Shown here: positions 1 through 64,000 of the stretch, in pieces | Layout: each line of letters begins with the position of its first letter | How positions within the stretch are numbered: position 1 is the first letter of the stretch | Sequence record: MN850595.1 | Length of the DNA stretch: 64,000 nt | Strand: one strand, 5' to 3' | From: Escherichia phage naswa | The notes under the pieces: generated by a model | Databases searched by the model: none | Seen by the model: the letters and a program-made list of their open reading frames with translations, nothing else | What the model was told of the DNA's origin: nothing | Made by a program: the position numbers and the translations under genes

Positions 1-230
1 CACATACCCCACAAGTGATCTGTGATATCTCTGATGAAATATCCCTCGCCGAGGTTTGTATTCACACTGTAAGCTGATTCGTGATCTCCGCAAATATAAC
101 GGAAGGCAGTGTACTCTTTACCTGGTGTGAAGTGAGTATCCATTAGTATGGCTGTTAAAGAATAAGGGTCTCGAAAGCCCAAGAACTTTAGTTTAACAAT
201 TTCGACATTTACATCTGCAAGATTATCCAT
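1..230 (-). CDS. hypothetical protein, partial (C-terminus beyond window start)
   Basis: Minus-strand ORF with ATG at 228-230 and GGAGA-like SD upstream; >=76 codons open to window edge; absent from track because no stop in window. Confidence 0.4.
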   Translation of the reverse strand, partial: MDNLADVNVEIVKLKFLGFRDPYSLTAILMDTHFTPGKEYTAFRYICGDHESAYSVNTNLGEGYFIRDITDHLWGM

Positions 231-391
231 GACGATCTCCTCTGTTTGGTTGGTGAGAATTATATATAGATCTGGTGGTGGCGTCAAGCTTAATTTTAAG
301 AGATCTGAGAGGGTATTTTATTCAGGAAGGCAATCGCACAGGGTGGAGAAATTTATGAAGGCACAGGCCTCGTTTGAGGCCTTAAATTCTA

Positions 392-772
392 TTATGACAC
401 TTTGACATAGCGCTCTGACAAAGCTGGGAAGCCAAAAGTAGTGCCTATACTACCATAGGCTATCCACCATTGGAGTTCATCGTGACACCATTTTCCGATC
501 AGGAAGGTGCTGGGATAGCGGGTCAGTATTTTGGCATAAGCTTTAGGATCTGCATCTTCTGGGATAATGATGCTTGGAATATCTTTGTTATGACCACAGC
601 AGCAGTTTAGCGTTTTCAAACCTGCTGCCCACAAACTCATGATAGGCTTAGCCATACACTTATCAAGGCACACACGTTTTTTGCCGTCACGAAGATTTTT
701 AGGCACATCAACGATAACACTTGGATGCTTGGCACCTTTTACTTTCCAATTATAGGATTTACACTTGCACAT
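392..772 (-). CDS. hypothetical Cys-rich protein
   Basis: Track ORF 126 aa; several Cys clusters (CKCK, CCCGHNKD); co-oriented with neighbours. Confidence 0.45.
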   Translation of the reverse strand: MCKCKSYNWKVKGAKHPSVIVDVPKNLRDGKKRVCLDKCMAKPIMSLWAAGLKTLNCCCGHNKDIPSIIIPEDADPKAYAKILTRYPSTFLIGKWCHDELQWWIAYGSIGTTFGFPALSERYVKVS

Positions 773-998
773 TTAATCAGTCTCCGTCTAGAAAGCCGCA
801 CTATACGTTTTTGAGGTATACTTTACTTAAAGTCTTTATCACCTGCCACGATTGCATGAATCCACTCATTGTGATGCTCAATAGCGGTGAGATGTAACAT
901 GATGTAGTGATCGTCATTGCCAAACATGATATGATAGGCTTTGGCAGCATTTTGATATAACTTCCACATCAGGTAATGATATCTTCGCCTCATGGCTC

Positions 999-1469
999 TT
1001 ACTCCGGTTCAGGATCTGGGTAATCTTCAATAATAAAGGGCCATCCGTTCCGCTTAGCCTCAGACTTATACTCAATCTCCTTCATTGCAAACTCTAACTG
1101 ATTCTTAGCCGGAATACATGCCGGAGAATCATCAATCCAGATATCTGGGTAGATATCAAACTGCGCCAGGTAGGCTGCCTTCTGAACACCACCTGTGTAG
1201 AACACACCAACATCGAGCTCCTTGCGCCAATACTCAATGTCTACATTGTCTTGAGTAATGAATCGGAAAGTCACAAGGTAGACTGTCCACCCCTCCTTCT
1301 TCAGATCCCTGATCAGGCGGGAGAAGATGAAAGGGCTCGCATTAAACGTTCCATCAAAGTCGATGGCAATGATGTGCGTGCCGTGGCGAGTCTCATATGG
1401 ATTGCTCGTGGTAAGATTGCTGTAATTAAAAGGGACTTCTTCCCCGCAGTAGCTGTAGTCCATATTCAC
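999..1469 (-). CDS. HAD-superfamily phosphatase (possible nucleotidase / polynucleotide phosphatase)
   Basis: DxDGT motif 'IAIDFDGTF' plus downstream 'WIDDSP' acidic motif typical of HAD fold. Confidence 0.55.
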   Translation of the reverse strand: MNMDYSYCGEEVPFNYSNLTTSNPYETRHGTHIIAIDFDGTFNASPFIFSRLIRDLKKEGWTVYLVTFRFITQDNVDIEYWRKELDVGVFYTGGVQKAAYLAQFDIYPDIWIDDSPACIPAKNQLEFAMKEIEYKSEAKRNGWPFIIEDYPDPEPE

Positions 1470-1741
1470 ACCTTCTCGTTGATAAATTTACGGGCGGTTT
1501 GGTGAGTTGTTTCTGCTGTCTTCAGAATGATATTAATTTTATCGTCAAGATCATTCATCTCGGCAGTTAATTCAGGAATCTCTCCGGCATGCATGGTGAA
1601 ATCATACATAGACATGCCCAAGATCTCATTGATGCGGCGGTTGCATTCTGCAGCACGCTGGTTCATTTTCCAAGCTAACACCAAAGCCTCCTGCGTAGCC
1701 TCTAGTGCAAAATCTAATACGTCGGCCTCTTCTTTCGTCAT
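1466..1741 (-). CDS. hypothetical protein
   Basis: Track ORF 91 aa; start overlaps stop of upstream gene; co-directional. Confidence 0.45.
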   Translation of the reverse strand: MTKEEADVLDFALEATQEALVLAWKMNQRAAECNRRINEILGMSMYDFTMHAGEIPELTAEMNDLDDKINIILKTAETTHQTARKFINEKV

Positions 1742-1798
1742 CTTAGTCTCTCCTGTTGTATTGTTGGTAGGTGTATGAATACCTTATAACTCACCTTT

Positions 1799-2365
1799 TT
1801 ATTCAAACTGCAATAGTAAGTCCACCACCGCGCTAGGTCTGTCAACAAATTCCCCAGGTCCACATGCCCACAGAGGGTATCCGTCTACATACCGCCAAAT
1901 CCAACCTGCAGTGTGGAGTTCGAGCAGGGCAGTACCGTCCTTACTGTCAACCACTCTTTCCCACAGTGTCGGGCAGCGAAGCTTGAGGATCGGATCCCCT
2001 CCCTTATACCCATCCATGTAGATACCCATTGCAAAGTTCAGCATCATCTTTTTGTGCACTGATCTTTTACTGAGGGTACTCATCACTTCCTCTTTGTGAA
2101 TGTTTGTAAGCTTCTCCTTGGCTACCCGCAGATCGTTGCAACCATTGTTCAGCAGATCTTCCAGACACTTGATCCGAAGGTCGTGAATGTCTTTGTCGTG
2201 TACCGTTGGCACAGGGTCGTAGCGGTATAGCACTGTTGATACAAGGTTGCTCGGGTGTGGGTCTGACAGCAACCCATAACCCCAATACTCTTCTGTATCT
2301 GAAAGGACAAGACACCCAATGTCTCTGTCAAGCTTTCCTGTGTTGTAAGCCACATTGACCGCCAT
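1799..2365 (-). CDS. hypothetical protein
   Basis: Track ORF 188 aa; no motif recognised. Confidence 0.5.
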   Translation of the reverse strand: MAVNVAYNTGKLDRDIGCLVLSDTEEYWGYGLLSDPHPSNLVSTVLYRYDPVPTVHDKDIHDLRIKCLEDLLNNGCNDLRVAKEKLTNIHKEEVMSTLSKRSVHKKMMLNFAMGIYMDGYKGGDPILKLRCPTLWERVVDSKDGTALLELHTAGWIWRYVDGYPLWACGPGEFVDRPSAVVDLLLQFE

Positions 2366-2367
2366 GA

Positions 2368-2613
2368 CTATAGCTCCACTAGCAAAGTGCTTTCAAAGTG
2401 ACGTTCATGCAGACCGTTGTAAGGGACCACTTCCACAACGCCATCACGGACATATGGGGCCATCATGGTGGTATAATCTCCAAACGGGTTGGTATTGTCA
2501 CTAACCACAACCACCTTCTGCCCTTCCTTGGCAGAGTGCCAAATAGATCTGCACTTCATCAGGTGTTCGAGAGCCCCAGGTAAAATTTTGTTACGTTCTT
2601 TACGGGTCTTCAT
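2368..2613 (-). CDS. hypothetical protein
   Basis: Track ORF 81 aa; compact spacing with flanking genes. Confidence 0.45.
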   Translation of the reverse strand: MKTRKERNKILPGALEHLMKCRSIWHSAKEGQKVVVVSDNTNPFGDYTTMMAPYVRDGVVEVVPYNGLHERHFESTLLVEL

Positions 2614-3059
2614 AACAGGTATAGCTCCTTATGAAAGTGATCTTTTAATTTCTCACTGAGAAACTTCTTGATACCTTCCTCTAAAGTGTTTTCGATGTAG
2701 TCCAGCTTAACTGCTTCGATGGACATATCATAGATCGCCAGCTCTAAGCTGTCAAGTCCCATCATAGCATGAACCATAAGATTTTCATCTTCAGATACAT
2801 TCAGGGGACTTCCTATAACATCTGGAGGCAGAATAGTTTCCCAATTATTCTGGGTGGTAGTTCTCCCTCCCTCTACTTTACGGCGCAGTTCGAATGTGTT
2901 CTTAGTGTAGAACACTTCATAAGAAACGATACGACTGTCGCTCTCGTAATAAACGAAGTTCAGGTAGGAGCCTAGCCGCAGTCGGCAAACTTCTACCCCA
3001 AACCATTGTTTCTTATAAGAATTCAGGCTAATGCTGTCGCATTCACGTTTGCTCAACAC
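2610..3059 (-). CDS. hypothetical protein
   Basis: Track ORF 149 aa; ATGA-type overlap with downstream gene. Confidence 0.5.
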   Translation of the reverse strand: MLSKRECDSISLNSYKKQWFGVEVCRLRLGSYLNFVYYESDSRIVSYEVFYTKNTFELRRKVEGGRTTTQNNWETILPPDVIGSPLNVSEDENLMVHAMMGLDSLELAIYDMSIEAVKLDYIENTLEEGIKKFLSEKLKDHFHKELYLL

Positions 3060-3075
3060 GGCTCTCTCCTTTTTG

Positions 3076-3312
3076 TTAATCTTCGTAAATCAGGATTTCT
3101 GCTTTAGGTTTTCGTGCTTTCATGTCCAGCTCTATCCAGTGCACCATAGCTGTTTCAAGAAAAACAGCCTGGATGCATCCGTCCTCAGCAGCGTGTCCTA
3201 GCAGCATAACAAGATCTTCTCCTTCGTCATCTGCATCACGAACATACAGAATCTCCCCGGGTTCAAAATCTTTAACAACCTGATTGTTGGATAATTTACG
3301 AATTTTCGCCAT
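3076..3312 (-). CDS. small protein, tandem paralogue family (member 4)
   Basis: 78 aa; shares basic N-terminus, 'PGEIL' core and acidic tail with the three genes upstream. Confidence 0.5.
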   Translation of the reverse strand: MAKIRKLSNNQVVKDFEPGEILYVRDADDEGEDLVMLLGHAAEDGCIQAVFLETAMVHWIELDMKARKPKAEILIYED

Positions 3313-3313
3313 A

Positions 3314-3577
3314 TTAGAAACCCTCTAAAAAGCTCTTGTAGAAAATAATTTCAGTATCTACACCAGTCACGATCTTATCGTTCCTGATTTCATCTGTAAG
3401 GTAGGTGTCAAAACGCAGAACCTGTGTGGTGTTGTCACACATCCACTCAGCTGTGACCATTGCGAAAATCTTAGCATCTTCATTATCTGGTGTGAATGTT
3501 ACCACCTCACCGCACTTAAACTTTTCGATAGGCTGAGTGTTAGCTTTCGGTTCTGCGATAGTGATTTTTGTGGTCAT
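3314..3577 (-). CDS. small protein, tandem paralogue family (member 3)
   Basis: 87 aa; 'CGEVVTF' core; stop/start abuts neighbours. Confidence 0.5.
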   Translation of the reverse strand: MTTKITIAEPKANTQPIEKFKCGEVVTFTPDNEDAKIFAMVTAEWMCDNTTQVLRFDTYLTDEIRNDKIVTGVDTEIIFYKSFLEGF

Positions 3578-3840
3578 TATTCTCCTCCTTCTTTTGAATA
3601 GCTTGTCTCTCCAAGGATGGTAATTTTGGTGTCAAGCTCTGTAACTTTCATGTTTGGCGGCAGATCGTACAACTCATTATTTTCTAAATCGAACCCCCAC
3701 ACACAATGTTCTCCTGTTTTGACAATCATAACTATGTTTTGAATGCCGTCTCCGTCGCAACTTACCACGGTCCCACACGGAAAGCTGTCTGCACGCTTTT
3801 TGTTCTTCACCTTAGAATTGAATACAATGCTGGTAGCCAT
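3577..3840 (-). CDS. small protein, tandem paralogue family (member 2)
   Basis: 87 aa; starts MAT..., 'CGTVVS' core, 'ILGE' near C-terminus; overlapping stop/start. Confidence 0.55.
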   Translation of the reverse strand: MATSIVFNSKVKNKKRADSFPCGTVVSCDGDGIQNIVMIVKTGEHCVWGFDLENNELYDLPPNMKVTELDTKITILGETSYSKEGGE

Positions 3841-4103
3841 TATTGTTCCTCCACCATAACTTCGCCAATAATTTCTATGCAGGCATCCATTTCTGTAACA
3901 ACCAAACTGTGAGGTAGTTCTACAAACACCTTTCTGAACAGGTCAAATACCCCAACATATATGTTTGCAGGATGTGATTTTACAACAAGTGCTGTATTCA
4001 CATCCCCAAGTTCATCAACAAACATCACCACAGTGCCTGGAGCTACTGAGGACAGATACTTCTTAGTTTTACGGTTTGATGCAAATTTTAACTCTGTTGC
4101 CAT
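3840..4103 (-). CDS. small protein, tandem paralogue family (member 1)
   Basis: 87 aa; starts MAT..., 'PGTVVM' core, 'IIGE' near C-terminus. Confidence 0.55.
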   Translation of the reverse strand: MATELKFASNRKTKKYLSSVAPGTVVMFVDELGDVNTALVVKSHPANIYVGVFDLFRKVFVELPHSLVVTEMDACIEIIGEVMVEEQ

Positions 4104-4118
4104 AAATAACCTCCTCTC

Positions 4119-5600
4119 TTACTTAGCGTACTCGATTAATTCCACAGTTTTACCAAAGCTCGGGATATAATTTTTATTATACCCCTCAGTGAGGACCCAT
4201 AGAGTATCGTACTTTTTCCACTTGTTGTCAACAACCTTTTGTTCAAAGTTATGCTCAAAGTATAGGTCGGTCAGGACGATGACATCTTTTGCATTAGGTA
4301 TGTTGGCATCCAGATACTCGAACACGCAAGCAGCTGTTGTGCCCCATGTTGAGTGGACCTCATAGTTGATCATCTCGTCTATGTTGCCGCGAGTGTATAC
4401 TTTAACCTCTCCAACCTCAGTTGACCAACAGAACATTGTAACCTTAAACTCTTTATACAGATTGCACAATCCGGTGATTTCATTGAACATTTTCTTTAAA
4501 GTTCTTTGAGAGATCGAGCCAGAAACGTCTAAAGCCACCACAATATCTATAGTGTTTTCCGGATTACGACCAGGAACAATAACGTGCTGGTTCTTGTTTA
4601 TAGCCCCAACTTTTCGCATTGTGCTGGTCAAAGACCCAGATCGGCGACCAGGTTTTCTGTAGGTCAGTTCGGCCTTTCTTTTAGACAACATACGTTGCTT
4701 AATGATGTCTATATAGTTGATTACAGGCTTACCTCTGTTCTTGACAAACTCACGCACCGCCTCAGGGCAACGGCCTCCGGACGCTTGCATTGCTGCCTCC
4801 AGCATATCACCAGAGTCCTGCATGGCCTGATCTTTATCAGATTGGCTGATTACAGGTTGTGGCTGATCATACCCCATAGCCTTTCCAAGATTATCACTGG
4901 TGCCACCGTTCCCACTCATGTGATCATCGGTTTGTCGCTTATCACTTTGAGAGTTCTCACCTTTACCGTTCTTACTTTTACCGTTATTCTGATCTCTTTG
5001 CTTATCAAGAACTGCATAAACGTTCTCAGCAATCCATCCATGAAACTTCATGTCGCAGTAGCAGCTGGCTAAGAAGCCAAAAGGCTTACCTTTCATGAAC
5101 GTAGTGCTTTTCCCCTTCGGGAAGAAAACACAAGGGGGTTTGCTAAAGTCAACCACAAGGCCTGTGTTGATAACGTGATCACAAGCAATATTGAACAGTT
5201 CCGGCTCAAAGCTTTTACCACGGACTAGGTGATCACAGATAATATGCCCCACCTCATGTGACAGAAGGAAGGCCACCTCTTTCACAGATTTTGGGGAATA
5301 GAAAACTTCAGCCATCTCAAACTGCTCGTCAGTTAGAGAAGCCTTAAGAATAGCCTTGCGCTCATCAGCCAATCCCATAATGAACTCAGGACTGTAATAG
5401 ATGCGTTTATGGTCGGTTGCCATGGTGGAGCACCATGTGTGGTTTTCTACGAACTGCAACCCTGACAGTAGTGTGCCATAAAACGGCAGCTTTTCAAGGA
5501 GATACATACGTGCAGCCTGCAACATTCTCAGGGCATCATCTTTCTGCGAGGCAATGATTTCTGAACTTCTGCTATCCATTAAAACTCCAGAAGGGGCCAT
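4119..5600 (-). CDS. metallopeptidase-like (HExxH) / VWA-domain protein
   Basis: 493 aa; 'HEVGH' zinc-peptidase motif in N-terminal half; 'VALDVSGSIS' (DxSxS MIDAS-like) in C-terminal half; Gly/Ser/Asp-rich linker. Confidence 0.65.
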   Translation of the reverse strand: MAPSGVLMDSRSSEIIASQKDDALRMLQAARMYLLEKLPFYGTLLSGLQFVENHTWCSTMATDHKRIYYSPEFIMGLADERKAILKASLTDEQFEMAEVFYSPKSVKEVAFLLSHEVGHIICDHLVRGKSFEPELFNIACDHVINTGLVVDFSKPPCVFFPKGKSTTFMKGKPFGFLASCYCDMKFHGWIAENVYAVLDKQRDQNNGKSKNGKGENSQSDKRQTDDHMSGNGGTSDNLGKAMGYDQPQPVISQSDKDQAMQDSGDMLEAAMQASGGRCPEAVREFVKNRGKPVINYIDIIKQRMLSKRKAELTYRKPGRRSGSLTSTMRKVGAINKNQHVIVPGRNPENTIDIVVALDVSGSISQRTLKKMFNEITGLCNLYKEFKVTMFCWSTEVGEVKVYTRGNIDEMINYEVHSTWGTTAACVFEYLDANIPNAKDVIVLTDLYFEHNFEQKVVDNKWKKYDTLWVLTEGYNKNYIPSFGKTVELIEYAK

Positions 5601-5612
5601 CGGCCCCTGTCA

Positions 5613-6656
5613 TTATTTAACGTGTTTGAAAATACCTGCCAACTCGGTCATTGTCATGCGGGTGGTCTTCATAAGATCTGTCATAGCTTTCTCCATAATT
5701 GGAGATACTACCATAAAGTTTCCTTTAGTGAAACCTTTATTCCAGTCGGTCACCAACAGGGGTTTAAGTCCAGCTCCAAGACGTTCACCAGTTAAAGCAC
5801 AGCATTTGCGAATATACGAACTCTTAAATTGGCTGAACGACAGATCAACTTTCATACCTACATCGTAGAACGTTTGACAATAGAAAGTGTAAGCTTTGGC
5901 AATCTCAACATCATCAGGTAGTGCAGGAACCTCTTCTGTAAGCTCCTCTTCGACCTCCTGAGTCTCTTTTTCCTCTTCATGCACCTGTTGCGTCATTTCT
6001 TCAATCTCTTCTGTGATAGGCTCGTTTACAATGTCGGAAATGTGCTTCTTGGGTGCACGATAAGTAACTTTAGACATCGGTAGCATATCTTCCTCCTCTT
6101 CTTCGTCAAAGAGTGCTAGTTTATCCTCTTCCGTTCCATATTGCAAGATGAAATCTTCAAAAGTATAATCACCTTTCAATTTCTCCATACGCTCTTCGCT
6201 CAGGTGGAGCATCATCTGCTGGACAATTTTTCGATCAGTTTCGTCTTTAATCAAGACTGCAGTCTTTTTATCTACCAGACAGTCCTTTAGAGAGTTGCAT
6301 CTCAATCCCACCACACAACAGTTATCAACCGCATAAGGACCTTCATCATCTATCCGCTCCAGAGATGGGTAGAAAGGATTCCCCAGCCCGTTTTCATCTG
6401 TGTGCATGTCAAAAGGTATAAGGGTATAGTCGCATACTCCATCTCCTAAAAGTTTTTTACCAAATAGGAGGTATTCTTCCCATGACAGGTCGAACTCTAT
6501 ATCTCGTTTCCGTGCGTTATTCTGTTTGCGTCTATATTTTTTGAGCAAGCGCTCTAACTCTTCTGGTGTATAATATTTTTCAAGATTCATGAGTCGTCTC
6601 TCGTGCTCTGTAAGTGAAGAAATCGTATCAATTGTCTCAACAGATGTCAACATCAA
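5613..6656 (-). CDS. hypothetical acidic protein (possible fusion of two modules)
   Basis: 347 aa; Glu-rich central region; in-frame internal ATG at 6077 preceded by GAGGAGG, encoding 'MSKVTYRA' shared with the plus-strand gene at 7921. Confidence 0.5.
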   Translation of the reverse strand: MMLTSVETIDTISSLTEHERRLMNLEKYYTPEELERLLKKYRRKQNNARKRDIEFDLSWEEYLLFGKKLLGDGVCDYTLIPFDMHTDENGLGNPFYPSLERIDDEGPYAVDNCCVVGLRCNSLKDCLVDKKTAVLIKDETDRKIVQQMMLHLSEERMEKLKGDYTFEDFILQYGTEEDKLALFDEEEEEDMLPMSKVTYRAPKKHISDIVNEPITEEIEEMTQQVHEEEKETQEVEEELTEEVPALPDDVEIAKAYTFYCQTFYDVGMKVDLSFSQFKSSYIRKCCALTGERLGAGLKPLLVTDWNKGFTKGNFMVVSPIMEKAMTDLMKTTRMTMTELAGIFKHVK

Positions 6657-6663
6657 AAACGTG

Positions 6664-6692
6664 TTGACTTTACTCTAACTCCACAATATAGT
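6664..6692 (+). promoter_or_regulatory. sigma70-like promoter (TTGACT-N17-TATAGT)
   Basis: Hexamers read directly in the divergent intergenic region upstream of 6733. Confidence 0.45.
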
Positions 6693-6732
6693 GCACCCAT
6701 TCGAAAGAAAACTAACATAGGAGCACTTACTT

Positions 6733-7632
6733 ATGGCAAATCTTAACAGTTTTAGTACGCGGTGGAAACAGGACATAACAACCAATCTTTCAGCTGGGGA
6801 CATCCTTTCTGCAATTTACGAGGCTTTAGATGATAAAGCTACTTCAAAAGCGGTTTGTACCAACCCATTAATTCCTATAGTGATGAAGGTTATTGAGCGT
6901 AGATTGGTATCTGGGTCTGATAAGTGGACATATTTAGATAATGAAGGACACACCTATTCCAATGGGTATGTCGATATAAAAGTAGAATACGCGGTATCAT
7001 ACCGCCGGAGCGGTTCTGTAACTTTCAACTTCTCTGGAGGTTTTCGATCTCTGGCTACCTCACCTTTTGTTTCCTCAGAGGAGAAGTATGAGCTGCCATT
7101 TCTTTGGATGATGGCTAACGCGACAGGAAAAACCCCCGTTAGCATCCGAGTAAAATACAACTACAACGGATCTAGTAAGATCTATGCCGAAAGTGTCTCA
7201 GCAAGTTTTTATTTTGTGATGGGGGATGGAATCCTCAAACATATAAAGATGTGCGATATGCATGATGTTATAAATGAAGTGACTGATAAGAATGTTCTAG
7301 TGAAAGACCTCAACAATTTTTATACACCTGGAGACTATTACGTCAGCCGTCCACTGTGCATCTTTAATGCCGCACACCCTCTAGGTGAGTATTTGATCGC
7401 CAATAGCGATATTGCCAATAACCGCTTCGAGGTAGCAAGAGTTCAGAATGAGGTATTGACATCTTGCAAGAGCGGTGATAAGTTTACCGAAGAAGAGATG
7501 GGTGTTTTAGAAATGATGGGATATAAGTGTAGCCTTTGGGTAGATGAGGTGTTTAATGATTGCATCTATGGACAGGATATTTACCCATTAAAGAAGTATA
7601 CTGATACAAGTTTAATTTATGCGAGGGTTTGA
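6733..7632 (+). CDS. hypothetical protein
   Basis: Track ORF 299 aa; first gene of plus-strand arm. Confidence 0.5.
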   Translation: MANLNSFSTRWKQDITTNLSAGDILSAIYEALDDKATSKAVCTNPLIPIVMKVIERRLVSGSDKWTYLDNEGHTYSNGYVDIKVEYAVSYRRSGSVTFNFSGGFRSLATSPFVSSEEKYELPFLWMMANATGKTPVSIRVKYNYNGSSKIYAESVSASFYFVMGDGILKHIKMCDMHDVINEVTDKNVLVKDLNNFYTPGDYYVSRPLCIFNAAHPLGEYLIANSDIANNRFEVARVQNEVLTSCKSGDKFTEEEMGVLEMMGYKCSLWVDEVFNDCIYGQDIYPLKKYTDTSLIYARV

Positions 7633-7907
7633 CTATGATGAAGGCATGTGGTAATGTATATTACGTCGGTGAACATGTTCAGGCAGACAGTGTGTGGAAA
7701 TCTATTAAGTCCACCACTGACGATGCCTTTCTGAGTGGACTATGTTTCCCCAATCCGGGAGACATCCTCCCTCATCCTGGAGATTTTGTTGTCAACAAGA
7801 TGGACGGTTATACCGTGTGCCTGATGGTTGAAAAAATCTTTTTAGACACTAGACACAATCACCGTCTTGTGTTAAAATTTCAAGAATGTAAAATGACAAT
7901 TGCCTAA
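7629..7907 (+). CDS. hypothetical protein
   Basis: Track ORF 92 aa; ATGA overlap with upstream gene. Confidence 0.45.
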   Translation: MTMMKACGNVYYVGEHVQADSVWKSIKSTTDDAFLSGLCFPNPGDILPHPGDFVVNKMDGYTVCLMVEKIFLDTRHNHRLVLKFQECKMTIA

Positions 7908-7920
7908 GGAGACCTTACCG

Positions 7921-8277
7921 ATGTCTAAAGTTACTTATCGTGCAGCTATTTACTGCAATGAACACCCAATCAATAATGATGGTCACTGCCTTTTTAAAGA
8001 AAATCAATTGGGCTGTATTGTCCTCCCTGATGAAGGGGAAGGTTATCTGATTGCATTGACAGGGTTTGAACCTGAGGCTCTGGAAGCCAATCTGGACTAC
8101 CTGGTAGAAGAGGGTGCTGCAGACCTGGTTGCCAATGGCCTCTCCATAAGCCTTGACGAAGTAGAGCGCTTCATGGGCAATTACCGTGTAGTGCGTGAGT
8201 TTACTATCGAGGTGGAAACTCCCGAGTGGAGTAGCCATGAAACTAATGCCGAAGAAAAAGAAGAGGAGGTAGAATAA
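7921..8277 (+). CDS. hypothetical acidic protein
   Basis: Start moved to ATG 7921 (AAGGAG 8 nt upstream); N-terminus 'MSKVTYRA' repeated inside 5613..6656; Glu-rich C-terminus. Confidence 0.5.
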   Translation: MSKVTYRAAIYCNEHPINNDGHCLFKENQLGCIVLPDEGEGYLIALTGFEPEALEANLDYLVEEGAADLVANGLSISLDEVERFMGNYRVVREFTIEVETPEWSSHETNAEEKEEEVE

Positions 8278-8534
8278 TGAAAGTGCAGATCTTGACTAAT
8301 GCCGAGAAGATGTTTATTGAAGATACACCTTTTGAAGCTGGTGAGCTACAGTTCGTTTATTTTGTTGACTTAGATAAGGTGTTTCCTGCACTGAATCTAG
8401 GTTTGGATGAAGTTCCTCATAAGGTTTTGTGCCAAGTTGTTCGTGCCTTAGCGGCAGAGGGGGAGTTCCACACCCTTCAAGATGTCCAGACCTACGGGTA
8501 TCTTGAACTACAACGAGAAGAAGAGGTGGACTGA
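8277..8534 (+). CDS. hypothetical protein
   Basis: Track ORF 85 aa; ATGA overlap. Confidence 0.45.
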   Translation: MKVQILTNAEKMFIEDTPFEAGELQFVYFVDLDKVFPALNLGLDEVPHKVLCQVVRALAAEGEFHTLQDVQTYGYLELQREEEVD

Positions 8535-8536
8535 TA

Positions 8537-8917
8537 ATGGCTCAGTGGAAGACGACAGTTGACCTTCATGATCAGTGGTTAGGACGCATCACTGAAGACG
8601 GGAAGCTAGTGGAGTGGGACAATAAGCATGTTAGCGAGTTGGCAAGTATTGTGGCTGGCAAGTTACGCTCCAAGTTCCCTGAACAACTGGATCCTGATAG
8701 TTCAAAGTTCGATCCTGAGTTGGAGGATGTTGTATACTACTTCGATACCGTGGATGACTACGATGCGTGGTTTGCAGCACGGGAGCTTTACCCACAAGGC
8801 TCTGCTATGCGCCGGATGGAAGAAGATTATCCTCCGTGTGAGCAATTCAATAGTGCAATGACTTGCCTCTATGATTGGGCAGATAAGAACCTTGTCTGGA
8901 TTCGGACTGCATTTTAG
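8537..8917 (+). CDS. hypothetical protein
   Basis: Track ORF 126 aa. Confidence 0.5.
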   Translation: MAQWKTTVDLHDQWLGRITEDGKLVEWDNKHVSELASIVAGKLRSKFPEQLDPDSSKFDPELEDVVYYFDTVDDYDAWFAARELYPQGSAMRRMEEDYPPCEQFNSAMTCLYDWADKNLVWIRTAF

Positions 8918-8961
8918 TGGGCAGGAATGGCGGCAAGGATGCCGCTTAAGGAGTAGTAGAG

Positions 8962-9231
8962 ATGTTATACCAGCAATATGAACTTCGTGCAGAAAAAGAG
9001 TTAAATTTTGACAAAGATATTCACAGATATTATTATGGGAAAGTTAGAGGGCAAGCAAGAAAGTGTACTCCAACACTCTTTTATGCCAGCAGACGACTAG
9101 CGCCAGAAGAGGCAACAGCAGAAAGGGTTGCGTACAACTGGAGAGTCACGTATGATATTGACAGATTCGATGTGATATCTGTTTTGGAAAACTTTGAAAA
9201 CACTTACACACAAGTAGAGGACTTTTACTAA
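8962..9231 (+). CDS. hypothetical protein
   Basis: Track ORF 89 aa; stop overlaps start of the ATPase gene. Confidence 0.45.
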   Translation: MLYQQYELRAEKELNFDKDIHRYYYGKVRGQARKCTPTLFYASRRLAPEEATAERVAYNWRVTYDIDRFDVISVLENFENTYTQVEDFY

Positions 9232-10415
9232 TGTCAAGAAACGTATTCGAAAGTGGTCAAATCACTGTCCGTGAGTTGCCAGCTATTATTCAGTTTGCCC
9301 AACGTCATAGCCGATCTGTCCTAATTTTGGGACCAATGGGTGTGGGTAAAAGCCAGGTGATGAAGCAGATCGCTGATAATATGTTCGGTGAGCGAGATGA
9401 CAACCTTGTTGACGTGCGACTGTCAGATAAAGATCCTGCCGACTTATCTGGGCTACCTATCCCTGTAGAAGCGGATGGAACTACACGTACAGTGTTTGCA
9501 ATTCCAGAATTTTGGCCTGCGGATCCTGACTGGAGCGGAATTATCTTTCTGGATGAGCTCACTCATGCAGATAACTACCTGCAAAAGGTTGCAATGCAAA
9601 TTATGCTTGACCACAAGTGCGGCACCTATGCATTCCCTAAGGGTTCTGTTTTTGTGGCTGCGGGTAACCGTTCTACAGATGGTGCGGTTCTTTCGGCGCT
9701 CGAAGCCCCTCTGGCTAACCGTTTTATCATTGTAGAGGTTACAAGCAATGCAGAGGTGTTTATTGAGGACTACGCATTCCTCAACGGGGTTCACTCCTCT
9801 GTAATTGGGTATCTGAAAAGAGTTCCATCAGCTATTGATAATTATGAGGCTATGGCTGAGATTAATTGTCCATCTTTTGCCACACCACGATCTTGGGTTG
9901 CTGCATCTGACATCTTGCACGATTTTGACAGCGGTATTATTTCTGACGCTATGGCCCGTGTTCTTCTGCAAGGTGCTATTGGTCACACTGCAGCGGTAGA
10001 GATCTGGACATACCACACCAAGAAACGCAATTTACCGGAAATCGGTCGGATTATGGCAGGTGGCTGCAAAGAATACGTAGGCCCTAAGCAGCCAGACATT
10101 TTGTGGATTCTTGGATCTGAAGGTTGTATCGCTATTCGTAATATGATGGAAAATGCAAGTATCTCAGACGAAGATCTTGTCAGCTGCGTGGCAAACTTCC
10201 TCGATTTCCTTTGGGAAAACTTCAAGGACGAGAACCGAGATTTTGTATTCTCAGTCTTTATGGCGATGATGAAACCTAATGCCTTAGGAAATGCCTTGCT
10301 TATCGGTAAAGGGCGTGACAAGATTGTTGCTCAGCTGATCAAAGCATACCCAAACCTGATGAAGATTGTAAAAGAGTTTGGTGAAGAGTTTAGCGCCATT
10401 TTGGCTAAAGCTTAA
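9231..10415 (+). CDS. MoxR-like AAA+ ATPase
   Basis: Walker A 'GPMGVGKS', Walker B-like 'IIFLDEL', ~390 aa single AAA module. Confidence 0.65.
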   Translation: MSRNVFESGQITVRELPAIIQFAQRHSRSVLILGPMGVGKSQVMKQIADNMFGERDDNLVDVRLSDKDPADLSGLPIPVEADGTTRTVFAIPEFWPADPDWSGIIFLDELTHADNYLQKVAMQIMLDHKCGTYAFPKGSVFVAAGNRSTDGAVLSALEAPLANRFIIVEVTSNAEVFIEDYAFLNGVHSSVIGYLKRVPSAIDNYEAMAEINCPSFATPRSWVAASDILHDFDSGIISDAMARVLLQGAIGHTAAVEIWTYHTKKRNLPEIGRIMAGGCKEYVGPKQPDILWILGSEGCIAIRNMMENASISDEDLVSCVANFLDFLWENFKDENRDFVFSVFMAMMKPNALGNALLIGKGRDKIVAQLIKAYPNLMKIVKEFGEEFSAILAKA

Positions 10416-10425
10416 GGGGGGTTGT

Positions 10426-10806
10426 ATGGCTAAAGTAGGTAAGCGGGGAAACTACCTGGTGGTATTGACCGAGGAGCCGGAGAAGGAGTACGAATGCAGC
10501 TCCACTTGCGTGATCGATATCCGAGAAAAAGATGTAGATGAAATCTGGTTTAAAATATTGGACGCTTGCGATAGCAGTGATTATTTCTTCATTTATGTCA
10601 ACGATAAGGCTGGATTCTTCCATGACGACGGAGAGTTGCCGTATGAAATCTATGAACTTGTAGAGGCTTGCCATCGTGGAGATGCGGAGTTGTTTGGCCT
10701 ACGGCTGAAAAGCGGTAAATTCTTCTATCAAGATGAGTGCATGAATCTTCATAACTTTGTAGAGGGAACTTGCAACGATGGAGAGATTTTGGCACACTAC
10801 GATTAA
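10426..10806 (+). CDS. hypothetical protein
   Basis: Start moved to ATG 10426 behind AAGGGGGG SD (track start 10378 overlaps the ATPase gene). Confidence 0.45.
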   Translation: MAKVGKRGNYLVVLTEEPEKEYECSSTCVIDIREKDVDEIWFKILDACDSSDYFFIYVNDKAGFFHDDGELPYEIYELVEACHRGDAELFGLRLKSGKFFYQDECMNLHNFVEGTCNDGEILAHYD

Positions 10807-10817
10807 TTTCTAAGACC

Positions 10818-10845
10818 TCCCCCGCTTCGGCGGGGATTTTCTATT
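10818..10845 (+). terminator. rho-independent terminator
   Basis: CCCCGC-TTCG-GCGGGG hairpin followed by ATTTTCTATTT. Confidence 0.55.
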
Positions 10846-10855
10846 TGGAGTCATT

Positions 10856-11356
10856 GTGAAAATTAAGATCTTTGCTATTATTTTGAGCGCACTTTTATCG
10901 CTGCCTGTTGTTGCAGCACCAAAACAAAAAGTATATCATACTTGCAAGCCCTCAGATACTAAGGAAAACATTCTGGCATGCAATATCTACAGGGAGGCTA
11001 GAGGGGATGGCACGATGGGTATGCTGGCATCAGGGTTTGCCACACTAAACAGGAAATCTCACCCCAAATACCCAGACACTATAAGAAAGATTGTCTACCA
11101 ACCTAACCAGTTTTCGTGGACAAACCACGGCAAAACTTTTAAGGTGACAGAAAAAGATTCATGGGATCACGCTAAAAGTCTTGCAAAGATGCTTCTAAAG
11201 GTCTATAATAACAACCATGTTGCATACATGGCTATGGACATAACAGGTGGAGCAACACACTACCATACAACCAAAGTACGACCGAAATGGGCAAAAAAGA
11301 TGCAGAGGACAGCTCAATTCGGGAGTCATATCTACTACAAGGAGCGCAATAAATGA
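10856..11356 (+). CDS. secreted SleB/CwlJ-like cell-wall hydrolase
   Basis: N-terminal signal-peptide-like segment; 'NIYREARGDG' and 'IVYQPNQFSW' resemble Hydrolase_2 signatures. Confidence 0.5.
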   Translation: MKIKIFAIILSALLSLPVVAAPKQKVYHTCKPSDTKENILACNIYREARGDGTMGMLASGFATLNRKSHPKYPDTIRKIVYQPNQFSWTNHGKTFKVTEKDSWDHAKSLAKMLLKVYNNNHVAYMAMDITGGATHYHTTKVRPKWAKKMQRTAQFGSHIYYKERNK

Positions 11357-13335
11357 TTGTAAACAGTAATGAAACTAAAGCAGTACTAACCGGAAATATG
11401 GAGGTCACCAGGGGCTCAATTTCTCTGAACAAAGAGACTTTTGGGCTAATCATTAAAGGGATTTACGAAGATAAGGTGCTGGCAAGCTGCCGTGAACCAA
11501 TCTTCAATGCTGTGGACTCCCATGTTGAGTCTGGACGGGGTGATGTACCGATCATCATTCACTCTCCTACAGACCTTGAACCATACTTCTTTGTGCAGGA
11601 CGTTGGATTGGGCATGTCGGAAGAGATGGTCCGCAACACTTTCATGAACCTCGGGGAGTCAACCAAGCGCAACAGCAACGCTCTGGTAGGTAATAAAGGT
11701 GTAGGTTCAAAGGCCCCGTTCAGCATGGTGGACACTTTCGATGTGATCAGTGTGCACAACGGTGTTGAAAGCACATATCTGTTGTTCTTGGATCAGGGTA
11801 TCCCAAACGTTACCAAGATCCGCGAGCGAAAGACTGAAGAGCACAACGGGGTAAAAGTTCAGTTCCATGTTAAGAAAGAGCATGTTCTGAAATATCGCAC
11901 TGCTATTGCGTCATGCCTACGCTATGCAAAGTTTCCGTTTACCGTTACCGACCCTATGACCAGTAAGATGCTGGAAGGTGACAAGGTTGAGGCGCAGTAT
12001 CGCTACGAGAAAGATGGTTGGAAAATGACTATCCTGAAAGGTTATACCAGCTCTGATGAGAGCCGTGTGGTGATGGGACACCAACCTTACCGCTCTAAGT
12101 TTCTGGAAACATTGACAGACTACCCTGCAATCTGTGTAGAGATCCCTATCGGGGATTGCAATATTAACCCTGGGCGCGAATGGACCATAGAGGGGCACGA
12201 CGATGGTGGATTCCAGGATCGCCTGGAGGCCTTTGTCAAAGAAGGTATACGTCTTCGTGGGGCAGAAGTTGTTGCGGAATTGGAGACAGCAAAAACATCC
12301 TCAGAAGCACGTGAGATGATGAAGAACAGTGGAGTGTTCGGACACATCTTCGGCAAAAACTTTATGTGGAACCGTTGGGAAGAAACAGGGCTTGGCGACT
12401 TAGGCGATTGTGAAATTTTCGCTGGCGGCTTAAATAAAGGCCGCATAGGCTATGCTCGTTACGGAAAGTCGGAGTTCTTACGAGGTGTATACCTTGTATT
12501 TAACGACGGAGACGGCAAATATAACCGAAATAAGTGTAACTACTTAAGCGAGATCACCGGACGCAACGTTTTCTATTGCCGTAACACGGATCTGATGGAA
12601 GAGTTTAAAGAAGCGGCACACCACCCGTTCTTTGCAGATACGGTCAAATTGTTATCAGAGCTCCCTCGCCGTCCTGTAAAGAAAGGTGAAACAAAAACTC
12701 ACTATGAGCCAGGGTATTGGGTTAAAAAACTTGAGAAAGATGGTTACTTCCGTCGTGAGCGTATTACTAAGGCAGAGTTCAAGAAGATTAAGCACTGCAT
12801 TCCTTATGAGGGTGATATCCAACGTGGAAGTTGTTGGCTGGGACAGCTAAGTAACATCTACCAGCAAAATTATGACCGTGTGCGTGCGGCACTCCAGATT
12901 CCTGAAGGGGAAGATCTGTACCTGGTATCAGAATCTCGTCTGCTTTGGACTGATCCTGATTGCCAGTATGTTACAGAGAAAAATGTGGAACATTTGTTGA
13001 AAGAGGACGCCTGGAAATTCTTACTGACTCGCGCAGCAAATGAAACTTCATATGACAGCCTGTATAGACAATTAGGGAAAATTATCCCCATGCAAGATTT
13101 TGGAAATTATCGGCCACATTTCCACAAGTGGGAAGGTAACACCGCGTGGAAGCACAGTGAGCTAAATCATCGTGCCAAAATCTTAATCGCCAACCGAGTC
13201 AAGTGCGGGAAGGCCTATATTGCAAGATTGGAAAAGAAATATCCACTTTTGAAGCATGTGGGCTTGAAATATTGGGACACTCCTGCTATGATTGAATACC
13301 GTGAACTGATCGACGCAAAGAATAACACCAAATAA
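11353..13335 (+). CDS. rIIA: rIIA-like protein with GHKL (Bergerat-fold) ATPase domain
   Basis: N-box 'EPIFNAVD', G1 'DVGLG', G2 'GNKGVG' within first 130 aa; 660 aa; followed by an rIIB-sized gene. Confidence 0.55.
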   Translation: MIVNSNETKAVLTGNMEVTRGSISLNKETFGLIIKGIYEDKVLASCREPIFNAVDSHVESGRGDVPIIIHSPTDLEPYFFVQDVGLGMSEEMVRNTFMNLGESTKRNSNALVGNKGVGSKAPFSMVDTFDVISVHNGVESTYLLFLDQGIPNVTKIRERKTEEHNGVKVQFHVKKEHVLKYRTAIASCLRYAKFPFTVTDPMTSKMLEGDKVEAQYRYEKDGWKMTILKGYTSSDESRVVMGHQPYRSKFLETLTDYPAICVEIPIGDCNINPGREWTIEGHDDGGFQDRLEAFVKEGIRLRGAEVVAELETAKTSSEAREMMKNSGVFGHIFGKNFMWNRWEETGLGDLGDCEIFAGGLNKGRIGYARYGKSEFLRGVYLVFNDGDGKYNRNKCNYLSEITGRNVFYCRNTDLMEEFKEAAHHPFFADTVKLLSELPRRPVKKGETKTHYEPGYWVKKLEKDGYFRRERITKAEFKKIKHCIPYEGDIQRGSCWLGQLSNIYQQNYDRVRAALQIPEGEDLYLVSESRLLWTDPDCQYVTEKNVEHLLKEDAWKFLLTRAANETSYDSLYRQLGKIIPMQDFGNYRPHFHKWEGNTAWKHSELNHRAKILIANRVKCGKAYIARLEKKYPLLKHVGLKYWDTPAMIEYRELIDAKNNTK

Positions 13336-13345
13336 GGAGACAGCT

Positions 13346-14551
13346 ATGATTTTCATCTACGAACATTTCAAAACTCGTAAAGAAGCACGCGACCGCCGTG
13401 CAGAACTTGAGAAGAAGGGTTTCACATGTGCTATTGAGAAAGGTACTACAACATGGACACTGGCAGTAGGTGCCCCAGAGCTGTTTGATCCTGACCGAGA
13501 CAGTGTCTGCTATACCCGTGAGGATTTTGAAACCCGCGAAGAGGCCCGTTTATTCCGCTACGGACTGGAAGACAACGGTAAGTACGCCATGATCTTAGAT
13601 TCAGGTGAAGGTTCCGTTAAACGTTGGGGCGTGGTATACCCACTGTGTGTTGTTCACGGTGTGGGGGTCACTGGGGTAGCAATCAAGTCAGAAGAACCTT
13701 TAGTAGAAGTCAAAGATCCGGTGCTGGAAGTGGTGAGCAGTGTGTCTCAGCAACAGTCTCGAAGCATCGAGCCTTTGGTAGTTATTTGCGGGGAACTCCT
13801 CCAGATCACCTGCAACGAAGGCATTTTTGAAATTCGCCGCAGCGAAAGTGAGGAAGTTTACCAGAAAGTCTTCGACCATATTTCTGTTCAGGAATATGAT
13901 GAGGCAATTGGTGAAATCCTTGTCTGGCTGGAACGCAAGAATGAGTTCACCACACTTGCAGACAACCTGATCATGAAAGATGGTAAGCTCTACTACTACG
14001 GTGTAGAGATGCGATCCACCATTGCAAAGAAAATTGAGGAAGATTATGTAGATGGAACACTGGACGACCGATATGTTAAATTCCTTGTCCGTCTGCTACG
14101 CAACCCGTCTGCAAAATCTGTGAACATGCTCTACGATTTCATGCAGGCTAATGACATCCAGGTTGCAGAAGATGGTCGAATCATTTGCTATAAGGGGGTT
14201 CAGTTTAACGGGAGCAGGTGGGTGGATTGGCACAGCGGTAAAGTTCCACAATACCAGGGTGCTTTTGTGTCCATGCCTCGTAACTTTGTAGAAGATGATC
14301 CGGAAGCTGCGTGTTCTTATGGCCTGCACTGCGCCAGCAAAGAGTATGCAGCGGGCTATGGCACTGTAATGATGGTTATGGTTGACCCTGCGGATGTGGT
14401 TAGTGTGCCATACCAACACAACAGTGCTAAGTGCCGTGCATGCCGCTACGAAATAGTAGCAGCACCGGAATCACGCAAAGATGGCGATCCGATTGAATAC
14501 GTAGTTGACCGTGATGGTAACATCATCGACATTATCTACGAGGAGGCGTAA
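13346..14551 (+). CDS. rIIB-like protein (by position only)
   Basis: 401 aa directly downstream of the rIIA-like gene; internal ~45-aa duplicated module near N-terminus; no motif verified. Confidence 0.35.
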   Translation: MIFIYEHFKTRKEARDRRAELEKKGFTCAIEKGTTTWTLAVGAPELFDPDRDSVCYTREDFETREEARLFRYGLEDNGKYAMILDSGEGSVKRWGVVYPLCVVHGVGVTGVAIKSEEPLVEVKDPVLEVVSSVSQQQSRSIEPLVVICGELLQITCNEGIFEIRRSESEEVYQKVFDHISVQEYDEAIGEILVWLERKNEFTTLADNLIMKDGKLYYYGVEMRSTIAKKIEEDYVDGTLDDRYVKFLVRLLRNPSAKSVNMLYDFMQANDIQVAEDGRIICYKGVQFNGSRWVDWHSGKVPQYQGAFVSMPRNFVEDDPEAACSYGLHCASKEYAAGYGTVMMVMVDPADVVSVPYQHNSAKCRACRYEIVAAPESRKDGDPIEYVVDRDGNIIDIIYEEA

Positions 14552-15921
14552 TGGAAAAAGGGCAGTATGACGTAGGCACAGATGCTGCCCTCATTGCAAT
14601 CATGAGTGGTGAGAATGTCTTCGTTTCAGGACCTGCAGGTTGTGGGAAGACGTATCTCATCAACATGATCCAGTCAATGTATGGAGACTCTTGCATAACG
14701 GTTGCCCCGACAGGGGTAGCCGCTTTAAACGTTAATGGAGCAACAGCACACCGAACATTCGATCTTGCAGCAGGTGTGAGCATGGAGTCGGACTGGACCG
14801 CAATAAGGGCAAAAACAGCAAAGCCTTTGAAAAGCAAGGCATTTACCATCCTAATTATCGATGAAATCTCTATGATCCGTGCTGATAAGTTTATAGAGAT
14901 GGATAGGAAACTCCGCTTCCTTCGAAAAAATGACAAACCTTTCGGAGGCATACAGGTCATATTGTTTGGCGATTTTTACCAGGCACCTCCTGTTGTCTCT
15001 TCTATGGAGAAGGAAGCCTACTTCAACTTCTACCATACGGACCTGTGTTGCTACACCGAATCTTGGAAAGAGCTTGACCTCCACAACATAGCCCTAATAG
15101 ATCAGTTCCGACAGGAGTCTATTCGATTTGCCACAATGCTTAACTGTGTTCGTGAGGGTCGTCGCATAAAAGAGGTTGTAGCAGAACTTAATGCTCGCTG
15201 TTACAAAGGTGGTGTACCAACAGATGCTCTCACAATTTGCGCCACCAACAAACAAGCAGAGGAAGTAAACAGAAGGTTCTATGATGCCATCAACGCCCCA
15301 GAGAAGGTATACACTGGTGAAATGAAGGGTAAGTTTCCCTCCACCCTGCCAGTTGAGCAGGAGATGAAGTTGAAAATTGGCATGAAAGTTATGATAACCG
15401 CCAACGATGTTGACCCGACGCACAAAGTACCTTATTATGTTAACGGAACACGTGCCACAATTGTTAAATTTAAGAACAAGGCGGTGGTGGTAGAGCTTGA
15501 AGATGGAACACAGGTTGACATAGAGCAGAGGTTGTGGGAGAATAACGAGTATAAGCCCTCTCAGAGATACAACATTGCAGAAAGGAAGATGGAGAAGTTT
15601 ATAGAGAGGGTAGTGATTGGGTCATACAAGCAACTTCCTCTGAAATCTGGGTACGCCGTAACATCTCATAAAAGTCAAGGACTTACGCTAGATTGTTACA
15701 ACCTAGACCTTGGAAAGAACGGAGCTTTCTCTCCTGGGATGACGTATGTCGCTTTGAGTAGAGTTAAGACAATACAAGGAATAAACTTGTTGCGTCCCCT
15801 AAGAGAAGTTGACATTATTGTTGACCCGCGAGTAGTAGAGTTTTACAATACAACATTCCCTGACTTAGACAAAATTGTCAGGAAAGATTTTGAAACCAGA
15901 GCAGAAGAGGGGGACGTATGA
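14551..15921 (+). CDS. SF1B DNA helicase (Dda/RecD/Pif1-like)
   Basis: Walker A 'GPAGCGKT', motif II 'IIDEISM', C-terminal 'VTSHKSQG' and 'YVALSRV' signatures. Confidence 0.8.
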   Translation: MEKGQYDVGTDAALIAIMSGENVFVSGPAGCGKTYLINMIQSMYGDSCITVAPTGVAALNVNGATAHRTFDLAAGVSMESDWTAIRAKTAKPLKSKAFTILIIDEISMIRADKFIEMDRKLRFLRKNDKPFGGIQVILFGDFYQAPPVVSSMEKEAYFNFYHTDLCCYTESWKELDLHNIALIDQFRQESIRFATMLNCVREGRRIKEVVAELNARCYKGGVPTDALTICATNKQAEEVNRRFYDAINAPEKVYTGEMKGKFPSTLPVEQEMKLKIGMKVMITANDVDPTHKVPYYVNGTRATIVKFKNKAVVVELEDGTQVDIEQRLWENNEYKPSQRYNIAERKMEKFIERVVIGSYKQLPLKSGYAVTSHKSQGLTLDCYNLDLGKNGAFSPGMTYVALSRVKTIQGINLLRPLREVDIIVDPRVVEFYNTTFPDLDKIVRKDFETRAEEGDV

Positions 15922-16259
15922 GTTTGTGGAGAAATATCGTTAACTACGTGTGTGGCAATCCGACTCCTGAAGAGAAGGATGTTGTGATTCACGATTTTAC
16001 TAAAAGATCTCGTGAAAAAGATCTACTGCTAACAAAGGTGACTGATAAAGATCCTGCAGTAGGGGACTGGGCAGGTTTTGCGTTTACATCGGACAAATAC
16101 ACCTTTAACAAAGGTGACTACCTTGTTGTGGATTTTAACGAAGACATTGAGGGTGCTGAACCTTACTATCAAACCCTTATTGTTGCAGGGTGTGTTAATC
16201 TCTCTGCAGGTATGCACAGTTTGATTCTTTTTGAGCTTGACTCTGAAGACCTTGAGTAG
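15918..16259 (+). CDS. hypothetical protein
   Basis: Track ORF 113 aa; ATGA overlap with helicase stop. Confidence 0.45.
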   Translation: MSLWRNIVNYVCGNPTPEEKDVVIHDFTKRSREKDLLLTKVTDKDPAVGDWAGFAFTSDKYTFNKGDYLVVDFNEDIEGAEPYYQTLIVAGCVNLSAGMHSLILFELDSEDLE

Positions 16260-16320
16260 TAAGATGTGAGTATAAAGGGGAGGCACTCCTCCCCACAAAA
16301 ACTAAGGAGAGCACCAAACG

Positions 16321-17646
16321 ATGAGTAAAACCAAATTAGAACTAACCTGGATAGGTAAAAACGAGCGCAAAAAGTTAGAGCCGCACATTTTGTTAGAAGA
16401 TTCTAGCAAGTCTTACCACAGCCAGAAAGTGACCGAAAACGATATTTTTGATAATAAACTGATTTTTGGAGATAACTTATTAGCATTGAAGGCGCTAGAG
16501 CAAGAGTATGCAGGCAAAGTGAAGTGTGTTTACATAGACCCGCCATTCAATACCGGGAGGGCTTTTGAGCACTACGATGATAGCCTGGAGCATTCCATTT
16601 GGCTGGGCTTAATGAGGGATAGGTTAGAAATAATTCGTAATCTTCTAAGTGATGATGGGGTAATATTCGTTCACTTAGATGATTGCGAAATGGCGTATTT
16701 AAAAGTTTTGATGGACGAGATTTTTGGTCGTGCAAATCAGTTAAATACCATATCGATGACCACAAATTCCCCTTCGGGATTTAAGGCAACAGGAGCCACA
16801 GTTTTCTCCACAGCAAACTTTTTGCTTGTATATGCAAAAGATCGCACCCAGAAACCGCTTAATAAAATCTATATACCTAAAGGGTACGATACAGGATATA
16901 ACAAATACCTATTAAACCCGGATGACCATTATAAAAATTGGACGTGGTGCAGTATTGCCGATGCGTTTGCAAAGGCCAATGGCTATAAGGATGCAAAAGA
17001 AGCCAAGAAAAAACTGCCTGACACATTCGATGATGAATTAGCACAATTCGCAATTGATAATGCAGAACGTGTATTTCAATCTGTTGCAATTGGTGGTGGT
17101 GCTAAAATAAAGAGAAAAGAAACTATCGAGAAGTCAAAGAAAGATAGGGATAAGGTTTATGTACATCCAAATGAGGATGTTGAAGGATTTTATATCGCAA
17201 ATGGTAGGCAAATGGTCTTTTACTCCAATAGGCTTTTGGAAATTGACGGTGAGATGCAACCTGCGGAACTAATAACTGATGTTTGGACAGACATTAGTTG
17301 GAATGGAATAGCAAATGAAGGCGGCGTTAGTTTCAAAAATGGGAAAAAACCAGAAGCGCTTTTGAAGCGGATTTTCGAAATGTGTACGCGAGAAGGCGAT
17401 TTGGTATTGGATTCATTCGGTGGTTCGGGAACTACTGCTGCTGTAGCTCACAAGATGAAAAGACGTTGGATCTCAATCGAGCTAGGTGATCATTGTCATA
17501 CCCATATTATTCCGCGCTTGGAAAAAGTGATCGATGGCGAAGATCAAGGTGGTATTTCTAAGTCTGTAAGCTGGCAAGGTGGTGGTGGCTTCCGTTATTA
17601 CAAACTCACCCCGGCCTTAGTTGCGAAAGATAAGTCTGATCAATAA
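16321..17646 (+). CDS. DNA methyltransferase, beta-class amino-MTase (N6-adenine or N4-cytosine)
   Basis: Catalytic 'DPPF' motif precedes SAM-binding 'FGGSGTT' (motif IV before I). Confidence 0.75.
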   Translation: MSKTKLELTWIGKNERKKLEPHILLEDSSKSYHSQKVTENDIFDNKLIFGDNLLALKALEQEYAGKVKCVYIDPPFNTGRAFEHYDDSLEHSIWLGLMRDRLEIIRNLLSDDGVIFVHLDDCEMAYLKVLMDEIFGRANQLNTISMTTNSPSGFKATGATVFSTANFLLVYAKDRTQKPLNKIYIPKGYDTGYNKYLLNPDDHYKNWTWCSIADAFAKANGYKDAKEAKKKLPDTFDDELAQFAIDNAERVFQSVAIGGGAKIKRKETIEKSKKDRDKVYVHPNEDVEGFYIANGRQMVFYSNRLLEIDGEMQPAELITDVWTDISWNGIANEGGVSFKNGKKPEALLKRIFEMCTREGDLVLDSFGGSGTTAAVAHKMKRRWISIELGDHCHTHIIPRLEKVIDGEDQGGISKSVSWQGGGGFRYYKLTPALVAKDKSDQ

Positions 17647-17659
17647 AGAGTACAATCAA

Positions 17660-17965
17660 ATGATGAAACGTTATAAACCATACACTTTTGAAATCGATTT
17701 CGAACTTGACGATATGTTCACTGTGGAAGCTCAGGCAGTTGTCCAGTTGCCAGACCCAGAGTGTCGTGATTCTGATGTTGACTATTATGGATTTAGACAG
17801 ATCACTGATGTGCATGTTTACCACAACGGTGAAGAGGTGGACTTCCACCAATTGCCAAACGATATGCGCCACTCAATTTACAAACGTGCAGCCCGTGAAC
17901 TAGAGTCCTATCTGGATGCAGCGACGACAGCAGCTGCATTTGCTGAAGAAGTGGGAGGTTTCTGA
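17660..17965 (+). CDS. hypothetical protein
   Basis: Track ORF with start moved to first ATG downstream of the MTase stop. Confidence 0.4.
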   Translation: MMKRYKPYTFEIDFELDDMFTVEAQAVVQLPDPECRDSDVDYYGFRQITDVHVYHNGEEVDFHQLPNDMRHSIYKRAARELESYLDAATTAAAFAEEVGGF

Positions 17966-18360
17966 TGATTACAGGTGTGAAGATTATCCAATACCACTTA
18001 ACCAAATTGGAAGATGCTGAAAAAGAGCTTGCAGAAGTTCTAAATAGTGGATATACTTTGCTATCATGCGCCTGCTCAGACACCTACGCTGTGTGGACAC
18101 TTATCCGGAAGGAGGAGCCTGCAGGGATCTTGGTGCCAAACCCTAAGATTATCAGTGAAGTGGATGACTGCTCTCAGGACGGCCTGTCAGAAGACTGGGA
18201 AGCATGGGAAGGTGGTGAAAACCCTGCACCAGGTAAGTGGGTAAAATACAAACTACGTAGCGGTGCACAGCACGCTGGATACTCTGATAACCTGGACTGG
18301 AGTCATTCTTCACCGGAATCATTGGTAAGTGCATATGATATCGTTGCTTTTCAGGAATAA
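17965..18360 (+). CDS. hypothetical protein
   Basis: Track ORF 131 aa; ATGA overlap. Confidence 0.45.
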   Translation: MITGVKIIQYHLTKLEDAEKELAEVLNSGYTLLSCACSDTYAVWTLIRKEEPAGILVPNPKIISEVDDCSQDGLSEDWEAWEGGENPAPGKWVKYKLRSGAQHAGYSDNLDWSHSSPESLVSAYDIVAFQE

Positions 18361-18372
18361 GGAGAGAGTGTT

Positions 18373-18855
18373 ATGTCAGATTTTATGTGGAAAGTAGGTT
18401 ATGCCTCTCCTGAAATGTGCGAGGCTTGCTTTGTAAAAATAGGCCGCGAGGATATTGACAAAGTGATCTTTAAGTTTCGTGATGTATCTGTGATCGGCAA
18501 CCGAGTGCTTAAGCACTTAAAGAATCTGAAGCTCACCAAAAAGAAGTTCTTCGGACTTTTCGAAGAGAAAGTTGATGCTTGGACCCATTGCATTCAGGAA
18601 GCTAAATCTCACTACAGTGCTATCGTTACCCCAGAACGGGTAGCCAAGATGGAAGGATTCATCAACAGCACAGAGTTTGAGTGCCTAAAGGCTGCCCTTA
18701 ATAGTTATCCAAAGTGCCTCAAACACCTTGACAAGTATGTAGAAAAGGATGGGGAAATGTATCTCACCCTGGACGCATATTATGAGATGCAAGAAATTTT
18801 AAATTTAGATTTGACATTGGTATCCACCGAGTATACAATAGGTATCCGGGTTTAA
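18373..18855 (+). CDS. hypothetical protein
   Basis: Track ORF 160 aa; AGGAGAGAG SD upstream. Confidence 0.5.
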   Translation: MSDFMWKVGYASPEMCEACFVKIGREDIDKVIFKFRDVSVIGNRVLKHLKNLKLTKKKFFGLFEEKVDAWTHCIQEAKSHYSAIVTPERVAKMEGFINSTEFECLKAALNSYPKCLKHLDKYVEKDGEMYLTLDAYYEMQEILNLDLTLVSTEYTIGIRV

Positions 18856-18861
18856 CACTAG

Positions 18862-18888
18862 GCCCTGCCCGAAAGGGTGGGGCTTTTT
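18862..18888 (+). terminator. rho-independent terminator
   Basis: GCCCTGCCC-GAAA-GGGTGGGGC hairpin (G-U pairs) then TTTTT; same hairpin at 29008. Confidence 0.6.
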
Positions 18889-18906
18889 GCATTAGGAGAC
18901 AGCAAA

Positions 18907-19671
18907 TTGAAATTTATCTACAAAGAACACTACCACAAAGGTGTTGTGTGGAGTCTATTTGACGGGTCTGGTGGTGCAGTCATTGACTGGGCAAAAGCTG
19001 GGTACCTGTGCCTGTGCTTTAATGCAGAAGGCGCTGATCACGGCAGTTATGCAGAGGTTATAACCGATCATCCCAACATTCACTATGTGGATTATTGGAT
19101 TGACCCATGGTTCCCTCAGGAAACTTTTTGCATGTACCCAGCTCCAGACTTTATTCTTGCATTTCCTCCGTGCACGCATTTAGCGGTATCAGGTGCTGCA
19201 CATTTTAAGAAAAAGCTGGCTAAGGACCCTCTGATCCAAATTAATGCCGTAAAGGATGCTCGGGTTGCGGAAGAGCTGGGAGAGATTTACGATTGCCCGT
19301 GGCATGTAGAGAATCCTGTGGGTGTTATGTCCACACTGTGGCGCAAACCTGATTACCGTTTTCATCCTTCTGACTATGGTGGGTATTTACCGGAGGATGA
19401 TGTAAACCCTTGGTTTCCTGAATTTATAGCTCCACGTGATGCCTATCCAAAAATAACTTGCGGCTGGATAGGTAATGGATTTATAATCCCGCCCACAAAA
19501 CCTGTCCCGCAAATAGTTGACGCGGTTAGCGGGTATTCTATGCAACACGCCAAGCTGGGTGGAAAGAGTGCAAGAACGAAGATGATTCGAAGTCTCACAC
19601 CACGTGGCTGGGCAAAAGCCGTATTCTTAGCAAACGAGCCTGTAGTAAGGAGCAGAATTAATGGGAAGTAA
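18907..19671 (+). CDS. putative C5-cytosine DNA methyltransferase-like protein
   Basis: 'FDGSGG' (FxGxGG-like), 'FPPCTHLAVSG' (PC motif) and 'VENPVG' (ENV-like); start placed at TTG 18907 after terminator with TAGGAGA SD. Confidence 0.4.
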   Translation: MKFIYKEHYHKGVVWSLFDGSGGAVIDWAKAGYLCLCFNAEGADHGSYAEVITDHPNIHYVDYWIDPWFPQETFCMYPAPDFILAFPPCTHLAVSGAAHFKKKLAKDPLIQINAVKDARVAEELGEIYDCPWHVENPVGVMSTLWRKPDYRFHPSDYGGYLPEDDVNPWFPEFIAPRDAYPKITCGWIGNGFIIPPTKPVPQIVDAVSGYSMQHAKLGGKSARTKMIRSLTPRGWAKAVFLANEPVVRSRINGK

Positions 19672-21739
19672 ATTTATGGCATCTGCATACAACCGTTTCG
19701 GTGAGCCAAACCCGAAAGCAACTAAGTATAAAAGTGGGGGGAGTGTGAAACGAGACTATCGTGATGAAAAAGAAGTTGAAACTGTAGAGACTGTTTTAGA
19801 AAATACTAAAATTGTCCCTGTCCCACAACAAAATATCGGTCTGATGGCTGCACAATATTTTGGTGTGCGATCAGCATTGTCCCAAGAAGACGGTGTGACA
19901 GTCACTGCAACATATTTCCCATATTACGACCGCTACGGAAATCTGTCTGGTTTCAAAAAGCGTGACTGGACTATTCCTAAAGAGCAAAGGGGCCATTTCT
20001 CCGTTGTTGGCATCGTAAAGGCCAACTCCCAGATGTTTGGTCAAAAGCTGTGTGCATCTTCCAACAACCGTAAGCAGATTAACGTTTGTGAGGGAGAAGG
20101 TGATGTTATTGCAGCATGGCAGGCTGCATATCAGATACAAGTAAAAGGGATTCTCACCAACGCTAAAGCCCCGGCAAAGGTGAAGCAGTGGGCTAAAGAG
20201 GTCCAGGACGGGATCGACGCAGTTATCAACGGTGGTGATCTGGCAGGAAAACCCTGCCTGCCTTTTGTTGGAATTAACTGTGGATGTGCAAACGCAGTAG
20301 ATACTTTTGCAAACAATGAGAAGTTTATCCGTAGCTATGGAACAGTTGTGCTGGCAATGGATAACGATGCAGCTAACGAGGTAGAGAAGCAAAAACACGT
20401 CATTAAAGGTGTTGAGGCCACGCACAATATCGCAGCATTTTTGATGTCTGATAACGTTTACCACGTAGAATACCCCGGTGAAGTAAATGACCCTGACGGT
20501 GTAAAAGATATCCGAGACATGCTGAAGGCTAAAAAGCTGGAAGATATTGTCAACATGTTCCGGCACCCTGTTAAATATGTGCCTGATGCTGTGTCGGATT
20601 TAGAAGACTTCTCTATCGAGTCTTTGCGGAAAAAGACTTCCAACGGGGTAGATATCAGTGCAGAGTTCCCAAAACTGCAAAAAATGCTAAAAGGCTTGCA
20701 CAAAGGGACACTTGTAATGCTTACAGGTCCATCAGGCGGCGGTAAAACAACCGTGGCTAAAAAACTGGAACACTGTATTGCAAGATACCTAATGGACCCG
20801 ACATGCCCGAAGGCCGATGACTATGAAGAGGATGATCGTCTATGCATGATCCATCTTGAGGAGGATCCAGAGGAAGCAATTAACTCCTTGTATGCAAACC
20901 AGTTAGGGTTTGATGTTAAAGAGTTTGTTGAAGATCCTAGCCAGTTTTTAACTGATCAAGAACACGCAGAGATTCACCAATCATGGGCAAAAGCTGGAAA
21001 AATCAAAGTGTTCAAACATTTCGGGTCTATTCCGGTGGACGAGTTGATTACCAAGCTTAAGCAAATGGTTTGCCTGTACCATTGTCGTTATATTGTGCTG
21101 GATCACCTGTCCATGGTAATTTCAGGGCTTAATGTTAAGGATGAGCGAAAAGAACTGGACATGGCTATGACCCAACTGGCTGCGTTTTGTAAGCAGTTTA
21201 ACGTGTTTATCTTGGTGATCGCTCACCTCAAACGTACAGAGATTGTGCCCCCTAAGGACAAGGATGGTAACCCATTACCTTTCTGGTATCCTGTGCGAAA
21301 AGAGAATTTGCGAGGATCGGCTGGGCTTGAACAGTTGAGTTGGGTAGTCATAGGTGTCGAGGCCGAAGAAATGGTGGATCGTTCTCGTGGACGTGTCCGT
21401 CTGGTAGGTCTTAAAAACCGTCCAGCAAAAACTTTAGGTATTGCTGACACTTTAGTTATGGATCCGCATACAGGTAAGTTCCATGATGCCAGTAATTGGT
21501 ACTGGGACAAAGAAATGCAGATGTTCACAGACGGAGAAGGTGGGGAGGTTGTTTGGAGACCTCAGGCTATGTTTGAGGATCAGGAGCATGCAGTTGTAGA
21601 AACACCTATGGGCAAGGTTGTGGCTGATAAGGTTGTAACACCCACTGTCAAGCCTATTGACACGCAGGAAGACCTCCAATACGATGATCCATCCTCTGAT
21701 CCGGTCCCTGGTTTTGAGGATGATGAAACACCTTTTTAA
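19661..21739 (+). CDS. DNA primase-helicase (TOPRIM + DnaB/gp4-like helicase)
   Basis: Acidic TOPRIM-like 'CEGEGD'; Walker A 'GPSGGGKT', Walker B 'IVLDHL'; acidic C-terminal tail '...FEDDETPF'. Confidence 0.75.
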   Translation: MGSKFMASAYNRFGEPNPKATKYKSGGSVKRDYRDEKEVETVETVLENTKIVPVPQQNIGLMAAQYFGVRSALSQEDGVTVTATYFPYYDRYGNLSGFKKRDWTIPKEQRGHFSVVGIVKANSQMFGQKLCASSNNRKQINVCEGEGDVIAAWQAAYQIQVKGILTNAKAPAKVKQWAKEVQDGIDAVINGGDLAGKPCLPFVGINCGCANAVDTFANNEKFIRSYGTVVLAMDNDAANEVEKQKHVIKGVEATHNIAAFLMSDNVYHVEYPGEVNDPDGVKDIRDMLKAKKLEDIVNMFRHPVKYVPDAVSDLEDFSIESLRKKTSNGVDISAEFPKLQKMLKGLHKGTLVMLTGPSGGGKTTVAKKLEHCIARYLMDPTCPKADDYEEDDRLCMIHLEEDPEEAINSLYANQLGFDVKEFVEDPSQFLTDQEHAEIHQSWAKAGKIKVFKHFGSIPVDELITKLKQMVCLYHCRYIVLDHLSMVISGLNVKDERKELDMAMTQLAAFCKQFNVFILVIAHLKRTEIVPPKDKDGNPLPFWYPVRKENLRGSAGLEQLSWVVIGVEAEEMVDRSRGRVRLVGLKNRPAKTLGIADTLVMDPHTGKFHDASNWYWDKEMQMFTDGEGGEVVWRPQAMFEDQEHAVVETPMGKVVADKVVTPTVKPIDTQEDLQYDDPSSDPVPGFEDDETPF

Positions 21740-21797
21740 TGTTTAACAAAGAGTGGGAGGGGTAGTACAACCGCCTCCCCTTTAAGGAGAACTGTAT

Positions 21798-24575
21798 ATG
21801 AGCATGTGGTCGTTCGATTTTGAGTCATCCGGTTTGCTGGAAGACCCAGATCTTTATTATCACTGCGGTCTGTTTAAAGAGCTGAATAAGAACCGTTTTA
21901 TGCTGTTCCTTCCTCTAAATGACCGCACACACTACTCCGGGGAGGATATAGAAAAGGCTAAGAACTTCATTCTGGCAAAGAAAACTCTTTATAAAGATTT
22001 TGAAGTTCGCATAGCAGATTTTTCGGAGTTGGAAGGTTGGCTTACAGGCAATTCTGACTGGTCACCAACAGCTTTGAACTGCCATAACTGCTACAGTTAT
22101 GACTTTATGCTGATGGAAAGATTATCCGGTATTCATTTTGATATGTTCCGTGATCCTAAATGCATGGGGACTATCAACGACCACCAGGTTAACCTGTTTG
22201 ATACGTTGGCGATGAGCAGAATCTTGTGGCCTGATCGCCCTTTACCAAAAGGTTGTCCGGACTCTGTATTCAACCCGGTTACTAAGAAAATGCAGCCTGT
22301 TGGTCCTCACGGCCTTATGGCATGGGGCTACGCCCTTGGTAACCAGAAAGTTCAAATTGATGACTGGCGCGATCTTCCGTTGTGGAAGTATGTGGATCGT
22401 GTATTCGAGGACGTTATCATCCAGGAGCTGCTCTGGAAAGAGCTGGTAGCGGAATCAAAAGGCGTATTCTACGGCAAATCTGACATGCAGAACTTTATGT
22501 ACGATCCAGCCAAAGAGAAGCCGAAAGGGTTCAAGAAAATCACCTGGAAGAACGCATTACGCCGAGGCATGCTGCAGCACTTCCTGATGGAGCTGCAGGC
22601 CCGTCAGGGTGTGTATTTCGACATAGATGGGGCTATTGCCTTACGTGACCGTTGCGATGCGTGGATGAAAGAGATCGCTGATCGTGTTGAACCTCAACTT
22701 CCTTTAAAAGAGTTGTCAATGTCTCAGCGGCCCAAGTTCCCTGAAAAGCCGTTTAACCAAGACGGGACAATCTCCAATAATGGTTGGAAATGGTTAAAAG
22801 ATAAGCTTGGCTATCCTGTAGACATGAGCGCTTTAGAATTCAAAGCCCCGCCTAAGCGAGCATTTACCTCCACAGGAGATGTCAGCAAGATGGGGATAAA
22901 ATGGTGCGAAGAGATGGGCTGCAAAGACCCCGACAAGATGGCTGATTTCTTGAGAGGTTATATTAAGGGCACCTCCACACCACAACCTTTACCTAAAGAG
23001 CTGATGGATCAGGCAATAAGTGATCTGCAGCAGAAGCGAATGCCTGACTGCAAGATACCTATGAAAATCAGCAATCAGGACGACATTAAGCGATACCTGA
23101 TCAGTGCTGGTTGGCTTCCGACAATGTGGAGAACTAAGGATGTAACTAAGGACAGCAAGAAGAAAGCTCTACCTGATGCAGATGTTGATGCACGAGTATA
23201 TGCATACATGGACGAGCTTTTAGAGTCAGAGTATTGTGACCTAATTATCAACTTCTGGAACAAAACTGATGCTAAGTTTCAGACAACAGTGCACAAGTTC
23301 CGAAGCTTTCCTAACTCCGAAAGGATTAAAAAGGAAGTGTTCGGGAAAATACGCAGAAAAGCCAGGGCACTTATTACTTCTCCGCAACTGAAAGATACGT
23401 TTGGACACCTATGTCCGAATCTTGAAAAATTGAACGGAGAGATGGCTAAAGATATCGTCTTGTGGTTATCATTGCGAAACCGCAGATCGGTCCTTGATCC
23501 AATCAAGGAGGATAAGGTTGATACTGGTCTTCTTAATCACCCACGTTTGAAGATTGACCATAAGCTTCCTGCTAAAAGCTCTGGATTAACAAACACTTCC
23601 CGACAGAAACACAGTATTTGTGCAAACATGCCTAAACCATCTCCTAAAGTGGTTATGGGTAAAGAGATGCGTAGCTTGTGGGGTGTTCCTCCTGGATACT
23701 TTGAGATCGGTATTGACGGGTCCAACTTAGAGCAGCTTATCGGGGCTTGGGGTGCCTTTGAGTTCGACAACGGCTTGTACTATGATGTTGTAAGTAACGG
23801 AGACGCACACCAAAACAATGCTGAAGCATATACAAAAGTAGCAGGCAGAGAGGTGTCTCGTAACGACGGTAAACCTATCACGTATGGGGTTATGTACGGG
23901 GCACAAAAAGATAAAGTTGCAGATATGCTGGATATCTCCCCAGAGTTGGGGCAAAGGGTGATCGATGCACTTTGGGATGCCAACCCCGGTCTTAAGGGGC
24001 GCAAAGAGGATCTGGAGAAATTCTGGGAAGCAACAGGTAAGAAGTTTATCTACTCTTTTGATGGTCATGCTATCTGGACCCGATCTAAACACTCTTTACT
24101 TAATGCATACCAACAAAATGGTGGTGCATCGCTGTGTGACTTAGTTGGGATACTCATGCACCACCAAATGGTGAAGCGTGGGTGGTACGATGAAGGTGTC
24201 CGTCGTATTATCTATTACCATGACGAATATCAGCTTCAAGTGCCTGACACACCGAAGTATAAGACTGTGTACACCTTCGACACAATTGAAGAACTGGAAG
24301 CATTTAAGGCAGAGCAGGAAGCCAAACTTCATGTGTTCGACGGTCATAAGTACAAAAAGGTACGCAAGGATGAGGACGGAAACGAAGTGGTTGACAGAGA
24401 CGGAAACACGGTGTACGATCCTATCCTGAACGATGACGGAAAGCTTGAACTTATCTGGAGCCCTGTGGGTGAAATGGTGGTGCATTGCTTCTGGCAAGCT
24501 TCTAAAATGATGGGAGTCCCGTTCCAGATCACAGGTGAATACTTGTGTGGTCGTAATTGGGGTGATTGTCACTAA
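21798..24575 (+). CDS. DNA polymerase, family A, with 3'-5' exonuclease
   Basis: Exo I 'FDFE'; Pol A motif A 'DGSNLEQL', motif B 'RNDGKPITYGVMYG', motif C 'YYHDE'. Confidence 0.85.
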   Translation: MSMWSFDFESSGLLEDPDLYYHCGLFKELNKNRFMLFLPLNDRTHYSGEDIEKAKNFILAKKTLYKDFEVRIADFSELEGWLTGNSDWSPTALNCHNCYSYDFMLMERLSGIHFDMFRDPKCMGTINDHQVNLFDTLAMSRILWPDRPLPKGCPDSVFNPVTKKMQPVGPHGLMAWGYALGNQKVQIDDWRDLPLWKYVDRVFEDVIIQELLWKELVAESKGVFYGKSDMQNFMYDPAKEKPKGFKKITWKNALRRGMLQHFLMELQARQGVYFDIDGAIALRDRCDAWMKEIADRVEPQLPLKELSMSQRPKFPEKPFNQDGTISNNGWKWLKDKLGYPVDMSALEFKAPPKRAFTSTGDVSKMGIKWCEEMGCKDPDKMADFLRGYIKGTSTPQPLPKELMDQAISDLQQKRMPDCKIPMKISNQDDIKRYLISAGWLPTMWRTKDVTKDSKKKALPDADVDARVYAYMDELLESEYCDLIINFWNKTDAKFQTTVHKFRSFPNSERIKKEVFGKIRRKARALITSPQLKDTFGHLCPNLEKLNGEMAKDIVLWLSLRNRRSVLDPIKEDKVDTGLLNHPRLKIDHKLPAKSSGLTNTSRQKHSICANMPKPSPKVVMGKEMRSLWGVPPGYFEIGIDGSNLEQLIGAWGAFEFDNGLYYDVVSNGDAHQNNAEAYTKVAGREVSRNDGKPITYGVMYGAQKDKVADMLDISPELGQRVIDALWDANPGLKGRKEDLEKFWEATGKKFIYSFDGHAIWTRSKHSLLNAYQQNGGASLCDLVGILMHHQMVKRGWYDEGVRRIIYYHDEYQLQVPDTPKYKTVYTFDTIEELEAFKAEQEAKLHVFDGHKYKKVRKDEDGNEVVDRDGNTVYDPILNDDGKLELIWSPVGEMVVHCFWQASKMMGVPFQITGEYLCGRNWGDCH

Positions 24576-24624
24576 TGTAAACTATCAACACATGGAAGTG
24601 TTGTTGAGCAAAGAGGAGACTTTT

Positions 24625-24909
24625 ATGGTAGTAGAACCAACAAAAACATTTACATCCATGACTATTCCTGTTATTATGCAGGTGGAGTGTGTTCAGGTAT
24701 CTCAAGTGTGGCCTGGCACCAAAATCCCGACAGGGCCTGATTTCTTTCAGGTTGGCAAAGTGTACAATGTCTGGAAGGCACCAGATTGTTACCCTTTCAT
24801 CAAAGATGACCGTGGGATGCTGTGGTATCTTGGAAATGATTTGACACTGCACCTTGGGAATGCTATTATTGCAGTATTCAGACTTAACAAGAAGGAGACT
24901 GATCAATGA
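24625..24909 (+). CDS. small protein, WY/WF paralogue group
   Basis: Start moved to ATG 24625 behind AGAGGAG; 'GKVYNVW...DDRGMLWYL' pattern shared with next two genes. Confidence 0.45.
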   Translation: MVVEPTKTFTSMTIPVIMQVECVQVSQVWPGTKIPTGPDFFQVGKVYNVWKAPDCYPFIKDDRGMLWYLGNDLTLHLGNAIIAVFRLNKKETDQ

Positions 24910-25133
24910 CGACTTTGGTTAAAGCTACCTTTGTAGAAGAAAAGATGACAGACCTGTCATTCTTTAAAGAAGGAAAGACCTACGAGGTTTATTACGATAA
25001 AGCTCGTGCAAATAAAATGATTAAAGACGAGGAAGGGGTTGCCTGGTTTATCTCCCATCTGGCAAACGGTGAGTATCATATCTACGGAACCACCCTGCTT
25101 GCCAAGTTTGTAGCTGTTGAAGAGGACCTATGA
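24906..25133 (+). CDS. small protein, WY/WF paralogue group
   Basis: 75 aa; 'GKTYEVYY...DEEGVAWFI'. Confidence 0.5.
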   Translation: MTTLVKATFVEEKMTDLSFFKEGKTYEVYYDKARANKMIKDEEGVAWFISHLANGEYHIYGTTLLAKFVAVEEDL

Positions 25134-25324
25134 AAGTAAAGTATCTGGCTGAGGGTATGAGTAGGTATTTCACCCTTGGTGAAGAATATTGGCCATTTAC
25201 AAGCAACGGCGATGTCTACGTGAAAGATAATTTCGGCACGCCATGGTTTTTGCACCCTAACGGGTTAGGGTATTCTATTTATCGCAGTGCAATGAGCGAC
25301 ACAACCCTTGCAGAGTTTGTATAG
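25130..25324 (+). CDS. small protein, WY/WF paralogue group
   Basis: 64 aa; starts MKVKYL; 'GEEYWPF...NFGTPWFL'. Confidence 0.5.
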   Translation: MKVKYLAEGMSRYFTLGEEYWPFTSNGDVYVKDNFGTPWFLHPNGLGYSIYRSAMSDTTLAEFV

Positions 25325-25334
25325 AGGAGGTAGA

Positions 25335-25706
25335 ATGTTAGTAAAAGGTACTCACACAGTCAAACAACGTATCGAAGTTGAGATCGATGACTGCGAGCTG
25401 AAGCATATTTTACGGTCATGTTCCAACGTTTTGCTCCTTAGTATTCTCCAGGAGCGAGCGGAGAACGAGTTCTTAAATGCACTGGCAGGCCGCCCTGGTG
25501 ATTTCTGTGTGCGTAAGCGTGGTGACAACAAGTCATGGCTGTGGGAGATAGACGCAGAATGGGATTACCATAAAAATGAGGGTATAGATGAACCTATTCG
25601 TGAATTGACGGACAACGAGGTTCAGATGTACAATGAAGTTTGTCAGTGGGCAAAAAGTCAACAAACTTATCTTGATCCTTGGTGGATGATCGAAAATAGT
25701 CGTTGA
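25335..25706 (+). CDS. hypothetical protein
   Basis: Start moved to ATG 25335 behind AGAGGAGG SD. Confidence 0.45.
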   Translation: MLVKGTHTVKQRIEVEIDDCELKHILRSCSNVLLLSILQERAENEFLNALAGRPGDFCVRKRGDNKSWLWEIDAEWDYHKNEGIDEPIRELTDNEVQMYNEVCQWAKSQQTYLDPWWMIENSR

Positions 25707-25782
25707 CAGGAAGTAAGATTAGATATAAGATGCTTCACACAAACAGAGCGTTGATTGTTTAACACTTAAGGAGACCGCTAAG

Positions 25783-26037
25783 ATGAAAATTACTCTGAAG
25801 CCAGAATGCGTTGAAAATGACCGAGCTTTTAAAGATTGCACAATCGGTGCAATTTATGAAGCAGAGTTTTGTGAGAACCCTTTGGTAAAAGCCCTTCTGG
25901 AAGAAGGAGCTCCTCTATCACAGGAAGAGCTTGATGAGTTGGAAAACTCAGCACAGTGCCTTACCTTTAAAGATGATGAAGGAGACTCTGTCTGGTGCAC
26001 TGTTAATGAAGTAGTTTTTGTAAAACCTGAACATTAA
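25783..26037 (+). CDS. small protein, paralogue pair A
   Basis: 84 aa; 'KPECVENDRAFKDCT' matches next gene. Confidence 0.5.
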   Translation: MKITLKPECVENDRAFKDCTIGAIYEAEFCENPLVKALLEEGAPLSQEELDELENSAQCLTFKDDEGDSVWCTVNEVVFVKPEH

Positions 26038-26100
26038 TGCTTGACAACAGTCATAGGGCCTACTATAATGGCCCTATCAAAACGAAAGGGGACCACAGCA

Positions 26101-26373
26101 ATGACCAAACAATATCAACGAATTAAAGCCAAGGTTAAGCCAGACTATCTGGAGAAGGACTCTGCTTTTCGGGACTGCACAGCTGACAAAGTTTACACAG
26201 GGGCCGTCCTGTTGAACGATGAACTTGAAGTAGATATTCTGGGTAAAGAGGCCACTATTAAGGACGACCAAGGCGATTATGTTTGCTGCACCACACGTGA
26301 GCTAGAAATCTTAGAATACTTCGGTGAAATCTTCACCTCTCTTGATGATTACTTAGATGATGAGGAAGCGTGA
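26101..26373 (+). CDS. small protein, paralogue pair A
   Basis: Start moved to ATG 26101; 'KPDYLEKDSAFRDCT'. Confidence 0.5.
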   Translation: MTKQYQRIKAKVKPDYLEKDSAFRDCTADKVYTGAVLLNDELEVDILGKEATIKDDQGDYVCCTTRELEILEYFGEIFTSLDDYLDDEEA

Positions 26374-26762
26374 TGAAAAATATTTGGGATATCGATATCT
26401 TTGAAGCCTCTAAGCTTGATGGTGCTGATGGAGTGATTATGGTGTCTGATGGCAAAGCAACACTAACTTCCGGAGATATCATCTATGCCTTGGACGAGCT
26501 GGCGCTTCTGAAATCTACCGGTAACACTTTAGAGGAGCGTCTTCAAGGCTTCGCCTTCAAAGAAGGCACAAATACCGCCATGATGTGCACCACACGGACA
26601 GTTCAAGTTGGTAACGGTGTCTATATGATCATTGCTGTGTGTCCTAAATTCAGCAACGTCAACAAAGATGATGCTGACGCTGTCAACGATGTGGTTGTTC
26701 TCTTCGTGGGTGACGCTATGGCAGATCTGATGAATGCAGGAGAAGCAGCAAATGAAGACTGA
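26370..26762 (+). CDS. hypothetical protein
   Basis: Track ORF 130 aa; ATGA overlap. Confidence 0.5.
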   Translation: MMKNIWDIDIFEASKLDGADGVIMVSDGKATLTSGDIIYALDELALLKSTGNTLEERLQGFAFKEGTNTAMMCTTRTVQVGNGVYMIIAVCPKFSNVNKDDADAVNDVVVLFVGDAMADLMNAGEAANED

Positions 26763-27054
26763 AAACATCACCCCCGCAGGGTTCTTAAAAGTATACCGTG
26801 AACTGCTATATACTACAGAGGACAGTGTTCTAGAGTATCCAGAATATCTTTTGCTGTATAAGTATCTGCAGGAGGCTGGTGAAAATCTGCCAGTTAGTGC
26901 AGAAGGTGGTCCGAACTGGATATACAGCGCATGGAGAAAGGTTGACATTCTCCCAGATCCAGGTAAAGATATGGTAGTTTGGCAGCTTATCAACAACATT
27001 GGGATTCCAATCTTTGATGAAGCTGTTAAAATCTATTTTGAACTTGACGATTAA
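26752..27054 (+). CDS. hypothetical protein
   Basis: Start moved to ATG 26752 behind GGAGAAG. Confidence 0.45.
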   Translation: MKTENITPAGFLKVYRELLYTTEDSVLEYPEYLLLYKYLQEAGENLPVSAEGGPNWIYSAWRKVDILPDPGKDMVVWQLINNIGIPIFDEAVKIYFELDD

Positions 27055-27071
27055 TATCAGGAGACCTTAAG

Positions 27072-27317
27072 ATGACTGAAGTAGTTGCTCGCGCAGGACA
27101 GAAAGTACGTTGTGTTGAAGTAGGTTTTGGTGGCAAAGGGTGTCAAAACTTGACTCAAGGTAAGGAATACGCTGTTATTTCTGGTGGTGGCGACGAAAGT
27201 ATTGTGTTCGAGGGCCACATCCTGGATGCTGAAAACTTTGAAATCTTTGACGACGATGGGGATCCGATCACCTGCCTGCTGGACGGGAATTGGGGAACTT
27301 TCGAAGTGATTGGCTAA
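27072..27317 (+). CDS. hypothetical protein
   Basis: Track ORF 81 aa; AGGAGA SD upstream. Confidence 0.5.
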   Translation: MTEVVARAGQKVRCVEVGFGGKGCQNLTQGKEYAVISGGGDESIVFEGHILDAENFEIFDDDGDPITCLLDGNWGTFEVIG

Positions 27318-27400
27318 CAAATACCTATTGTAATTTGCAGAAGGGGATGCTAAAATAGTGTCTCCTTCTATGTTGTTCAAATAAAATCGGAGATTCCATA

Positions 27401-27766
27401 ATGGAACAAATGAACGATCAAGCGTCGGTTGCGATGAACGAGCAAGAACAACCTCAAGAATTTTTCTTAGGGTTAAGTAAAGATCAAGTGTCTCTTCTGC
27501 TAGTGCTTTCTTCTTTCATGGGAAGACTTCAGGAGCTCACACAACAACCAGAGGCTGAACAATTATTTCAAGCTCTGCGTGAAGAAGAAAAATATCGTCG
27601 TTTGGACTATGCCTTAGGTTGGGTAGCTCAACAACGAGATATGCTGATGGCCCTCTCTGGGACCACAAGTTTTGCAATGGGGCTGTTGGCTCAAGTTCAG
27701 GACAAATTAATTCAAGCAGGGTTTGCACACACGGCAAACACTAACGAAGAACAAGGAGACAAATAA
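27401..27766 (+). CDS. hypothetical protein
   Basis: Track ORF 121 aa directly upstream of SSB. Confidence 0.5.
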   Translation: MEQMNDQASVAMNEQEQPQEFFLGLSKDQVSLLLVLSSFMGRLQELTQQPEAEQLFQALREEEKYRRLDYALGWVAQQRDMLMALSGTTSFAMGLLAQVQDKLIQAGFAHTANTNEEQGDK

Positions 27767-28992
27767 TGAGCGTTATTCAACAATTCGCTAACCCGATGAA
27801 TCCGCGTGAAACTGTTTTACTGGCTCACGGCATGATTAAACGTGTCAGCATCAAGCCTATCAAAGGTGCTGATCCTACAACAGGTATTAAAACCACTGTG
27901 TGGCAAGGTAAGAAAATTGAATCCAGCCACACCATCTCTTTACTGATTTCTGAACTGGATTCCTCTGATAACCTGCTTCAAGGTGGTGAAGAAGTTTGGA
28001 TCAGCATGGGTGATAAGCTGCTTAAACCTGGTCATCAAGACTCTGTCTCTGTTAAAATTGATGACAAGTGGGAAACCGTAACGCCGGGATGGATCGTAAA
28101 TATCCCTTTGAAGGCAAACGAGCATAACGGTAAGACCTATTACAAAGGCTCACTGGCTAAGATGGTCAAGCTGGGTGCAGGAGAGGCTCCAGCAGCGACT
28201 CAGCAGCAAAAACAGCAACAAGGTGCACAATCACAAGGCCAGAAGCAGAAACCTCAGCAGAATGCCAATCAGGACGTTTTACGCATCTATGGCGATGTGA
28301 CTCAGATTGTTGGCAACGTGGTTACTGTTAATGACCACAAGATTGGCGAAGGTGCTATGGTTGTAACTGATGAGCAGCTTAAAGACCTGGTGGTAGGTGG
28401 TCGTGTTGCAGCCATTGTTGACAAAGACACCGGAAACATTATCAGTGGTTTCAAAGCCTACCCCCCTAAGGCAGAGAACGGCACTCAAGGCTCCGGTGGC
28501 AAGCGTAAATCCTCTTACGACCCTATCGGTGTGGAAACGGGGCATAGCATCAATGCGTTGCAGATCATCCTGGATCGCGGGTTTAAGGTAGACGACCCAC
28601 TGGGCGTGGCTAAAACACTGCACGTAGTCACCATTGAGCTTAAGAAAGAGTATGCTCAAGCCACCAACCGAACTGAAGATGAAGTAGGTGCCAGTGTCGG
28701 TAATGCGGTGTTGAACGCTTGTCGCCGTATTGACAAGAAAACGAAAGTTGATGATTTTGCAGCGGCAATTACTGCAGAAGCAAAAGATGTCTTGACTAAT
28801 CTGGCTGAACCGTTGTACGATTGGATCAAGAACGGTGCTGGGTCAACTGACTATCAAGAACCCCAGGCTGCCAAACAGGAAGCAGCTCCACAGCAAAACA
28901 CTGTAGACGCTCCTCCTGTAAATGATGAGGAAGATGACCCAATGGATCAGAATCCAGCACAGTATACCTTTGATGATGACATCCCTTTTTAA
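27766..28992 (+). CDS. ssb: single-stranded DNA-binding protein
   Basis: C-terminal 'DDDIPF' matches the canonical bacterial SSB acidic tip; Gln-rich linker; sits in the replication module. Confidence 0.6.
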   Translation: MSVIQQFANPMNPRETVLLAHGMIKRVSIKPIKGADPTTGIKTTVWQGKKIESSHTISLLISELDSSDNLLQGGEEVWISMGDKLLKPGHQDSVSVKIDDKWETVTPGWIVNIPLKANEHNGKTYYKGSLAKMVKLGAGEAPAATQQQKQQQGAQSQGQKQKPQQNANQDVLRIYGDVTQIVGNVVTVNDHKIGEGAMVVTDEQLKDLVVGGRVAAIVDKDTGNIISGFKAYPPKAENGTQGSGGKRKSSYDPIGVETGHSINALQIILDRGFKVDDPLGVAKTLHVVTIELKKEYAQATNRTEDEVGASVGNAVLNACRRIDKKTKVDDFAAAITAEAKDVLTNLAEPLYDWIKNGAGSTDYQEPQAAKQEAAPQQNTVDAPPVNDEEDDPMDQNPAQYTFDDDIPF

Positions 28993-29007
28993 CATCTAGT
29001 TAACATA

Positions 29008-29035
29008 GCCCTGCCCGAAAGGGTGGGGCATTTTT
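29008..29035 (+). terminator. rho-independent terminator
   Basis: Same GCCCTGCCC-GAAA-GGGTGGGGC hairpin as at 18862, followed by ATTTTTG. Confidence 0.6.
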
Positions 29036-29054
29036 GTATAAGGAGATCTGAAAA

Positions 29055-29471
29055 ATGACATTAGAAGATATCATTGTTAAGCCTGAGAACTATGACCAAT
29101 ACAACCTGTCAACTCAATCTGTAGACCTTGGATGCGCCACGGTCAGTGCGTGGCTGGTTAACGGAAAAGAGCTGGATAAATGCTTAGAAGCTCACATGTC
29201 TATTAACAAGTTTCTGGATGAAAATACTCACTGGCTTGAGGGTGCAGGCGTATATGCTTCATGGTTGGATAGTATGGGATTCGACTACCAATCTGAAGAG
29301 GGGTGGTGGAGCTATTTAGCTATCTGTCCAGAGACGCTACAATGCTTCATGAAATATTCTGAAGATTTGGAGTACCGGGCGGTGGTTGATAGTGCTATTG
29401 CCCGTTATAGCCGTAAACCTTTTTCCCACGACATTAAAACTGTGGAAGAATTTGTTGAAGTTTTCTGTTGA
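29055..29471 (+). CDS. hypothetical protein
   Basis: Track ORF 138 aa; AAGGAGA SD. Confidence 0.5.
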   Translation: MTLEDIIVKPENYDQYNLSTQSVDLGCATVSAWLVNGKELDKCLEAHMSINKFLDENTHWLEGAGVYASWLDSMGFDYQSEEGWWSYLAICPETLQCFMKYSEDLEYRAVVDSAIARYSRKPFSHDIKTVEEFVEVFC

Positions 29472-29567
29472 CACAGATTGAAAGGTGTGCAATTATAACT
29501 TCATAGAACGGGAGGACGTGATGAACGAAGAAAACTGGGATGTATAACTAACAGGAGGCCACTGCCC

Positions 29568-29765
29568 ATGATTTATCGAATCCGTGTAAGAGAAGATGCA
29601 CCAGGCTGTTACTTTGACTGGCGTGGGTGGTGGTTTATCCACCCAATGGATGGACTCACAGATAGAATGCTGGATGCTGCCCTTTACACAGATACCGACA
29701 TAGAATATAATCTCTATCTGAAGGACGGTATAGATAACGGCCTGTTTGAAGCAATTCCTGTGTAA
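29568..29765 (+). CDS. hypothetical protein
   Basis: Track ORF 65 aa; CAGGAGG SD. Confidence 0.4.
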   Translation: MIYRIRVREDAPGCYFDWRGWWFIHPMDGLTDRMLDAALYTDTDIEYNLYLKDGIDNGLFEAIPV

Positions 29766-29833
29766 GAGACTGTGATAGCTATGTTTTATGATCTTCCTGT
29801 AGCGCCACCACCTGTTGAACCAGGAGAACTAAG

Positions 29834-30259
29834 ATGATCTATGAAATGCCAAAACTGATTCGTGACGATGCCCAAAACGCTCACACCATTATTATGGGCA
29901 AACGCATGGATATTATTTGTCATAAAGATTTCTGGGAAGGAAGTTACTTCACAGAGTATTTTGGTAAACTGGACAATGGTCTGCTGATCCAGTTCTACAC
30001 CGATGCGGAAAACAACATTCCCTGGGAGTTCGAAACTGAAGATGTCCATAAACTTTTCACCTTCCTCGGTATTAAGGTTAAGGCCAAGTTTGAAGAAGGT
30101 GAGTGCGACGATTGTGGATTTTATGAGGTAACAGATTTCTACCTTCCTAGCGGTAAGAACCTTTACTATGAAAGCCACTTCGGTAACTCCAATATGCCAC
30201 AGTGCTGGACTGAGTTTTTTGAAATTGCGGAAGAGGAGCTGGCTTACCGTGATTATTGA
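29834..30259 (+). CDS. hypothetical protein
   Basis: Track ORF 141 aa; GGAGAA SD. Confidence 0.5.
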   Translation: MIYEMPKLIRDDAQNAHTIIMGKRMDIICHKDFWEGSYFTEYFGKLDNGLLIQFYTDAENNIPWEFETEDVHKLFTFLGIKVKAKFEEGECDDCGFYEVTDFYLPSGKNLYYESHFGNSNMPQCWTEFFEIAEEELAYRDY

Positions 30260-30707
30260 TACTGTAGAGGGAGATTTAATCTCCCTTTTTAAGAGCGGTG
30301 CTGGTCACCTGATCCACGGTTGTAACTGCTTCCACACAATGGGCAAGGGTATAGCAAAACAGATTGCCCGTGAGTTTCCTCAAGCACTGTCAGCCGACAA
30401 AGAGACTAGATACGGTTGCCTAAGTAAACTGGGTGCGTTCTCCCGATGGGAGCACTTATCTCCGATAGGTATTGTCTACGGAATCAATCTATATACCCAG
30501 TTCTACCCAGGACCTAATGCTGAGTATTTCTCAATCCTGAAAGGCTTTGAGCTAGTCAATGAAGTATTCAGCGGATCGACTTTACCATTCTACATCCCTA
30601 AGATCGGGTGCGGCATAGGCGGTTTGAAGTGGGAACACGTAGAGGACGTTATTAACCTTGCCACTTTCGACATAGATATTGTCGTGGTGGAGTACAAAAA
30701 GTGTTGA
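30249..30707 (+). CDS. macro-domain-like protein (ADP-ribose binding/processing)
   Basis: 'HLIHGCNCFHTMGKGIAKQIAREFP' and 'PKIGCGIGGL' resemble macro-domain nucleotide-binding loops; start at GTG 30249 (alternative ATG 30168). Confidence 0.5.
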   Translation: MIIDTVEGDLISLFKSGAGHLIHGCNCFHTMGKGIAKQIAREFPQALSADKETRYGCLSKLGAFSRWEHLSPIGIVYGINLYTQFYPGPNAEYFSILKGFELVNEVFSGSTLPFYIPKIGCGIGGLKWEHVEDVINLATFDIDIVVVEYKKC

Positions 30708-30958
30708 CGACCATCTTCTGAGGTGATATAGTTTCCACGACAACTAAGAGAGGAGAGCACTGTGGAGACTAAAATCTTAATTCTTGCTGTGGTAGATACA
30801 ACCGAAGGAGCTATATTCGAATCTGCAGGAGGGTATTTCTACCTACCATACGGAAAAAGAACTTCCGAGCCAAGTAAAGATTCAATCCTCAAAGTGTTCC
30901 CGTGTGCTTTCTGGCTGGAGATTTTGGTATAAGATTGCAGAGGATTTGGGAGAGAATT

Positions 30959-31153
30959 ATGAGAAACAAGAAAGAACTTTACTCCGGTGAGTGGATCAAC
31001 GATCAACAGGTGGGAGAGGTAACCTGCTTCCGATGTTTTACCAGGTACAATCTTAAAACTGCACCAAAAAGTGTTCCAAAGACTGACGGTTACTACATAA
31101 AAGAACCTCATTGCCCAAAATGTAAATGCCGATTGTACTGGAGCAATCTGTAA
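30959..31153 (+). CDS. small zinc-ribbon-like protein
   Basis: Start moved to ATG 30959; CxxC ... CxxC ('CFRC', 'CPKCKC'). Confidence 0.4.
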   Translation: MRNKKELYSGEWINDQQVGEVTCFRCFTRYNLKTAPKSVPKTDGYYIKEPHCPKCKCRLYWSNL

Positions 31154-31216
31154 GAGGTTGACATCTGAAAACTGCAGTGTATAATATACGCATAAACTAA
31201 CAGAGGGTGATGTATT

Positions 31217-31408
31217 ATGGTAATTTTTAACCGGGATGGTATCATAGTTAGACAGCACCCGTTCCTTGAATACTATCAAATTGAGCAATGGTGCTACGGG
31301 GATTGCAGTCACTCCTATGGGCAAAGTTGGGGATATCGTACAGTTTTTGAATCCACAGACCTTGACAAAGTAAAACAGAAAGTTTTAGAACTTCTTAACA
31401 ACAAGTGA
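31217..31408 (+). CDS. hypothetical protein
   Basis: Track ORF 63 aa. Confidence 0.4.
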   Translation: MVIFNRDGIIVRQHPFLEYYQIEQWCYGDCSHSYGQSWGYRTVFESTDLDKVKQKVLELLNNK

Positions 31409-31418
31409 GTATCGTGCC

Positions 31419-31751
31419 ATGGTAACATTGGAAAGACGTAAAGCTATTGCCGCCACACTGGCAGACATCTTTTGGGATTGTAATTTAAAATCTACCCGAA
31501 ATTGTGGTGCATCTGTAGATGTATTATTCCCACGGCCTACTATTGTTGCAATGGGCAACCTGCTCGATGTGGTATATGGAGCATGGGACAAGGAAGGTGG
31601 ATTCTATATCTGGCAACCTGACTACGGGACTTGGAAAGAGGTTAGTGGTTCTTCGGACTTCACTCCTGCAGTGGCTAAAATGGATGGCTGGAAAATCTAT
31701 GTCGGTAACGACATGGAACTGAAAGGCGAAATTGTTTACTGGTTACCTTAA
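31419..31751 (+). CDS. hypothetical protein
   Basis: Track ORF 110 aa. Confidence 0.45.
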   Translation: MVTLERRKAIAATLADIFWDCNLKSTRNCGASVDVLFPRPTIVAMGNLLDVVYGAWDKEGGFYIWQPDYGTWKEVSGSSDFTPAVAKMDGWKIYVGNDMELKGEIVYWLP

Positions 31752-31772
31752 GAAAGTCCAGGAGATAAAGTT

Positions 31773-32018
31773 ATGAACAAAGGGTGGACATTTGTAGACG
31801 GCGTTAAAAACATGCCTCTAGGAAAGTATATTGTAGCCATGGCAGATGAGAATGGCAAGGTTGATTTCGGAGTTTGCGAGGTTGTTCTTGCAGGATCTGG
31901 TGACTATGCTCACAAAACTGGGATAATTAACGGTCATTTCTACTTTGATTACAACCCTGTTGTGGCGTATATGGCTATGCCAGAGTTCGAGCTCCCAAAG
32001 GAAGGTGCAGATGTTTAA
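31773..32018 (+). CDS. hypothetical protein
   Basis: Track ORF 81 aa. Confidence 0.45.
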   Translation: MNKGWTFVDGVKNMPLGKYIVAMADENGKVDFGVCEVVLAGSGDYAHKTGIINGHFYFDYNPVVAYMAMPEFELPKEGADV

Positions 32019-32208
32019 GCTTAAATCTGCATGGAACATCGCTGTGGGGGACGAGATCCGTATCCCAGGTGGAAAGACCATTATGAAAATATCTCGTATC
32101 GAGTACGAAGGTGATCGTGTATTTCATATCTTTGCAGAAGATGGTCGAGAAATTTATATACAGGCAGGCTCTCACATCTATATTCGTAAGAAAGGGGAGG
32201 ACAAATGA
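32011..32208 (+). CDS. hypothetical protein
   Basis: Start moved to ATG 32011 behind AAGGAAGG; overlaps stop of upstream gene. Confidence 0.4.
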   Translation: MFKLKSAWNIAVGDEIRIPGGKTIMKISRIEYEGDRVFHIFAEDGREIYIQAGSHIYIRKKGEDK

Positions 32209-32534
32209 CAGAGATCATCATTTCAACTGCAGGGTATGTATTCCTGACAATCATTGCGCTGGCTATTCTGGTGGCGGTGTATGGATTTGTTATCCTTCCT
32301 ATTCTTGAGACATTTAGTTTGTGTCGGTGTTGGAGAAAAGCTTACGGTCCACAACCATGGAAGGACTGGCCCCACCTGGTGCGCTTAGCGTTCTCTTATG
32401 CTTACGATCACTCCAGTAGTGCATGCATAACCGGATACCACGCCCACAACTGGAGCTGGGAAGGGTTGAGGAAATGGAATGTTACAAAGACCATACCTCT
32501 GCGCATGTACAAACCTAAAAACAAAGACAACTGA
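32205..32534 (+). CDS. membrane protein
   Basis: 109 aa; hydrophobic helix 'YVFLTIIALAILVAVYGFVILPIL'. Confidence 0.5.
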   Translation: MTEIIISTAGYVFLTIIALAILVAVYGFVILPILETFSLCRCWRKAYGPQPWKDWPHLVRLAFSYAYDHSSSACITGYHAHNWSWEGLRKWNVTKTIPLRMYKPKNKDN

Positions 32535-32569
32535 TACTTGAAAATTCCTGGCATATCAAGTATAAGGGG

Positions 32570-33060
32570 GATTTCTAAAATGGATTTCCTCCTTTTGATA
32601 TTTCACCGGGCTGGATATTTTAAAATTCTTAGAAAATCAGAAAATGGATCGAAAACTAAAATGGATTTTTCAGAGTAGGCGCGACAAGCTGAATAGCTCA
32701 TCCTATCGTTTGCACCATATTCCAGACCACCATTATAGATTTCCCACACATGCTAACCTCCCTCTACTAGAACTTCCTCCACTTACCCTTGACCTTCTAT
32801 GGTAACAATCTAACCACTATCTTGAAGTTGCGGTGCAGCTTTCCAGGTACTCGATCTACTTTTCATTTCAGGGCTTGGATTTTCTGAAAATTTTTCTCGA
32901 TAAATTTCTCAGTACTCGATCTGTTTTTCGTTTTCTGAATCGGATTTTCTGGAAATCGTTCCGGATCTCGACCTGAAATTTTTGGGGACGAAATCTATTT
33001 TTCGTTTTCAGAAATGGATTTTTAAAATTTCTATATGGGAATATTTTATGGGGCACTGTT
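32570..33060. repeat. AT-rich degenerate tandem direct repeats (~70-bp period)
   Basis: Recurring 'TACTCGATCT(A/G)(C/T)TTTTC(A/G)TTT(T)C(A/T)G', 'GGATTTTCTG(G)AAA' and 'AAAATGGATTT' units; non-coding. Confidence 0.5.
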
Positions 33061-33083
33061 TTATAGGAAATTGTTACGGAGGG

Positions 33084-33101
33084 TAATTAGCATGCTAATT
33101 A
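33084..33101. promoter_or_regulatory. perfect 18-bp palindrome TAATTAGCATGCTAATTA
   Basis: Read directly; lies in non-coding region. Confidence 0.45.
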
Positions 33102-33167
33102 AATTTATTAAATGCGAGGGATTCTTATTTAGAATTTTGAATGATAATTATTCTCGTTTGCAGAATA

Positions 33168-33349
33168 ACGGGCAGGCCCGGTGATTGTCTCCCGGCCCCT
33201 GCTGCCCCGGCTTGTTATTATAGTATCACACAGGACAAAGAAGGCAAGGATTTTTTGCATAAATTTTTAAATGATAATGATAACCGTTCTCATTTTATGA
33301 AGCGCCCATCCCCGGTGGTTGTCTCCCCCGTCACCGGTGCCTGCCGTCC
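33168..33349. repeat. two direct copies of a GC-rich imperfect-palindrome element (~45 bp)
   Basis: 'GGCAGGCCCGGTGATTGTCTCCC...' at 33168-33211 and '...CCGGTGGTTGTCTCCCCCGTCACCGGTGCCTGCC' at 33305-33349; third inverted copy at 42738-42787. Confidence 0.5.
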
Positions 33350-33499
33350 TTTCGATAGGTATATTATGCCGCCTGGCGGGGCCGCTGTCAACACTTTTCA
33401 AAAAATTTTTCTAACCTGATGCGCTAACCGTTGCAACCTGGCGGGGCCAGCCTGGCAGGTCCGCACTATAAAGTAAACAGCTACAGAAGAGGTACAAAA

Positions 33500-33658
33500 A
33501 TGAAAGGTAATGCTACTCGCCTGGGAAATGTAGTGATTAATGATACGGAAGCTATCGCCCTGGTTGAAAAGGTTATGGCGGGAGCGTTGGAACATAAAGA
33601 AGAGTACGAAAAAATGGTGGTTAACCTGGCGGGGGGCGGCAGGTGGATTCTATCATAA
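33500..33658 (+). CDS. hypothetical small protein
   Basis: 52 codons from ATG 33500 behind AGAAGAGG; partly overlaps CCTGGCGGGG repeat, so coding status uncertain. Confidence 0.3.
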   Translation: MKGNATRLGNVVINDTEAIALVEKVMAGALEHKEEYEKMVVNLAGGGRWILS

Positions 33659-33677
33659 AAATAATTTAAAATAGTCG

Positions 33678-33705
33678 TTGACAACAAGGTTAATCATGGT
33701 ATTAT
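33678..33705 (+). promoter_or_regulatory. sigma70-like promoter (TTGACA-N16-TATTAT)
   Basis: Hexamers read directly. Confidence 0.5.
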
Positions 33706-33755
33706 TACCCTACAAGGTGAACAACACCGCACTAACCAGTAAAGAGGATAAATTT

Positions 33756-33953
33756 ATGAACGCATACGGGATCAAAGTACGTCGCAACACTCGCCAGGTG
33801 GTCACCAATCAAGTGATTTGCCGGGTGGATGTAACCATCAACAACGGGCAAGGCCTTTATAAATTTCGTCGCGGTCATAGCTATACCCTGCAACAGCTTA
33901 ATCGTTGCGCCCTGACAAAAGGTCAGATCAACCACTGGTTTAATAAAAAATAA
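33756..33953 (+). CDS. hypothetical small protein
   Basis: Start moved to ATG 33756 behind AAAGAGGA. Confidence 0.4.
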   Translation: MNAYGIKVRRNTRQVVTNQVICRVDVTINNGQGLYKFRRGHSYTLQQLNRCALTKGQINHWFNKK

Positions 33954-33956
33954 GTA

Positions 33957-33985
33957 TTGACATACAGTCCGACACCAAATACACT
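33957..33985 (+). promoter_or_regulatory. sigma70-like promoter (TTGACA-N17-TACACT)
   Basis: Hexamers read directly. Confidence 0.5.
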
Positions 33986-34017
33986 AAAAGCACAAAAGAC
34001 ACTAAGAGGATAAAATC

Positions 34018-34416
34018 ATGAAAACCACTACCTTTAATTTTGATAATGCAGACTTTTCTTTTTCTGATGTCAAGAACTGCCGCCGTGATCGTGGATTTTA
34101 CAAGGCTTATAATCTGGTGGGCCTGGACGATGACAATAATTTGCACGAAGTAGCTGAGATCCGGTATTATGCCGCCGCCAGCGGGAACACTCACTACTGC
34201 GTGTTTTGGATTCACGACAACAAGAACAATAAGTACGGTTATACTGGCGGCAAGGCGAGCGGTCACGGTTACGATAAAGCTAACGCAGCACTTGAGAGCG
34301 CATTAAATGCTATGGGGATCACTGCCGACGGCTGGATCTACGAAGAAGAGTTTTTGTCGGCACTTGCTGACCACCTGGGCTATAAAAAACACATTGTAAC
34401 ATGCGCCCACGAATAA
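34018..34416 (+). CDS. hypothetical protein
   Basis: Track ORF 132 aa; AAGAGGA SD. Confidence 0.5.
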   Translation: MKTTTFNFDNADFSFSDVKNCRRDRGFYKAYNLVGLDDDNNLHEVAEIRYYAAASGNTHYCVFWIHDNKNNKYGYTGGKASGHGYDKANAALESALNAMGITADGWIYEEEFLSALADHLGYKKHIVTCAHE

Positions 34417-34422
34417 AAATCA

Positions 34423-34450
34423 TTGACACGCTGCAAAATTTAAGTAAACT
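34423..34450 (+). promoter_or_regulatory. sigma70-like promoter (TTGACA-N16-TAAACT) with 5' leader hairpin
   Basis: Followed by GGCGGGAA-TGTT-TCCCGCC stem-loop at 34461-34479 and CA-rich leader. Confidence 0.5.
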
Positions 34451-34498
34451 AGACACAAAAGGCGGGAATGTTTCCCGCCAGCACAAAGGAAAAAGATC

Positions 34499-34894
34499 AT
34501 GAATAAGAACGTACGCCGCATCATGAACGAACTGGCAAACGATGAAAAAATTATTGATATGCATTTGGTCAACATTTGCCGCCGTTGTGTAACATATAAC
34601 AACCGCGCCGCAAAAGCGCGTGAGATGAACGCAAAAGGCACCTTAAAGCCCTTTCAGGTGGTTGTAAAATCTATAACTAGCGCAGCAGGCCAGGCGCAGG
34701 ACCACAACAACGAGAGCGCTAATATTGATCCGTCTTACGTAATGAAACGGATCCGGACTTGCAAGAATAAAGAGCAGGTATATAACGTCATAGATTGGCT
34801 GGACTCCCTGGGCGATGTGGTTTACAATAGGTTTTCTGCAGCTATCGAGATCCAGCTTGACAGATTGGACGGGAAAGTACTAAAAACTTATTGA
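34499..34894 (+). CDS. hypothetical protein
   Basis: Track ORF 131 aa. Confidence 0.5.
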   Translation: MNKNVRRIMNELANDEKIIDMHLVNICRRCVTYNNRAAKAREMNAKGTLKPFQVVVKSITSAAGQAQDHNNESANIDPSYVMKRIRTCKNKEQVYNVIDWLDSLGDVVYNRFSAAIEIQLDRLDGKVLKTY

Positions 34895-34896
34895 GT

Positions 34897-34942
34897 TTAT
34901 TTTTAGATGGCCTTGACACCAGGGCCATCAATAAAGTAAACT
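34897..34942 (+). promoter_or_regulatory. repeated promoter/operator element (copy 1): palindrome GATGGCC-TTGACA-CCAGGGCCATC with TAAACT -10
   Basis: 45-bp element 'TTATTTTTAGATGGCCTTGACACCAGGGCCATCAATAAAGTAAA' also at 35518 and 39251. Confidence 0.55.
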
Positions 34943-34974
34943 AACCACAGTTGAGCGGAAAAGGGGGCTTAAAG

Positions 34975-35094
34975 ATGAGCACTACACGCCAGCACACAAA
35001 GGTAACCATCATCGTTTGCATCATTGGGTACATCCTGGCGCAAATGTTGATGGGTAGCGCCAACGGTGTCGCAAAATTTTTCTTAAACTTTTAA
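34975..35094 (+). CDS. small hydrophobic peptide (39 aa)
   Basis: ATG behind AAAGGGGG; hydrophobic core 'IIVCIIGYILAQMLMG'; below track length cutoff. Confidence 0.3.
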   Translation: MSTTRQHTKVTIIVCIIGYILAQMLMGSANGVAKFFLNF

Positions 35095-35122
35095 TTGACA
35101 AGCTAACTTAAATCGATATAAT
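35095..35122 (+). promoter_or_regulatory. sigma70-like promoter (TTGACA-N16-TATAAT)
   Basis: Consensus hexamers read directly. Confidence 0.55.
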
Positions 35123-35173
35123 AAGCACATAAACGGGAAAACTTCCCAGAACACACAAAAGGAGAAAAACACC

Positions 35174-35515
35174 ATGACTACTATGACCGCCTCAGAAAAA
35201 GCTATGCAGATCGCTGAACTGAAAAAACAGATCGCAGACCTTGAGAATAAGATCGATAACTTTGAAATCGACGAGGACAAGTACGACGAAAACTATGATG
35301 AATGGTTAGACGAGATCTACGGCGAAATTATGATCGGAAACATTTCTTTTCTTCCGTCGCGTATCCTCAAGGAGCTAGATCCTATCGCTTACCGCTGCGG
35401 ATTTAGCGACTACATCGACAGCCTGGATATTGAGGACGATGAAGAATACCAGGAATTACAGACAGAGTTAGAAGAAGCAAAAGAAGAGCTTGCGGAGCTG
35501 GAAGAAAACGAGTAA
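35174..35515 (+). CDS. highly acidic small protein (DNA-mimic candidate)
   Basis: 113 aa; long Asp/Glu runs and coiled-coil-like heptads. Confidence 0.5.
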   Translation: MTTMTASEKAMQIAELKKQIADLENKIDNFEIDEDKYDENYDEWLDEIYGEIMIGNISFLPSRILKELDPIAYRCGFSDYIDSLDIEDDEEYQELQTELEEAKEELAELEENE

Positions 35516-35517
35516 GC

Positions 35518-35562
35518 TTATTTTTAGATGGCCTTGACACCAGGGCCATCAATAAAGTAAAC
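35518..35562 (+). promoter_or_regulatory. repeated promoter/operator element (copy 2)
   Basis: Identical 45-bp element to 34897. Confidence 0.55.
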
Positions 35563-35604
35563 TTTATACTGTTAACACTGAACTAATGCATAGGAGTTAA
35601 AACC

Positions 35605-35850
35605 ATGGCAGCACTAATCACCAAATATTATGCCCCTACCAACACCAAAAGCGCCCGTATCATGGTAAAAGGCTTCGGACGTAAAAAGGTGTACACCTGG
35701 GATTATGCCTTAGACACGGAAGACAACTACACCAACGCAATGACCGATTTTATTAATGAACTAAATAAGCAGATCTTGACAAGTTATAAAGTGACCGATA
35801 TTGCTTATATAGGTGAAGGCGGGATCTGTTTTGTAGGCATTGTGAAATAG
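35605..35850 (+). CDS. hypothetical protein
   Basis: Track ORF 81 aa; 'ATAGGAGTTAAAACCATGGC' start context identical to gene at 40217. Confidence 0.5.
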   Translation: MAALITKYYAPTNTKSARIMVKGFGRKKVYTWDYALDTEDNYTNAMTDFINELNKQILTSYKVTDIAYIGEGGICFVGIVK

Positions 35851-35924
35851 TTATTTTTTCGGTGGTCCTGGTTGCAGGGCCATCTATAAAGATAATTTAT
35901 TAACACCATGAAAGGAGAAAGTAC

Positions 35925-36278
35925 ATGATCAGCGGGGCAAGTTTTATTATTGGCGCTATTGCTACGGCTTTAATTGTAAATAAGATCCAGGATAAAAAGG
36001 AAAGAGGAAGTACCGCCCTTGCAGAATATCCATTTTGGGCATTCAACGATAACGAAGATTATATTATAAAGTATAAAAATAAAGAAGGTGACCAAGTAAC
36101 ACCGCGACCGATCCCGGCTTACAAAATGCAGGAAACACTATACCGCCTGGAGGCGGGAGGCGCAAAAATTGTAGACTTTTGGGGATACGACCACACAGAT
36201 CAGGAAGTTATAAAGCGCCGTATCCGGGCTATTCAGGCCAATATTGAAGTTAGCAAGGGGGGAATATATGAAAATTAA
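35925..36278 (+). CDS. hypothetical protein (N-terminal hydrophobic segment)
   Basis: Track ORF 117 aa. Confidence 0.5.
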   Translation: MISGASFIIGAIATALIVNKIQDKKERGSTALAEYPFWAFNDNEDYIIKYKNKEGDQVTPRPIPAYKMQETLYRLEAGGAKIVDFWGYDHTDQEVIKRRIRAIQANIEVSKGGIYEN

Positions 36279-36465
36279 TTTCGAGAAAATTGTAAAGCGC
36301 CCTCATGATTCCGAAGAGCTGCCAGAACGCCGCCAGCGTAACAATAAACTGAATAAGCCAAAAAGGTTTGGGAAGATCTGGCGTAATCATTATGATCGTA
36401 AATTGCCCGGCCTACTTTTGGAACGTGAACGACAGGCAGAACGATACCGCCATAAAGACAAATAA
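36268..36465 (+). CDS. hypothetical basic protein
   Basis: Start moved to ATG 36268 behind AAGGGGGG; Arg/Lys-rich. Confidence 0.4.
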   Translation: MKINFEKIVKRPHDSEELPERRQRNNKLNKPKRFGKIWRNHYDRKLPGLLLERERQAERYRHKDK

Positions 36466-36471
36466 CAACCA

Positions 36472-36498
36472 ACGCCCCGCCATTGTGCGGGGCTTTTT
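36472..36498 (+). terminator. rho-independent terminator
   Basis: GCCCCGC-CATTGT-GCGGGGC hairpin then TTTTTATTT. Confidence 0.6.
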
Positions 36499-36646
36499 AT
36501 TTCTATCCTACGAATAGCGCCCCTGGTTGGCCCCACAAACGCCACAAAAGCCCCTACCTATGCAATCCCCTTTCTTGACCTGAAAACAACGTCTAGGGCC
36601 GTTTTATGGCGTTAAAAATATTATTGACAGTGATTTTATTCAAAGC

Positions 36647-36675
36647 TTGACACCTTGGAATAGTCCGGATATACT
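36647..36675 (+). promoter_or_regulatory. sigma70-like promoter (TTGACA-N17-TATACT)
   Basis: Hexamers read directly; track ORF 36647 starts inside the -35 and is rejected. Confidence 0.5.
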
Positions 36676-36706
36676 AACCACATCAAAGCAAGAAGGAGTA
36701 AACGCC

Positions 36707-36967
36707 ATGCGTAAATTAAAAAATTTTGATAAAGTAGATGTTGTCCTGAATAATTTTTACTACTGCAATAATAAAGCCGTTTGGTGGCGTGATAGTTCCA
36801 CCGATAAAGTTAAAGCGCGCTTTCTCCAGGGGCACTGGCAAGGCCGCCCAGTGATTAAAATCTTAGGGCAATTGGTAGCGTTTAAAAATTGCCACCGTGT
36901 TGACGACGTTGAAGATATTTTGAACATTTTACGCCACAATAATTTAAAAAATAGTGTTGACAAGTAA
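36707..36967 (+). CDS. hypothetical protein
   Basis: Start moved to ATG 36707 behind AGAAGGAG. Confidence 0.45.
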   Translation: MRKLKNFDKVDVVLNNFYYCNNKAVWWRDSSTDKVKARFLQGHWQGRPVIKILGQLVAFKNCHRVDDVEDILNILRHNNLKNSVDK

Positions 36968-36984
36968 GCCTCAATAAGTATACT
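36957..36984 (+). promoter_or_regulatory. sigma70-like promoter (TTGACA-N16-TATACT) with leader hairpin
   Basis: Followed by GGCGGGAA-AACT-TCCCGCC at ~36996-37013. Confidence 0.5.
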
Positions 36985-37041
36985 TAAACACACAGGCGGG
37001 AAAACTTCCCGCCACTAACAAAGAAAATAGGAGAAAATATC

Positions 37042-37665
37042 ATGACCACCGTTAACATTACTACAGGTTACAATTTATCTTTCGACGTGCTGACCGACGA
37101 ACAAAAAGAAAAAGCCGTTGAAATGGTCCGCGAAAGAGAAGAACACAGCGGGGATAATTTTTTTGCAGAAAGTGTAATTGAATACTATAAAGAATATGTT
37201 TTTCCAGAGTATGGCCTTGAAGATACCGAAGTACATTGGTCAGGCTTTTGGTGCCAGGGTGACGGCGCGTCAATCAGTGCGGAAAACGTGGATTTAGAAA
37301 AATTCTTGCGTAAAGTAAAGGCCCTGACCAAGTTCCGATCAATTCGTCACTTGTTCGGCACAATGCACGATGGCGAGCTATCCGCAAGTGTTGAGCGTGA
37401 TCCATATAGCCGCTATAGTCACGAAAACACTGTAAGCGGGTACATCGATACTACATGGCTAGACCTGACCGCCAAACAAGAAAATAAAGTGGAAGATCTG
37501 GAAGAGCTGATCACCGAGACGGTACGGGAGCTATCCCGCAAGGTTTACGTAGACCTGGAGGAGGCCTATCTTGAGCAATTTACCGCCGAAAACTTGATCG
37601 GCCTTATCGAGGCAAATGATTGGCGGTTTGATGTGGATGAGCATGGCGAGATGAGTTTTTCATAA
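37042..37665 (+). CDS. hypothetical protein
   Basis: Track ORF 207 aa; TAGGAGAA SD. Confidence 0.55.
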   Translation: MTTVNITTGYNLSFDVLTDEQKEKAVEMVREREEHSGDNFFAESVIEYYKEYVFPEYGLEDTEVHWSGFWCQGDGASISAENVDLEKFLRKVKALTKFRSIRHLFGTMHDGELSASVERDPYSRYSHENTVSGYIDTTWLDLTAKQENKVEDLEELITETVRELSRKVYVDLEEAYLEQFTAENLIGLIEANDWRFDVDEHGEMSFS

Positions 37666-37672
37666 ATAAAGT

Positions 37673-37700
37673 GTTGCAATAATCTAAAAACCTGCTATAT
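37673..37700 (+). promoter_or_regulatory. sigma70-like promoter (TTGCAA-N16-TATATT) with leader hairpin
   Basis: Followed by GGGGCAAG-ACG-TTTGCCCC stem-loop. Confidence 0.45.
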
Positions 37701-37754
37701 TAAAACTCAAGGGGCAAGACGTTTGCCCCCACACAAAACAAAGAGGAAAACATC

Positions 37755-38135
37755 ATGAAAAACACTACTAAAGCTATTGACACCGTCATGTTTAACCTGG
37801 TTACATTCCGTGAAGATATGAAAGATCTTCCTCGTGAAACAGTGTGCGACCATATCGAAAACTATCGCAAACTAATCAAAGAGTTGCCTTTAAAACGTGA
37901 TCAATATGCGGCTAACGCCATGCTTAATGCCATGATCAAAAAGATGATCCAGTGTGATTTAACCCTGGCCTATGATTATGCAGGCGGTCGTTTTGCAGTA
38001 TACAATCAGCCCGTGCCCGGTATGAGCACCACCGAAGAATTGCACGCGCTCAATCTAAAACAAGACGTGTGGGATAGTATGCCTCGCGTGGTGGTATGGG
38101 TAGAAAGCGGAAAGATTTACGGCGATAATTTTTAA
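37755..38135 (+). CDS. hypothetical protein
   Basis: Track ORF 126 aa; AAGAGGAAAA SD. Confidence 0.5.
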   Translation: MKNTTKAIDTVMFNLVTFREDMKDLPRETVCDHIENYRKLIKELPLKRDQYAANAMLNAMIKKMIQCDLTLAYDYAGGRFAVYNQPVPGMSTTEELHALNLKQDVWDSMPRVVVWVESGKIYGDNF

Positions 38136-38199
38136 TCAGGTAGCAGGCGGCATATTTGCCGCCTTATTGTTAATCAGAACTGTAAAAGAGGTACATAGA

Positions 38200-38571
38200 A
38201 TGGAATTTATTATTTTGGCTGTATTTGTTGCCTTGTTCAACGCCTGGATCGCTGGCAAGATGGGTAGATCCGCCTTTTTATGGTTTATTATATCTATTTT
38301 CCTGGGGGTGGTTGCAACTATTGTACTTGTTATCCTTGCAATTGTTGACAAGGGGAATAATAGAAAGGGTAAAGTATTTTCAGACCTGTACGACGCTCAA
38401 ACGTTTGTCAACGCCTATTATAGTGATCTTCCAGTCTCCCTACGCTGCAGCCTGGCACAACAAGTTTTCGATGAGGCTAAAACCAGAGATCAAGCCCATG
38501 AGATATGTTTAACTGAGGCGGATCGCCTATTTGAGAGGAATAGAAAATATGTGGGCCAACCGTTTAAATAA
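38200..38571 (+). CDS. membrane protein (two predicted TM helices)
   Basis: Start moved to ATG 38200 behind AAAGAGG; 'FIILAVFVALF' and 'WFIISIFLGVVATIVLVILAIV'. Confidence 0.5.
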   Translation: MEFIILAVFVALFNAWIAGKMGRSAFLWFIISIFLGVVATIVLVILAIVDKGNNRKGKVFSDLYDAQTFVNAYYSDLPVSLRCSLAQQVFDEAKTRDQAHEICLTEADRLFERNRKYVGQPFK

Positions 38572-38770
38572 TGCCACATTAATTAATCCCTTTAGTGAAG
38601 ATTTGAAGCCAGCCGCCTGGCGTGATGGATTCAATAACGAACGCTTTATTTTCAAGCCTGATCTTGAGGAATTTTATAACAATGGATCGAACAACGACAG
38701 AGATAATTTTTCTTGTGGTGTGCGTAGTGATGGTACTCCTGGGGGCCATTGTAAACCACGTCACTACTAA
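38549..38770 (+). CDS. hypothetical protein
   Basis: Start moved to ATG 38549 behind GAGAGGAA. Confidence 0.35.
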   Translation: MWANRLNNATLINPFSEDLKPAAWRDGFNNERFIFKPDLEEFYNNGSNNDRDNFSCGVRSDGTPGGHCKPRHY

Positions 38771-38913
38771 CAGGGGGAAAGGGGGAGACGATGACACCCA
38801 AGGATAAGCCCCGCACCGATAAGGCGCGCCGTGTTATGGTATGGCTTGAGATCATCGCCCTTGAAATATTGTTAGGGGTAGGGATGTACTTTATCGCTGT
38901 AAGTAACTAAGAA

Positions 38914-38945
38914 CGGCCCCCCGATCATGGGGGCCTATCTTTTAA
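38914..38945 (+). terminator. rho-independent terminator
   Basis: GGCCCCCC-GATCAT-GGGGGCC hairpin then TATCTTTT. Confidence 0.5.
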
Positions 38946-38951
38946 AAAAAT

Positions 38952-38991
38952 TCTTCCGGGGTGTTGCAATCCGGTCCGGAATGTGGATAAT
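38952..38991 (+). promoter_or_regulatory. sigma70-like promoter (TTGCAA-N16-GATAAT) with -35 bracketed by TTCCGG/CCGGAA
   Basis: Hexamers and palindrome read directly. Confidence 0.4.
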
Positions 38992-39047
38992 AACAATCAA
39001 CGGGGAGCTAATCCCCACCACCACAAAAACCAGAAAGGAGAAACAAA

Positions 39048-39248
39048 ATGAGCAACAATATCCGCGTTATTAACTTCAAAAAAGAAGAAAAAATTGCCGT
39101 GCTGATTGACGGTCAAGAAATCTTCAAGGGCGACTATGAAGATCATCAAACGGCGATTAGTATCACTCGCGTGATTGGTTACCATAATTTTTACCCCCAA
39201 GGCGCTGAGGCAGCGGTTAAACGAATCAAAGAGATTGTAGGCCTGTAA
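39048..39248 (+). CDS. hypothetical protein
   Basis: Track ORF 66 aa; AAAGGAGAAA SD. Confidence 0.5.
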   Translation: MSNNIRVINFKKEEKIAVLIDGQEIFKGDYEDHQTAISITRVIGYHNFYPQGAEAAVKRIKEIVGL

Positions 39249-39250
39249 AA

Positions 39251-39295
39251 TTTATTTTTAGATGGCCTTGACTCCAGGGCCATCAATAAAGTAAA
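39251..39295 (+). promoter_or_regulatory. repeated promoter/operator element (copy 3, TTGACT variant)
   Basis: 'TTTATTTTTAGATGGCCTTGACTCCAGGGCCATCAATAAAGTAAA'. Confidence 0.5.
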
Positions 39296-39333
39296 TTTAA
39301 ACCCTGTTAAAAATACCACGCAGTTAACAAGGA

Positions 39334-39642
39334 GTGATAGACATGTTTATCCAGGCTAATAATCTTTATTTCTTTGATGGTCAGATCGTAGACGGCGTGG
39401 AGGTGGAAATCACCGGGTGCCCTGGCGGTCAGGTTATGACTTTTCGGAATAATGCCTTTGATGATTCTCATATCGTTATGAGAATGGAAGTTAGTAAGCT
39501 GGATGACAAGAAAACACTTATCGACTATTCCGTCAAAGATCATCCAGACTACCACATGATCTATGGTGATTTGTGCATTGTTGACCGTGACAAGGTTGGC
39601 GGCATTGTGATCGCTATTGTGAACGATGTTTTCTCAAACTAA
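39334..39642 (+). CDS. hypothetical protein
   Basis: Track ORF 102 aa; AAGGAG SD. Confidence 0.5.
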   Translation: MIDMFIQANNLYFFDGQIVDGVEVEITGCPGGQVMTFRNNAFDDSHIVMRMEVSKLDDKKTLIDYSVKDHPDYHMIYGDLCIVDRDKVGGIVIAIVNDVFSN

Positions 39643-39659
39643 TTTCAGCAGGTAATTTT

Positions 39660-40010
39660 ATGAAAGTAAAACTATATTACCTTAATGAGCTTAACCCCCT
39701 TGCCCAGGTCCGCGCCCTGGCTAATACCTTGATTTGTGAGAAATCTGTATATTGTGTTGAGCTTAACGCCATGCGTGAACGTCTCAAAGGTGGTTACTTT
39801 GACATCCATGCTGCAATCAACGGCCTGAATATAGAATTTATCCGCTTACGTAACAGCCGCCAGAATCTGGCAAGAATGGAACAAGATCCGGCCCACCTTC
39901 GTAAGCTGGTTATTGAAAATCATCTGATGTTTAATGCCGATGGTGATTATTACCATTTTCACCGTAAACGCTGGTACCGTAGCGGCAATATAGGAAAGAA
40001 TGCAAAATAA
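39660..40010 (+). CDS. hypothetical protein
   Basis: Track ORF 116 aa. Confidence 0.5.
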   Translation: MKVKLYYLNELNPLAQVRALANTLICEKSVYCVELNAMRERLKGGYFDIHAAINGLNIEFIRLRNSRQNLARMEQDPAHLRKLVIENHLMFNADGDYYHFHRKRWYRSGNIGKNAK

Positions 40011-40044
40011 GGCCCCTGGCAGGGCCTGCAGCGATATAATCACA

Positions 40045-40078
40045 TAAAGGCTATGCGGTTGCATAGCCTTTATTATTT
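40045..40078 (+). terminator. rho-independent terminator
   Basis: AAAGGCTATGC-GGTT-GCATAGCCTTT hairpin then ATTATTTT. Confidence 0.6.
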
Positions 40079-40216
40079 TGGCGTTACAGCGGCCCCCAAG
40101 GCGCTTAAAAAATTTTTAAAGAAGTACTTGCATCAAGTCCTACAATATGGATAATAAAGGGTGTCGGGGGGCGGTGAGGCCTCCAATCATTAACCGGATA
40201 GATAGGAGTTAAAACC

Positions 40217-40501
40217 ATGGCTATTGTTACCGTTGGCGATGTAGTGGAAATGGAAGCAAAATACTTAAAAGCGGGTATGCATATCCTACGCAACGATCTT
40301 GAACTAGTCCTGACAATGGTTGACTATAACCCAGGGCAAGATTATCCAAGCATCGACTACTTTTTTGAGTATGTTGATGAAGAGTTGAAAGAGGATGAGG
40401 CCTATTGCGGTGAGTTCTGCAATTTCTTTTGTCCTGATGAGGTTGTAAAGGTTATCTATCAACCTGGCGTACCTTTCCCGCTGCACGCTATCAATAAATA
40501 A
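40217..40501 (+). CDS. hypothetical protein
   Basis: Track ORF 94 aa; TAGGAG SD. Confidence 0.5.
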   Translation: MAIVTVGDVVEMEAKYLKAGMHILRNDLELVLTMVDYNPGQDYPSIDYFFEYVDEELKEDEAYCGEFCNFFCPDEVVKVIYQPGVPFPLHAINK

Positions 40502-40564
40502 ACCTGGTGGGGCCGAAAAGGCCCCCTCCTGAAACTATGAAAAAATAAAGAGAGGTAAATCATC

Positions 40565-40798
40565 ATGATGGAACAAATTAAACGCGCTGAGTCTATTAAT
40601 GGCAATGTGATCTATTTTGTCAGCAAAAACGAAAAAGGCGTACCATATGCGGCGGTAATAGTACAACCTGACGGCGATTATTGGTTTACTGTATACGGAT
40701 CTTATTCTTTCGGGCGTCCGGTTCATGATAGAATTTTGAAAGTAGCAAATCCGACCGGGAAAAATATCACAGCAGAAAAATTTTTTGAAAATAGTTGA
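40565..40798 (+). CDS. hypothetical protein
   Basis: Track ORF 77 aa; AGAGAGG SD. Confidence 0.5.
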   Translation: MMEQIKRAESINGNVIYFVSKNEKGVPYAAVIVQPDGDYWFTVYGSYSFGRPVHDRILKVANPTGKNITAEKFFENS

Positions 40799-40822
40799 CA
40801 TGACCATATAAGACTGTAATAT
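40795..40822 (+). promoter_or_regulatory. sigma70-like promoter (TTGACA-N16-TAATAT) with leader hairpin
   Basis: Followed by GGGGGGCAAC-AA-GCCCCACC and CCACAAAGAGGA leader. Confidence 0.5.
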
Positions 40823-40874
40823 ATAAATCAAAGGGGGGCAACAAGCCCCACCAACCACAAAGAGGATAAAAATC

Positions 40875-41054
40875 ATGGCTATTATTGCAAAGACTGAGAT
40901 CGTAGGCTTAGATTCTATTCTCCTCGCATATGAGGAAGCTATAGAAATGTATGTGGTTTCCTATGGTGAGTATATTCGTGAATATAAATCTATTGATCTG
41001 GCTTTTGAATGTTATATTCGCCAGGTAAATAAAGCATATGATGATTATCGTTAA
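40875..41054 (+). CDS. hypothetical small protein (59 aa)
   Basis: ATG 40875 behind AAGAGGA; below track cutoff; translated by eye. Confidence 0.4.
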   Translation: MAIIAKTEIVGLDSILLAYEEAIEMYVVSYGEYIREYKSIDLAFECYIRQVNKAYDDYR

Positions 41055-41060
41055 AATAGT

Positions 41061-41088
41061 TTGACAACAATTACAAATCGGGTAGAAT
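41061..41088 (+). promoter_or_regulatory. sigma70-like promoter (TTGACA-N16-TAGAAT)
   Basis: Followed by 'TGTATTTCGTAGGGCGG' leader (also at 41581) and GGCGGCA-ATGA-TGCCGC hairpin. Confidence 0.5.
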
Positions 41089-41139
41089 GTATTTCGTAGG
41101 GCGGCAATGATGCCGCTCACAACTAAAAGAGAGATCATC

Positions 41140-41334
41140 ATGGCGCTTAAAAAACTAACAAGCAATACTCGTTGGGATGAAATCGACGGGGAAGTTTACA
41201 TTTTTGCCCGTAAACCAGGGGATCAAAAATGGTCAAAGGCTTTTACTTGCCATCCTGCAACAATAGATCTGATAAAAAGTCAAGGACTACGTGAAGCAGT
41301 AGCAAGAAGTTTACTGATCCCTTGTAAAAATTAG
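41140..41334 (+). CDS. hypothetical small protein
   Basis: Start moved to ATG 41140 behind AAAGAGAG. Confidence 0.45.
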   Translation: MALKKLTSNTRWDEIDGEVYIFARKPGDQKWSKAFTCHPATIDLIKSQGLREAVARSLLIPCKN

Positions 41335-41345
41335 TTTGACAACAG

Positions 41346-41373
41346 TCAACAATCTGGTAAAGTGTACTACATA
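41346..41373 (+). promoter_or_regulatory. sigma70-like promoter (TTGACA-N16-TAAAGT)
   Basis: Followed by GCGGGAA-TACT-TCCCGC hairpin and 'CCATTAATGAGGGTA' leader. Confidence 0.5.
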
Positions 41374-41411
41374 GCGCGGGAATACTTCCCGCCATTAATG
41401 AGGGTAATTTA

Positions 41412-41549
41412 ATGAAAACTTTCAACGCAACAGCCTCGACAATTGGTTATATTATTACAGTACAAGCCGTGGATCTGGTAGCAGCAGCAAACAAGATTAA
41501 AAAGATGATTCCGCCAGGTAGTGAATTTTCCGTTTGGGAAGTAAAATAA
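41412..41549 (+). CDS. hypothetical small protein (45 aa)
   Basis: ATG 41412 behind GAGGGTAA; below track cutoff. Confidence 0.35.
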   Translation: MKTFNATASTIGYIITVQAVDLVAAANKIKKMIPPGSEFSVWEVK

Positions 41550-41552
41550 ATC

Positions 41553-41580
41553 TTGACAATAGTTTATTACTTGATAGACT
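41553..41580 (+). promoter_or_regulatory. sigma70-like promoter (TTGACA-N16-TAGACT)
   Basis: Followed by 'TGTATTTCGTAGGGCGG', hairpin and 'CCATTAATGAGGGTA' leader. Confidence 0.5.
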
Positions 41581-41632
41581 GTATTTCGTAGGGCGGGGCA
41601 ATAAGGCAACGCCCATTAATGAGGGTAGAATC

Positions 41633-41737
41633 ATGTTAGAGAAAATTTTCACGGTTGTAGTAGTTGGCCTGGCATTATCGGTTGGAGTGGTTGCAACTAT
41701 GGCTAACATGATCCTATCTTCCCACGGTATCGGTTAA
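41633..41737 (+). CDS. small hydrophobic peptide (34 aa)
   Basis: ATG 41633 behind GAGGGTAG; 'FTVVVVGLALSVGVVATMANMIL' single TM-like segment. Confidence 0.35.
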   Translation: MLEKIFTVVVVGLALSVGVVATMANMILSSHGIG

Positions 41738-41738
41738 G

Positions 41739-41963
41739 GTGAATCAAATGATCACGAATAAGACAGGTAAAACAGAATTTTTACGCGGCTTGCAAATAGG
41801 TAAGCCTGAGATCTGGCATTGCACTAAAACACCACGTGACGAAATGAAAGACTTCACCGCCACGCTGCAACGGGTAAAGATATCCATCACGCAGAAAAAG
41901 GCCTTGATAGTGGTGGAAGGTGAGATCCCTCAAACCGTTGTTATAGTTGAGCGTACAGCATAG
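41739..41963 (+). CDS. hypothetical protein
   Basis: Track ORF 74 aa. Confidence 0.4.
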   Translation: MNQMITNKTGKTEFLRGLQIGKPEIWHCTKTPRDEMKDFTATLQRVKISITQKKALIVVEGEIPQTVVIVERTA

Positions 41964-42054
41964 TTTAATTTATAGCGATACCTGAAAATTAACCAATAAA
42001 TCATAAACAGGCGGTTACCGCCGCCTTAAACGTAGCAGAAAGAGGCTAGACACA

Positions 42055-42339
42055 ATGAAAAAGATGATCGCAGTAGTTGCCCTGGTTGTTGGACTTAATG
42101 CGCCTGTAATGGCTAAAGAGCTGGCAAAAGAGGTTAATCTAACGGATATCCATGCCGTCAATAAAATCGGGGTTACTTATCGCTTATGCCTTGCCGCTAA
42201 AACTTTTAATGACGGCACAACAGAGTACTACGGATTCGAGGGTATCCGGTGCGGTGAGCTTGCTCGCGACCTTAAGGAAGATCCAGACCTGGAAGATCTG
42301 CCCATCACCGTAAACGGTAAAGCTTACGTAAACCGTTAA
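42055..42339 (+). CDS. secreted small protein
   Basis: 94 aa; signal-peptide-like 'MKKMIAVVALVVGLNAPVMA'; leader hairpin GGCGG-TTA-CCGCC upstream. Confidence 0.5.
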   Translation: MKKMIAVVALVVGLNAPVMAKELAKEVNLTDIHAVNKIGVTYRLCLAAKTFNDGTTEYYGFEGIRCGELARDLKEDPDLEDLPITVNGKAYVNR

Positions 42340-42488
42340 CCGTGAAAAAGATAATCATTACCTTGGGGATTGTGGCGGGATCGCTGGCGCTCTTTCCCCT
42401 TATGGTTAGATATGTGCTGATCAGTATTGTCCTGGTGGTCAGTGATCTACTAGAAACGGTTGGCACCTTGTTTTAAAGAGCGATAAAA

Positions 42489-42680
42489 ATGAATGTTGAA
42501 CAAGTTAGAAAGGTATTGGCGGTACTGCGTTATCATAATCATAGAAAGGTCATAGACGATCCTGATTATGTTGATTCAAGTCTGGAAGAGGATACACTAC
42601 AAGCCATAAGTAACATGCAAGAATTGCTAAAGCGCATGACAGAGAAAAACCGACCGGACTACATAGGCGAAAAAATATAA
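42489..42680 (+). CDS. hypothetical protein
   Basis: Track ORF 63 aa. Confidence 0.45.
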   Translation: MNVEQVRKVLAVLRYHNHRKVIDDPDYVDSSLEEDTLQAISNMQELLKRMTEKNRPDYIGEKI

Positions 42681-42695
42681 TCCTTATTAACTAGA

Positions 42696-42726
42696 AAACA
42701 GGGCTTGCAATGGTCCTGTTTTTTGT
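42696..42726 (+). terminator. rho-independent terminator
   Basis: AACAGG-GCTTGCAATGGT-CCTGTT hairpin then TTTTGTT. Confidence 0.45.
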
Positions 42727-42737
42727 TATACTTATTA

Positions 42738-42787
42738 CACGGCAGGCACCTGGCGACGGGGGGAGACAATCACCGGGCCTGCCTGTC
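42738..42787. repeat. GC-rich imperfect-palindrome element (inverted copy)
   Basis: Reverse complement carries 'GGCAGGCCCGGTGATTGTCTCCCCCCGTC..CAGGTGCCTGCC', matching the two copies at 33168-33349. Confidence 0.5.
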
Positions 42788-42808
42788 ATATAAGAACTAT
42801 AAAAACCG

Positions 42809-42837
42809 TTGACATCTGCCAGGTGGTGGGGTAACAT
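42809..42837 (+). promoter_or_regulatory. sigma70-like promoter (TTGACA-N17-TAACAT) with leader hairpin
   Basis: Followed by GGGGCAAAAGTGCCC-like hairpin and ACACAACAACCAGAAGAGAGG leader. Confidence 0.45.
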
Positions 42838-42891
42838 TTATCTTGAAGGGGCAAAAGTGCCCACACAACAACCAGAAGAGAGGAAAACATT

Positions 42892-43164
42892 ATGTCAAGC
42901 TGGATTAATCAAGAAGTCGAATCACGTTTTAATGCTATTTGGGATCTCATCGAAAAAGAGGACGGAACATCAAGCCCTTATCTCAATAATCTTGAATTCC
43001 ATTTCGTGGAAGCGATGAACGCAGAACATGATCACGAAGGTGGTGCGGATGAGTTCGCTAAAGGGTATGGCTTCAACAATGCCAACGAAATGATCGAGGC
43101 GGTTGTACTCCAGGCTGAGGAAGATTATCAATTAAAAACGCTTGAATTCTGCCGCCGTAAGTAA
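42892..43164 (+). CDS. hypothetical protein
   Basis: Track ORF 90 aa. Confidence 0.5.
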   Translation: MSSWINQEVESRFNAIWDLIEKEDGTSSPYLNNLEFHFVEAMNAEHDHEGGADEFAKGYGFNNANEMIEAVVLQAEEDYQLKTLEFCRRK

Positions 43165-43224
43165 TAAGATAATGACACGGGCCAAAAGGCCCACTAATCA
43201 GAACCACACAAAGAGAGAAAGAAA

Positions 43225-43443
43225 ATGACAACCCGTAAAATTAAAGTTGTTTGCATTGAATCGACTGGGGGCGCTTTTGTAGTTGGTCAGGAATATAATG
43301 CGGTTTTAATGGGTACGGATTGGAAGGTTAAAGGCCTTAATGGTTACGAGTACGGCACTACTTGCGGCTTGCGTGGTCGAATCGGATACGTGAGTTTAGA
43401 CAATAAAGAAAAATTTGTTTTCGACACCGTTGTGAGTAAATAG
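43225..43443 (+). CDS. hypothetical protein
   Basis: Track ORF 72 aa; leader hairpin GGGCC-AAAA-GGCCC upstream. Confidence 0.5.
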   Translation: MTTRKIKVVCIESTGGAFVVGQEYNAVLMGTDWKVKGLNGYEYGTTCGLRGRIGYVSLDNKEKFVFDTVVSK

Positions 43444-43521
43444 CATGAATTGCTAAAGACTGATCTGCGAACTGCTGTATTATCAACTAATCAAAACGAA
43501 CCGCATAAAGAGGAAAACATC

Positions 43522-43785
43522 ATGAAACGTCTGGATCAGCTTAAATTAGTTCAGTACATGGCCTACAGAATTCTTGAAGTCCAAAAAGGTAGCAAAAAAG
43601 AGGTTTGCGAGAAAGCTTATAAGATCTTTACTCGCAAAAAAGATGACTGGATGCTACGCCAGACCAAAAAATCCGATATCCTGGGGTACCTGGAAGAAGA
43701 GATCCGGCTTGAAGAACAAGAAGAGATCCGCCGCAGTGAGGCAGATTATCAGGCAGCTTGGGAAAACTGGATGAGCAACAAATAA
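43522..43785 (+). CDS. hypothetical protein
   Basis: Start moved to ATG 43522 behind AAGAGGAAAACATC leader. Confidence 0.45.
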   Translation: MKRLDQLKLVQYMAYRILEVQKGSKKEVCEKAYKIFTRKKDDWMLRQTKKSDILGYLEEEIRLEEQEEIRRSEADYQAAWENWMSNK

Positions 43786-43842
43786 TACAACAAGTTACGG
43801 TCAGGGGGGTAATAAAGCCCCTTGATCACATAAAAATTATGC

Positions 43843-43880
43843 TATCCCTGGTTGACAGGGATCGGCAGTTTTGCTATATT
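43843..43880 (+). promoter_or_regulatory. sigma70-like promoter (TTGACA-N17-TATATT) with -35 inside palindrome ATCCCTGG-TTGACA-GGGAT
   Basis: Hexamers and palindrome read directly. Confidence 0.5.
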
Positions 43881-43929
43881 CTTTTTTGAAGGGGAGTTGT
43901 AAGAAAATTAACTAAGAGGTAAAAACACC

Positions 43930-44349
43930 ATGAACATTAAATCTAATAATCCGGCATATAGCTTTGATAACGCTTTTTGTCACGGTCCGGCGGCGAAAGG
44001 ATTCGAAATCGATGGTAAACTAATTATTGTCAATGTTGACGGGGAAGAGGTTGCAGTATATCCGGTGGCAGACGTTAAAAGCCGTCTACAATGCCGCATG
44101 GATGTTACCGCCTATCAGCTTGATCCGGTCCGCATAGTTGCCCTGGTCCTGGAAGAAGAAATTAAAGCCATGCACCATAGCAACAGATTTATTGGTGACG
44201 CGCAGGATAATATGAAAGTATGCCGCCATAAAGTTAATGAAGTGCTTAAAGAGTACGGCTATAAAGATCTTATGATCAAACGCGAGGAAAAATTCCGCTA
44301 CCGTAACGACCTGGCAAATCGGATTTTTGAAATATACGAATCATTATAA
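43930..44349 (+). CDS. hypothetical protein
   Basis: Track ORF 139 aa; last gene of plus-strand arm. Confidence 0.5.
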   Translation: MNIKSNNPAYSFDNAFCHGPAAKGFEIDGKLIIVNVDGEEVAVYPVADVKSRLQCRMDVTAYQLDPVRIVALVLEEEIKAMHHSNRFIGDAQDNMKVCRHKVNEVLKEYGYKDLMIKREEKFRYRNDLANRIFEIYESL

Positions 44350-44367
44350 TTTTTTAACTGAATTATC

Positions 44368-44393
44368 AAGGGGCTTAGGCCCCTTTCTTTTTG
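44368..44393 (+). terminator. rho-independent terminator
   Basis: AAGGGGC-TTAG-GCCCCTT hairpin then TCTTTTTG. Confidence 0.6.
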
Positions 44394-44399
44394 TCTGCT

Positions 44400-46840
44400 C
44401 TTCCCCCCCTACCATAAACGGCCCTACCTGGCAAGTGGAATAATTGACGAGCCATCAATCCCACACACTGTACAAATATACATGGAAAATAACTATTGCA
44501 TAATTTTTCATTGTGTGGTAGCAAGGCCATTTTTACCCGTTTTACCTTCCAAAATTGCACGTAATGCCGCTATTGCACAAATTTTAACCTGATGCACATC
44601 TCCAATATCTTGTCAACAACTAAAAATCTTTATAAGTCATGCACTTACATAACCACAAAAGCGTGTTCTACGTGAAAAATCGAGTATAACTATAGCCGCC
44701 AGATCTCAGAATTTACGTACGCTCACCAGTCTATAGCCTGCTAAGTATTTATTCCAACCATAGAATAACGGAATAGTCAATACCTGCATAAAATAATTAT
44801 TCGTGTAAACTGCATAACATAAATCGGCTAGGATGTCAACATTTTTCGTAAACAGCTCGAAATTATAACGGTGAGTTATAATAAACAGAGAAATCTTTAG
44901 TCGTCTAATGTTTACTGTACATTACTATACTGACTGGAATCATTAGATGACTAAGAGAAAGATAAGAAATCATTAACAATGCAATTGTTTTATTCGTAAC
45001 AATAAGGCAACTATGCAAACGAATGGCATGGCGCGACGGAGTCGCGACATAATATAAAAGCAGTAACCATCACCCCCGTGATAGTTTGTCTGCAAACTAT
45101 TAATCAGATCATAGTTGCCTTGTATTTAGTTAATCATGACATAACAAGCAGGGCAACTATAGATCTGCTAATAGTTGCCCTGCTTTTATATTATGTCATG
45201 CTAATTATAATCAGTGCGATTATTGTCATGTATAATTATTGTCATGCAAACGAATGGCATGGCTGATTATCGGTGTGTAAACAGTCAATCATGTAAATGG
45301 TTAGCATGTGAACAATCAGGAATGTAAACAATCCAGTGTGTAAACTAATAGGTGTGTAAAAGTGTCATGTTGTGTCAGTTAGGTCACATTATGTCAGACA
45401 AGTTTTTCTCCTCTTTGTCAAGTGCTGCATGAAAAATTTACAAGCTTGTATGGTAGCATTTTTGCGGCCCTGTTTACATTCAGGAGTGTATGTATAATCC
45501 TTGGTGTGTGGGCGTTTAGACGTCTAGACGGTTGGAAGTATGCAGGTCAATATCTAATCTATTGGCTGCTAACTATATCCCACACAAATGATAAGAAATA
45601 TAATTGTTATATGCGTAAACTGTAACTCATGTTATCAATCCCTGTATGTATCGCCAGTGGTGCGCATAATGGGTATTATGTTAAATTGCCCGTAATGATA
45701 ACTATTCTCACAATGATAGGTATTCTCATTCACCCCCACAAGATAGGTTGCAAATGTTGTGCCACTGTGTGAACGGCCTAGCCTATTAATTTGCCTCACT
45801 GCCTTGATATTTGAGAATTGTTATAAGAATGAGAAGTATTCCCATTTCGTCCGCCTGGCAGCACTCCAGTCGCTACCGGCTCCTGACAGGGCAGCTCTCC
45901 TGTAGGTCAGGTCAAAATCGTGGTAGAATTGGGCCTATTCAGATATTTCTGGCTGACTCTTCAGGTCTGTGTGAGAAAAGCCAACCTTTCCGGCGGCGGG
46001 GAGGGGTCAATTAAAAAATTTACGTGGTGTATGAAGCGCTCTTCAGGTAAGGCAGGTATTATGTGATGAAACCCTCTTCAGGCAATGATATTTGTGGGTG
46101 TGATATTTGCTGGAAAGCCAGATATGACGGGACTCCCGGCGGGGCAGGGGTAGTACAGACAGGGAAAATATGGGGGATGTAGTTGGGGAAATTGATCAGG
46201 CAGGTAGAGTATGGAATATGTTACAAGTATGTTAAATATGGAGGTTGAATATCTGCAGGATTTGTGTGTAAAATCAAAGACTTAAGTGGTGTTGTGGTAT
46301 TTTCTATAAATAATTCAAGTTTAATAGGTAATATTTGTCTCTATCCACTTTGTGTGGTAAACAGATTCAGATGAAATTGGTTTACAAGTGTATACATAAT
46401 ATACAAATTAAAGATACAAGAAACCCCCCTCCCCCTTCGGCTACCATTCACCTTTTCCTCTGACTGGTACTTAAACACTTATTCAGACTCTTCAGGTTAT
46501 CACCCATATATCATATGGCAGTGACTGGTGTCCTCCGGCCCCTCTTTCGTCACCCGTCCGCTTCGCCATGCTAATGCCATAGCCAATGGTTCGGTTGTTC
46601 ACCCTGTTCACTCAGGTGTATCTCCATACCCCTTCAAACCGAAGAGAACAGAAAACCCGAATTACTCGGTAAAAGAAAAGAGAAGAACTTAATTTTATCA
46701 GGATAGGCAAGAATGTCAAGGCATGACTGCTCACTAAACAAGCAAACAGTCATGTGTGGTAGGTAAGTGATTGTGGTGGTAGGAAATTTAGTTGAAAGAT
46801 GTGTTATAGGTGCGCTTCCAGCACTTTAGCCGGGCAGCTA
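44400..46840. other. ~2.4-kb non-coding convergence region with several repeat families (candidate origin / packaging / terminus region)
   Basis: No long co-directional ORF; 20-bp direct repeat at 45013 and 45244; ATAGTT(G/T) palindromes 45082-45182; six TGTAAAC-like iterons 45276-45361; CTCTTCAGG x5 from 45957. Confidence 0.5.
45276..45361. repeat. six iteron-like repeats (TGTAAAC core, 14-17 bp period)
   Basis: Cores at 45276, 45293, 45307, 45323, 45339, 45355. Confidence 0.5.
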
Positions 46841-46848
46841 ATTGTGTG

Positions 46849-47064
46849 TCAGTCTAGCGGTTCATCCTCTACTTCACTGAAATCAATGTTCATGGTCTCT
46901 TCCCAACCATCGATCTCAGCACAAGAGTGGAGTTCTTTAGGGTTTACTCCCAAAGCCTCAGCAACAGAGTCTATATTTAACACCTCTGGCAGGTATGATT
47001 CATCGAATTCAAGGTAAATCAGGCCACGAGTGTTGTCAGCTCCACCAAATATCTCTATCTTCAT
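46849..47064 (-). CDS. hypothetical small protein
   Basis: Track ORF 71 aa; starts MKIEIF like other small proteins on this arm. Confidence 0.45.
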   Translation of the reverse strand: MKIEIFGGADNTRGLIYLEFDESYLPEVLNIDSVAEALGVNPKELHSCAEIDGWEETMNIDFSEVEDEPLD

Positions 47065-47185
47065 AAAATCTCCTCTGGGAATGAGAGTGTGAACAGGGTT
47101 TTATACGTTCCAATGCACAAGAATTATACACGTTTGCCTCTTCAGGCCATGCTTTAGCATGAGGAACCTGTGTGGGCTCGGTGCT

Positions 47186-47398
47186 TCATAGTCTACCACC
47201 TCTGAACTCTTCGTGCTCAGGCATAATAGAGAACCAGATATCTACGATGTCCTCCCACGTCAGGTCATCAGCCTCAGGATCTGTCTGGGACGAAGATGAA
47301 GAGTCCTCAGAATCTAAGTTTCCCTCTTTAACTGGCTCATCCAAGGGACATATGGTCACTCCTTCGGATGTCTCTTCAGATGCATGTGTGTTGATCAT
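47186..47398 (-). CDS. hypothetical acidic small protein
   Basis: Track ORF 70 aa; Ser/Asp/Glu-rich. Confidence 0.4.
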   Translation of the reverse strand: MINTHASEETSEGVTICPLDEPVKEGNLDSEDSSSSSQTDPEADDLTWEDIVDIWFSIMPEHEEFRGGRL

Positions 47399-47700
47399 GT
47401 TCCACCCGTGAGTATTCCGGCAACAGCCGCTATGGAAGTAATGATCATCAGGATCACCACTAAAACTTCAGACAATGTTCTCATTGTGTATTCCATATTC
47501 TCCAAACTGTGTGTGGATACTATCACGGGAGCGGTAATGTGTCAACAGCAACGCCGCGAGGGTTTGGTTAAAATCCGAGCGTATGGTGATTTGGGTCAAA
47601 ACGGACGTGCGTTCTCGCTACGCTCGAAAGAGAGACTTGTTTGTAGAAAGCTCTTAAACGCTCTGTAACGAGATTATCTGTCCAAGGTATGCAATCGTGC

Positions 47701-47734
47701 ACCAAATAAAGAAAAGGACGCCACAGAGCGTCCT
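47701..47734 (-). terminator. rho-independent terminator (minus strand)
   Basis: AGGACGC-CACAGA-GCGTCCT hairpin followed on minus strand by TTTTCTTTATTT. Confidence 0.5.
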
Positions 47735-47758
47735 AGGTGTCTTAAATTTGATATTTTG

Positions 47759-48058
47759 CTATACCCATGAGGGCTTATCAAGGTTGGAGTAGCTGAAAGG
47801 TGTCAAAAGGTGACTGTCAAAATCCCTCAAACTATCCAAATCTTTTTCCTCGTCCTGACACCATCTGTGCCTACATTTATTGTTGTAGTGCATAGAATGC
47901 ATAGCGTTCTGCAACTTAACAGGTACAAGTGATTCAGGAGTAGATAGTATTGTTGGGTATGCCAGAACCACCTCAAACAGTGGAAACACATCGAAACTAA
48001 AGTCTACCTCTGCAGAGGTTGATGGCATGTAGGAGTATTTAGCCGCCTTTGTAGACAT
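47759..48058 (-). CDS. hypothetical protein
   Basis: Start moved to internal ATG behind GAGGTGG (track start 48070). Confidence 0.4.
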   Translation of the reverse strand: MSTKAAKYSYMPSTSAEVDFSFDVFPLFEVVLAYPTILSTPESLVPVKLQNAMHSMHYNNKCRHRWCQDEEKDLDSLRDFDSHLLTPFSYSNLDKPSWV

Positions 48059-48066
48059 AATCCACC

Positions 48067-48393
48067 TCACACAGGTTTGATAATACCTTTACCGAATAAC
48101 TCTTCGTATCTAATCTTATCCGGATCCCACTCCTGGATAATTTCGAAGACAATATCCAACCCAGGGATAATCACTTCTCCAGTGTCAAGTTTGGCAAGAA
48201 CAAAACCAGAAGGTTGAATGGTTTCCCAGTTACGACGATTGGAATAGAAGACCTCAAAAATATCACCGACCTTGATCTGTTGATCAAGATGTTCAAGATT
48301 CTCTTTCATATAGACGCAGCGGATTTTTCGTGCAGGCCATAGACCGCCTGCATCACGCTCATTCAATTCTTTTACAGTGATTGGTATACCCAT
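48067..48393 (-). CDS. hypothetical protein
   Basis: Track ORF 108 aa. Confidence 0.5.
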   Translation of the reverse strand: MGIPITVKELNERDAGGLWPARKIRCVYMKENLEHLDQQIKVGDIFEVFYSNRRNWETIQPSGFVLAKLDTGEVIIPGLDIVFEIIQEWDPDKIRYEELFGKGIIKPV

Positions 48394-48423
48394 CTCAAAT
48401 CTCCTTCATAGATAGTAAAAAGA

Positions 48424-48450
48424 GGGGCCCAAGCCCCTCTCTTTGTCATT
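48424..48450 (-). terminator. rho-independent terminator (minus strand)
   Basis: GAGGGGC-TTGG-GCCCCTC hairpin followed on minus strand by TTTTTAC. Confidence 0.55.
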
Positions 48451-48754
48451 ATTCTACAGAGCGTTTGAACAGAATGTCTGCCTCAGACATGTGCTCAACC
48501 TCTTCTTCGATTTTAGCGCGACGTTTTTCAGCCTCATAGCGAATATCGAACTCGGTAGCCACCAGAGATTTGATGAATTTAGGAGAATACAGGTGATCCT
48601 GCTTCTCAACGAGAATGATATCCTTAATGGCATCTTTCAGATCTTTAATCTGAAGTTGGAGTTCTACCAGTTCTTCGATTGTTTTGCGAAGGCGATCACG
48701 CTCTGCAGTGTCAGAAGGAAGAGAGGTGAACAGTTCAACTTTAGATTTAGCCAT
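48449..48754 (-). CDS. hypothetical coiled-coil protein
   Basis: Track ORF 101 aa; heptad-like charged pattern. Confidence 0.5.
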   Translation of the reverse strand: MAKSKVELFTSLPSDTAERDRLRKTIEELVELQLQIKDLKDAIKDIILVEKQDHLYSPKFIKSLVATEFDIRYEAEKRRAKIEEEVEHMSEADILFKRSVE

Positions 48755-48782
48755 CGTAAGAGTCTCCTTATGTTGTTTTAAA

Positions 48783-49100
48783 TTAACGTTCTACAAAAAT
48801 ACCGTTCAGTTCAATAACCAGGAATTTCTGGTCTTCACTATCGTCTCGTGCCAGCACCTCACAGACGTATCGGTCATCCCCATCATCATCGCAGTCAAAT
48901 ACAAGACTGAGGACTTTATCATGGTAAACCTTCGCCACTACCGCCTCGTAAGTATTGCCGATTGTGAATCCAAGATAATCTCCGATGCATTTGACAACAA
49001 CATGGTCTCCAGCATTTAAGTCAATCTTCGTCATTACTGCGCTCCTTGGGTAATAATACTGTATGTAAAACTTTAACCAGAGATGTGAATAACGCCCCAA
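48783..49100 (-). CDS. hypothetical protein
   Basis: Track ORF 105 aa. Confidence 0.5.
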   Translation of the reverse strand: MGRYSHLWLKFYIQYYYPRSAVMTKIDLNAGDHVVVKCIGDYLGFTIGNTYEAVVAKVYHDKVLSLVFDCDDDGDDRYVCEVLARDDSEDQKFLVIELNGIFVER

Positions 49101-49189
49101 AACACACCGATAGCGCTAAAACAGACAAGGCCATCATTAAAGCTTCAGTAAAATCAGTCATTCCTCACCTCTTGTTAGTCACTATACTA

Positions 49190-49453
49190 TCATTTATCCT
49201 TGTCGTCAAGAACTTTTTTAAATCTTTCAGGGATATCTCCCGTTCTTAGATAGTTCATGACCTCGCAAGGTTCCCACTTGAATTTCTTACAGAGCAGGGC
49301 GGCTGAGATTGTTTCATTGCGAAAAGAAAGGATATTAATATCCCATTCTGAGAACCCCAACTTCCGAAGGGTAGCTACAGAAATCCTCACCGCAACCCAG
49401 CAGCAAAAACATGCAACAAACGCCACTGCTATAACCCACATCAGGATGTTCAT
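49190..49453 (-). CDS. membrane protein
   Basis: 87 aa; N-terminal 'ILMWVIAVAFVACFCCWVAV' hydrophobic helix. Confidence 0.45.
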   Translation of the reverse strand: MNILMWVIAVAFVACFCCWVAVRISVATLRKLGFSEWDINILSFRNETISAALLCKKFKWEPCEVMNYLRTGDIPERFKKVLDDKDK

Positions 49454-49542
49454 ACAAGCACCTCACTGAAATACAAGACACAGTGTTAAGGTTACTGACC
49501 AGCAAATAATTAGCAGGACCATTGCAACCTTGGCAAGATTTA

Positions 49543-49830
49543 TCATAGTGCCTCTAAGATTTCATATCCTTCAGGTCGAAATACAAGCCACTCCGTGGCT
49601 CCGTTTGGTCGATACGCTTTATACAGAACAACCTGATCTCGGCACATGCACATGGCTACATAGTTTTCATCCACACCTGCAGCCTGCATTGCAGCTTCTT
49701 CTCCGGCAACTGCTTTGCTTACAACCTCCTTAGTAGGCAGGTGTGCGATCAGCTCGTCACCATCATTAATTCCAAAATGGCTGAGTTCTCCATTGGTATC
49801 TTTAATCTTAATCTTAACCAGATCTTTCAT
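49543..49830 (-). CDS. hypothetical small protein
   Basis: Track ORF 95 aa. Confidence 0.5.
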   Translation of the reverse strand: MKDLVKIKIKDTNGELSHFGINDGDELIAHLPTKEVVSKAVAGEEAAMQAAGVDENYVAMCMCRDQVVLYKAYRPNGATEWLVFRPEGYEILEAL

Positions 49831-50159
49831 TAGTCTTCCTCCAGGTTCAAAGGCCCTAAGATTTCATATGCCAGATTAGAAGTTACCAGAGGGTCTTCTG
49901 CATCTTTAGTATTATACCACCCGTGAATAACCAGAGTCCCACTCTGTTTCATATCTAACTGGAACTGTTCTGCAGTTTCCTCATCCATCTCTAAGATCTC
50001 CATAAGGTACTTGATGTTAGGAAGGTATGCAGCTGTTACAGTTCCCTCCACCAAACCTTCGGGCCAACCTACATCCGGATGACAAGTAGGAACCAGATTA
50101 GTCAGCTTAATAGTGTACGCTTTTTCTGCACGAGCCTTCAGTAACGGGTCAATCTTCAT
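49830..50159 (-). CDS. hypothetical small protein
   Basis: Track ORF 109 aa; overlapping stop/start. Confidence 0.5.
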   Translation of the reverse strand: MKIDPLLKARAEKAYTIKLTNLVPTCHPDVGWPEGLVEGTVTAAYLPNIKYLMEILEMDEETAEQFQLDMKQSGTLVIHGWYNTKDAEDPLVTSNLAYEILGPLNLEED

Positions 50160-50509
50160 TATTCGTCCTCCTCTTCGGTGCCTGCTTCCAGTAATAAGTT
50201 AAGAATATCTTCTGCACAAGGTTCATAGAACTCTTGGCCTTCATTATCGATGATTTTGTAGTCATCTCCACGAATAATCAGGGGATCACTCTCAAAATTA
50301 TCGAGACCTTTAACAACGACAACACGATCGATTGCCATCATTGTAAGAACTTTATCGACATCTTCCTCTGCTACACCATACTGCAGCAGAATGTCTTTGG
50401 TAGGAGGAACAGCATCCACCACAACGCCGTTACCAAAACCTTCTGGAAGTTTAGCTAAAATATCTTCCGGAACCACATTCACATCAAAACCGGTAATTTC
50501 TACTTTCAT
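50159..50509 (-). CDS. hypothetical small protein (MKVEITG... N-terminus)
   Basis: Track ORF 116 aa; acidic C-terminus. Confidence 0.5.
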   Translation of the reverse strand: MKVEITGFDVNVVPEDILAKLPEGFGNGVVVDAVPPTKDILLQYGVAEEDVDKVLTMMAIDRVVVVKGLDNFESDPLIIRGDDYKIIDNEGQEFYEPCAEDILNLLLEAGTEEEDE

Positions 50510-50770
50510 TTACAGCACCTCTTCGTCAACTACTTCATAAAAATGGCCTGGGATTGCAATAGCGTTCTCACCTTCACCTACAAACACAGTTCCGTCAAGA
50601 ATCAACATCATAAGAATTTCTGTAATATCCTCTTCCGGAACGTTGCCAAAACCTTTAATCAGCTCGTAGGTTGGAATATTTACCTCTAAGATGTCACCAT
50701 CTTTAGAACGGAAATCAACACCGTCCTGAATCTCTGCCGTTTCAAGGTTTTTCAACTTAATCTTCATCAA
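50510..50770 (-). CDS. hypothetical small protein
   Basis: Track ORF 86 aa; MMKIKLK start, '...YEVVDEEVL' end. Confidence 0.5.
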   Translation of the reverse strand: MMKIKLKNLETAEIQDGVDFRSKDGDILEVNIPTYELIKGFGNVPEEDITEILMMLILDGTVFVGEGENAIAIPGHFYEVVDEEVL

Positions 50771-50846
50771 TCGGTCTCCTGTCTTGTTAAGATGAAGGTA
50801 TTATTTCACACAGGGTTGGCGTTGTCAACACCTGTGTGCAAGAAAA

Positions 50847-51242
50847 TTACTGAAACAGTGCGGATAAATTACCTTCTGGTGGGAACTTATCTGCCAAAAA
50901 CGGTGTTAGCACAGTAGCCTTCTGAAGATCTGGGGTCCACTCGTTGTTCAGAACATCCCAGTAGTACGCAATGTTGCTGTGTGGGTGCCGCATTACGAAC
51001 TTTTTCCCTTCGTAGTCATCTGAAACCTCTACAGAAGAAATAACAACAGAATCTTCAAGGGTTTCTTCATAGAAAGATCCGCCTTCAAATTTCCAACGAG
51101 ATGCAAGAGCCCCTGCCTTGAACGCTGCAGATAACGGACTGTCGGCAAGAACATACATTTCTTGCACTCTGTCGCTGCGATCTTTGCTTCTTACGTTGTA
51201 TACAGTATCTGAGCTATACTCAACACGGTATAGGCTTACCAT
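50847..51242 (-). CDS. hypothetical protein, paralogue of 53054..53452
   Basis: 131 aa; shared 'HP.S...YW......WTP' segment. Confidence 0.5.
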   Translation of the reverse strand: MVSLYRVEYSSDTVYNVRSKDRSDRVQEMYVLADSPLSAAFKAGALASRWKFEGGSFYEETLEDSVVISSVEVSDDYEGKKFVMRHPHSNIAYYWDVLNNEWTPDLQKATVLTPFLADKFPPEGNLSALFQ

Positions 51243-51601
51243 TACCGCACCTCCTCAATAACTTCCACATCTGAACCCACCACAAATGCAAAAGGACAGG
51301 TTTCATGAAAGACATCCGGATCTCCGCCAAGCTTGCTAACAATTTCTCCACCACTAATAAACACAAGCTCACCGATATTCATCAGATTGCTGAAATAGTA
51401 CCCATAATGATTAAAGAATGCAGCAGGGTCAGGTAGACTAGTAGCCTCAAGCACTACATCGGTTGAGGTTACTTTCTTATCATAACCTCTCGCCTTTTGA
51501 GATGCAAGATCTGCAGAATCCTCAGGAGACCGGAGATGCACAGGAATTGTTTCACCAATAAAGCGTACTTTCATATTATCACCCAACAACCATAGCTTCA
51601 A
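51242..51601 (-). CDS. hypothetical small protein
   Basis: Track ORF 119 aa; ends '...DVEVIEEVR'. Confidence 0.5.
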   Translation of the reverse strand: MKLWLLGDNMKVRFIGETIPVHLRSPEDSADLASQKARGYDKKVTSTDVVLEATSLPDPAAFFNHYGYYFSNLMNIGELVFISGGEIVSKLGGDPDVFHETCPFAFVVGSDVEVIEEVR

Positions 51602-51842
51602 AAGGAGTCATGAACGAATAAACGGCATCATCATCTGCTTCAGGGAATGCTCCCAAAGACTTCATGTCTGAGCCCTTGACAAATACAAGGTTTTGATCAA
51701 AAGCTTCTTGGGGGTCAATCCGATACATATTTCGTAGAATATTACTTACCTCCTCATCAAGAGGTGAGTATGCTGTGCACGTTTTTCCGATCAAGCTTTG
51801 AGAATCAGGGTATCCACCTGAAGTTTTAAAATAAACAATCAT
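51579..51842 (-). CDS. small protein, MKVK-family member (divergent)
   Basis: 87 aa; 'VFVKGSDMKSLGA' matches family core. Confidence 0.45.
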   Translation of the reverse strand: MIVYFKTSGGYPDSQSLIGKTCTAYSPLDEEVSNILRNMYRIDPQEAFDQNLVFVKGSDMKSLGAFPEADDDAVYSFMTPFEAMVVG

Positions 51843-51933
51843 ATAATATCACCTCTGGTAAGAGATTGGGATTCCTTTCCCACAAATAATTACAAATCTT
51901 ACTTAGCGAGGAAGTATGCTAATCCAAGCAGGA

Positions 51934-52203
51934 TTATTCCTCTACAATCTCATACACATCAGGAGTTACAATCAACTCTTCTCCATTACCAGGTGCAACA
52001 AACACCACCAAACCCTCAGGTGTGTGCTTTTTAGCCATCTCGATAACATCTTCTCGCAGAGCTGGCTCCATCAGATCAAAACCTTCACCCAGGGCATCAC
52101 GAACCACCTTCATATAGTCCACTGGTTGTGCTTCAACAATCATGCCTTCAACCAGACCACAATTTTTGTCTGCCAGCTCAGTTTTGAATAATTTAATTTT
52201 CAT
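51934..52203 (-). CDS. hypothetical small protein
   Basis: Track ORF 89 aa; MKIKLF start, '...YEIVEE' end. Confidence 0.5.
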   Translation of the reverse strand: MKIKLFKTELADKNCGLVEGMIVEAQPVDYMKVVRDALGEGFDLMEPALREDVIEMAKKHTPEGLVVFVAPGNGEELIVTPDVYEIVEE

Positions 52204-52340
52204 TTAGAGGTCTCCTCAATTATTTGATATTAATAGCCGTAACCTAACACATTAACTACAACTGCGATTGCAAACATAATTTCAAAGCATGCAATCTCTA
52301 CATTTGGGACTAATTTCTTAATCACACCCATTGTAGCACC

Positions 52341-52661
52341 TCATTCTCCAAAGTCAATCTTTACTTTGCCTTTCCCCTTACCTTTCTTTCCACCGCATTT
52401 AGCCAGCTGACGTGCTGCAACATCTACCATACGGTCAGTTGCCTCGTAAGCATCACTGCCTTTAGCCTTGGCAATAACTTCTTTTCCAGAATTGTCAAAA
52501 ATGAACGCCATAACTTCCTGGTGATCATTTTCAACTTTTACACTCACACGTGCATAGTTAACAGAGGGATGTAAACGCTCCAGCTTGGACATTTTGCGGG
52601 AAATAAAAGATACCATACCTTCTGTGATTTCTACATTGTTGCCAGTGATTTCAATTTGCAT
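52341..52661 (-). CDS. hpf: ribosome hibernation-promoting factor (HPF/RaiA family) homologue
   Basis: 'MQIEITGNNVEITEG' N-terminus and 'ARQL(A)K' C-terminal motif as recalled for bacterial HPF; ~100 aa; Lys/Gly-rich tail. Confidence 0.7.
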   Translation of the reverse strand: MQIEITGNNVEITEGMVSFISRKMSKLERLHPSVNYARVSVKVENDHQEVMAFIFDNSGKEVIAKAKGSDAYEATDRMVDVAARQLAKCGGKKGKGKGKVKIDFGE

Positions 52662-52745
52662 AACGTGTTCCTTTTAAGGAAGAGGGAATAACTATCTCTC
52701 TTTGAAAACAATGATACTAAATCTGAAGCGTTGTGTCAACAGTTT

Positions 52746-53036
52746 TTACAGCTTGTTGTCGATAGTTTTTAAAATATCCACAGCAAGATCTGCCATTTTT
52801 CGAACATACTCTGCAAACTCAACAGGATCCTTGATCAAAGAATTCACAGGGTCGTACCCTAGAGCGTTTAAAATGGCTGCAGCATCTACAACCTTCTCAT
52901 CATTTGCGAAGATCTCTCCGTCAAACTTGTAGGTCCATTTTGAGTCAACCTTAGCAGAGCAGGGTTTGTCCATGCTTGTTACACCATCGTCTTTAAACTC
53001 TCCTGCGTTATCAATATTTAGAATTAAATCCATCAT
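52746..53036 (-). CDS. hypothetical small protein
   Basis: Track ORF 96 aa. Confidence 0.5.
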   Translation of the reverse strand: MMDLILNIDNAGEFKDDGVTSMDKPCSAKVDSKWTYKFDGEIFANDEKVVDAAAILNALGYDPVNSLIKDPVEFAEYVRKMADLAVDILKTIDNKL

Positions 53037-53053
53037 GGTGACACCTCACTGTT

Positions 53054-53452
53054 TCAGTTTAGCTTTTCTTCAACAACCCCATAACTTGGGGCAGAGTCAA
53101 GAGCTTTCTGGTTTAAAAGTGGCGTAGCAGAATCTGCAAACGGTGTCCAAGTTTTTGTTCTGGCATTCCAGTAATGCTTCACTCTGGAATCTGGATGCAC
53201 TATAACAAAAACTTTTTCACTTGTCAACACATTAATTTCTTCTACACCCTTGCTGATAATTTCTCCGTCATAGCCCCCAGTCTGGTATCCTTCGTACCAG
53301 GTTCTTGCATAGGCATAGCCAGCCTGCCAGCATGCAGCCTCCTCCGAGGTGGAGACTACGTAGAAGTCTTTCTCAAATTCCGGAATACGCCCTTGCTTTA
53401 CGCTCCAAGCTCCGCGAATTTTCATTGTTACTTTGAAAAGCTTGTTCTTCAT
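53054..53452 (-). CDS. hypothetical protein, paralogue of 50847..51242
   Basis: 132 aa; 'VHPDSRVKHYWNARTKTWTP'. Confidence 0.5.
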   Translation of the reverse strand: MKNKLFKVTMKIRGAWSVKQGRIPEFEKDFYVVSTSEEAACWQAGYAYARTWYEGYQTGGYDGEIISKGVEEINVLTSEKVFVIVHPDSRVKHYWNARTKTWTPFADSATPLLNQKALDSAPSYGVVEEKLN

Positions 53453-53453
53453 A

Positions 53454-53708
53454 CTACCGCTCTACAATCTCTACATCTGTTCCTACACCGAAGGCATAGT
53501 AATGTTCTTCCCCAAAGTAATACTTGGGGACACCCGCTTTGATCAGATCTAACCCGCGAATAAATACCACACCGTGTGATACAGTGGAATGCTTCTGACG
53601 CACAGGATCGTTGTCAGGCAACCATTCAAAGTACACCGCAGGTACAACCTTTCCCTTCAGGAAGGATTGTCCCAAGTAGACGTTAGAATCAAGAATTTTA
53701 ACCTTCAT
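53454..53708 (-). CDS. small protein, MKVK family
   Basis: 84 aa; MKVKIL start, 'VFIRGLDLIKAGV' core, '...DVEIVER' end. Confidence 0.55.
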   Translation of the reverse strand: MKVKILDSNVYLGQSFLKGKVVPAVYFEWLPDNDPVRQKHSTVSHGVVFIRGLDLIKAGVPKYYFGEEHYYAFGVGTDVEIVER

Positions 53709-53925
53709 TCTCGTCCTCCACTATCTCTACATCCTCACCAAGGGCAAAGTTGTAGGTCCACTGGCTGTCAAAGCAGTCCTGAGATGCACCAGCGGCAATA
53801 AGATCTGCACCTTTTATTTTTAAAAGGTCAGGATAATCTTCGTTAGGGATAGCGGTAAACACTTTCCCCACTAAGGGCTCCTGACCAATATAGAAGCTTG
53901 AATCTAAAACTTTAACTTTCATCAA
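53698..53925 (-). CDS. small protein, MKVK family
   Basis: 75 aa; MMKVKVL start, 'LKIKGADLIAAGA' core, '...DVEIVEDENEG' end. Confidence 0.55.
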   Translation of the reverse strand: MMKVKVLDSSFYIGQEPLVGKVFTAIPNEDYPDLLKIKGADLIAAGASQDCFDSQWTYNFALGEDVEIVEDENEG

Positions 53926-54209
53926 CGGTCTCCCTCAGGCGGTTGTGGGACGTAAACACTGTTACGAATATCGTCAGCAGTGTAGTAATAAGTGGTTCCA
54001 ACCCTATCTCGGGCTGCAATGTACTCTGCTATACCAGCAAGTGCCATTGATTTGGTGGCGTATCTTCCCCACTCGTTAGCTCCCCAGTAGAATTTAGACC
54101 AGTAGGGAATAAGACCGAACAAATATACCTTTTGACGAACTTCCCAGTAAGTGCCTTTTCCGACAAGTTTAAACTCTACTTCACTACTGTTAATCTTTTT
54201 CATTATCAA
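53922..54209 (-). CDS. hypothetical protein
   Basis: Track ORF 95 aa; ATGA overlap. Confidence 0.5.
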   Translation of the reverse strand: MIMKKINSSEVEFKLVGKGTYWEVRQKVYLFGLIPYWSKFYWGANEWGRYATKSMALAGIAEYIAARDRVGTTYYYTADDIRNSVYVPQPPEGDR

Positions 54210-54502
54210 TCTCCCTCTACCGTGGTCGGATTGTCAGTAAGAAATTGAGCATTGGCTGGAGGCACGCCTGACATTTTCCACACAACCATAAGTTTATAAC
54301 CAGGCACTCTATTAAGTGCAGATCGAGTAGAGTTTGTGCACGTATACTTTCGCTTTCCAAACCCGTTCTCCATCATAATCCAGTACCCAGTATCTTTGTC
54401 ACCAGGTATCGGTAGACCACCTTCATCAACCCACTGAATTGACCACGGCACGATGGCTACAGCTTTATATTTAAACTTTTTAAACCACTCAAAAAGTTTC
54501 AT
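54206..54502 (-). CDS. hypothetical protein
   Basis: Track ORF 98 aa. Confidence 0.5.
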   Translation of the reverse strand: MKLFEWFKKFKYKAVAIVPWSIQWVDEGGLPIPGDKDTGYWIMMENGFGKRKYTCTNSTRSALNRVPGYKLMVVWKMSGVPPANAQFLTDNPTTVEGD

Positions 54503-54597
54503 AATTCAGCCCCGCATAGACATAATCACTATAAACAGGCAAACAATGAATCCGAATGCCACGCCACCCATAAACGTTAATATTGATGCAATCATAG

Positions 54598-54783
54598 TCA
54601 ATCAGCCTCGCCTGGCAACTCTTCTACCTTAACATGCCGAAAAGTGTTACCGTAATGGTTGATCCATGACATCAGCTCACTTTCTTGCTCTTCCTCTGGG
54701 ATGAACTCTCGAATACTGACAAGTTTTAAGAAAACCCAATCACAATCTGCACCCATTCTACCAGACAGACAATAGTGCTTCAT
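54598..54783 (-). CDS. hypothetical small protein
   Basis: Start moved to internal ATG 54783 behind GGAGGG to remove overlap with upstream gene. Confidence 0.4.
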   Translation of the reverse strand: MKHYCLSGRMGADCDWVFLKLVSIREFIPEEEQESELMSWINHYGNTFRHVKVEELPGEAD

Positions 54784-54802
54784 AAAAACCCTCCCGCCCG
54801 GT

Positions 54803-54997
54803 TTAGAATATTGCTTCTTCCATTGCGCCTGAGAGCAACAAAGAGGTGATCTGGCTAACATTCATCTCAGACTCTACTTCCTCCCCTTTGAAAGGTTCGC
54901 GGCAGAATAGGACTGTTTCAGGACTTTTACTTCGAACAATATAATACAAATCATTCAATGTGTTGTAGTAATAAGTGTTAAAACGTAAGTTTTTCAT
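54803..54997 (-). CDS. hypothetical small protein
   Basis: Track ORF 64 aa. Confidence 0.4.
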   Translation of the reverse strand: MKNLRFNTYYYNTLNDLYYIVRSKSPETVLFCREPFKGEEVESEMNVSQITSLLLSGAMEEAIF

Positions 54998-55281
54998 TTT
55001 CTAGTCCTCTTCTTAGATTTTTGGGGAGAAACGCTTTCTGCAATACGAGACAGACGTTCTTCTGAAGCCTTACCTACTCCAGGTTTTTTGAGTGGATTAT
55101 CTTTATGACCACAATCCAACTGGATATTGGATACCTCTCCAACTTTGTAAGTCAATTCTAGCAAAAGGTTGTCGTCCTTGTCAAATGTTTTTACGATAAA
55201 TTTTTTATCGTTCTCCTGAACTTCATATCTGGTACCTGCAGTATACAGCATGGTGCCATCAGCATAGGATATCCAAATCAT
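54994..55281 (-). CDS. hypothetical protein
   Basis: Track ORF 95 aa; ATGA overlap. Confidence 0.5.
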   Translation of the reverse strand: MIWISYADGTMLYTAGTRYEVQENDKKFIVKTFDKDDNLLLELTYKVGEVSNIQLDCGHKDNPLKKPGVGKASEERLSRIAESVSPQKSKKRTRK

Positions 55282-55625
55282 TGAGCCTCCTTTTGCTGCA
55301 ACAGCATTAACTCTTTGTTAGAAATCTTTACTGCTGTTTTTATTGTTCCATCTTCACGAAACCACGACCAGAACTCTACAGTGTCACCACTATCAAGTAA
55401 AGCATGCCCATGGTAAAAATCTTTGTCCTTAGACAGTTTCTCATCTATATCTGCATCAACACATTCGTGATCCATAGCATTTTGCCTGAACGCATCGGTT
55501 ATGCCAATGCACGCCTTGCTCTCAAGACTGGTATATCCGATATCTTTTAATTCAGTTTCCCAAGTCCAGTACCCTATAAAAGCTAAAACAGCTACCCACA
55601 GTAATAACGTTTTAATCTTTGGCAT
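55278..55625 (-). CDS. secreted or membrane-anchored protein
   Basis: 115 aa; N-terminal 'LLLWVAVLAFIGYWTW' hydrophobic segment. Confidence 0.5.
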   Translation of the reverse strand: MPKIKTLLLWVAVLAFIGYWTWETELKDIGYTSLESKACIGITDAFRQNAMDHECVDADIDEKLSKDKDFYHGHALLDSGDTVEFWSWFREDGTIKTAVKISNKELMLLQQKEAQ

Positions 55626-55687
55626 TCTCTCTACCTCTTTCTTAGTTTATTTCACTATGGCACATCCTTTGTGCCATATCTCAACTA

Positions 55688-56158
55688 CTACTTAAATAGT
55701 AGTTCAAAATAGTGCAAAATTAACAGAAGTTGAACTACACCTAGTGCAACGGCGAGTATGTTAATCTTAGAATCGAAAAACTTCTTAACTTTTACTCTAA
55801 AAGGTTCCTTAATGTCCTTTACGATCCTATCTATAGATGACCTCATATCTCTGATTACCATCCTGAACATTAAAGACGGATGCTCCCCCATCTCTGTAAC
55901 GGAATCGAAAACATACTCTCTTCGGTCATAAGGGCCGCCAGCTCTGCGTATTAACCTCTCCACAGAGACCTCGAACGTCACACCTGTAACGTAATCATCT
56001 ATAACAAGTCGTGACGGGTCTTTACCTTTACTATCAAGAGGTATCAAAGTTATCTTTCCAGATTTTGTTAAAATTTCCCCTTTTTCAAGCAAGGTGTACC
56101 AATGCTCTCTGCCAAGACTGTTGAGGCACGTTTTTACATATTTAACAAACATCGTCAC
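55688..56158 (-). CDS. hypothetical protein with C-terminal TM anchor
   Basis: 156 aa; C-terminal 'ILAVALGVVQLLLILHYF'. Confidence 0.5.
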   Translation of the reverse strand: MTMFVKYVKTCLNSLGREHWYTLLEKGEILTKSGKITLIPLDSKGKDPSRLVIDDYVTGVTFEVSVERLIRRAGGPYDRREYVFDSVTEMGEHPSLMFRMVIRDMRSSIDRIVKDIKEPFRVKVKKFFDSKINILAVALGVVQLLLILHYFELLFK

Positions 56159-56340
56159 CCCTCATCGCACGTCTGATATAACCACTCTATAAAATCTTGA
56201 TACCATTCGCCCTCTGAGCGCTCCGTAGGCCAATAATCTTCACCCTCTCGTGCATTAAAATCTGAGTATTCAACTTTCCACTCCTTTACCAGCTCGTGGA
56301 GAAGGTTTTCAGCCTGCTCTAAAGATTTATTTTTTACCAT
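56155..56340 (-). CDS. hypothetical small protein
   Basis: Start moved to ATG 56340 behind AAAGGAGA (track start 56358). Confidence 0.4.
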   Translation of the reverse strand: MVKNKSLEQAENLLHELVKEWKVEYSDFNAREGEDYWPTERSEGEWYQDFIEWLYQTCDEG

Positions 56341-56559
56341 TGCTGTCTCCTTTTTCAAGATAGTTATACATCAGAACTGCACCACCTAAGATGGCTACCA
56401 GTAACAATACCCCAGATAGCATCTCAATAAACATGGCTTGAAACACTGGAAGGCCTCCCTAAATTAACGCACCATTTTAAATACATGCTCTTTTCCCATA
56501 AAGGTGCCTGGCTAAGATCTGCGTAGAACGCAATCTCTTTAAGAACAGTATAAACAGTT

Positions 56560-56796
56560 TTAGGTGCGGTCTCCATCCCTACCCTCCTTTTTCTCCTTAC
56601 GGATATTCTTGTAGTAATCAACCAGGCACATTATCACGATGAAGATAACAACAGGCCAAAAAGGTGCAGCAGTGATGATGGTGATAAAATCATCAAACTT
56701 CACCCTTCGTCTGGACACGATGCATACACCTGTCAAGAATACCGCTGTTATAACGGACATTACCAGGTAACCTATTAGCACAACATTTATACTCAT
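56560..56796 (-). CDS. membrane protein (two TM segments)
   Basis: 78 aa; 'VVLIGYLVMSVITAVFLTGVCIV' and 'FWPVVIFIVIMCLV'. Confidence 0.5.
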   Translation of the reverse strand: MSINVVLIGYLVMSVITAVFLTGVCIVSRRRVKFDDFITIITAAPFWPVVIFIVIMCLVDYYKNIRKEKKEGRDGDRT

Positions 56797-56826
56797 TGGT
56801 CCTCCCTTTGTAGGTTAAATTGTATA

Positions 56827-57360
56827 CTACAAATGGCAACTGAGGGTGTCAAGAAAATTATCCCGTTCTTTCTCAGAGTTTTCATGGGTGTAGCTGAAAA
56901 ACATATCGAGAATAACCTTATTGATATATTCCAGCTCCTCTGTGTTCAGATGCTTAGCAGGATCTACAATGACATCCCAAATATCATACAGACCACACTC
57001 ATGATACCCATAACGCCACTCAATTGTCAAGCTGAGCGGCAAATCTTTACCGTCACAAACAACCTTCCATCTACATATGTTGGTATCTGGTCGTATCTGT
57101 GCACGGTACACCTGTACAAAATCCAATTTGAATTTGAGGTACTCGTCATACAATTTAAGCACAAAGCTCTCGATTTGTGGAGACACTTTTGCAGCAAACT
57201 GTGCGTATTTGTACTTGCACTGGATGATCTTTCTGCGTTTTGCAGTTAAATTTTTTGCCGCCAGTTGTTCTTCAGTGTATCTCCACCTACGATCAACAAA
57301 CGCAACAGGGTCTTTGTCCCCATAGAGGTCTTCCCAGTTAATCAGAAGCATACCTGTCAC
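56827..57360 (-). CDS. hypothetical protein
   Basis: Track ORF 177 aa. Confidence 0.5.
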   Translation of the reverse strand: MTGMLLINWEDLYGDKDPVAFVDRRWRYTEEQLAAKNLTAKRRKIIQCKYKYAQFAAKVSPQIESFVLKLYDEYLKFKLDFVQVYRAQIRPDTNICRWKVVCDGKDLPLSLTIEWRYGYHECGLYDIWDVIVDPAKHLNTEELEYINKVILDMFFSYTHENSEKERDNFLDTLSCHL

Positions 57361-57590
57361 TCCTCCACAACTTCAAGGCCTTTACCGCCTCGCTCTGGCA
57401 GATTACTTAAAGATAGGTAATACATATAATCAGGAGAGATCCTGCCAGACTCTGCACCTGCAGCTAGTAAATCCTTCCCTTTAACCAGGACAACATTCTC
57501 GTTTGCAGATAGCCGTTTTGCTTCCACAATTTTACCAACACAGTCAACCAAGGAAGGGTACCCTAAATCTGTAAGAAATTTAACTTTCAT
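57357..57590 (-). CDS. small protein, MKVK family
   Basis: 77 aa; MKVKFL start, 'VLVKGKDLLAAGA' core, '...GLEVVEE' end. Confidence 0.55.
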   Translation of the reverse strand: MKVKFLTDLGYPSLVDCVGKIVEAKRLSANENVVLVKGKDLLAAGAESGRISPDYMYYLSLSNLPERGGKGLEVVEE

Positions 57591-57629
57591 GCTACCTCCT
57601 GCTTCTACCGTCCCTGGTAAGATAAATTA

Positions 57630-58031
57630 TTACTGAACAGAGCGCGGGGCTAGGAAGGATAACTCTTCTAAAGAGAAGATTTCATTTCCTACCACCCAAG
57701 TTGCTGGATCATCTGGGTCAACAGGCTGGATAATCATTACCTCATCCGCCTCGCACACACGTTTCCCACCTATAGTAGCGGAGTCAGCCACTAGCATACG
57801 AGGCTCTTCAGAAATGCACAGGTAACCTCCTCGGCCCACTGTTCCTTCCACAGGATCCTGCCCTTTGACCACAATGAATACCTTCTCTCCTGTGGCGATA
57901 TTACTTTGCACACTAACAGTTTGACCAACTTTAGATGTACCGATCTTGGTGGCTTCAAACATTAAATCCCGAATTACTGTTGCATAGTTGCCGGACACTT
58001 TCTTACCTTCTTTAGTAATCTCAATCTTCAT
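57630..58031 (-). CDS. hypothetical protein
   Basis: Track ORF 133 aa; MKIEITKEG start. Confidence 0.5.
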   Translation of the reverse strand: MKIEITKEGKKVSGNYATVIRDLMFEATKIGTSKVGQTVSVQSNIATGEKVFIVVKGQDPVEGTVGRGGYLCISEEPRMLVADSATIGGKRVCEADEVMIIQPVDPDDPATWVVGNEIFSLEELSFLAPRSVQ

Positions 58032-58303
58032 AATCTAGGCTCCTTAAATGAATCTATGTAATCAATTAAATCCCAAGCATCGCGATGGGCTGTCAGAGGG
58101 TATACTTCTCCGAGAGGGATCATAGCAATAAGTCTATCAAAAACCCAGTCTGGACGCAACATTTTATGGTGATATTCCCACTCACCTTCCACAGATTTTT
58201 TCTGAGTGATCAGGATCTCTGTGTAGTGTTTCGACTGTCTTGAGTAGATTGAAAATGACTTGTACATAAATGACCCCCTCTTGTTGAAAACAACAATACA
58301 CAA
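58028..58303 (-). CDS. hypothetical protein
   Basis: Track ORF 91 aa; ATGA overlap. Confidence 0.5.
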   Translation of the reverse strand: MCIVVFNKRGSFMYKSFSIYSRQSKHYTEILITQKKSVEGEWEYHHKMLRPDWVFDRLIAMIPLGEVYPLTAHRDAWDLIDYIDSFKEPRL

Positions 58304-58588
58304 CTACCAGGTTACTGTCAAGTAGGCAACCGTATTATTTTTCTCTGGGGAGATGCCAACAACATCTACCTGCAGACCTCCTGCCCTTAAATCTCCAACA
58401 ATGTGCGGGAAGTAATCTGAGAGATGCGATGGTAGATTTATCGAAAATCCGCACCCCAGAAAGCCTGCTAACGCTTTATTTTGTATCTCCCCTACAATCG
58501 CATCATAAATAGAGTTAAGCTCGTCAGGAAGCGTTACAGGACGTTTTAGCGCTAACTGGTGTAATTTGTCCTTAGCACTCATTTTCAT
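58304..58588 (-). CDS. hypothetical protein
   Basis: Start moved to ATG 58586-58588 overlapping upstream stop (ATGA); track start 58618. Confidence 0.45.
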   Translation of the reverse strand: MKMSAKDKLHQLALKRPVTLPDELNSIYDAIVGEIQNKALAGFLGCGFSINLPSHLSDYFPHIVGDLRAGGLQVDVVGISPEKNNTVAYLTVTW

Positions 58589-59118
58589 TTCAGGTCTACC
58601 TCTGGAGGTGCCAACCACATAAATGGCGGCAAGTCTAAACGGTTTTTCTTATCCCAGACAAAATATGCATATGCTTGCCCGTCAGTTCTGCCATTTGATT
58701 GAAAAGATGGACGCTTAGATATTGTGATCACAGTGGTAGGTGCATTATCAAGCCACCATTCAAATCTGGCTTTGCTTTCCAGAAAATTAAGACGCAAAAG
58801 CATAATAACTACGTCAGCATCTTTCAACGCCTTGTCTACAAACTCACGAGCCAAACTGTATGGTGGGTTGGTGATAATACAGTCAACATGGTTGTATTCT
58901 GTATTCAGATAGTCAACACCTTCTTGGATTTCTCCCCATGCAGATCCTAACGGCATACGTGAGTAGAACACACCTGAGGCACTATTCCTGCAAGGCTCTA
59001 AATAGGTCCAGTCTTCTGGGAACGGAATAAGGTCATACAGCCCTTCTGCACACCACTCCGGTGTCACATACTCATCGTAAGCGTTACGTTGTTCATCAGG
59101 TTTTCTAGCACAAGTCAT
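58585..59118 (-). CDS. small N6-adenine DNA methyltransferase (phage Dam-like)
   Basis: 'TNPPYS' catalytic motif; upstream 'YVTPEW...LEPC' segment as in compact phage Dam-type MTases; 177 aa. Confidence 0.6.
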   Translation of the reverse strand: MTCARKPDEQRNAYDEYVTPEWCAEGLYDLIPFPEDWTYLEPCRNSASGVFYSRMPLGSAWGEIQEGVDYLNTEYNHVDCIITNPPYSLAREFVDKALKDADVVIMLLRLNFLESKARFEWWLDNAPTTVITISKRPSFQSNGRTDGQAYAYFVWDKKNRLDLPPFMWLAPPEVDLK

Positions 59119-59127
59119 GCAAATCTC

Positions 59128-59160
59128 CAGATCATAAAAGCCCTCCGAAGAGGGCTTTAG
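59128..59160 (-). terminator. rho-independent terminator (minus strand)
   Basis: AAAGCCCTC-TTCG-GAGGGCTTT hairpin followed by TTTTAT on minus strand. Confidence 0.5.
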
Positions 59161-59169
59161 AATTAATGT

Positions 59170-60219
59170 TTAAGCTTCTTCGACAATTCCTGCACCCAGG
59201 ATTTTTTCATTGAGCTCTTTTGCTGTTTTAATAATATTGTCCACCAGACGCTTGCGAGTCTTATCTTTTACCTTAACCTCTTCACCGCCGTTCAGGGTTG
59301 TCTTCAATTGGGACAGAATGTCTTGAAGTTCAACGACAGAGAATCGCTGCAGATCTTCTGAAGTAATCTCACTCAGGGCAATTCTGACGGTCTCGCCACT
59401 TTCCATCTGCAGATTCAGGAACACAGTGTGAACATCACCTTTCGAACCACCCGCTTTTGCAGATTCAACAGCATGAACTAACTCATCTAAAGATGTGCAC
59501 TGGTGAATCTCCGGAAGACCTGCTTCACCTAACACGCCTTCTTCATCACCTTTTGCCAGAAGCTTTTTCGGTTTTTGTCCGTTCTGGATGCGTTGTATGT
59601 TGCCTTCATCCAGAATAATAGCTCCAGTGCGTGCTGCCAGCTCTTCTCCGTCCAACCACACTTCGCCACCAGCTGTGATGGATGCGATCTCATCTTCTGT
59701 CAGCACCCCACCGTAGTATTTTTCGATCAGGCGTTCAAAACGTTTTTTCCAGTAGCTGACCTGAGTATTCATGTTCACACCGTTACCATAAGTGCCACCT
59801 TGATAGTAGTGGAACATAAACTCTGTGTCCGGAGCCACAGTACGTTCTTTACAACCAAGCCATAAGATTGTTCCAGCAGAGCAGCACATCCCTTCAGCAT
59901 GTGCAACAACGCTTGCCTGAGACTCTCGGAATGCCTGCAGATAAGCCATTGCAATGTGCACGCAACCCCCAGGGCTATTGATGATCACCCGAATGCTTTC
60001 TTCCGGCTGAGCCATACGGATCGTCTGCAGACGAGACATATGATCTTGTAAGTCTTCCAAATCGTCGATATAAAGAACGTGGTCAACAACAGGTGTTGGG
60101 TAGCTGTATGTTTCCATGATACCGCCCGGCATACCAAACATTTTATTACTCATAGGTTCGAAACCGTTCTGTTTTTCTTTCATGCCGTGTACCATGGTTC
60201 TGCGAGGTGTTAAATTCAT
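59170..60219 (-). CDS. ClpP/S14-like serine peptidase with C-terminal extension
   Basis: 'VIINSPGGCV' and 'GMCCSAGT' resemble ClpP oxyanion/Ser regions; ~150-aa extra C-terminal region. Confidence 0.6.
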   Translation of the reverse strand: MNLTPRRTMVHGMKEKQNGFEPMSNKMFGMPGGIMETYSYPTPVVDHVLYIDDLEDLQDHMSRLQTIRMAQPEESIRVIINSPGGCVHIAMAYLQAFRESQASVVAHAEGMCCSAGTILWLGCKERTVAPDTEFMFHYYQGGTYGNGVNMNTQVSYWKKRFERLIEKYYGGVLTEDEIASITAGGEVWLDGEELAARTGAIILDEGNIQRIQNGQKPKKLLAKGDEEGVLGEAGLPEIHQCTSLDELVHAVESAKAGGSKGDVHTVFLNLQMESGETVRIALSEITSEDLQRFSVVELQDILSQLKTTLNGGEEVKVKDKTRKRLVDNIIKTAKELNEKILGAGIVEEA

Positions 60220-60279
60220 GAGAAATCCTTAATATTGGAAGTTGAAAGCTATTTATTTAAACCTGATTCACATTTACCT

Positions 60280-60591
60280 TTATTTAGCAATCACTATGGA
60301 ATACTTACGATTGTCAGAAGCATCACAACTCAATGATTGCCAGTCTACCACATACCACGTATCATTGTCAACAATTACTTTATCGCCTGTTCTGTAGCAA
60401 GTGCTGCTTTCAATAATTCGAGACTCGATAAAGAATCTGTGTCGGCGCTCACGTAGCAACGCTAAGTTAATTATATTACCACCGCTGTCCTTGGTCCACA
60501 CATTCTTGGATCCCTTATTTGCCAAAATTGTCTCGCCGTTATAGACAAACAGGCAGTATATTTTATTCAGTTTCTCTTGTATTGTAGCCAT
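60280..60591 (-). CDS. hypothetical protein
   Basis: Track ORF 103 aa. Confidence 0.5.
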   Translation of the reverse strand: MATIQEKLNKIYCLFVYNGETILANKGSKNVWTKDSGGNIINLALLRERRHRFFIESRIIESSTCYRTGDKVIVDNDTWYVVDWQSLSCDASDNRKYSIVIAK

Positions 60592-60619
60592 ACTGTCCTT
60601 CTCTCTGTTTTGTCCGATA

Positions 60620-60648
60620 ATAATATCTAAAGCTTACCTATTTGTCAA
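60620..60648 (-). promoter_or_regulatory. sigma70-like promoter (TTGACA-N17-TATTAT, minus strand)
   Basis: Hexamers read on reverse complement upstream of gene starting 60591. Confidence 0.5.
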
Positions 60649-60692
60649 CAACTGTTTTAGATATTTAAGGGTGGAATAACCACCCTTCTGTA

Positions 60693-61481
60693 TTACTCGG
60701 AAACAGGGGTCCAAATATGATTTGCACGATCCTCAATAAGATTGAGTGCGATTTGACGACCCAACCCGGAACGAACGACATCGTCTGGACTATCAAAGCT
60801 GATCATTCCAACCTCAGGATCTGGATGACGAGTAAAGAAATCCGTCACCCATGCAAGGCCAGATTTACCAGGGATGTCACGTTGGCTATTATCACCCATA
60901 ATTACAAGGGTGGCTTGATCAGAGATCCTTGTGATAATTGACAACATTTCTTCAGGGTTAGTTTGCTGTGCCTCGTCAATCAGGACAAAGCATCGCTCAT
61001 CGAAACTACGACCACGAATGCTTTCAACTTCACAAATCTCGATACGACTGTTCTGACCGTCTCCCAGCATTGCGGCAAAAGCACCTTTGCCAACACGACG
61101 ACAAATCGTGTCCATCATGCTTCGAAGATAGGGCCACAGTTTCTGCATTGCATTTCCGGGTTTAAATCCTGAAGTCTTTCCTGTCTGGACGTAAGGACGT
61201 GCAACAATGATCTTATCAATCTCGTTCTTACGCAGAAGATCACCTGCATATGCAGATGCCATAAATGTCTTACCGGATCCAAACACACCGTTTACAATAA
61301 TAATCTTACGTGACCCTAGATAATCAAGATACTTTTGCTGCTTCTTATTCATTGGTCGGAGAGCTGGAGCGGTGTGCTCTCTTTCGTCAGCAAATTTCTC
61401 AGCAGCCTTACGCAGGCGATCAGATTTGCGAGCCTCTCTAGCTTCATCACGCATGCGTTTTGTTTCTTTAGCTCGACCCAT
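60693..61481 (-). CDS. phoH: PhoH-like ATPase
   Basis: Walker A 'GVFGSGKT'; 'FVLIDEAQ' Walker B; PhoH-like size and order. Confidence 0.75.
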   Translation of the reverse strand: MGRAKETKRMRDEAREARKSDRLRKAAEKFADEREHTAPALRPMNKKQQKYLDYLGSRKIIIVNGVFGSGKTFMASAYAGDLLRKNEIDKIIVARPYVQTGKTSGFKPGNAMQKLWPYLRSMMDTICRRVGKGAFAAMLGDGQNSRIEICEVESIRGRSFDERCFVLIDEAQQTNPEEMLSIITRISDQATLVIMGDNSQRDIPGKSGLAWVTDFFTRHPDPEVGMISFDSPDDVVRSGLGRQIALNLIEDRANHIWTPVSE

Positions 61482-61519
61482 GTTGGGACTCCTTTCAGAT
61501 TGAGATGTGCCAAGTACTT

Positions 61520-61870
61520 TTACTGCAACAGTTTTTCAATAGCCGCTTCCATGCTGCTTGCAACAGCCTGAACTCGGATATTCATCTCTTCTTGGTGGAT
61601 CAGCTCCTTAAGCTCTTTAATGGTAAATTCTTTAGAGAAACCTTCCACCATAATCTTGTGCAAGGCTTCTTGCGTGTCTACTTGCAAGAACTTTTCCAGT
61701 TTGTTGGCAGAGGCTTCTAAATCAGCCCGAATACGAGGGTCATCTGTGCGATTCAGCATTAGGCGTAAGCCATCAAGATTAGTAGAAATAGCATCTGCAT
61801 GTTGAGTAACTAACCGTGGCAAAATGAGATCTACAAACTTATTAGCCAAATCGATACGTTCTTGTGTCAC
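61520..61870 (-). CDS. hypothetical protein
   Basis: Track ORF 116 aa; GTG start overlaps stop of upstream mini-ORF. Confidence 0.5.
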   Translation of the reverse strand: MTQERIDLANKFVDLILPRLVTQHADAISTNLDGLRLMLNRTDDPRIRADLEASANKLEKFLQVDTQEALHKIMVEGFSKEFTIKELKELIHQEEMNIRVQAVASSMEAAIEKLLQ

Positions 61871-61980
61871 TGTTGCACCCCCTCTTCATCTTCATGATGT
61901 TTCTTTTCACGCTTGTGTTTTTTCTTAAGCTCAAGCGCAATCTCTTTCTTGTACGCCTTCTTCAAGGCTTTTTTAGCCAT
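61867..61980 (-). CDS. Lys-rich mini-protein (37 aa)
   Basis: ATG behind GAGGAGG; 'MAKKALKKAYKKEIALELKKKHKREKKHHEDEEGVQQ'; below track cutoff; directly downstream of consensus promoter. Confidence 0.4.
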   Translation of the reverse strand: MAKKALKKAYKKEIALELKKKHKREKKHHEDEEGVQQ

Positions 61981-62009
61981 TTGGCACCTCCTCTGCTTTC
62001 ATTACGACA

Positions 62010-62039
62010 ATTATAACCGACTTAACAAAGCTTTGTCAA
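62010..62039 (-). promoter_or_regulatory. sigma70 consensus promoter (TTGACA-N18-TATAAT, minus strand)
   Basis: Both hexamers match consensus on reverse complement. Confidence 0.55.
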
Positions 62040-62042
62040 CGA

Positions 62043-62516
62043 TTAGTCAACCTGAACCCAACCATCTGCTACCTTTTTAAACATTCTTTGGTTATCACTG
62101 CCTCTAAAGGGTTTTTTGGTGGGGTTATCTTTTTCGTACTTACCGTCCATAATGTAATCAACACTATCTTTAATGTAATCGGGGACTTCTTCAAACAAAT
62201 ACCCTGTGTACACCCAGATAGTTTTTGTGTTGCCGAAGTGTTCACGGATAGCGCGAATGATCGAGTACATACCATCAATATTGTAAGGCGCTAAAGGTTC
62301 GCCACCGCATAATGTAACGCCAGTAATGTGTTTCGGCTCTATAGAGTGAAGTATACTCTCAATAGTGTCATTTGTTAACGGTTCCCCTTTAGCTGGTGAC
62401 CAAACACTTTTGTTTTGGCAACCGACGCAGTGATGTGGGCAACCAGAACAGAACACCGTTGTCCTAATGCCTGGGCCGTCAACCATGCTACACTCTATAA
62501 TATTAACAACATTCAT
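62043..62516 (-). CDS. nrdG: anaerobic ribonucleotide reductase activating protein
   Basis: Radical-SAM cluster 'CSGCPHHCVGC', 'VDGPGIRTTVF', 'CGGEPL', 'IWVYTGY', 'RGSDNQ' as in NrdG. Confidence 0.8.
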   Translation of the reverse strand: MNVVNIIECSMVDGPGIRTTVFCSGCPHHCVGCQNKSVWSPAKGEPLTNDTIESILHSIEPKHITGVTLCGGEPLAPYNIDGMYSIIRAIREHFGNTKTIWVYTGYLFEEVPDYIKDSVDYIMDGKYEKDNPTKKPFRGSDNQRMFKKVADGWVQVD

Positions 62517-62749
62517 TCCTTATCCTCTTTTAGGTAAGGATATTCAGGCCCACAATAAGCTCTATCCAAGAAAACAGCTTCTTCCCCTCTGGAATCAGTA
62601 GATCTATAATACCCATCACCATGGTAACTAACGAACCAGTGGCACCCATCATCGCTTTCTACTGTTGTGGCTCTGTCCGAATGAAAGATAATTTCGTAAT
62701 CCTTACCGAATGTAAACCATCTGTTAGCTTTTACACAGACACCTATCAT
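62513..62749 (-). CDS. hypothetical small protein
   Basis: Track ORF 78 aa; ATGA overlap with nrdG. Confidence 0.45.
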   Translation of the reverse strand: MIGVCVKANRWFTFGKDYEIIFHSDRATTVESDDGCHWFVSYHGDGYYRSTDSRGEEAVFLDRAYCGPEYPYLKEDKE

Positions 62750-62900
62750 AAGGAACCTCTCTTCTGTGATGTGCTTCTATTCAAGATAAACCTATAAAAG
62801 TCCATTTGATGAAGCCGTATAACTTTTTATACTTACGCTTCAGTGCTAACAATTTTATCTTGATTTTCTTGATAGATTTCCGCATTTCGACCCCTTATGC

Positions 62901-63017
62901 TTATAAGTACTCCGCATCGCATTCAGGGCAATGCCAAATAAAATCGTCCAGTGCCTTGCACCAACGAAGATTGCAACGACAACCACACTTGCAAATTTTA
63001 TAAATACCTGATGACAT
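62901..63017 (-). CDS. Cys-rich mini-protein (38 aa, zinc-ribbon-like)
   Basis: ATG behind AGGAGGTG; 'CKCGCRC...CPEC' pattern; below track cutoff. Confidence 0.4.
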   Translation of the reverse strand: MSSGIYKICKCGCRCNLRWCKALDDFIWHCPECDAEYL

Positions 63018-63069
63018 ACTGCACCTCCTTAGTTAATAGCATGTTTAAGATATGCATATCTTTCTACAA

Positions 63070-64000
63070 TCATTTACCACAAATCTTCTTGTATACCTCT
63101 TCTACCGTGTCAAACACTTCAGGCCTGTAGTAGAAAAACTCAGTGCTACCGTCAAATTTTACAGGAAAGTTTATTTTATACTTGCTCAAGGCCTTATGCA
63201 CAGATTTTTCTAAATCTACCATGTTTTGAGTTGATCCGCTCCATGTTTTTACTACGTGAAGAGTGTGGACACCTGCGCCAGATTTACGAGCACTGTTAAG
63301 CACCTCATTTTTCCTCCTGTGCATTTTAACGCATACACCGATTTTCATAAGTGTTGGCACTTCTAAGTCATCAACCATAATGTAGAGTTTACCGTACTCA
63401 TGAGATAAGAATCCATTTTGTGCGCATTTACAGCAGCCACGACCACTTTTTAGGTTATTAGGTTTAGCAGACCACTTATACCTACAAATTTTGCACCTAC
63501 ATTGCACTTTTGTGTTATCATTGGCAATTTTCTCTAATATTTCTATGTCTGGGTTGGCTTTGTGGATAATTGCAGCGTGCTCCTTATGGGTTAACGCTTG
63601 ACTTTTCCCACGTCTTAAGTCATAGCACTCTGGGCAGCCGTTTCTTTGGTATAAGTGGTTTTCAGGGTATTGTTCAAACACACCGTGTTCAGGGCAAACA
63701 ATTTTTACAGGCGTTCTCATGTTCGCATATTTGACTAATGAGTAATCGTACTTGTCCCCATGAACAGCCATAGCCTCTTTTATGAACTCTTCAGTGTTCT
63801 TTTTCGCTGACCCACCACACCTTGGACAACCATGATTCTTGAAAGCATGTGCCACAGGGGTTTGCCAGAACTCACCGTGCTCAGGACAAATTATACACAC
63901 AGGTGTCTTGTTGTTTTTATACTCCACTTTGAAGTAATCATATTTGTCACCATGTATAGTCTGAGCTTTTTCTATAAACTCTTCGGTTGTTAGTCTTCTC
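63070..64000 (-). CDS. homing-endonuclease-like protein (N-terminus beyond window end)
   Basis: Reading frame open to window edge; repeated 'HGDKYDY...CPEHG.F.Q.P..H...GCP.C' modules; C-terminal 'KIG...RR..E...LEK..H..L...GSTEFF' resembles GIY-YIG/T5orf172-type domain. Confidence 0.45.
   Translation of the reverse strand, partial: RRLTTEEFIEKAQTIHGDKYDYFKVEYKNNKTPVCIICPEHGEFWQTPVAHAFKNHGCPRCGGSAKKNTEEFIKEAMAVHGDKYDYSLVKYANMRTPVKIVCPEHGVFEQYPENHLYQRNGCPECYDLRRGKSQALTHKEHAAIIHKANPDIEILEKIANDNTKVQCRCKICRYKWSAKPNNLKSGRGCCKCAQNGFLSHEYGKLYIMVDDLEVPTLMKIGVCVKMHRRKNEVLNSARKSGAGVHTLHVVKTWSGSTQNMVDLEKSVHKALSKYKINFPVKFDGSTEFFYYRPEVFDTVEEVYKKICGK

What the first reader, a model, noticed from the sequence alone, without database searches (positions are those of the whole stretch)
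35174..35515. Highly acidic early protein: DNA-mimic candidate
The 113-aa protein driven by the consensus promoter at 35095 is dominated by Asp/Glu in coiled-coil-like spacing, like Ocr/ArdA-type mimics that block restriction or other DNA-binding defences. The Glu-rich regions of 5613-6656 and 7921-8277 are weaker candidates.
Basis: inference. Interest (0 to 1): 0.5.

Follow-up and report, generated by a model that had tools for sequence, protein, structure and literature searches.

The report
Acidic early phage protein, unknown family
This is a real, strongly expressed early gene of an rV5-like E. coli phage, and it belongs to a very large uncharacterised family found only in virulent phages. 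Its shape (a conserved small head on a very acidic coiled-coil stalk) makes it a plausible decoy for a host DNA-handling enzyme, but it is not related to Ocr or ArdA and its target is unknown.

Summary
Window 35174-35515 (+) encodes a 113-aa protein with 32% Asp/Glu and net charge -27. It is the most acidic of 177 ORFs in the window. It sits behind a perfect TTGACA-16-TATAAT promoter and a strong Shine-Dalgarno site. The window is a Vequintavirus (rV5-like) genome.

The protein has no sequence or fold similarity to Ocr, ArdA, Gam, gp5.9 or any solved structure.

The family (PHROG 9294; at least 1,619 clusters at 50% identity) is defined by a roughly 50-residue globular head (YD..LDE.YG...SR.LKELDPIAYRCGFSDY), not by the acidic coils. 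A near-neutral N-terminal helix and a polyacidic C-terminal helix flank the head and pair as an antiparallel stalk (AlphaFold2 pLDDT 91).

The family is acidic throughout. It lies in early regions of unrelated virulent phages, and it was not found in plasmids or bacterial genomes.

Published BASEL plating data show that Vequintaviruses carrying this gene escape two type I R-M systems despite 14-17 EcoKI sites, while type II enzymes restrict them heavily. A phi92-like phage without the gene escapes as well, so this is not gene-specific evidence.

Best reading (about 0.4): an abundant early decoy or inhibitor of a conserved host nucleic-acid-handling protein. It would be a new family of a known functional kind.

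The parts
34894..34942 (+). Upstream copy of a 49-nt hairpin repeat. It starts at the stop codon of the preceding gene and contains a promoter-like TTGACA-18-TAAACT (34913-34942). It marks the left edge of the cassette that holds the target gene.
   Evidence: Repeat family D1 has 4 copies. The 18-nt core gives 3 matches against 0.01 expected. The RNA fold is -24 kcal/mol, z = -8.1. The promoter-like site is listed.
34975..35094 (+). Small ORF of 39 aa (MSTTRQHTKVTIIVCIIGYILAQMLMGSANGVAKFFLNF) with a hydrophobic, probably membrane-spanning segment. It lies between the repeat and the target's promoter. Its relation to the target is unknown.
   Evidence: Sequence. The ORF listing gives 34951..35094 from an upstream TTG. 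It is annotated as a fourth CDS in some relatives (H4/H9).
35095..35122 (+). Sigma-70 consensus promoter TTGACA-16 nt-TATAAT that drives the target gene.
   Evidence: 12 of 12 positions match; best site in 33000-38500.
35133..35149 (+). Weak 5'-UTR hairpin (CGGGAAAACUUCCCAG). It is a degenerate copy of a hairpin found after other early promoters in the window.
   Evidence: Repeat families D4 and D8. The fold here is -5.5 kcal/mol, z = -1.8, against -14.6 kcal/mol, z = -4.9 for the copy at 36995.
35159..35164 (+). Shine-Dalgarno sequence AAGGAG, 9 nt upstream of the ATG.
   Evidence: Read directly.
35174..35515 (+). CDS of the 113-aa acidic protein (PHROG 9294).
35189..35257 (+). N-terminal amphipathic helix (aa 6-28) with heptad spacing and near-neutral charge. 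It forms one strand of the predicted antiparallel stalk.
   Evidence: AlphaFold2 model with pLDDT 90.7. Across the family the N-terminal part has net charge -3, and 140 of 161 members show heptad spacing.
35273..35422 (+). Conserved head domain (aa 34-83): helix, beta-hairpin, helix, helix. The motif is YD..LDE.YG...SR.LKELDPIAYRCGFSDY. D69, Y73, C75 and D79 are invariant.
35441..35506 (+). C-terminal polyacidic amphipathic helix (aa 90-111; 15 acidic and 1 basic residue in aa 86-113). It forms the second strand of the stalk.
   Evidence: Across the family the C-terminal part is 45% Asp/Glu with net charge -15, and 154 of 161 members show heptad spacing.
35515..35563 (+). Downstream copy of the 49-nt hairpin repeat (98% identical to the upstream copy). 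It starts at the last base of the target's stop codon and marks the right edge of the cassette.
   Evidence: The fold is -19.8 kcal/mol, z = -5.7.

Best explanation
The gene encodes a stand-alone early protein made at high level from a consensus host-type promoter as soon as the phage DNA enters the cell. I propose it acts as a stoichiometric decoy or competitive inhibitor of a conserved host protein that handles DNA or RNA. In this model the 50-residue conserved head docks specifically on the target. The polyacidic antiparallel coiled-coil stalk is about 33 A long, roughly one turn of B-DNA. Together with the acidic collar around the head, the stalk would occupy the target's positively charged nucleic-acid-binding surface.

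The target is not identified. Candidates, in no firm order, are type I R-M or BREX methyltransferase cores, RecBCD or SMC-type complexes, and RNA polymerase or nucleoid proteins.

Shown:
- the gene, its composition, its promoter and its conservation;
- the family's architecture;
- its restriction to phage sequences in the collections searched, and early placement of homologues;
- absence of homology to known mimics.

Inferred:
- high early expression in this phage;
- pairing of the two helices (from the AlphaFold2 model and their co-occurrence);
- binding to a host protein;
- mimicry of nucleic acid.
For: - **Expression signals.** Perfect -35/-10 promoter and strong SD.
- **Conserved acidity.** Net charge is -27 in 113 aa, the top of 177 window ORFs. 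Across 218 retrieved family members the median is 30.6% Asp/Glu and net -27. Even the 64-aa head-only forms are net -11 to -12. The C-terminal part is 45% Asp/Glu and 4.6% Lys/Arg, with heptad spacing in 154 of 161 members.
- **Selection.** pN/pS is about 0.10. Within the genus, the head is 97% conserved, the C helix 95% and the N helix 84%.
- **Early placement in unrelated phages.**
  - PAK_P3 gp86 lies in the RNA-seq-defined early region gp74-gp112 (PMC4933390).
  - Kakivirus PS3 has two paralogues at 1.7 and 2.9 kb from the left end, the first directly behind a sigma-70 promoter.
  - The pelagiphage HTVC109P copy lies at 0.6 kb.
- **Stand-alone gene.** No gene neighbour is conserved across 28 locus groups.
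- **Phage-only.** One 'plasmid' hit is a phage genome, and one hit was found in 185,579 bacterial species by pattern scan.
- **Host range.** The head is conserved across phages of E. coli, Vibrio, Pseudomonas, Pelagibacter and others. This argues for a target conserved among bacteria.
- **Type I escape.** Carriers of the gene escape type I R-M. Bas48 and Bas49 give EOP 0.5-1.2 on EcoKI with 14-17 sites and 0.4-1.25 on EcoCFT_I. They give about 1e-3 on EcoRI and no plaques on EcoRV. Controls with 3-7 EcoKI sites give 1e-4 to 1e-5.
Against: - No similarity in sequence or fold to any known DNA mimic or to any solved structure.
- The oligomeric state is unknown.
- The most conserved part is the head, not the acidic surface. 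Some members lack the stalk altogether, so mimicry by the stalk cannot be the whole mechanism.
- Many other early ORFs in this window are also acidic (pI 4.0-4.5), so acidity alone is weak evidence.
- Type I escape also occurs in a phage without the family.
- BASEL's authors attribute poor type I performance in general to the rarity of sites.
- No interaction, phenotype or expression data exist for any member. A motif search of the literature found nothing.
Confidence: 0.4

Rival explanations
1. One reading: an Ocr/ArdA-like DNA mimic that binds the methyltransferase core of type I R-M enzymes (and possibly BREX PglX) and so protects incoming phage DNA. This is a special case of the best explanation.
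For: - From general knowledge of T7 Ocr (not retrieved here), its composition and size are similar: about 116 aa and net charge near -28.
- Expression signals for an abundant early protein.
- Vequintaviruses carrying the gene are almost unrestricted by EcoKI (type IA) and EcoCFT_I (type IB), despite 14-17 and 4-5 sites. They are strongly restricted by EcoRI and EcoRV. This type-I-specific pattern is what an Ocr-like protein gives.
- The window shows no avoidance of EcoKI sites: 10 sites against 7.3 +/- 2.6 expected.
- In Kakivirus PS3 a family member sits near the left genome end, directly behind an early sigma-70 promoter. This resembles the position of T7 gene 0.3 (general knowledge of T7).
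Against: - No Ocr or ArdA Pfam hit.
- No PDB sequence hit at E up to 10.
- The phi92-like phage Bas60 has no family member. It still plates at 0.13-0.72 on EcoKI with 12 sites and at 0.7-1.2 on EcoCFT_I with 9 sites.
- The family was not found in plasmids or bacterial chromosomes. From general knowledge, anti-type-I mimics are common there.
- The strongly conserved head is not expected for a pure charge mimic.
Confidence: 0.12
2. A specific protein-protein inhibitor or adaptor for host takeover that does not mimic nucleic acid. The head binds a host protein such as RNA polymerase or sigma, a nucleoid protein, a protease or a chaperone. The acidic zipper serves solubility or oligomerisation, or pairs with a basic helix of the partner.
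For: - The head, not the charge, is the most conserved element, and head-only members exist.
- The C helix resembles designed 'acid' leucine-zipper peptides that pair with basic partners. This is a weak PDB hit to GCN4 acid/base heterodimer peptides at E about 2.5.
- The family is exclusive to virulent phages. This fits a function harmful to the host.
- Some members carry Zn-ribbon-like CxxC tails.
Against: - Extreme net charge is conserved in every part of the protein, including head-only forms. This is more than solubility requires.
- Nothing identifies a partner.
Confidence: 0.3
3. A phage-internal role: a prefoldin-like or acidic chaperone, or an assembly or regulatory factor, for basic phage proteins or for phage replication and transcription complexes.
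For: - The overall topology (long N and C helices paired antiparallel, with a beta-hairpin-containing insert between them) is prefoldin-like. The best Foldseek hit is prefoldin beta, but it is not significant (E = 2.5, TM 0.42).
- Tandem-head polyprotein versions lie in a block of large co-directional genes that includes a packaging-ATPase-like gene.
Against: - The gene has a host-type consensus promoter in a region of small early ORFs.
- It has no conserved phage partner gene nearby.
- It occurs in phages with unrelated replication and morphogenesis modules: T7-like, rV5-like, PAK_P3-like and pelagiphages.
Confidence: 0.12
4. Not a functional gene: a chance ORF or low-complexity artefact.
For: - The Glu-rich tail is low-complexity. 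BLAST's filter truncates alignments at residue 86.
Against: - pN/pS is about 0.10.
- 111 records hold the region at 90% identity or more.
- 1,619 remote cluster representatives match at E up to 1e-10.
- The AlphaFold2 model is confident.
- The gene has a promoter and an SD.
Confidence: 0.01

Closest known systems
T7 Ocr (gp0.3), a DNA-mimic inhibitor of type I R-M and BREX and a trigger of PARIS
   Same: - Similar size and charge: about 113-117 aa, net about -27 to -28, mostly helical.
- Early and highly expressed.
- A family member lies near the left genome end behind an early promoter in a T7-like Kakivirus, resembling the gene 0.3 position in T7 (general knowledge).
- Phages carrying the gene show type-I-specific escape.
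   Different: - No sequence or fold similarity.
- This protein has a strongly conserved globular head plus a coiled-coil hairpin.
- Its oligomeric state and DNA-like charge geometry are untested.
ArdA (plasmid and transposon antirestriction DNA mimic)
   Same: - Acidic.
- A proposed decoy for DNA-binding enzymes.
   Different: - No homology or fold match.
- ArdA is a plasmid and transposon protein (general knowledge), whereas this family was not found in plasmids or bacterial genomes.
- This protein is much smaller. ArdA is about 165 aa with three domains (from general knowledge).
T7 gp5.9 and lambda Gam, helical or coiled-coil acidic mimics that block RecBCD (gp5.9 also MukBEF)
   Same: - Small, acidic, helical or coiled-coil phage proteins that insert into a DNA-binding site. 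That description of gp5.9 and Gam is from general knowledge; the gp5.9-MukBEF paper appeared and was not read.
- The stalk here could work the same way.
   Different: - No sequence match to any PDB chain.
- This protein has an additional conserved head.
- No evidence links it to RecBCD.
T5 Ptr1 (ORF094) and Ptr2 (ORF103), small highly acidic phage proteins of unknown function that trigger PARIS
   Same: - The same descriptive class: small, very negatively charged proteins of a virulent E. coli phage with no known function (PMC11464382).
   Different: - No relationship has been shown.
- Whether this protein triggers PARIS is untested.
PHROG 9294 (with 9396 and 37123), 'unknown function'
   Same: - The protein is a full-length member of PHROG 9294 (E = 2.3e-53).
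- Its head also matches PHROGs 9396 and 37123.
   Different: - These families carry no annotation and no Pfam model.
- This work adds the architecture, the distribution and the early placement.
Prefoldin beta subunit (architecture only)
   Same: - Topology: two long antiparallel helices joined by an element that contains a beta-hairpin. It is the top Foldseek hit.
   Different: - The match is not significant (E = 2.5, TM 0.42).
- The head here has three extra helices.
- There is no sequence relationship.

Membership tests
Ocr (T7 gp0.3) family | Sequence homology to Ocr (Pfam Ocr model or PDB 1S7Z sequence) | tested here: not met
   Pfam scan at E up to 1 lists only coiled-coil noise, all below cut-off. 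A family profile and a head-only member searched against all PDB sequences at E up to 10 give no Ocr hit.
Ocr (T7 gp0.3) family | Ocr fold | tested here: not met
Ocr (T7 gp0.3) family | Surface carboxylates superimpose on the phosphates of bent B-DNA in a dimer | not testable with these tools
   Model coordinates are not returned and no multimer prediction is offered. Only linear estimates are possible (net -27; an acidic helix of about 33 A).
Ocr (T7 gp0.3) family | Inhibits type I R-M or BREX in vivo | not testable with these tools
   Only indirect evidence exists. Carriers plate at EOP 0.5-1.2 on EcoKI and EcoCFT_I, but so does a phage without the gene.
ArdA family | Sequence homology to ArdA (Pfam ArdA model or PDB 2W82) | tested here: not met
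   No hit.
ArdA family | Elongated three-domain ArdA fold | tested here: not met
   No such match.
DNA-mimic proteins (functional class, not a homologous family) | Small protein, very high Asp/Glu content, low pI | tested here: met
   31.9% Asp/Glu, net -27, pI about 4.05. The property is conserved across the family.
DNA-mimic proteins (functional class, not a homologous family) | Binds the DNA-binding site of a DNA-binding protein and competes with DNA | not testable with these tools
   No interaction data exist for any family member.
Gam / gp5.9-type RecBCD inhibitors | Sequence or fold similarity to Gam or gp5.9 | tested here: not met
   No PDB sequence hit. Neither appears in the listed fold matches.
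PHROG 9294 | Full-length match to the family profile | tested here: met
   E = 2.3e-53; residues 1-113 align to profile positions 1-119 of 127.
Prefoldin beta-like | Significant structural similarity | tested here: inconclusive
   It is the best Foldseek hit, but E = 2.5, probability 0.28 and TM 0.42.

The most novel reading that the evidence does not exclude
The protein would be the founding, experimentally tractable member of a very widespread new class of phage decoy proteins, in which a novel conserved head on a polyacidic coiled-coil stalk blocks a bacterial DNA-handling machine conserved from SAR11 to E. coli. In Vequintaviruses it would be the unrecognised factor behind their escape from type I restriction. 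In some marine phages the same head would be delivered as protease-processed modules of capsid-packaged polyproteins, analogous to T4 internal proteins or P1 Dar.
Probability: 0.2. Interest if true: 0.75.

Novelty: new variant of a known kind. Interest (0 to 1): 0.45.

Why it matters
Small acidic early proteins are a recurring phage tool against host DNA-targeting immunity. Known examples include Ocr, ArdA, Gam and gp5.9, and PARIS senses such proteins. This family is much more abundant in metagenomes than most characterised examples, with at least 1,619 clusters at 50% identity. It has no annotation, no Pfam model and no structural relative. It spans phages of very different hosts.

Identifying its target would annotate thousands of 'dark matter' early genes at once. 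It would also give a concrete candidate for a gap in the BASEL data: Vequintaviruses are described as exceptionally sensitive to R-M systems, yet the raw numbers show them nearly immune to both type I systems tested despite many sites. The gene is easy to test in E. coli K-12 with published phages (Bas48-59) and published defence plasmids.

Tried and rejected
- **Family libraries.** Pfam, NCBIfam and PHROG scans of the protein, of head-only members and of fused relatives gave only unknown-function PHROGs, plus coiled-coil and zinc-finger noise below cut-offs.
- **PDB by sequence.** A family profile and a head-only member found nothing.
- **Fold searches.**
  - Foldseek against PDB found nothing at E up to 0.001.
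- **Guilt by association.** Clustering ORFs around 41 family genes in 28 locus groups gave no neighbour conserved beyond lineage-level synteny.
- **Plasmid or ICE leading-region context.** The family is absent from plasmids. It was also essentially not found in bacterial genomes, though that scan used only one narrow peptide pattern.
- **Presence or absence against type I sensitivity.** The phi92-like phage Bas60 lacks the family but is still largely type-I-resistant. This test is not discriminating.
- **Other anti-restriction genes.** None of ten other acidic window ORFs has a relevant annotation. The ORF at 5613-6653 (-) matches HNH and Srd-like PHROGs.
- **Literature.** Searches for rV5 or Vequintavirus transcriptomes, anti-defence screens and the sequence motif itself found nothing on this gene.
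- **RNA genes.** Rfam and tRNA scans of the window found none.
- **Polyprotein neighbourhood.** Only a packaging-ATPase-like neighbour could be named.

Full report
**What the window is**

The 1-kb stretch around the finding is 99.9% identical to Escherichia phages EdH4, nom and JLBYU08. It matches 119 phage records, and 111 of them cover at least 80% of it. All are about 130-140 kb myoviruses of the genus Vequintavirus (rV5-like). The region is a run of small, co-directional ORFs of unknown function. It is punctuated by sigma-70-like promoters, with 24 sites in 5.5 kb against 12.0 +/- 3.5 in shuffles. This is the typical look of an early, host-takeover region.

**The observation**

The ORF at 35174-35515 (+) encodes 113 aa. 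It has 23 Glu and 13 Asp (31.9%) against 9 Lys+Arg, giving net charge -27 and pI about 4.05. It is the most acidic of the 177 ATG-ORFs of at least 60 aa in the window.

It is preceded by TTGACA-16-TATAAT at 35095-35122, the only 12/12 promoter match in the scanned region. AAGGAG lies 9 nt before the ATG.

The gene is under strong purifying selection. Against a diverged relative, pN/pS is about 0.10. Among 35 Vequintavirus orthologues, the head is 97% conserved, the C helix 95% and the N helix 84%.

**Anatomy**

Homology searches returned 71 proteins. A profile search of 1.84 billion cluster representatives returned 3,845 hits at E up to 1e-3 and 1,619 at E up to 1e-10.

Alignments show what defines the family. 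It is a roughly 50-residue core, residues 34-83 here, with the motif YD..LDE.YG.....G..F..SR.LKELDPIAYRCGFSDY. D69, Y73, C75 and D79 are invariant. Y41, L45, S62, L65, E67, P70, I71, A72, G76 and Y80 are nearly so. Minimal members of 64-68 aa consist of this core alone.

AlphaFold2 gives a confident model (pLDDT 90.7, pTM 0.67; core alone 91.5) with these elements:
- helix 6-28
- helix 34-49
- beta-hairpin 52-59
- helices 61-68 and 70-83
- helix 90-111

Across the family the three parts differ in charge:
- The N-terminal part is nearly neutral (net -3).
- The head is net -9.
- The C-terminal part is 45% Asp/Glu and 4.6% Lys/Arg (net -15), with heptad hydrophobic spacing in 154 of 161 members.

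In this protein every exposed heptad position of residues 92-112 except four is Asp or Glu. That gives an acidic stripe about 33 A long. This last point is inference from the sequence and helix geometry.

**Comparison with known families**

No Pfam or NCBIfam model matches. PHROG 9294 matches full-length (E = 2.3e-53), and PHROGs 9396 and 37123 match the head. All three are of unknown function.

No PDB sequence matches the family profile or a head-only member at E up to 10.

Fold searches gave the following:
- Foldseek against 350,542 PDB chains gives nothing at E up to 0.001. The top hit, prefoldin beta, is not significant (E = 2.5, TM 0.42) and reflects topology only.

Ocr, ArdA, Gam, gp5.9 and other solved mimics do not appear. 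The protein is therefore not a member of any known DNA-mimic family, and its head is an undescribed small domain.

**Where the family lives**

In the phage database it occurs in 182 records. These include Vequintaviruses, Pseudomonas PAK_P1/KPP10-like myoviruses, Vibrio, Klebsiella and Serratia myoviruses, T7-like Kakivirus and Novosibvirus podoviruses of Providencia and Proteus, and a pelagiphage. Marine metagenome contigs also carry it.

Placement is consistently early:
- PAK_P3 gp86 lies in the region gp74-gp112, shown by RNA-seq to be transcribed early (PMC4933390).
- Providencia phage PS3 has two paralogues at 1.7 and 2.9 kb from the left end. The first lies directly behind an annotated sigma-70 promoter.
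- In pelagiphage HTVC109P the match is at 0.6 kb.

No neighbouring gene is conserved beyond lineage-level synteny in 28 locus groups, so the gene is a stand-alone function.

A motif scan of 185,579 bacterial and archaeal species found a single weak hit. That scan used one narrow pattern, so divergent prophage copies could have been missed.

**Phenotypic data from the literature**

The BASEL paper states that Vequintavirinae are 'exceptionally susceptible' to R-M systems and seem to lack protection (PMC8594841). Its raw data are more specific.

| Phage | EcoKI sites | EcoCFT_I sites | EOP on EcoKI | EOP on EcoCFT_I | Other systems |
|---|---|---|---|---|---|
| CarlMeissner (Bas48) | 14 | 4 | 0.5-0.93 | 0.4-1.0 | EcoRI 4e-4 to 1e-3; EcoRV no plaques; EcoCFT_II 0.02-0.09 |
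| EmilHeitz (Bas49) | 17 | 5 | 0.57-1.2 | 0.7-1.25 | similar pattern |
| Bas01 (control) | 3 | 6 | about 1e-4 | about 1e-2 | |
| Bas02 (control) | 7 | 7 | about 1e-5 | about 2e-3 | |
| Bas03 (control) | 1 | 5 | 0.15-1 | about 5e-3 to 1e-2 | |

In EmilHeitz the protein is identical to the window's over residues 1-86.

The window itself has 10 EcoKI sites against 7.3 +/- 2.6 expected. There is therefore no avoidance of sites.

These phages thus have a type-I-specific escape, which is what an Ocr-like protein would give. The link to this gene is weak, however. The phi92-like phage PaulScherrer (Bas60; 12 EcoKI and 9 EcoCFT_I sites) has no family member in a six-frame HMM scan of 150,000 of its 150,425 bp. 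It still plates at 0.13-0.72 on EcoKI and 0.7-1.2 on EcoCFT_I.

**Fused and repeated versions**

Some metagenomic proteins of 211-559 aa carry two tandem heads, Zn-ribbon-like modules, an EF-hand-like loop and a C-terminal hydrophobic helix. These modules are separated by recurring ...AE(S/T)F(G/E)A... peptides, and the proteins begin with MF(N/E)DK.F.K.G..AE.

From my own knowledge these resemble the capsid-targeting leader and the S/A/G-x-E or L/I-x-E cleavage sites of T4 and phiKZ prohead proteases. That would make them packaged, injected proteins. This is speculation.

One such gene lies in a block of large co-directional genes next to a packaging-ATPase-like gene on a 144-kb contig. Relatives that share the flanking modules carry pentapeptide repeats instead. 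Another fusion joins the family to Pfam Kyano_Gp96, a domain of T4-like cyanophages.

**Most likely mechanism**

I commit, at about 0.4, to an abundant early decoy or competitive inhibitor. In this model the conserved head docks on a host nucleic-acid-handling protein that is conserved across bacteria, and the polyacidic stalk and collar occupy its DNA- or RNA-binding surface.

The steps that are shown:
- the gene, its charge, its promoter and its selection;
- the architecture;
- the phage-only, early distribution;
- the lack of homology to known mimics.

The steps that are inferred:
- expression timing in this phage;
- helix pairing;
- the existence of a host target;
- mimicry.

The main rival, at about 0.3, is a specific protein-protein inhibitor in which the charge is not mimicry. 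Supporting it, the head is the conserved element and head-only forms exist. A phage-internal chaperone or assembly role gets about 0.12. An artefact is excluded.

**Novelty and verdict**

The functional kind, a small acidic early anti-host protein, is well known. PARIS is even triggered by structurally diverse small acidic phage proteins: Ocr and T5 Ptr1 and Ptr2 (PMC11464382). The family, its head fold and its head-plus-acidic-stalk design have not been described, and no paper in the searched library mentions the motif.

I rate it a new variant of a known kind, with interest 0.45. The family is large, clean and easy to test, but so far it has no phenotype.

Noticed in passing
window 34894-34942, 35515-35563, 39249-39297 (and a degenerate copy at 35849-35897): A 49-nt repeat starts exactly at the stop codons of early genes. 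It folds into a strong hairpin (-20 to -24 kcal/mol, z = -5.7 to -8.1) and carries TTGACA in the stem-loop with TAAACT 18 nt downstream. Two copies flank the target cassette. From memory this resembles the promoter-early stem-loops (PeSLs) proposed to shuffle early-gene cassettes in T4-type phages.
   Followed up: partly
window 34462-34484, 35133-35155, 36996-37018, 41376-41398: A conserved GCGGGAAAACTTCCCGCC-type hairpin lies about 10-15 nt downstream of several early promoters, in the 5' UTR. The copy at 36995 folds at -14.6 kcal/mol (z = -4.9). The copy in front of the target gene is degenerate (-5.5 kcal/mol). It could be a 5'-end stabiliser or a regulatory site.
   Followed up: partly
window 34975-35094 (+): An unannotated or inconsistently annotated 39-aa hydrophobic ORF lies directly upstream of the target's promoter, inside the same repeat-bounded cassette.
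   Followed up: no
It matches PHROG 3118 (HNH endonuclease, E = 8e-113) and, more weakly, the 'decoy of host sigma70' and Srd anti-sigma PHROGs. It is not an Ocr-like mimic candidate.
   Followed up: partly
window 37042-37665 (+): A second strongly acidic early protein (207 aa, net -25; PHROG 5162, unknown function) has its own 11/12 promoter at 36957 and a 5'-UTR hairpin. It is another decoy-type candidate in the same region.
   Followed up: no
BASEL S1 Data and S5 Table (PMC8594841); phages Bas48, Bas49, Bas55, Bas59, Bas60-62: Vequintaviruses and phi92-like phages are described as exceptionally R-M-sensitive. The raw EOPs show near-complete escape from both type I systems despite 9-17 EcoKI sites. 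Small siphoviruses with 3-7 sites drop 1e4- to 1e5-fold. This points to an unrecognised mechanism of escape from type I restriction in these large myoviruses.
   Followed up: partly
P0127, P0145, P0151, P0185, P0108, P0115; locus L046 10001-11575: Marine polyproteins carry two tandem copies of the head domain, Zn-ribbon-like modules, an EF-hand-like loop (DRNKDGKISSWE) and a C-terminal hydrophobic helix. Recurring AE(S/T)F(G/E)A linkers look like prohead-protease cleavage sites. Relatives with the same flanking modules carry pentapeptide repeats.
   Followed up: partly
L007 (Providencia phage PS3) 1683-1886 and 2931-3131: Two paralogues of the head-only form lie in the early region of one T7-like phage. 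The first is directly behind an annotated sigma-70 promoter.
   Followed up: no
phage records MG065635, MG065653, MG065666, MG065677, MG065690 ('Campylobacter phage'); plasmid record CP057073.1: Seventeen 'Campylobacter phage' records match this E. coli Vequintavirus region; the listed ones are 93-99.7% identical to it (DNA or protein). They are probably mislabelled or contaminant assemblies. A 137.6-kb 'non-mobilizable E. coli plasmid' in PLSDB is a Vequintavirus genome.
   Followed up: no
window 32837-33022: Three imperfect direct repeats of about 47-62 nt (65-74 nt spacing) lie in an ORF-poor stretch of lower GC (0.38) with a local GC-skew reversal, just upstream of the early-gene run. TRF and Rfam find nothing there.
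   Followed up: partly

Follow-up and report, generated by a model that had tools for sequence, protein, structure and literature searches.

A conserved gene-free gap in an rV5-like Escherichia coli phage is very probably the junction of its two chromosome ends

The window, i.e., the whole 64-kb stretch of DNA analysed, originates from an rV5-like E. coli phage (Vequintavirus) and contains a non-coding gap at positions 44350–46848, located between two converging gene arms. The left arm closes with a plus-strand gene whose stop is at 44349, and the right arm with a minus-strand gene whose stop is at 46849. An intrinsic terminator serving the left arm (plus strand, 44368–44385) lies 19 nt past the first of these stops and consists of a 7-pair GC-rich stem followed by a T-run; it is also annotated in the Alma, Murica, and EdH4 records. 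Both gene arms do end here, as the preliminary description of this DNA had proposed. In the rV5 genome paper, this gap corresponds to the grey "non-coding" box, and 121 vequintavirus records align to the zone at 88–98% identity. A blastn search with the whole zone and with the conserved block described below gave real matches in Vequintavirus only; other phage genera and E. coli had none. The comparative set was an alignment of 17 phages. An IMG/VR search anchored on a flanking gene yielded three loci only, and 20-mer scans yielded five vequintavirus-related loci (four metagenome, one IMG/VR), among which L030 is the sole usefully divergent one; four more metagenome matches were due to chance.

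The genes flanking the gap belong to PHROGs of unknown function; their substitutions are periodic at the third codon position (p = 1e-5 to 1e-16), and 14–17 of the 17 aligned phages have intact versions of them. No such periodicity was found in the 14 ORFs inside 44375–46734 (p = 0.25–1.0), most of which are broken in at least some relatives, and the six longest ORFs of the zone have no PHROG match. Codon periodicity, ORF integrity, and PHROGs together rule out hidden genes, in line with the earlier statement that no credible ORF is present. RNA genes had also been named as something to be excluded; a tRNA search and Rfam 15 covariance models (at the gathering score and also at E ≤ 1) gave zero matches over the zone. 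From 19 to 29% of its alignment columns are variable, versus 46% at third codon positions, which were used as a neutral proxy. The zone is non-coding yet under purifying selection. One might regard it as decayed genes or a neutral spacer between converging operons, in which the repeats arose by chance, and some annotators do call scattered small ORFs here. However, these calls differ between records and lack coding periodicity, the constraint is about twice that at third codon positions and in one block exceeds that at codon positions 1 and 2, and the repeats go far beyond chance. We consider this explanation hardly credible.

The DNA following the terminator (44386–44996) is conserved, unique, and non-coding, with 28% of columns variable, no codon periodicity, and no intact ORF; it probably lies on the inner side of the right-end repeat copy described below. 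Next to it, the 20-bp direct repeat of the preliminary description was recovered as two exact plus-strand copies of ATGCAAACGAATGGCATGGC (45013–45032 and 45244–45263), the sole two in 64 kb. None of the 17 phages has lost both copies; copy 2, where the variable arrays begin, is a candidate recognition site. The palindromes noted earlier as ATAGTT(G/T) are represented by ATAGTTGCC/GGCAACTAT units at 45006, 45111, 45152, and 45171 and by ATAGTTTG...CAAACTAT at 45081–45102. Perfect inverted repeats of 15 nt (45146/45171) and 18 nt (45046/45180) are also present, and the ATAGTTGCC/GGCAACTAT units inside the 18-nt outer repeat make up a nested palindrome of ~150 nt (45046–45197) that could form a cruciform or hairpin. 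Folded as ssDNA, the segment 45033–45243 gives one large hairpin of −46.1 kcal/mol, compared with −16.5 ± 2.7 for shuffled sequences (z = −10.9). The palindrome is nearly invariant in 16 phages and is deleted in FV3, which is a precise recombination product of copies 1 and 2 of the 20-bp box. Since FV3 is viable without it, the 150-nt palindrome can be considered an accessory element.

Between the conserved 20-bp box and the left cut described below, TGTAAAC units and TGTCA repeats are located. The TGTAAAC-type array (plus strand, 45274–45362, period ~16 bp) has six units at 45276–45361 spaced by 15–16 bp, which agrees with the six iterons described before; relatives carry from ~2 to ~12 copies. 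Its columns are 77% variable with frequent indels, and some units of this type are present in every aligned phage. The TGTCATG/TGTCAG repeats, likewise noted earlier, occur at 45194–45396, and a (T/G)GTCA array with a 10-bp period (plus strand, 45363–45396) ends exactly at the left cut. Copies of TGYCA aimed at this cut were found in 17 of 17 phages (1–5 copies, ~3 on average, versus 0.22 expected). Relative to a uniform spread across the window, there are 6 TGTAAAC sites versus 0.7, 4 ATAGTTGCC sites versus 0.2, and 5 TGTCATG sites versus 0.4. The assumption that the palindromes and iterons belong to one site family, MAACWRT, received modest support (8 sites versus 0.76 expected, with two of the six iterons fitting).

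Immediately to the right of the arrays lies a 459-bp unit (45397–45855) that is repeated at the ends of related genomes. In the EdH4 record, the first 459 nt are the same as the last 459 nt, and they map to 45397–45855 at 95% identity. The repeats of EdH4, HdK5, and Gotham are 95–97% identical to this segment and have identical boundaries, and the repeat_region annotation of Gotham maps onto it. The unit is found at both record ends in five GenBank records (EdH4, HdK5, Gotham, YN3, and ECP2309), at least 11 records terminate exactly at one of its boundaries, and the duplication in CM1 stops exactly at ...CGTCCGCC. This stretch and most records contain one internal copy, with the unique DNA of the two ends on either side. 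Terminal redundancies of 458 bp have been reported for EdH4 and HdK5 (Korf 2019, PMC6563267), and for Gotham a 459-bp repeat with fixed ends and the "same specific start sequence" (PMC7471380).

Because 45397–45855 matches an exact repeat at both ends of the relatives' records, the gap can be read as a chromosome-end junction. Very probably, the zone is the place where two physical chromosome ends are joined via one copy of a direct terminal repeat (DTR) in concatemers or circular-looking assemblies; this assignment is made from homologues that are 95% identical within the repeat. In the virion, there would be two ends, each composed of ~1 kb of unique non-coding DNA and one repeat copy. Among the functions offered in the preliminary description, that of a terminus or packaging region is the one favored by these data, and the repeats flagged there adjoin the left cut. 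The 2.4-kb convergence zone was recognized correctly, but it would not be a single region, since the virion should have two ends instead. The chromosome ends and terminal repeat are mostly known already from the brief reports on close relatives (PMC6563267, PMC7471380). Those published notes give the repeat length only, without linking it to the "non-coding" box of rV5, the flanking arrays, the symmetry of the nick sites, or the conserved block.

What the 17-phage alignment adds is sharp conservation breaks, arrays of variable copy number outside the boundaries, and an inverted pair of cut sites. Within the DTR, 23% of columns are variable and indels are nearly absent, whereas the flanking segments (133 nt on the left, 63 nt on the right) are 71–77% variable and indel-rich. 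Conservation switches at 45396/45397 on the left and ~12 nt past 45855 on the right, where a hypervariable patch with the modules CTCCTGTAGGTC and CTCCAGTCGCTACCGGCTCCTGACAGGGC is located (45868–45930; 71% of columns variable, 89% gapped in some phage). The putative left cut site TGTCA/GACAA (45392–45401, top strand), at which the repeat of EdH4 and Gotham starts, is invariant in 17 of 17 phages. The putative right site TGCCA/GGCGG (45851–45860, bottom strand, cut at 45856/45855) is an inverted copy of it, conserved in 16 of 17 phages; rV5 is the exception, with TGCCT. With the register set by the repeat ends, the two sites agree at 10 of 10 positions at the purine/pyrimidine level and are identical at 6 of 10. 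The probability of such a match at the purine/pyrimidine level is ~0.001 for this single site pair. The common form, TGYCA/GRCRR, is inverted at one cut relative to the other, which a model of staggered nicks and fill-in requires, and TGYCA copies face both cuts.

These features are consistent with packaging of the T7 type with a short DTR. The terminase would locate the junction via sites to the left of the repeat, the candidates being the TGTCA array, which is in helical phase, and the 20-bp box, which is never lost. It would nick the top strand after TGTCA (45396/45397) and the bottom strand after TGCCA (45856/45855), and extension of the recessed 3' ends would fill in the resulting 459-nt 5' overhangs, giving every packaged genome a repeat at both ends. 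The repeat arrays outside the cuts gain and lose units freely. The roles of the 20-bp box, arrays, and nick motif are putative. Judging from the coordinates in rV5, the terminase gene is expected outside this stretch; in rV5 it is split by introns, according to the rV5 genome paper.

A circularly permuted genome, packaged by the headful mechanism from a pac site in the zone, would make the 459-bp "repeat" a convention of assembly or re-orientation. Circular permutation is stated in the rV5 paper and in PMC8407724, headful packaging is suggested in PMC13211470, where the BpE1AUH phage is said to possibly package in this way, and re-orientation to match EdH4 may have affected some records. The rV5 authors, however, did not map the termini and based their statement on a shotgun assembly and on a size estimated by PFGE. 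The bov phages were called circularly permuted by PhageTerm from Nextera libraries (PMC8407724); according to the PhageTerm authors such libraries lose termini, and therefore the contradictory calls can be explained as an artefact. Against this possibility, two laboratories independently reported fixed ends and a 458- or 459-bp repeat (PMC6563267, PMC7471380), and the KPP-1 and PBES-2 phages have 2x coverage or short-DTR calls by PhageTerm. Moreover, both boundaries are discrete and common to independent records. The conservation breakpoints and inverted nick motif fall at the boundaries reported, an agreement that would not result from a convention. We regard headful packaging as very improbable here.

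The preferred reading, a junction of two ends, may coexist with an origin of replication. In an iteron-type origin at 44997–45396, the TGTAAAC units and ATAGTTGCC palindromes would be binding sites for a phage initiator, which would open adjacent AT-rich DNA. Direct and inverted repeats are indeed clustered in AT-rich DNA (60–74% AT), this is the largest gene-free zone and lies at the skew inflection, and in the ICP1 phage late rolling-circle replication starts near the genome end with an ORF-less terminus region. At the same time, the early theta origin of ICP1 is far from its terminus. The 15–16-bp period of the iterons is out of helical phase (~11 or 22 bp), their number changes from ~2 to ~12 copies in phages that are ~95% identical elsewhere, unlike the iterons of Rep-type origins, and the palindromes are missing from the viable FV3. 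Both arms are transcribed toward the zone, and outgoing forks would therefore meet transcription head-on. The maximum of the cumulative GC skew tracks gene orientation, a conclusion shared by the authors of the rV5 paper, and no recognizable initiator gene is located beside the zone, the flanking genes belonging to the PHROGs of unknown function mentioned above. A literature search found no vequintavirus transcriptome or replication time course. On balance, an origin in this block appears unlikely.

To the right of the repeat, CTCTTCAGG occurs in the same orientation (plus strand) at 45957, 46039, 46074, and 46488 (45957–46496), among G-runs, and resembles a binding site. A fifth copy is located at 47138; of six copies in 64 kb, five are thus clustered in the 1.3 kb that follow the repeat on its right. 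These copies are conserved across the aligned phages, with one substitution in one copy of FV3. They are followed by an AT-rich (72–76%), variable segment (46260–46410), nearly unalignable in the divergent relative L030, which is downstream of a conserved block in the minus-strand sense.

This ultra-conserved block (46424–46685) may correspond to a putative non-coding transcript of ~260 nt on the minus strand, purine-rich and ending in G5AG6 (C6TC5 of the plus strand at 46424–46435). Only 5.9% of its columns are variable versus 8.6% at codon positions 1 and 2; it is at least 99% identical in 86 records, has sharp borders in L030, and shows no ORF signal. A near-consensus sigma-70 promoter is predicted on the minus strand at 46692–46719 (TTGACA-16 nt-TG-x-TAAAAT; 11 of 12 consensus matches and an extended TG) and would fire toward the terminal repeat. 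In the IMGVR9 sequence, about seven positions of its spacer are changed, whereas the −35, TG, and −10 elements are intact. Judging by these motifs, the promoter and block look like one discrete transcription unit.

The zone might instead mainly encode one or more structured ncRNAs, e.g., a large phage ncRNA. The constraint on this non-coding DNA (19–29% of columns against the 46% of the neutral proxy) and the almost invariant 46424–46685 behind a conserved promoter agree with this. On the other hand, Rfam gives no match at E ≤ 1, RNA folding of the block on both strands yields no thermodynamic signal (z = −0.9 and −0.1), with variation too low for a covariation test, and the strongest structure of the zone is the dispensable DNA palindrome. 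Outside the block only weak promoter matches were found (15 versus 10.5 expected), and a long non-coding transcript across the whole zone is not indicated. We give little credence to ncRNA as the main content of the zone. A narrower proposal is that 46424–46775 is an undescribed phage ncRNA gene whose persistent RNA–DNA hybrid primes DNA synthesis or drives transcription-coupled processing of the junction; we consider this quite unlikely. Such a gene may be located ~0.6–0.8 kb inside one chromosome end and include the conserved upstream region, with its RNA made toward the terminal repeat and stopping at G5AG6, which abuts AT-rich DNA. Priming of this kind would give a T7-like replisome an origin resembling those of CSB2 or ColE1.

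The rV5-like phages are common candidates for therapy and biocontrol, and the type genome rV5 continues to be presented as circularly permuted, its "non-coding" box left without explanation. Treating this box as the probable end junction with exact cut positions would set the orientation and comparison of these genomes, account for assemblies that break or duplicate here (CM1, I29), and mark safe and unsafe sites for engineering. The comparative anatomy provides candidate terminase recognition and nicking sites for a large myovirus that may package like T7, and singles out a 260-nt block whose constraint is stronger than that of neighbouring proteins. Candidate functions of the ~1 kb of conserved non-coding DNA per end are end protection, the start of replication, and transcription through the junction.

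When compared with known systems, the closest layout is seen in related phages. The Vequintavirus members EdH4, HdK5, and Gotham show no essential difference from 45397–45855. Short DTRs are found in further genera of Vequintavirinae as well: Schickermooser (phAPEC8-like) has one of 328 bp (PMC6563267) and PBES-2 one of 443 bp. KPP-1 has a 514-bp DTR, shown by 2x coverage and PhageTerm (T7 type), and as here, it is located inside the gap between converging arms. A global alignment of the KPP-1 repeat with 45397–45855 was not significant (z = 0.7); therefore, no homology across genera is claimed, and the support from KPP-1 consists of the layout and the coordinates in its paper only.

The T7 and T3 phages have exact DTRs of 160 and 231 bp made by staggered nicks and fill-in, and the arrangement that is probable for this DNA, with ends at fixed positions and a short exact repeat present once at the junction, is like theirs. 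In T7, short-repeat arrays reportedly adjoin each repeat copy on its inner side, a promoter reads through the junction, and an inverted repeat beside the repeat gives a hairpin intermediate. Analogues of these junction arrays, promoter, and inverted repeat are present in this stretch. Unlike T7 and T3, the present phage is a myovirus of 137 kb that lacks an RNA polymerase of its own, and both flanking arms read toward the ends, not from the left end into the genome. Its repeat has three times the length, each end carries ~1 kb of non-coding DNA, the array copy number varies widely, and the palindrome is dispensable (FV3).

In ICP1, a 1.3-kb ORF-less stretch between gp1 and gp2 similarly combines a large gene-free region with a packaging terminus in a myovirus, and a late replication origin is near the terminus region. 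The DNA polymerase of ICP1 is among the closest homologues of that of rV5 (rV5 genome paper). ICP1 differs in being, according to PhageTerm, a headful pac phage rather than a fixed-end DTR phage. Iteron origins (lambda ori, plasmid Rep origins, and the PLE RepA_N origin) likewise consist of clustered direct repeats in non-coding AT-rich DNA, whereas the period here is off the helical phase, copy number is unstable, no recognizable initiator gene is adjacent, and transcription is convergent instead of divergent.

As for the putative RNA of the conserved block, ColE1 RNA II is an R-loop/G-tract primer element. Mitochondrial CSB2 (G5AG7/G6AG7 and a T-tract) offers a likeness in that a promoter-driven RNA with G5AG6, followed by U-rich/AT-rich DNA, is predicted here as well, and the replisome of rV5 phages is T7-like, as in mitochondria. 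However, there are only 11 guanines here, the U-tract is not kept in L030, and the host RNA polymerase is multisubunit. Since 11 guanines gave basal termination with POLRMT in the literature, we treat the resemblance to CSB2 with reduced weight.

A megablast search with 44350–46850 returned 121 phage records matching at 88–98% identity, all of them rV5-like myoviruses of the genus Vequintavirus. The rV5 record is oriented as the reverse complement of the window. The gene-free gap at 44350–46848, hereafter the zone, is flanked by the counterparts of rV5 ORF164 (43930–44349, plus strand) and ORF163 (46849–47064, minus strand). In the rV5 genome paper, this interval is drawn as a grey box "labeled non-coding", without ORFs and with no function assigned; a skew change was recorded at the box, bidirectional terminators were expected there and none was found, and the genome was called circularly permuted. 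Just upstream of the zone, in the gene slot at 43150–43500, identity to the 16 relatives falls to ~0.12, which suggests that a cassette of small genes was swapped or inserted here in naswa. In addition, 18 or 19 GenBank records of the MG0656xx series are labelled as Campylobacter phages (e.g., L013, "UNVERIFIED: Campylobacter phage A147"). Since they share 88–96% identity with rV5-like phages of E. coli over the zone and are classified as Vequintavirus, this host label is probably wrong.

In an alignment of 17 phages, the flanking genes vary mainly at the third position of codons (p = 1e-5 to 1e-16). This pattern is absent from all 14 ORFs of at least 40 aa within 44375–46734 (p = 0.25–1.0), in agreement with the preliminary description, where no credible co-directional ORF was seen. 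Most of these ORFs are broken in one or more relatives, and no PHROG matches were found for the six longest. The check for RNA genes suggested there revealed no tRNA in the zone and, with a threshold as loose as E ≤ 1, no Rfam match. The zone is genuinely non-coding.

Two positions inside the zone recur as the start or end of several database records. In the EdH4 record, the first 459 nt are identical to the last 459 nt; this unit and the repeat_region at the end of the Gotham record both map to 45397–45855 over their full length with 95% identity. When only the 459 nt were used as the query, at least 11 records, deposited by several laboratories, had the unit at their exact end; HdK5, YN3, Gotham, ECP2309, and EdH4 have it at both ends. 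The terminal repeat of the genus has been documented in two short papers (Korf et al. and Dias et al.; PMC6563267, PMC7471380) and in several GenBank records. Short repeats are also described beyond Vequintavirus, in further genera of its subfamily and in a related group: 514 bp in KPP-1 (2x coverage, PhageTerm "T7 type"), 443 bp in PBES-2, and 328 bp in Schickermooser. The KPP-1 repeat likewise lies within the gap between converging arms. As for circular permutation, the source of this statement is shotgun assembly for rV5 and PhageTerm on Nextera libraries for the bov phages; according to the PhageTerm authors, Nextera-type libraries lose termini. Taken together, the record ends, the EdH4 and Gotham repeat, the repeats of the subfamily, and the origin of the permutation claims argue that the 2.5-kb zone is the junction of two chromosome ends. 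The right end of the virion DNA would consist of ~1 kb of unique non-coding DNA (44386–45396) and the repeat, and the left end of the repeat and ~1 kb (45856–46848). The earlier reading of the zone as a terminus or packaging region was right, with 45397–45855 being the homologue of the unit found at both ends of relatives' records.

In the CM1 phage (L015), a 523-bp tandem duplication with identical copies can be noted at 3505–4550; it comprises 64 nt of the upstream flank and the 459-bp unit and stops exactly at CGTCCGCC. Either the junction is really duplicated in this phage or the second copy arose as an artefact of assembly at the chromosome ends. In the I29 genome (ON286975), the 459-nt query aligned in two parts inside an interval of 1,052 bp (104224–105275), which suggests a duplication similar to that of CM1.

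Constraint was measured as the fraction of substitution-variable columns among the 17 phages. It is 46% at third codon positions of the flanking genes, 8.6% at codon positions 1+2, and 19–29% in most of the non-coding zone. The terminal repeat has 23% variable columns and is almost indel-free; the 133 nt to its left and the 63 nt to its right have 77% and 71%, respectively, with many indels. On the left, every one of the 17 phages passes from hypervariable to invariant sequence exactly between 45396 and 45397 (TGTCA followed by GACAAGTTTT); at the right boundary, CGTCCGCC followed by TGGCAGCACTCC is conserved, and conservation collapses beyond it. This comparative pattern independently supports the proposed chromosome ends.

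When the register is set beforehand by the repeat ends, the left boundary reads TGTCA/GACAA on the top strand, and the right boundary (45856/45855) reads TGCCA/GGCGG on the bottom strand, with six identities and ten purine/pyrimidine matches in ten positions. These candidate cut sites are conserved in 16–17 of the 17 phages, and their polarity fits 5' overhangs suitable for fill-in. Outside the boundaries, cut-directed TGYCA occurs ~3 times per 80 nt on the left and ~1.4 times on the right, versus 0.22 expected; in reverse orientation it is almost absent.

All repeat elements named in the preliminary description were located in the window, and their motifs are enriched 8- to 20-fold relative to the rest of it. 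The 20-mer ATGCAAACGAATGGCATGGC occurs solely at 45013 and 45244. The ATAGTTGCC/GGCAACTAT units are nested inverted repeats that include perfect pairs of 18 nt (45046/45180) and 15 nt (45146/45171); as single-stranded DNA, 45033–45243 forms one hairpin of −46.1 kcal/mol, versus −16.5 ± 2.7 for shuffles (z = −10.9). Six TGTAAAC-type units, 15–16 bp apart, lie at 45276–45361, and TGTCA units come next. In the 17-phage alignment, the order is fixed: the conserved 20-bp box, the GTAAAC-type array, and the TGTCA array. The GTAAAC-type array has a 16-bp period and from ~2 (CM1, Wec189) to ~12 copies (rV5, Murica), and the TGTCA array has a 10-bp period and stops at the left cut. Relative to window 45033–45263, FV3 (L017) has a clean 231-bp deletion, the exact recombination product of the two 20-bp boxes. 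Because FV3 is without the entire 150-nt palindrome, this palindrome, or cruciform, appears to be accessory and dispensable. A partial deletion in the palindrome region of V18, different from that of FV3, and a 33-nt insertion after window 45141 in rV5 and A147 can also be noted.

We propose that the block left of the repeat is recognised by the terminase (or by its small subunit), the best candidate elements being the 20-bp box, which every phage retains, and the TGTCA array, which is in helical phase, and that the terminase would nick at two inverted sites, TGTCA/GACAA and TGCCA/GGCGG. The alternative that the iteron block is a replication origin is not favoured: the iterons are not spaced in helical phase, their copy number is unstable, part of the iteron/palindrome block is dispensable, and no recognisable initiator gene lies beside it. 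Moreover, transcription of both gene arms runs toward the zone, and the inflection in skew tracks gene orientation. The DNA polymerase of ICP1 is one of the closest homologues of that of rV5, and the ICP1 terminus likewise lies within an ORF-less space (1.3 kb); its early theta origin is far from the terminus, and only a late rolling-circle origin is near the end.

Right of the repeat, five same-orientation copies of CTCTTCAGG are found within 1.3 kb on the plus strand (45957, 46039, 46074, 46488, and 47138), and elsewhere in the 64 kb there is a single copy (15966, minus strand). Comparison across relatives covered four of these five copies, which are conserved save for one substitution in FV3. 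In KPP-1, CCTCTTCAGG lies near its repeat. Inverted pairs of the CCCACAC/GTGTGGG type are located at 44461–44518 and 45504–45587, and all three window copies of TGTGTGGTA (44512, 46351, and 46753) are inside the zone; these elements may be another binding-site family.

The main feature, the terminal repeat, is already known for the genus and is of low novelty; we did not see the literature on the repeat connect it with the "non-coding" box of rV5. What is new, though descriptive, is the detail around the repeat: where conservation breaks, how the arrays vary, the inverted candidate nick site, and the apparently dispensable cruciform. The one element of the zone that could hide something new is a conserved block on the minus strand. 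Its predicted near-consensus promoter (46719 to 46692; TTGACA, 16 nt, TG-x-TAAAAT) faces the repeat; in a divergent IMG/VR copy, the spacer differs at ~7 positions, and the two hexamers and the TG are intact. The ~260 nt after the promoter, up to a C6TC5 run at 46424–46435, are almost invariant (5.9% variable columns), vary less than codon positions 1+2, and are at least 99% identical in 86 records. The whole minus-strand unit at 46424–46775 (the promoter and the ~260 nt ending in G5AG6) is constrained above neighbouring codon positions 1+2. In a divergent metagenomic relative (L030, 86% identical), the unit has sharp borders with ~6 changes over ~350 nt, and past the C-run the AT-rich DNA can no longer be aligned. 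The block has no coding signal, Rfam match, or significant fold, and searches of E. coli and beyond the genus found no relatives of it. On the minus strand at 46647–46669, only ~16–40 nt past the predicted start, there is a weak hairpin that resembles a terminator (CCGAGTAATTCGG with a T-run after it); its role could be to end transcription of the right gene arm or to attenuate the RNA made from the predicted promoter itself.

The RNA predicted from the block is purine-rich, ends in G5AG6, and is followed by U-rich, AT-rich sequence. According to the CSB2 paper, 11 or fewer guanines give basal termination only, and the U-tract is not kept in L030. A CSB2-like primer role is a weak lead, suggested by the formal likeness of this RNA end to the mitochondrial CSB2 primer-forming element, in which G5AG7 or G6AG7 is combined with a T-tract.

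Follow-up and report, generated by a model that had tools for sequence, protein, structure and literature searches.

The window, the whole 64-kb stretch analysed here and derived from a Vequintavirus (an rV5-like myovirus), contains an array of five copies of the nonamer CTCTTCAGG that is real, polar, under purifying selection, and adjoins the terminal repeat of the genome. Tentatively, the nonamers are read as polar sites at which a protein binds for the cutting and packaging of concatemers; action at the level of DNA, binding by a protein and a role in packaging are all inferred. The features on which the argument draws, in window positions, are these:

44368 to 44385, plus strand: terminator at the edge of the ORF-free region
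44386 to 46848, no strand: ORF-free region between converging plus- and minus-strand gene arms (from the ORF list and annotations of relatives)
45269 to 45360, plus strand: second, different array, of GTGTGTAAA / TGTAAAC repeats, beyond the left boundary of the terminal repeat at a distance of 37-128 nt
45397 to 45855, no strand: direct terminal repeat of about 458 bp, mapped from close relatives and taken to mark the physical genome ends
45659 to 45686, plus strand: dif-like XerC/XerD site, GGTGCGCATAA TGGGTA TTATGTTAAAT, inside the terminal repeat
45957 to 45965, plus strand: nonamer copy 1, CTCTTCAGG, exact match, starting 101 nt past the terminal repeat's right boundary
46039 to 46047, plus strand: nonamer copy 2, CTCTTCAGG, exact match
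46074 to 46082, plus strand: nonamer copy 3, CTCTTCAGG, exact match, heading the most widely conserved module
46488 to 46496, plus strand: nonamer copy 4, CTCTTCAGG, exact match, within a nearly invariant block (46432-46752)
46692 to 46719, minus strand: conserved promoter of sigma-70 type, TTGACA-16-TAAAAT, with a terminator-like hairpin after it (46669-46657)
46849 to 47064, minus strand: gene for a very acidic 71-aa protein, with copy 5 in its upstream region
47138 to 47146, plus strand: nonamer copy 5, CTCTTCAGG, exact match, in the gap between two small minus-strand genes
47372 to 47380, plus strand: near-copy CTCTTCAGA, inside a 70-aa minus-strand ORF; an exact CTCTTCAGG in phage Murica

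The preliminary description had reported five same-orientation copies, at a density far above chance, and both statements hold. Exact search of the 64 kb returned all five (45957, 46039, 46074, 46488 and 47138, all on the plus strand) and a sixth outside the cluster (15966, minus strand), against an expectation of 0.64; six copies were reached in none of 100 dinucleotide-preserving shuffles. The free choice of 9-mer was corrected for by 200 third-order Markov simulations of the window, in each of which the largest 9-mer cluster within 1.2 kb was taken; it never reached five copies, was four in 2 of the 200 simulations, and was three or fewer in the remainder. A genome-wide count had been proposed as a check, and in the complete genome of MaxBurger (136,346 bp) the nonamer occurs seven times on the plus strand and once on the minus strand (0.6-1.5 expected per strand), five of the eight copies forming the same cluster at 94390-95587, so that the nonamer is not similarly dense throughout the genome. 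Allowing up to one mismatch gave 30 matches in the window (13.8 expected in total), 24 of them with one mismatch. By our own count from the match list and gene orientations, 19 of these 24 are CCTGAAGAG-like on the mRNA-sense strand (GAA GAG codons), and this excess is attributed to coding bias, separate from the cluster.

Conservation in relatives, also proposed earlier as a check, was found at two depths. The nonamers are intact at 53 of 55 orthologous sites, compared with a mean of 67% for background 9-mers, and only 2 of 45 nonamer columns vary as against 58 of 300 flanking columns; the nonamers are under purifying selection, and it acts on the nonamer itself. Clustered copies keep the same plus orientation in 11 relatives and in a more distant, uncultured sister lineage (L004, L147 and L155), which carries 4-6 copies in surrounding DNA alignable only in patches of 61-79% identity, with some sites orthologous to those of the window and others gained or lost. 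Copy 1, invariant in 12 Vequintavirus sequences, is orthologous to site A of the L004 clade, and copy 4 to L004 8648. Copy 2 is altered in one of the 11 relatives (L148 reads ATCTTCAGG) and is missing from the orthologous place in the L004 clade. The module headed by copy 3, in which two GATATTTG repeats, at 46087 and 46102, come after the nonamer, aligns with L004 7475, L147 and L155 at 76-79% identity, and a similar module is present in Septuagintavirus. Copy 5 precedes the ATG of the 71-aa gene by 74 nt, and site F of the L004 clade places a nonamer copy 61 nt upstream of the homologue of that gene. Beyond these lineages, same-orientation arrays of C[AT]CTT[CT]AGG are present in Salmonella phage SalP219 (6 copies, 942-1663) and Cronobacter phage CR8, in each case in the ORF-free region homologous to this one, while phAPEC8-like phages show another repeat, TTGCCATGA, at the corresponding place, as would be expected for lineage-specific protein-DNA recognition. 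A scan of the sequence collection for nonamer pairs yielded mostly unrelated contigs, and the gene phrog_639, tried as a locator of the region in other genera, was set aside because it lies in a different context there. Since the nonamer is sharply delimited, its flanks are unconserved, and number and orientation are kept despite turnover of sites, the earlier idea of a binding-site array is consistent with these findings. Its proposal of a terminase small subunit as the binder is favored indirectly, by the adjoining terminal repeat, and its proposal of an initiator is not favored.

The position of the array relative to the genome ends is what bears on terminase. For the Vequintaviruses EdH4 and HdK5, Korf et al. 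2019 (PMC6563267) reported terminal redundancies of 458 bp. The first 458 nt of the YN3 record equal its last 458 nt and map to 45397-45855 of the window; the GenBank records of YN3, ECP2303 and EcoIv14a_Aya start exactly at 45397, and those of EdH4, bov11CS3 and bov25_3 exactly at 45855. Judging from these close relatives, the ends of the window's genome probably lie at 45397-45855. Two PhageTerm papers, one of which used transposase libraries, describe Vequintaviruses as circularly permuted or headful packagers, in conflict with fixed ends. The ends of the SalP219 record were considered as a terminal repeat and rejected, the 127-bp overlap looking like an assembly artefact. Relative to these ends the array lies 560-1750 nt from 45397, and 101 nt separate its nearest copy from the boundary at 45855, so that repeated sites adjoin the putative terminase cleavage position; because the array begins beside the site of concatemer cutting, the suggestion of a terminase gains real but indirect support. 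Exact search found no CTCTTCAGG between 44400 and 45956, and so none inside the terminal repeat. On the other side of the repeat the second array is found; all four GTGTGTAAA copies of the window lie within the ORF-free region, three of them at 45269-45360.

Under the interpretation favored here, the five nonamers would form a sub-terminal array of orientation-specific DNA recognition sites just inside the 458-bp direct terminal repeat, and in replicating concatemers they would flank the junction at which terminase has to recognise and cleave the DNA. A packaging-specificity protein, for which a small terminase subunit or an accessory factor is the candidate, would bind them cooperatively; once bound, it would label the junction, and the polarity of cutting and translocation would follow from all sites facing the same way. 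Several findings weigh against this. The sites extend over 1.2 kb (1.9 kb in L004) at irregular intervals of 82, 35, 414 and 650 nt, and the array is neither in nor beside the terminase genes: in MaxBurger the large terminase gene (683-3113) is more than 40 kb from the array. No small terminase subunit is annotated in relatives. The 71-aa protein co-occurs with the arrays and has a weak match (E 0.16) to a small terminase-related Pfam family; its homologues are 41-43% identical in the L004 clade, and none was found in the fetched Septuagintavirus or phAPEC8 loci. As a binder of the nonamer it was rejected, as about 19 acidic versus 3 basic residues make DNA binding unlikely. Finally, other genera have copies that overlap minus-strand promoters or lie in hairpin loops, which points to transcription.

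That the nonamers are transcription signals for leftward, minus-strand early genes, as promoter parts, operators over the -35 element or spacer, or terminator hairpins where that transcription unit ends, is accordingly the first alternative to be weighed, and it is judged unlikely. The minus strand reads CCTGAAGAG, and in SalP219 (1565) and KpS8 (5129, 4056) the motif stands right after TTGA, giving TTGACC-17-TAnnnT promoters; it also makes up the hexaloop of GC-rich hairpins at KpS8 5168, CR8 3873 and 4015, and SalP219 1627, the KpS8 hairpin being followed by a T-run on the minus strand. A resemblance to minus-strand promoters is also seen within the window at copy 3, with TTGCCT-16-CATAAT, and at copy 5, which precedes TATAAT by 9 nt and lies upstream of the 71-aa gene. 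However, by our own reading a workable distance to a -10 element exists for about two of the five window copies, for none of six L004 clade sites, and for one of seven in SalP219; some copies have -10-like hexamers on the opposite strand instead, and the hairpins beside the nonamers are inconsistent. A promoter class would also be expected throughout the early regions, whereas the MaxBurger count limits the motif to one place. Sigma-54, MotA-box-like and Q-binding-site geometries were each tried and rejected for inconsistent distances to -10 elements.

A replication origin, with the nonamers as sites for a phage initiator such as a primase-helicase reading short dispersed repeats, is improbable. 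The alpha protein of phage P4 recognizes octamers of this kind, in short dispersed repeats, and iteron origins and the P4 ori/crr octamers resemble the array in having repeated short asymmetric sites in a non-coding region beside AT-rich DNA. Here the repeats are likewise short, asymmetric and in an ORF-free region, a very AT-rich stretch (46300-46400, 22-30% G+C) is nearby, the conserved promoter could prime an R-loop, and the phage encodes a primase-helicase with no annotated initiator. That promoter has a counterpart in the L004 alignment, TTGCAA-17-TATAAT, together with a hairpin with different stem bases. Unlike iteron origins, the array shows no regular or helical phasing, no DnaA boxes (none at up to one mismatch in 44350-47200) and no initiator or other replication gene beside it, and these are the grounds on which the initiator proposed in the preliminary description is not favored. 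Also against an origin, cumulative GC skew peaks in this region, at the convergence of the gene arms, and according to the rV5 authors skew changes track transcription only. An origin would, moreover, leave the proximity to the terminal repeat unexplained. In the same region no Chi site and one match to the IHF consensus were found.

An equally improbable alternative is that the nonamers act on the incoming or circularising DNA end, by binding a protective protein, by pausing DNA entry, or as a polar guide toward the dif-like site. The closeness of the array to the physical end favors this, as does its placement relative to the dif-like site. That site, a near-perfect copy of the host dif, has a single chromosomal match in each of 5419 of 5426 E. 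coli genomes and, with its flanks, is identical to the host locus at 36 of 40 nt; this 40-bp patch is the sole match of the region to E. coli genomes. The site is kept in relatives across the subfamily, and in Vequintavirus, Seunavirus and Certrevirus the array is always on its XerD-arm side, with the bottom-strand CCTGAAGAG reading toward dif. FtsK-orienting sequences have this geometry of polar motifs reading toward dif. The motif is, however, unlike the E. coli FtsK-orienting sequence GGGNAGGG, no mirrored set is present on the other side of dif, and no supporting domain was found for the 'DNA translocase FtsK' annotations of neighbouring small ORFs. In addition, the L004 clade keeps the nonamers with no dif-like site in the fetched DNA, and Septuagintaviruses keep the dif-like site with few nonamers; as each lineage retains one with little or nothing of the other, nonamers and dif-like site are separable.

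More doubtful still is a reading of the whole terminal region as one module, in which two direct dif repeats, Xer circularisation and polar nonamers loading or orienting a translocase work together. The dif mimic inside the 458-bp repeat would give each injected genome two directly repeated dif sites, so that host XerCD could circularise it without homologous recombination, like Cre/loxP in P1, with the altered central spacer of the mimic keeping the genome out of the host chromosome. From their constant position on the XerD-arm side, the polar nonamers, which are aimed at dif, would load or orient terminase or an FtsK-like translocase toward the repeat, and end recognition, packaging polarity and Xer activation would thereby be coupled.

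The least probable reading, and a very unlikely one, is an RNA motif in non-coding transcripts (a boxA-like Nus-factor site, a shared loop or seed, or a processing signal): the plus-strand CUCUUYAGG was compared with GCUCUUUA, the CTCTTTAGG variant has within it CUCUUUA, the core of boxA, the sequence at one L004 site is TGCTCTTTA, hexaloops present several of the copies of other genera, and UUCG-type tetraloop hairpins in neighbouring insertions suggest some plus-strand RNA structure, but the boxA likeness is confined to the CUCUU core with no conserved boxB, hairpins downstream of the copies are inconsistent, folding energies over 45900-46700 are like those of shuffled sequence on both strands (sliding window, |z| up to about 1.6), and plus-strand transcription, for which no strong promoter was found upstream, would run antisense into the right-arm genes. 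Searches for tRNAs and Rfam families returned nothing, with no Rfam match at gathering thresholds over the window and chance-level matches only (E > 3) in a permissive search of 44200-47400. A hammerhead-like core on the minus strand (CUGANGA) was rejected, its stem II closing pair not forming and Rfam giving no match.

Few E. coli phages are isolated more often than the rV5-like ones, which also serve in therapy cocktails. Copies 1-4 lie within a 2.45-kb ORF-free region that the rV5 paper labels 'non-coding', and literature searches found no described function for the region and no dif in these phages. Small ORFs or decayed coding sequence were rejected there, as no consistent ORFs were found and indels relative to L004 are not multiples of three. 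The genome ends, together with a conserved polar array and a mimic of the host dif, make this region of 2.5 kb, without an assigned function since 2013, a testable cis-acting control centre. The findings bear on annotation, since many rV5-like records are treated as circularly permuted, and on phage engineering, as the array and junction may be the minimal packaging signal; they also prompt one to ask whether host Xer recombination is put to use by large lytic phages.

Packaging by way of polar protein-binding sites can be compared with systems already described. In P1 the loxP/Cre system near pac provides a recombination site at both ends of the packaged DNA, allowing RecA-independent circularisation after injection; a similar arrangement is suggested here, but host XerCD would act, and the site would be in a fixed terminal repeat rather than in headful redundancy. 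The cosB R sites of lambda, the pac hexamers of P1 and the pacL/pacR boxes of SPP1 are arrays of about 100-200 bp, usually in or beside terminase genes, in which short repeats beside the DNA cleavage site give specificity and polarity to packaging; the present array resembles them in its place beside a cleavage site, but binding is putative and the array is looser, spanning 1.2 kb at more than 40 kb from the large terminase gene. Phage T7, whose sequence was checked, offers the closest parallel, although the two phages are unrelated, one a podovirus with its own RNA polymerase and the other a 137-kb myovirus. Within its first 360 nt T7 has CCTAAAG 11 times, always in one orientation, and copies of CCTAAAG(AG) precede its right terminal repeat; these short-repeat arrays were reportedly named SRL and SRR by Dunn and Studier, and we know of no established function for them. 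In T7 the same heptamer stands on both sides of and inside a terminal repeat of 160 bp, tightly packed at a spacing of about 13 nt, whereas here the repeat is 458 bp, CTCTTCAGG is on one side and GTGTGTAAA on the other with none inside, and spacing is 35-650 nt. Both phages, nevertheless, have many copies of a short motif (7 bp in T7, 9 bp here) in one orientation directly beside a short direct terminal repeat, and in both the concatemer junction has repeats on its two sides. The reverse complement of the present motif, CCT(G/A)AAG(A/T)G, resembles the T7 heptamer, T7 having CCTAAAG and CCTAAAGAG where the bottom strand here has CCTGAAGAG with CCTAAAGAG variants, and this bottom-strand motif points toward the terminal repeat, as in the right-end array of T7.

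An exact search of the window located five copies of the nonamer CTCTTCAGG in one orientation, where the preliminary description had placed them, and one further copy at 15966 on the minus strand. Against an expected 0.64 copies in the window, none of 100 shuffles contained six or more, and when the free choice of 9-mer was corrected for by simulating the window 200 times under a third-order Markov model, five copies of any 9-mer within 1.2 kb never occurred (0/200), so that the excess over chance claimed earlier holds. The density is also specific to the cluster, since MaxBurger, a close relative with a complete genome sequence, has eight copies, five of them in the same cluster. One-mismatch variants are in excess outside the cluster as well (24 in the window); a CCTGAAGAG-like sequence was counted manually on the coding strand in 19 of these, and the excess was attributed to GAA GAG codon usage, unrelated to the cluster. 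No description of the array was found in the literature.

The window belongs to a Vequintavirus, an rV5-like myovirus of E. coli with a genome of ~137 kb, and a similarity search showed the array region to be 88-98% identical to 121 phage records. Because the plus-strand genes end at 44349 and the minus-strand genes begin at 46849, copies 1-4 fall within a 2.45-kb ORF-free region on which the two gene arms converge; copy 5 is in the gap separating two small minus-strand ORFs. 'Non-coding' is the only label that the ORF-free region has in the rV5 genome paper, and no tRNA, Rfam match or convincing small ORF was found in it.

Features in and around the ORF-free region (window coordinates)
44349, plus strand: end of the last plus-strand gene (ORF list)
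44368-44385, plus strand: predicted terminator after the plus-strand genes
45269-45360: second same-orientation array, GTGTGTAAA / TGTAAAC, across the terminal repeat from the nonamers and 37-128 nt away from its 45397 boundary
45659-45686 (flanks 45653-45692): dif-like site of 28 bp, GGTGCGCATAA-TGGGTA-TTATGTTAAAT, inside the 458-bp terminal repeat
45957, 46039, 46074, 46488 and 47138, plus strand: nonamer copies 1-5 (exact search)
46849, minus strand: start of the minus-strand genes (ORF list)
46849-47064, minus strand: gene for an extremely acidic 71-aa protein, beside the genome end
47186-47398, minus strand: gene for an extremely acidic 70-aa protein, beside the genome end

Neither small protein has a domain match. 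The 71-aa family appears, from the sequences compared, to be limited to Vequintavirus and the L004 clade, an uncultured sister lineage; as a nonamer binder the 71-aa protein was rejected, as it co-occurs with the arrays but is far too acidic. On the other border, the 139-aa product of 43930-44349 (plus strand) has an 89% identical counterpart in phAPEC8-like phages (Stephanstirmvirinae), which are otherwise distinct, and this suggests a recent exchange at the genome end. GATC is scarce in 44350-47200 (5 sites in 2.85 kb, vs 327 in the GATC-rich 64-kb window). Some 18-19 'Campylobacter phage' records (MG0656xx) share 88-96% identity with this region of the E. coli Vequintavirus; phage C7, the one record examined, is marked UNVERIFIED, and mislabelling or contaminant assembly is the probable explanation.

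In 11 further Vequintavirus sequences the nonamer is intact at 53 of 55 orthologous positions, compared with only 67% of background 9-mers of the same region, and variable columns number 2/45 in the nonamer vs 58/300 in the flanks. By this comparison, a check proposed in the preliminary description, the nonamer is under selection. In the L004 clade (IMG/VR contigs L004/L164, L147 and L155) alignment of the non-coding region with the window is patchy (61-79% identity within the patches), and there are 4-6 nonamer copies, every one in the window's orientation. Orthologues of copies 1, 3 and 4 are present, copy 2 lacks one, and extra sites absent from the window occur; thus site number and orientation are maintained despite turnover of the individual sites. 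The bases beside the nonamer differ between sites, so the unit is ~9 bp. Same-orientation C[AT]CTT[CT]AGG arrays were also found in the homologous ORF-free region of other genera of the subfamily, with six copies at 942-1663 in Salmonella phage SalP219, copies at 3873 and 4015 in Cronobacter phage CR8, and a weaker, mixed picture in Klebsiella phage KpS8. Septuagintaviruses have just one to three degenerate copies, and the equivalent region of phAPEC8-like phages has no nonamer and carries a different repeat, TTGCCATGA. Two GATATTTG repeats (46087-46109) follow copy 3, with another at 45806; a module of the nonamer and two GATATTTG(K)GG repeats is common to Vequintavirus, the L004 clade and Septuagintavirus, and GATATTTGGG is present in phAPEC8 too.

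Korf et al. 2019 (PMC6563267) reported 458-bp short terminal redundancies in the Vequintaviruses EdH4 and HdK5. By similarity search, several GenBank records break in this region, at just two positions 458 bp apart: EdH4, bov11CS3 and bov25_3 at 45855, and YN3, ECP2303 and EcoIv14a_Aya at 45397. The last 458 nt of the YN3 record are exactly its first 458 nt and map to 45397-45855, and the unit-length EcoIv14a_Aya record opens at precisely 45397. These shared boundaries make the ORF-free region a concatemer junction, composed of right-end leader, terminal repeat and left-end leader, and the ends of naswa itself would, judging from these close relatives, lie at 45397-45855. Two PhageTerm papers, one of which used transposase-based libraries, described Vequintaviruses as circularly permuted or headful packagers, and many GenBank records are treated as circularly permuted; however, identical 458-bp boundaries from independent groups were given more weight than the PhageTerm calls. 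The first nonamer lies 101 nt inward of the 45855 boundary. The window has four exact GTGTGTAAA copies, none of them outside the ORF-free region; three belong to the second array, and the family also occurs at 46264.

The dif-like site, which resembles the host XerC/XerD recombination site, matches the single chromosomal dif locus in 5419 of 5426 E. coli genomes, with 36/40 nt identical when flanks are included. Both 11-nt XerC/XerD arms are the host's, and the sole difference within the 28 bp is in the 6-nt central spacer. Septuagintavirus, Certrevirus, Seunavirus and Mydovirus have related sites, in which the arms are intact but the spacers differ. The Certrevirus (CR8) and Mydovirus (KpS8) sites lie in the ORF-free region, at the same point of gene-arm convergence; for Seunavirus, the SalP219 record shows only a minus-strand gene arm beside the site. 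Host XerCD would be able to circularise an incoming genome with a dif site at both of its terminal repeats; a literature search found nothing on such a site in these phages. Three AATGATAnnTATTCTCA copies (45694-45728, 45828-45844), two in tandem 8 nt past the XerD arm, loosely resemble ArgR boxes, and similar ATTCTCA(T) motifs occur in CR8 and phAPEC8. ArgR boxes are accessory sites at plasmid cer.

Several other elements occupy the non-coding region. Two exact 20-nt direct repeats, ATGCAAACGAATGGCATGGC (45013-45263), bracket a set of long perfect inverted repeats whose arms are 18 nt and 15 nt; no other segment of the region folds in a strongly non-random way (z -5 to -9, both strands), and this one is nearly invariant across Vequintaviruses. 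A 320-nt block (46432-46752), almost invariant in Vequintaviruses and ~68% conserved in the L004 clade, shows no coding potential or significant folding. It begins with a conserved minus-strand sigma-70 promoter (46719-46692), immediately followed by a terminator-like hairpin whose stem differs between clades yet pairs. An element of ~44 nt with three consecutive hairpins, TTTCGCTGGCTATGCCAGGTGAC..GTCACCCCTTCGGG, varies in place and orientation between phages; base changes on both sides of its second stem preserve pairing, and its insertion point in L005 directly abuts nonamer copy 5.

Three-hairpin element in related sequences (coordinates of each sequence)
L005, 8318-8363
L147, 11534-11578
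L155, ~250-290
L007, L008, L009 and L011, ~2300-2376, inverted

As the best, still tentative explanation, the nonamers are proposed to be polar recognition sites for a packaging-specificity protein. Such a protein would mark the concatemer junction and, given the polarity of the sites, would orient cutting or translocation. Of the two examples offered when the cluster was first described as a binding-site array, the terminase small subunit gains from the location beside the genome end. However, the nonamers are irregularly spaced over 1.2 kb, and the large terminase gene is >40 kb away. A role as minus-strand transcription signals is unlikely: in SalP219 and KpS8 the motif of some copies completes a TTGACC -35 that has a proper -10, and that of others makes up the hexaloop in a GC hairpin (in one case followed by a T-run); window copies 3 and 5 resemble such promoter-like copies, but most copies match neither pattern and the motif was not found at other promoters in the MaxBurger genome. 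Replication-origin sites are improbable, as the AT-rich stretch and conserved promoter are accompanied by no phasing, DnaA box or nearby initiator gene, and the initiator example gains no support. There is little likelihood that the nonamers protect the DNA end, act in DNA entry or are polar sites related to Xer; relative to the dif-like site the array is always on the XerD-arm side, but in two lineages nonamers and dif-like site occur independently. An RNA motif, suggested by partial boxA similarity, is very improbable given no structure signal and no family match.

The packaging-site reading finds its closest counterpart in T7, where the first 360 nt contain 11 copies of the heptamer CCTAAAG, all in one orientation, three copies being in the 160-bp terminal repeat and the others just inside, and where further copies, including CCTAAAGAG, precede the right terminal repeat. 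To our knowledge, no role is established for these sub-terminal arrays. The anatomy of the T7 array at its terminal repeat matches that of the nonamer array, and, as in the right-end array, the bottom-strand nonamer, CCT(G/A)AAG(A/T)G, also points toward the terminal repeat; the resemblance of nonamer and heptamer was spotted after the fact and may be chance. T7 differs in having the same motif on both sides of its repeat. Terminase binding is the defining feature of pac and cosB sites, to which the nonamers are likened by their repetition and location; the nonamer array would be a variant of the known sub-terminal repeat arrays and terminase recognition arrays.
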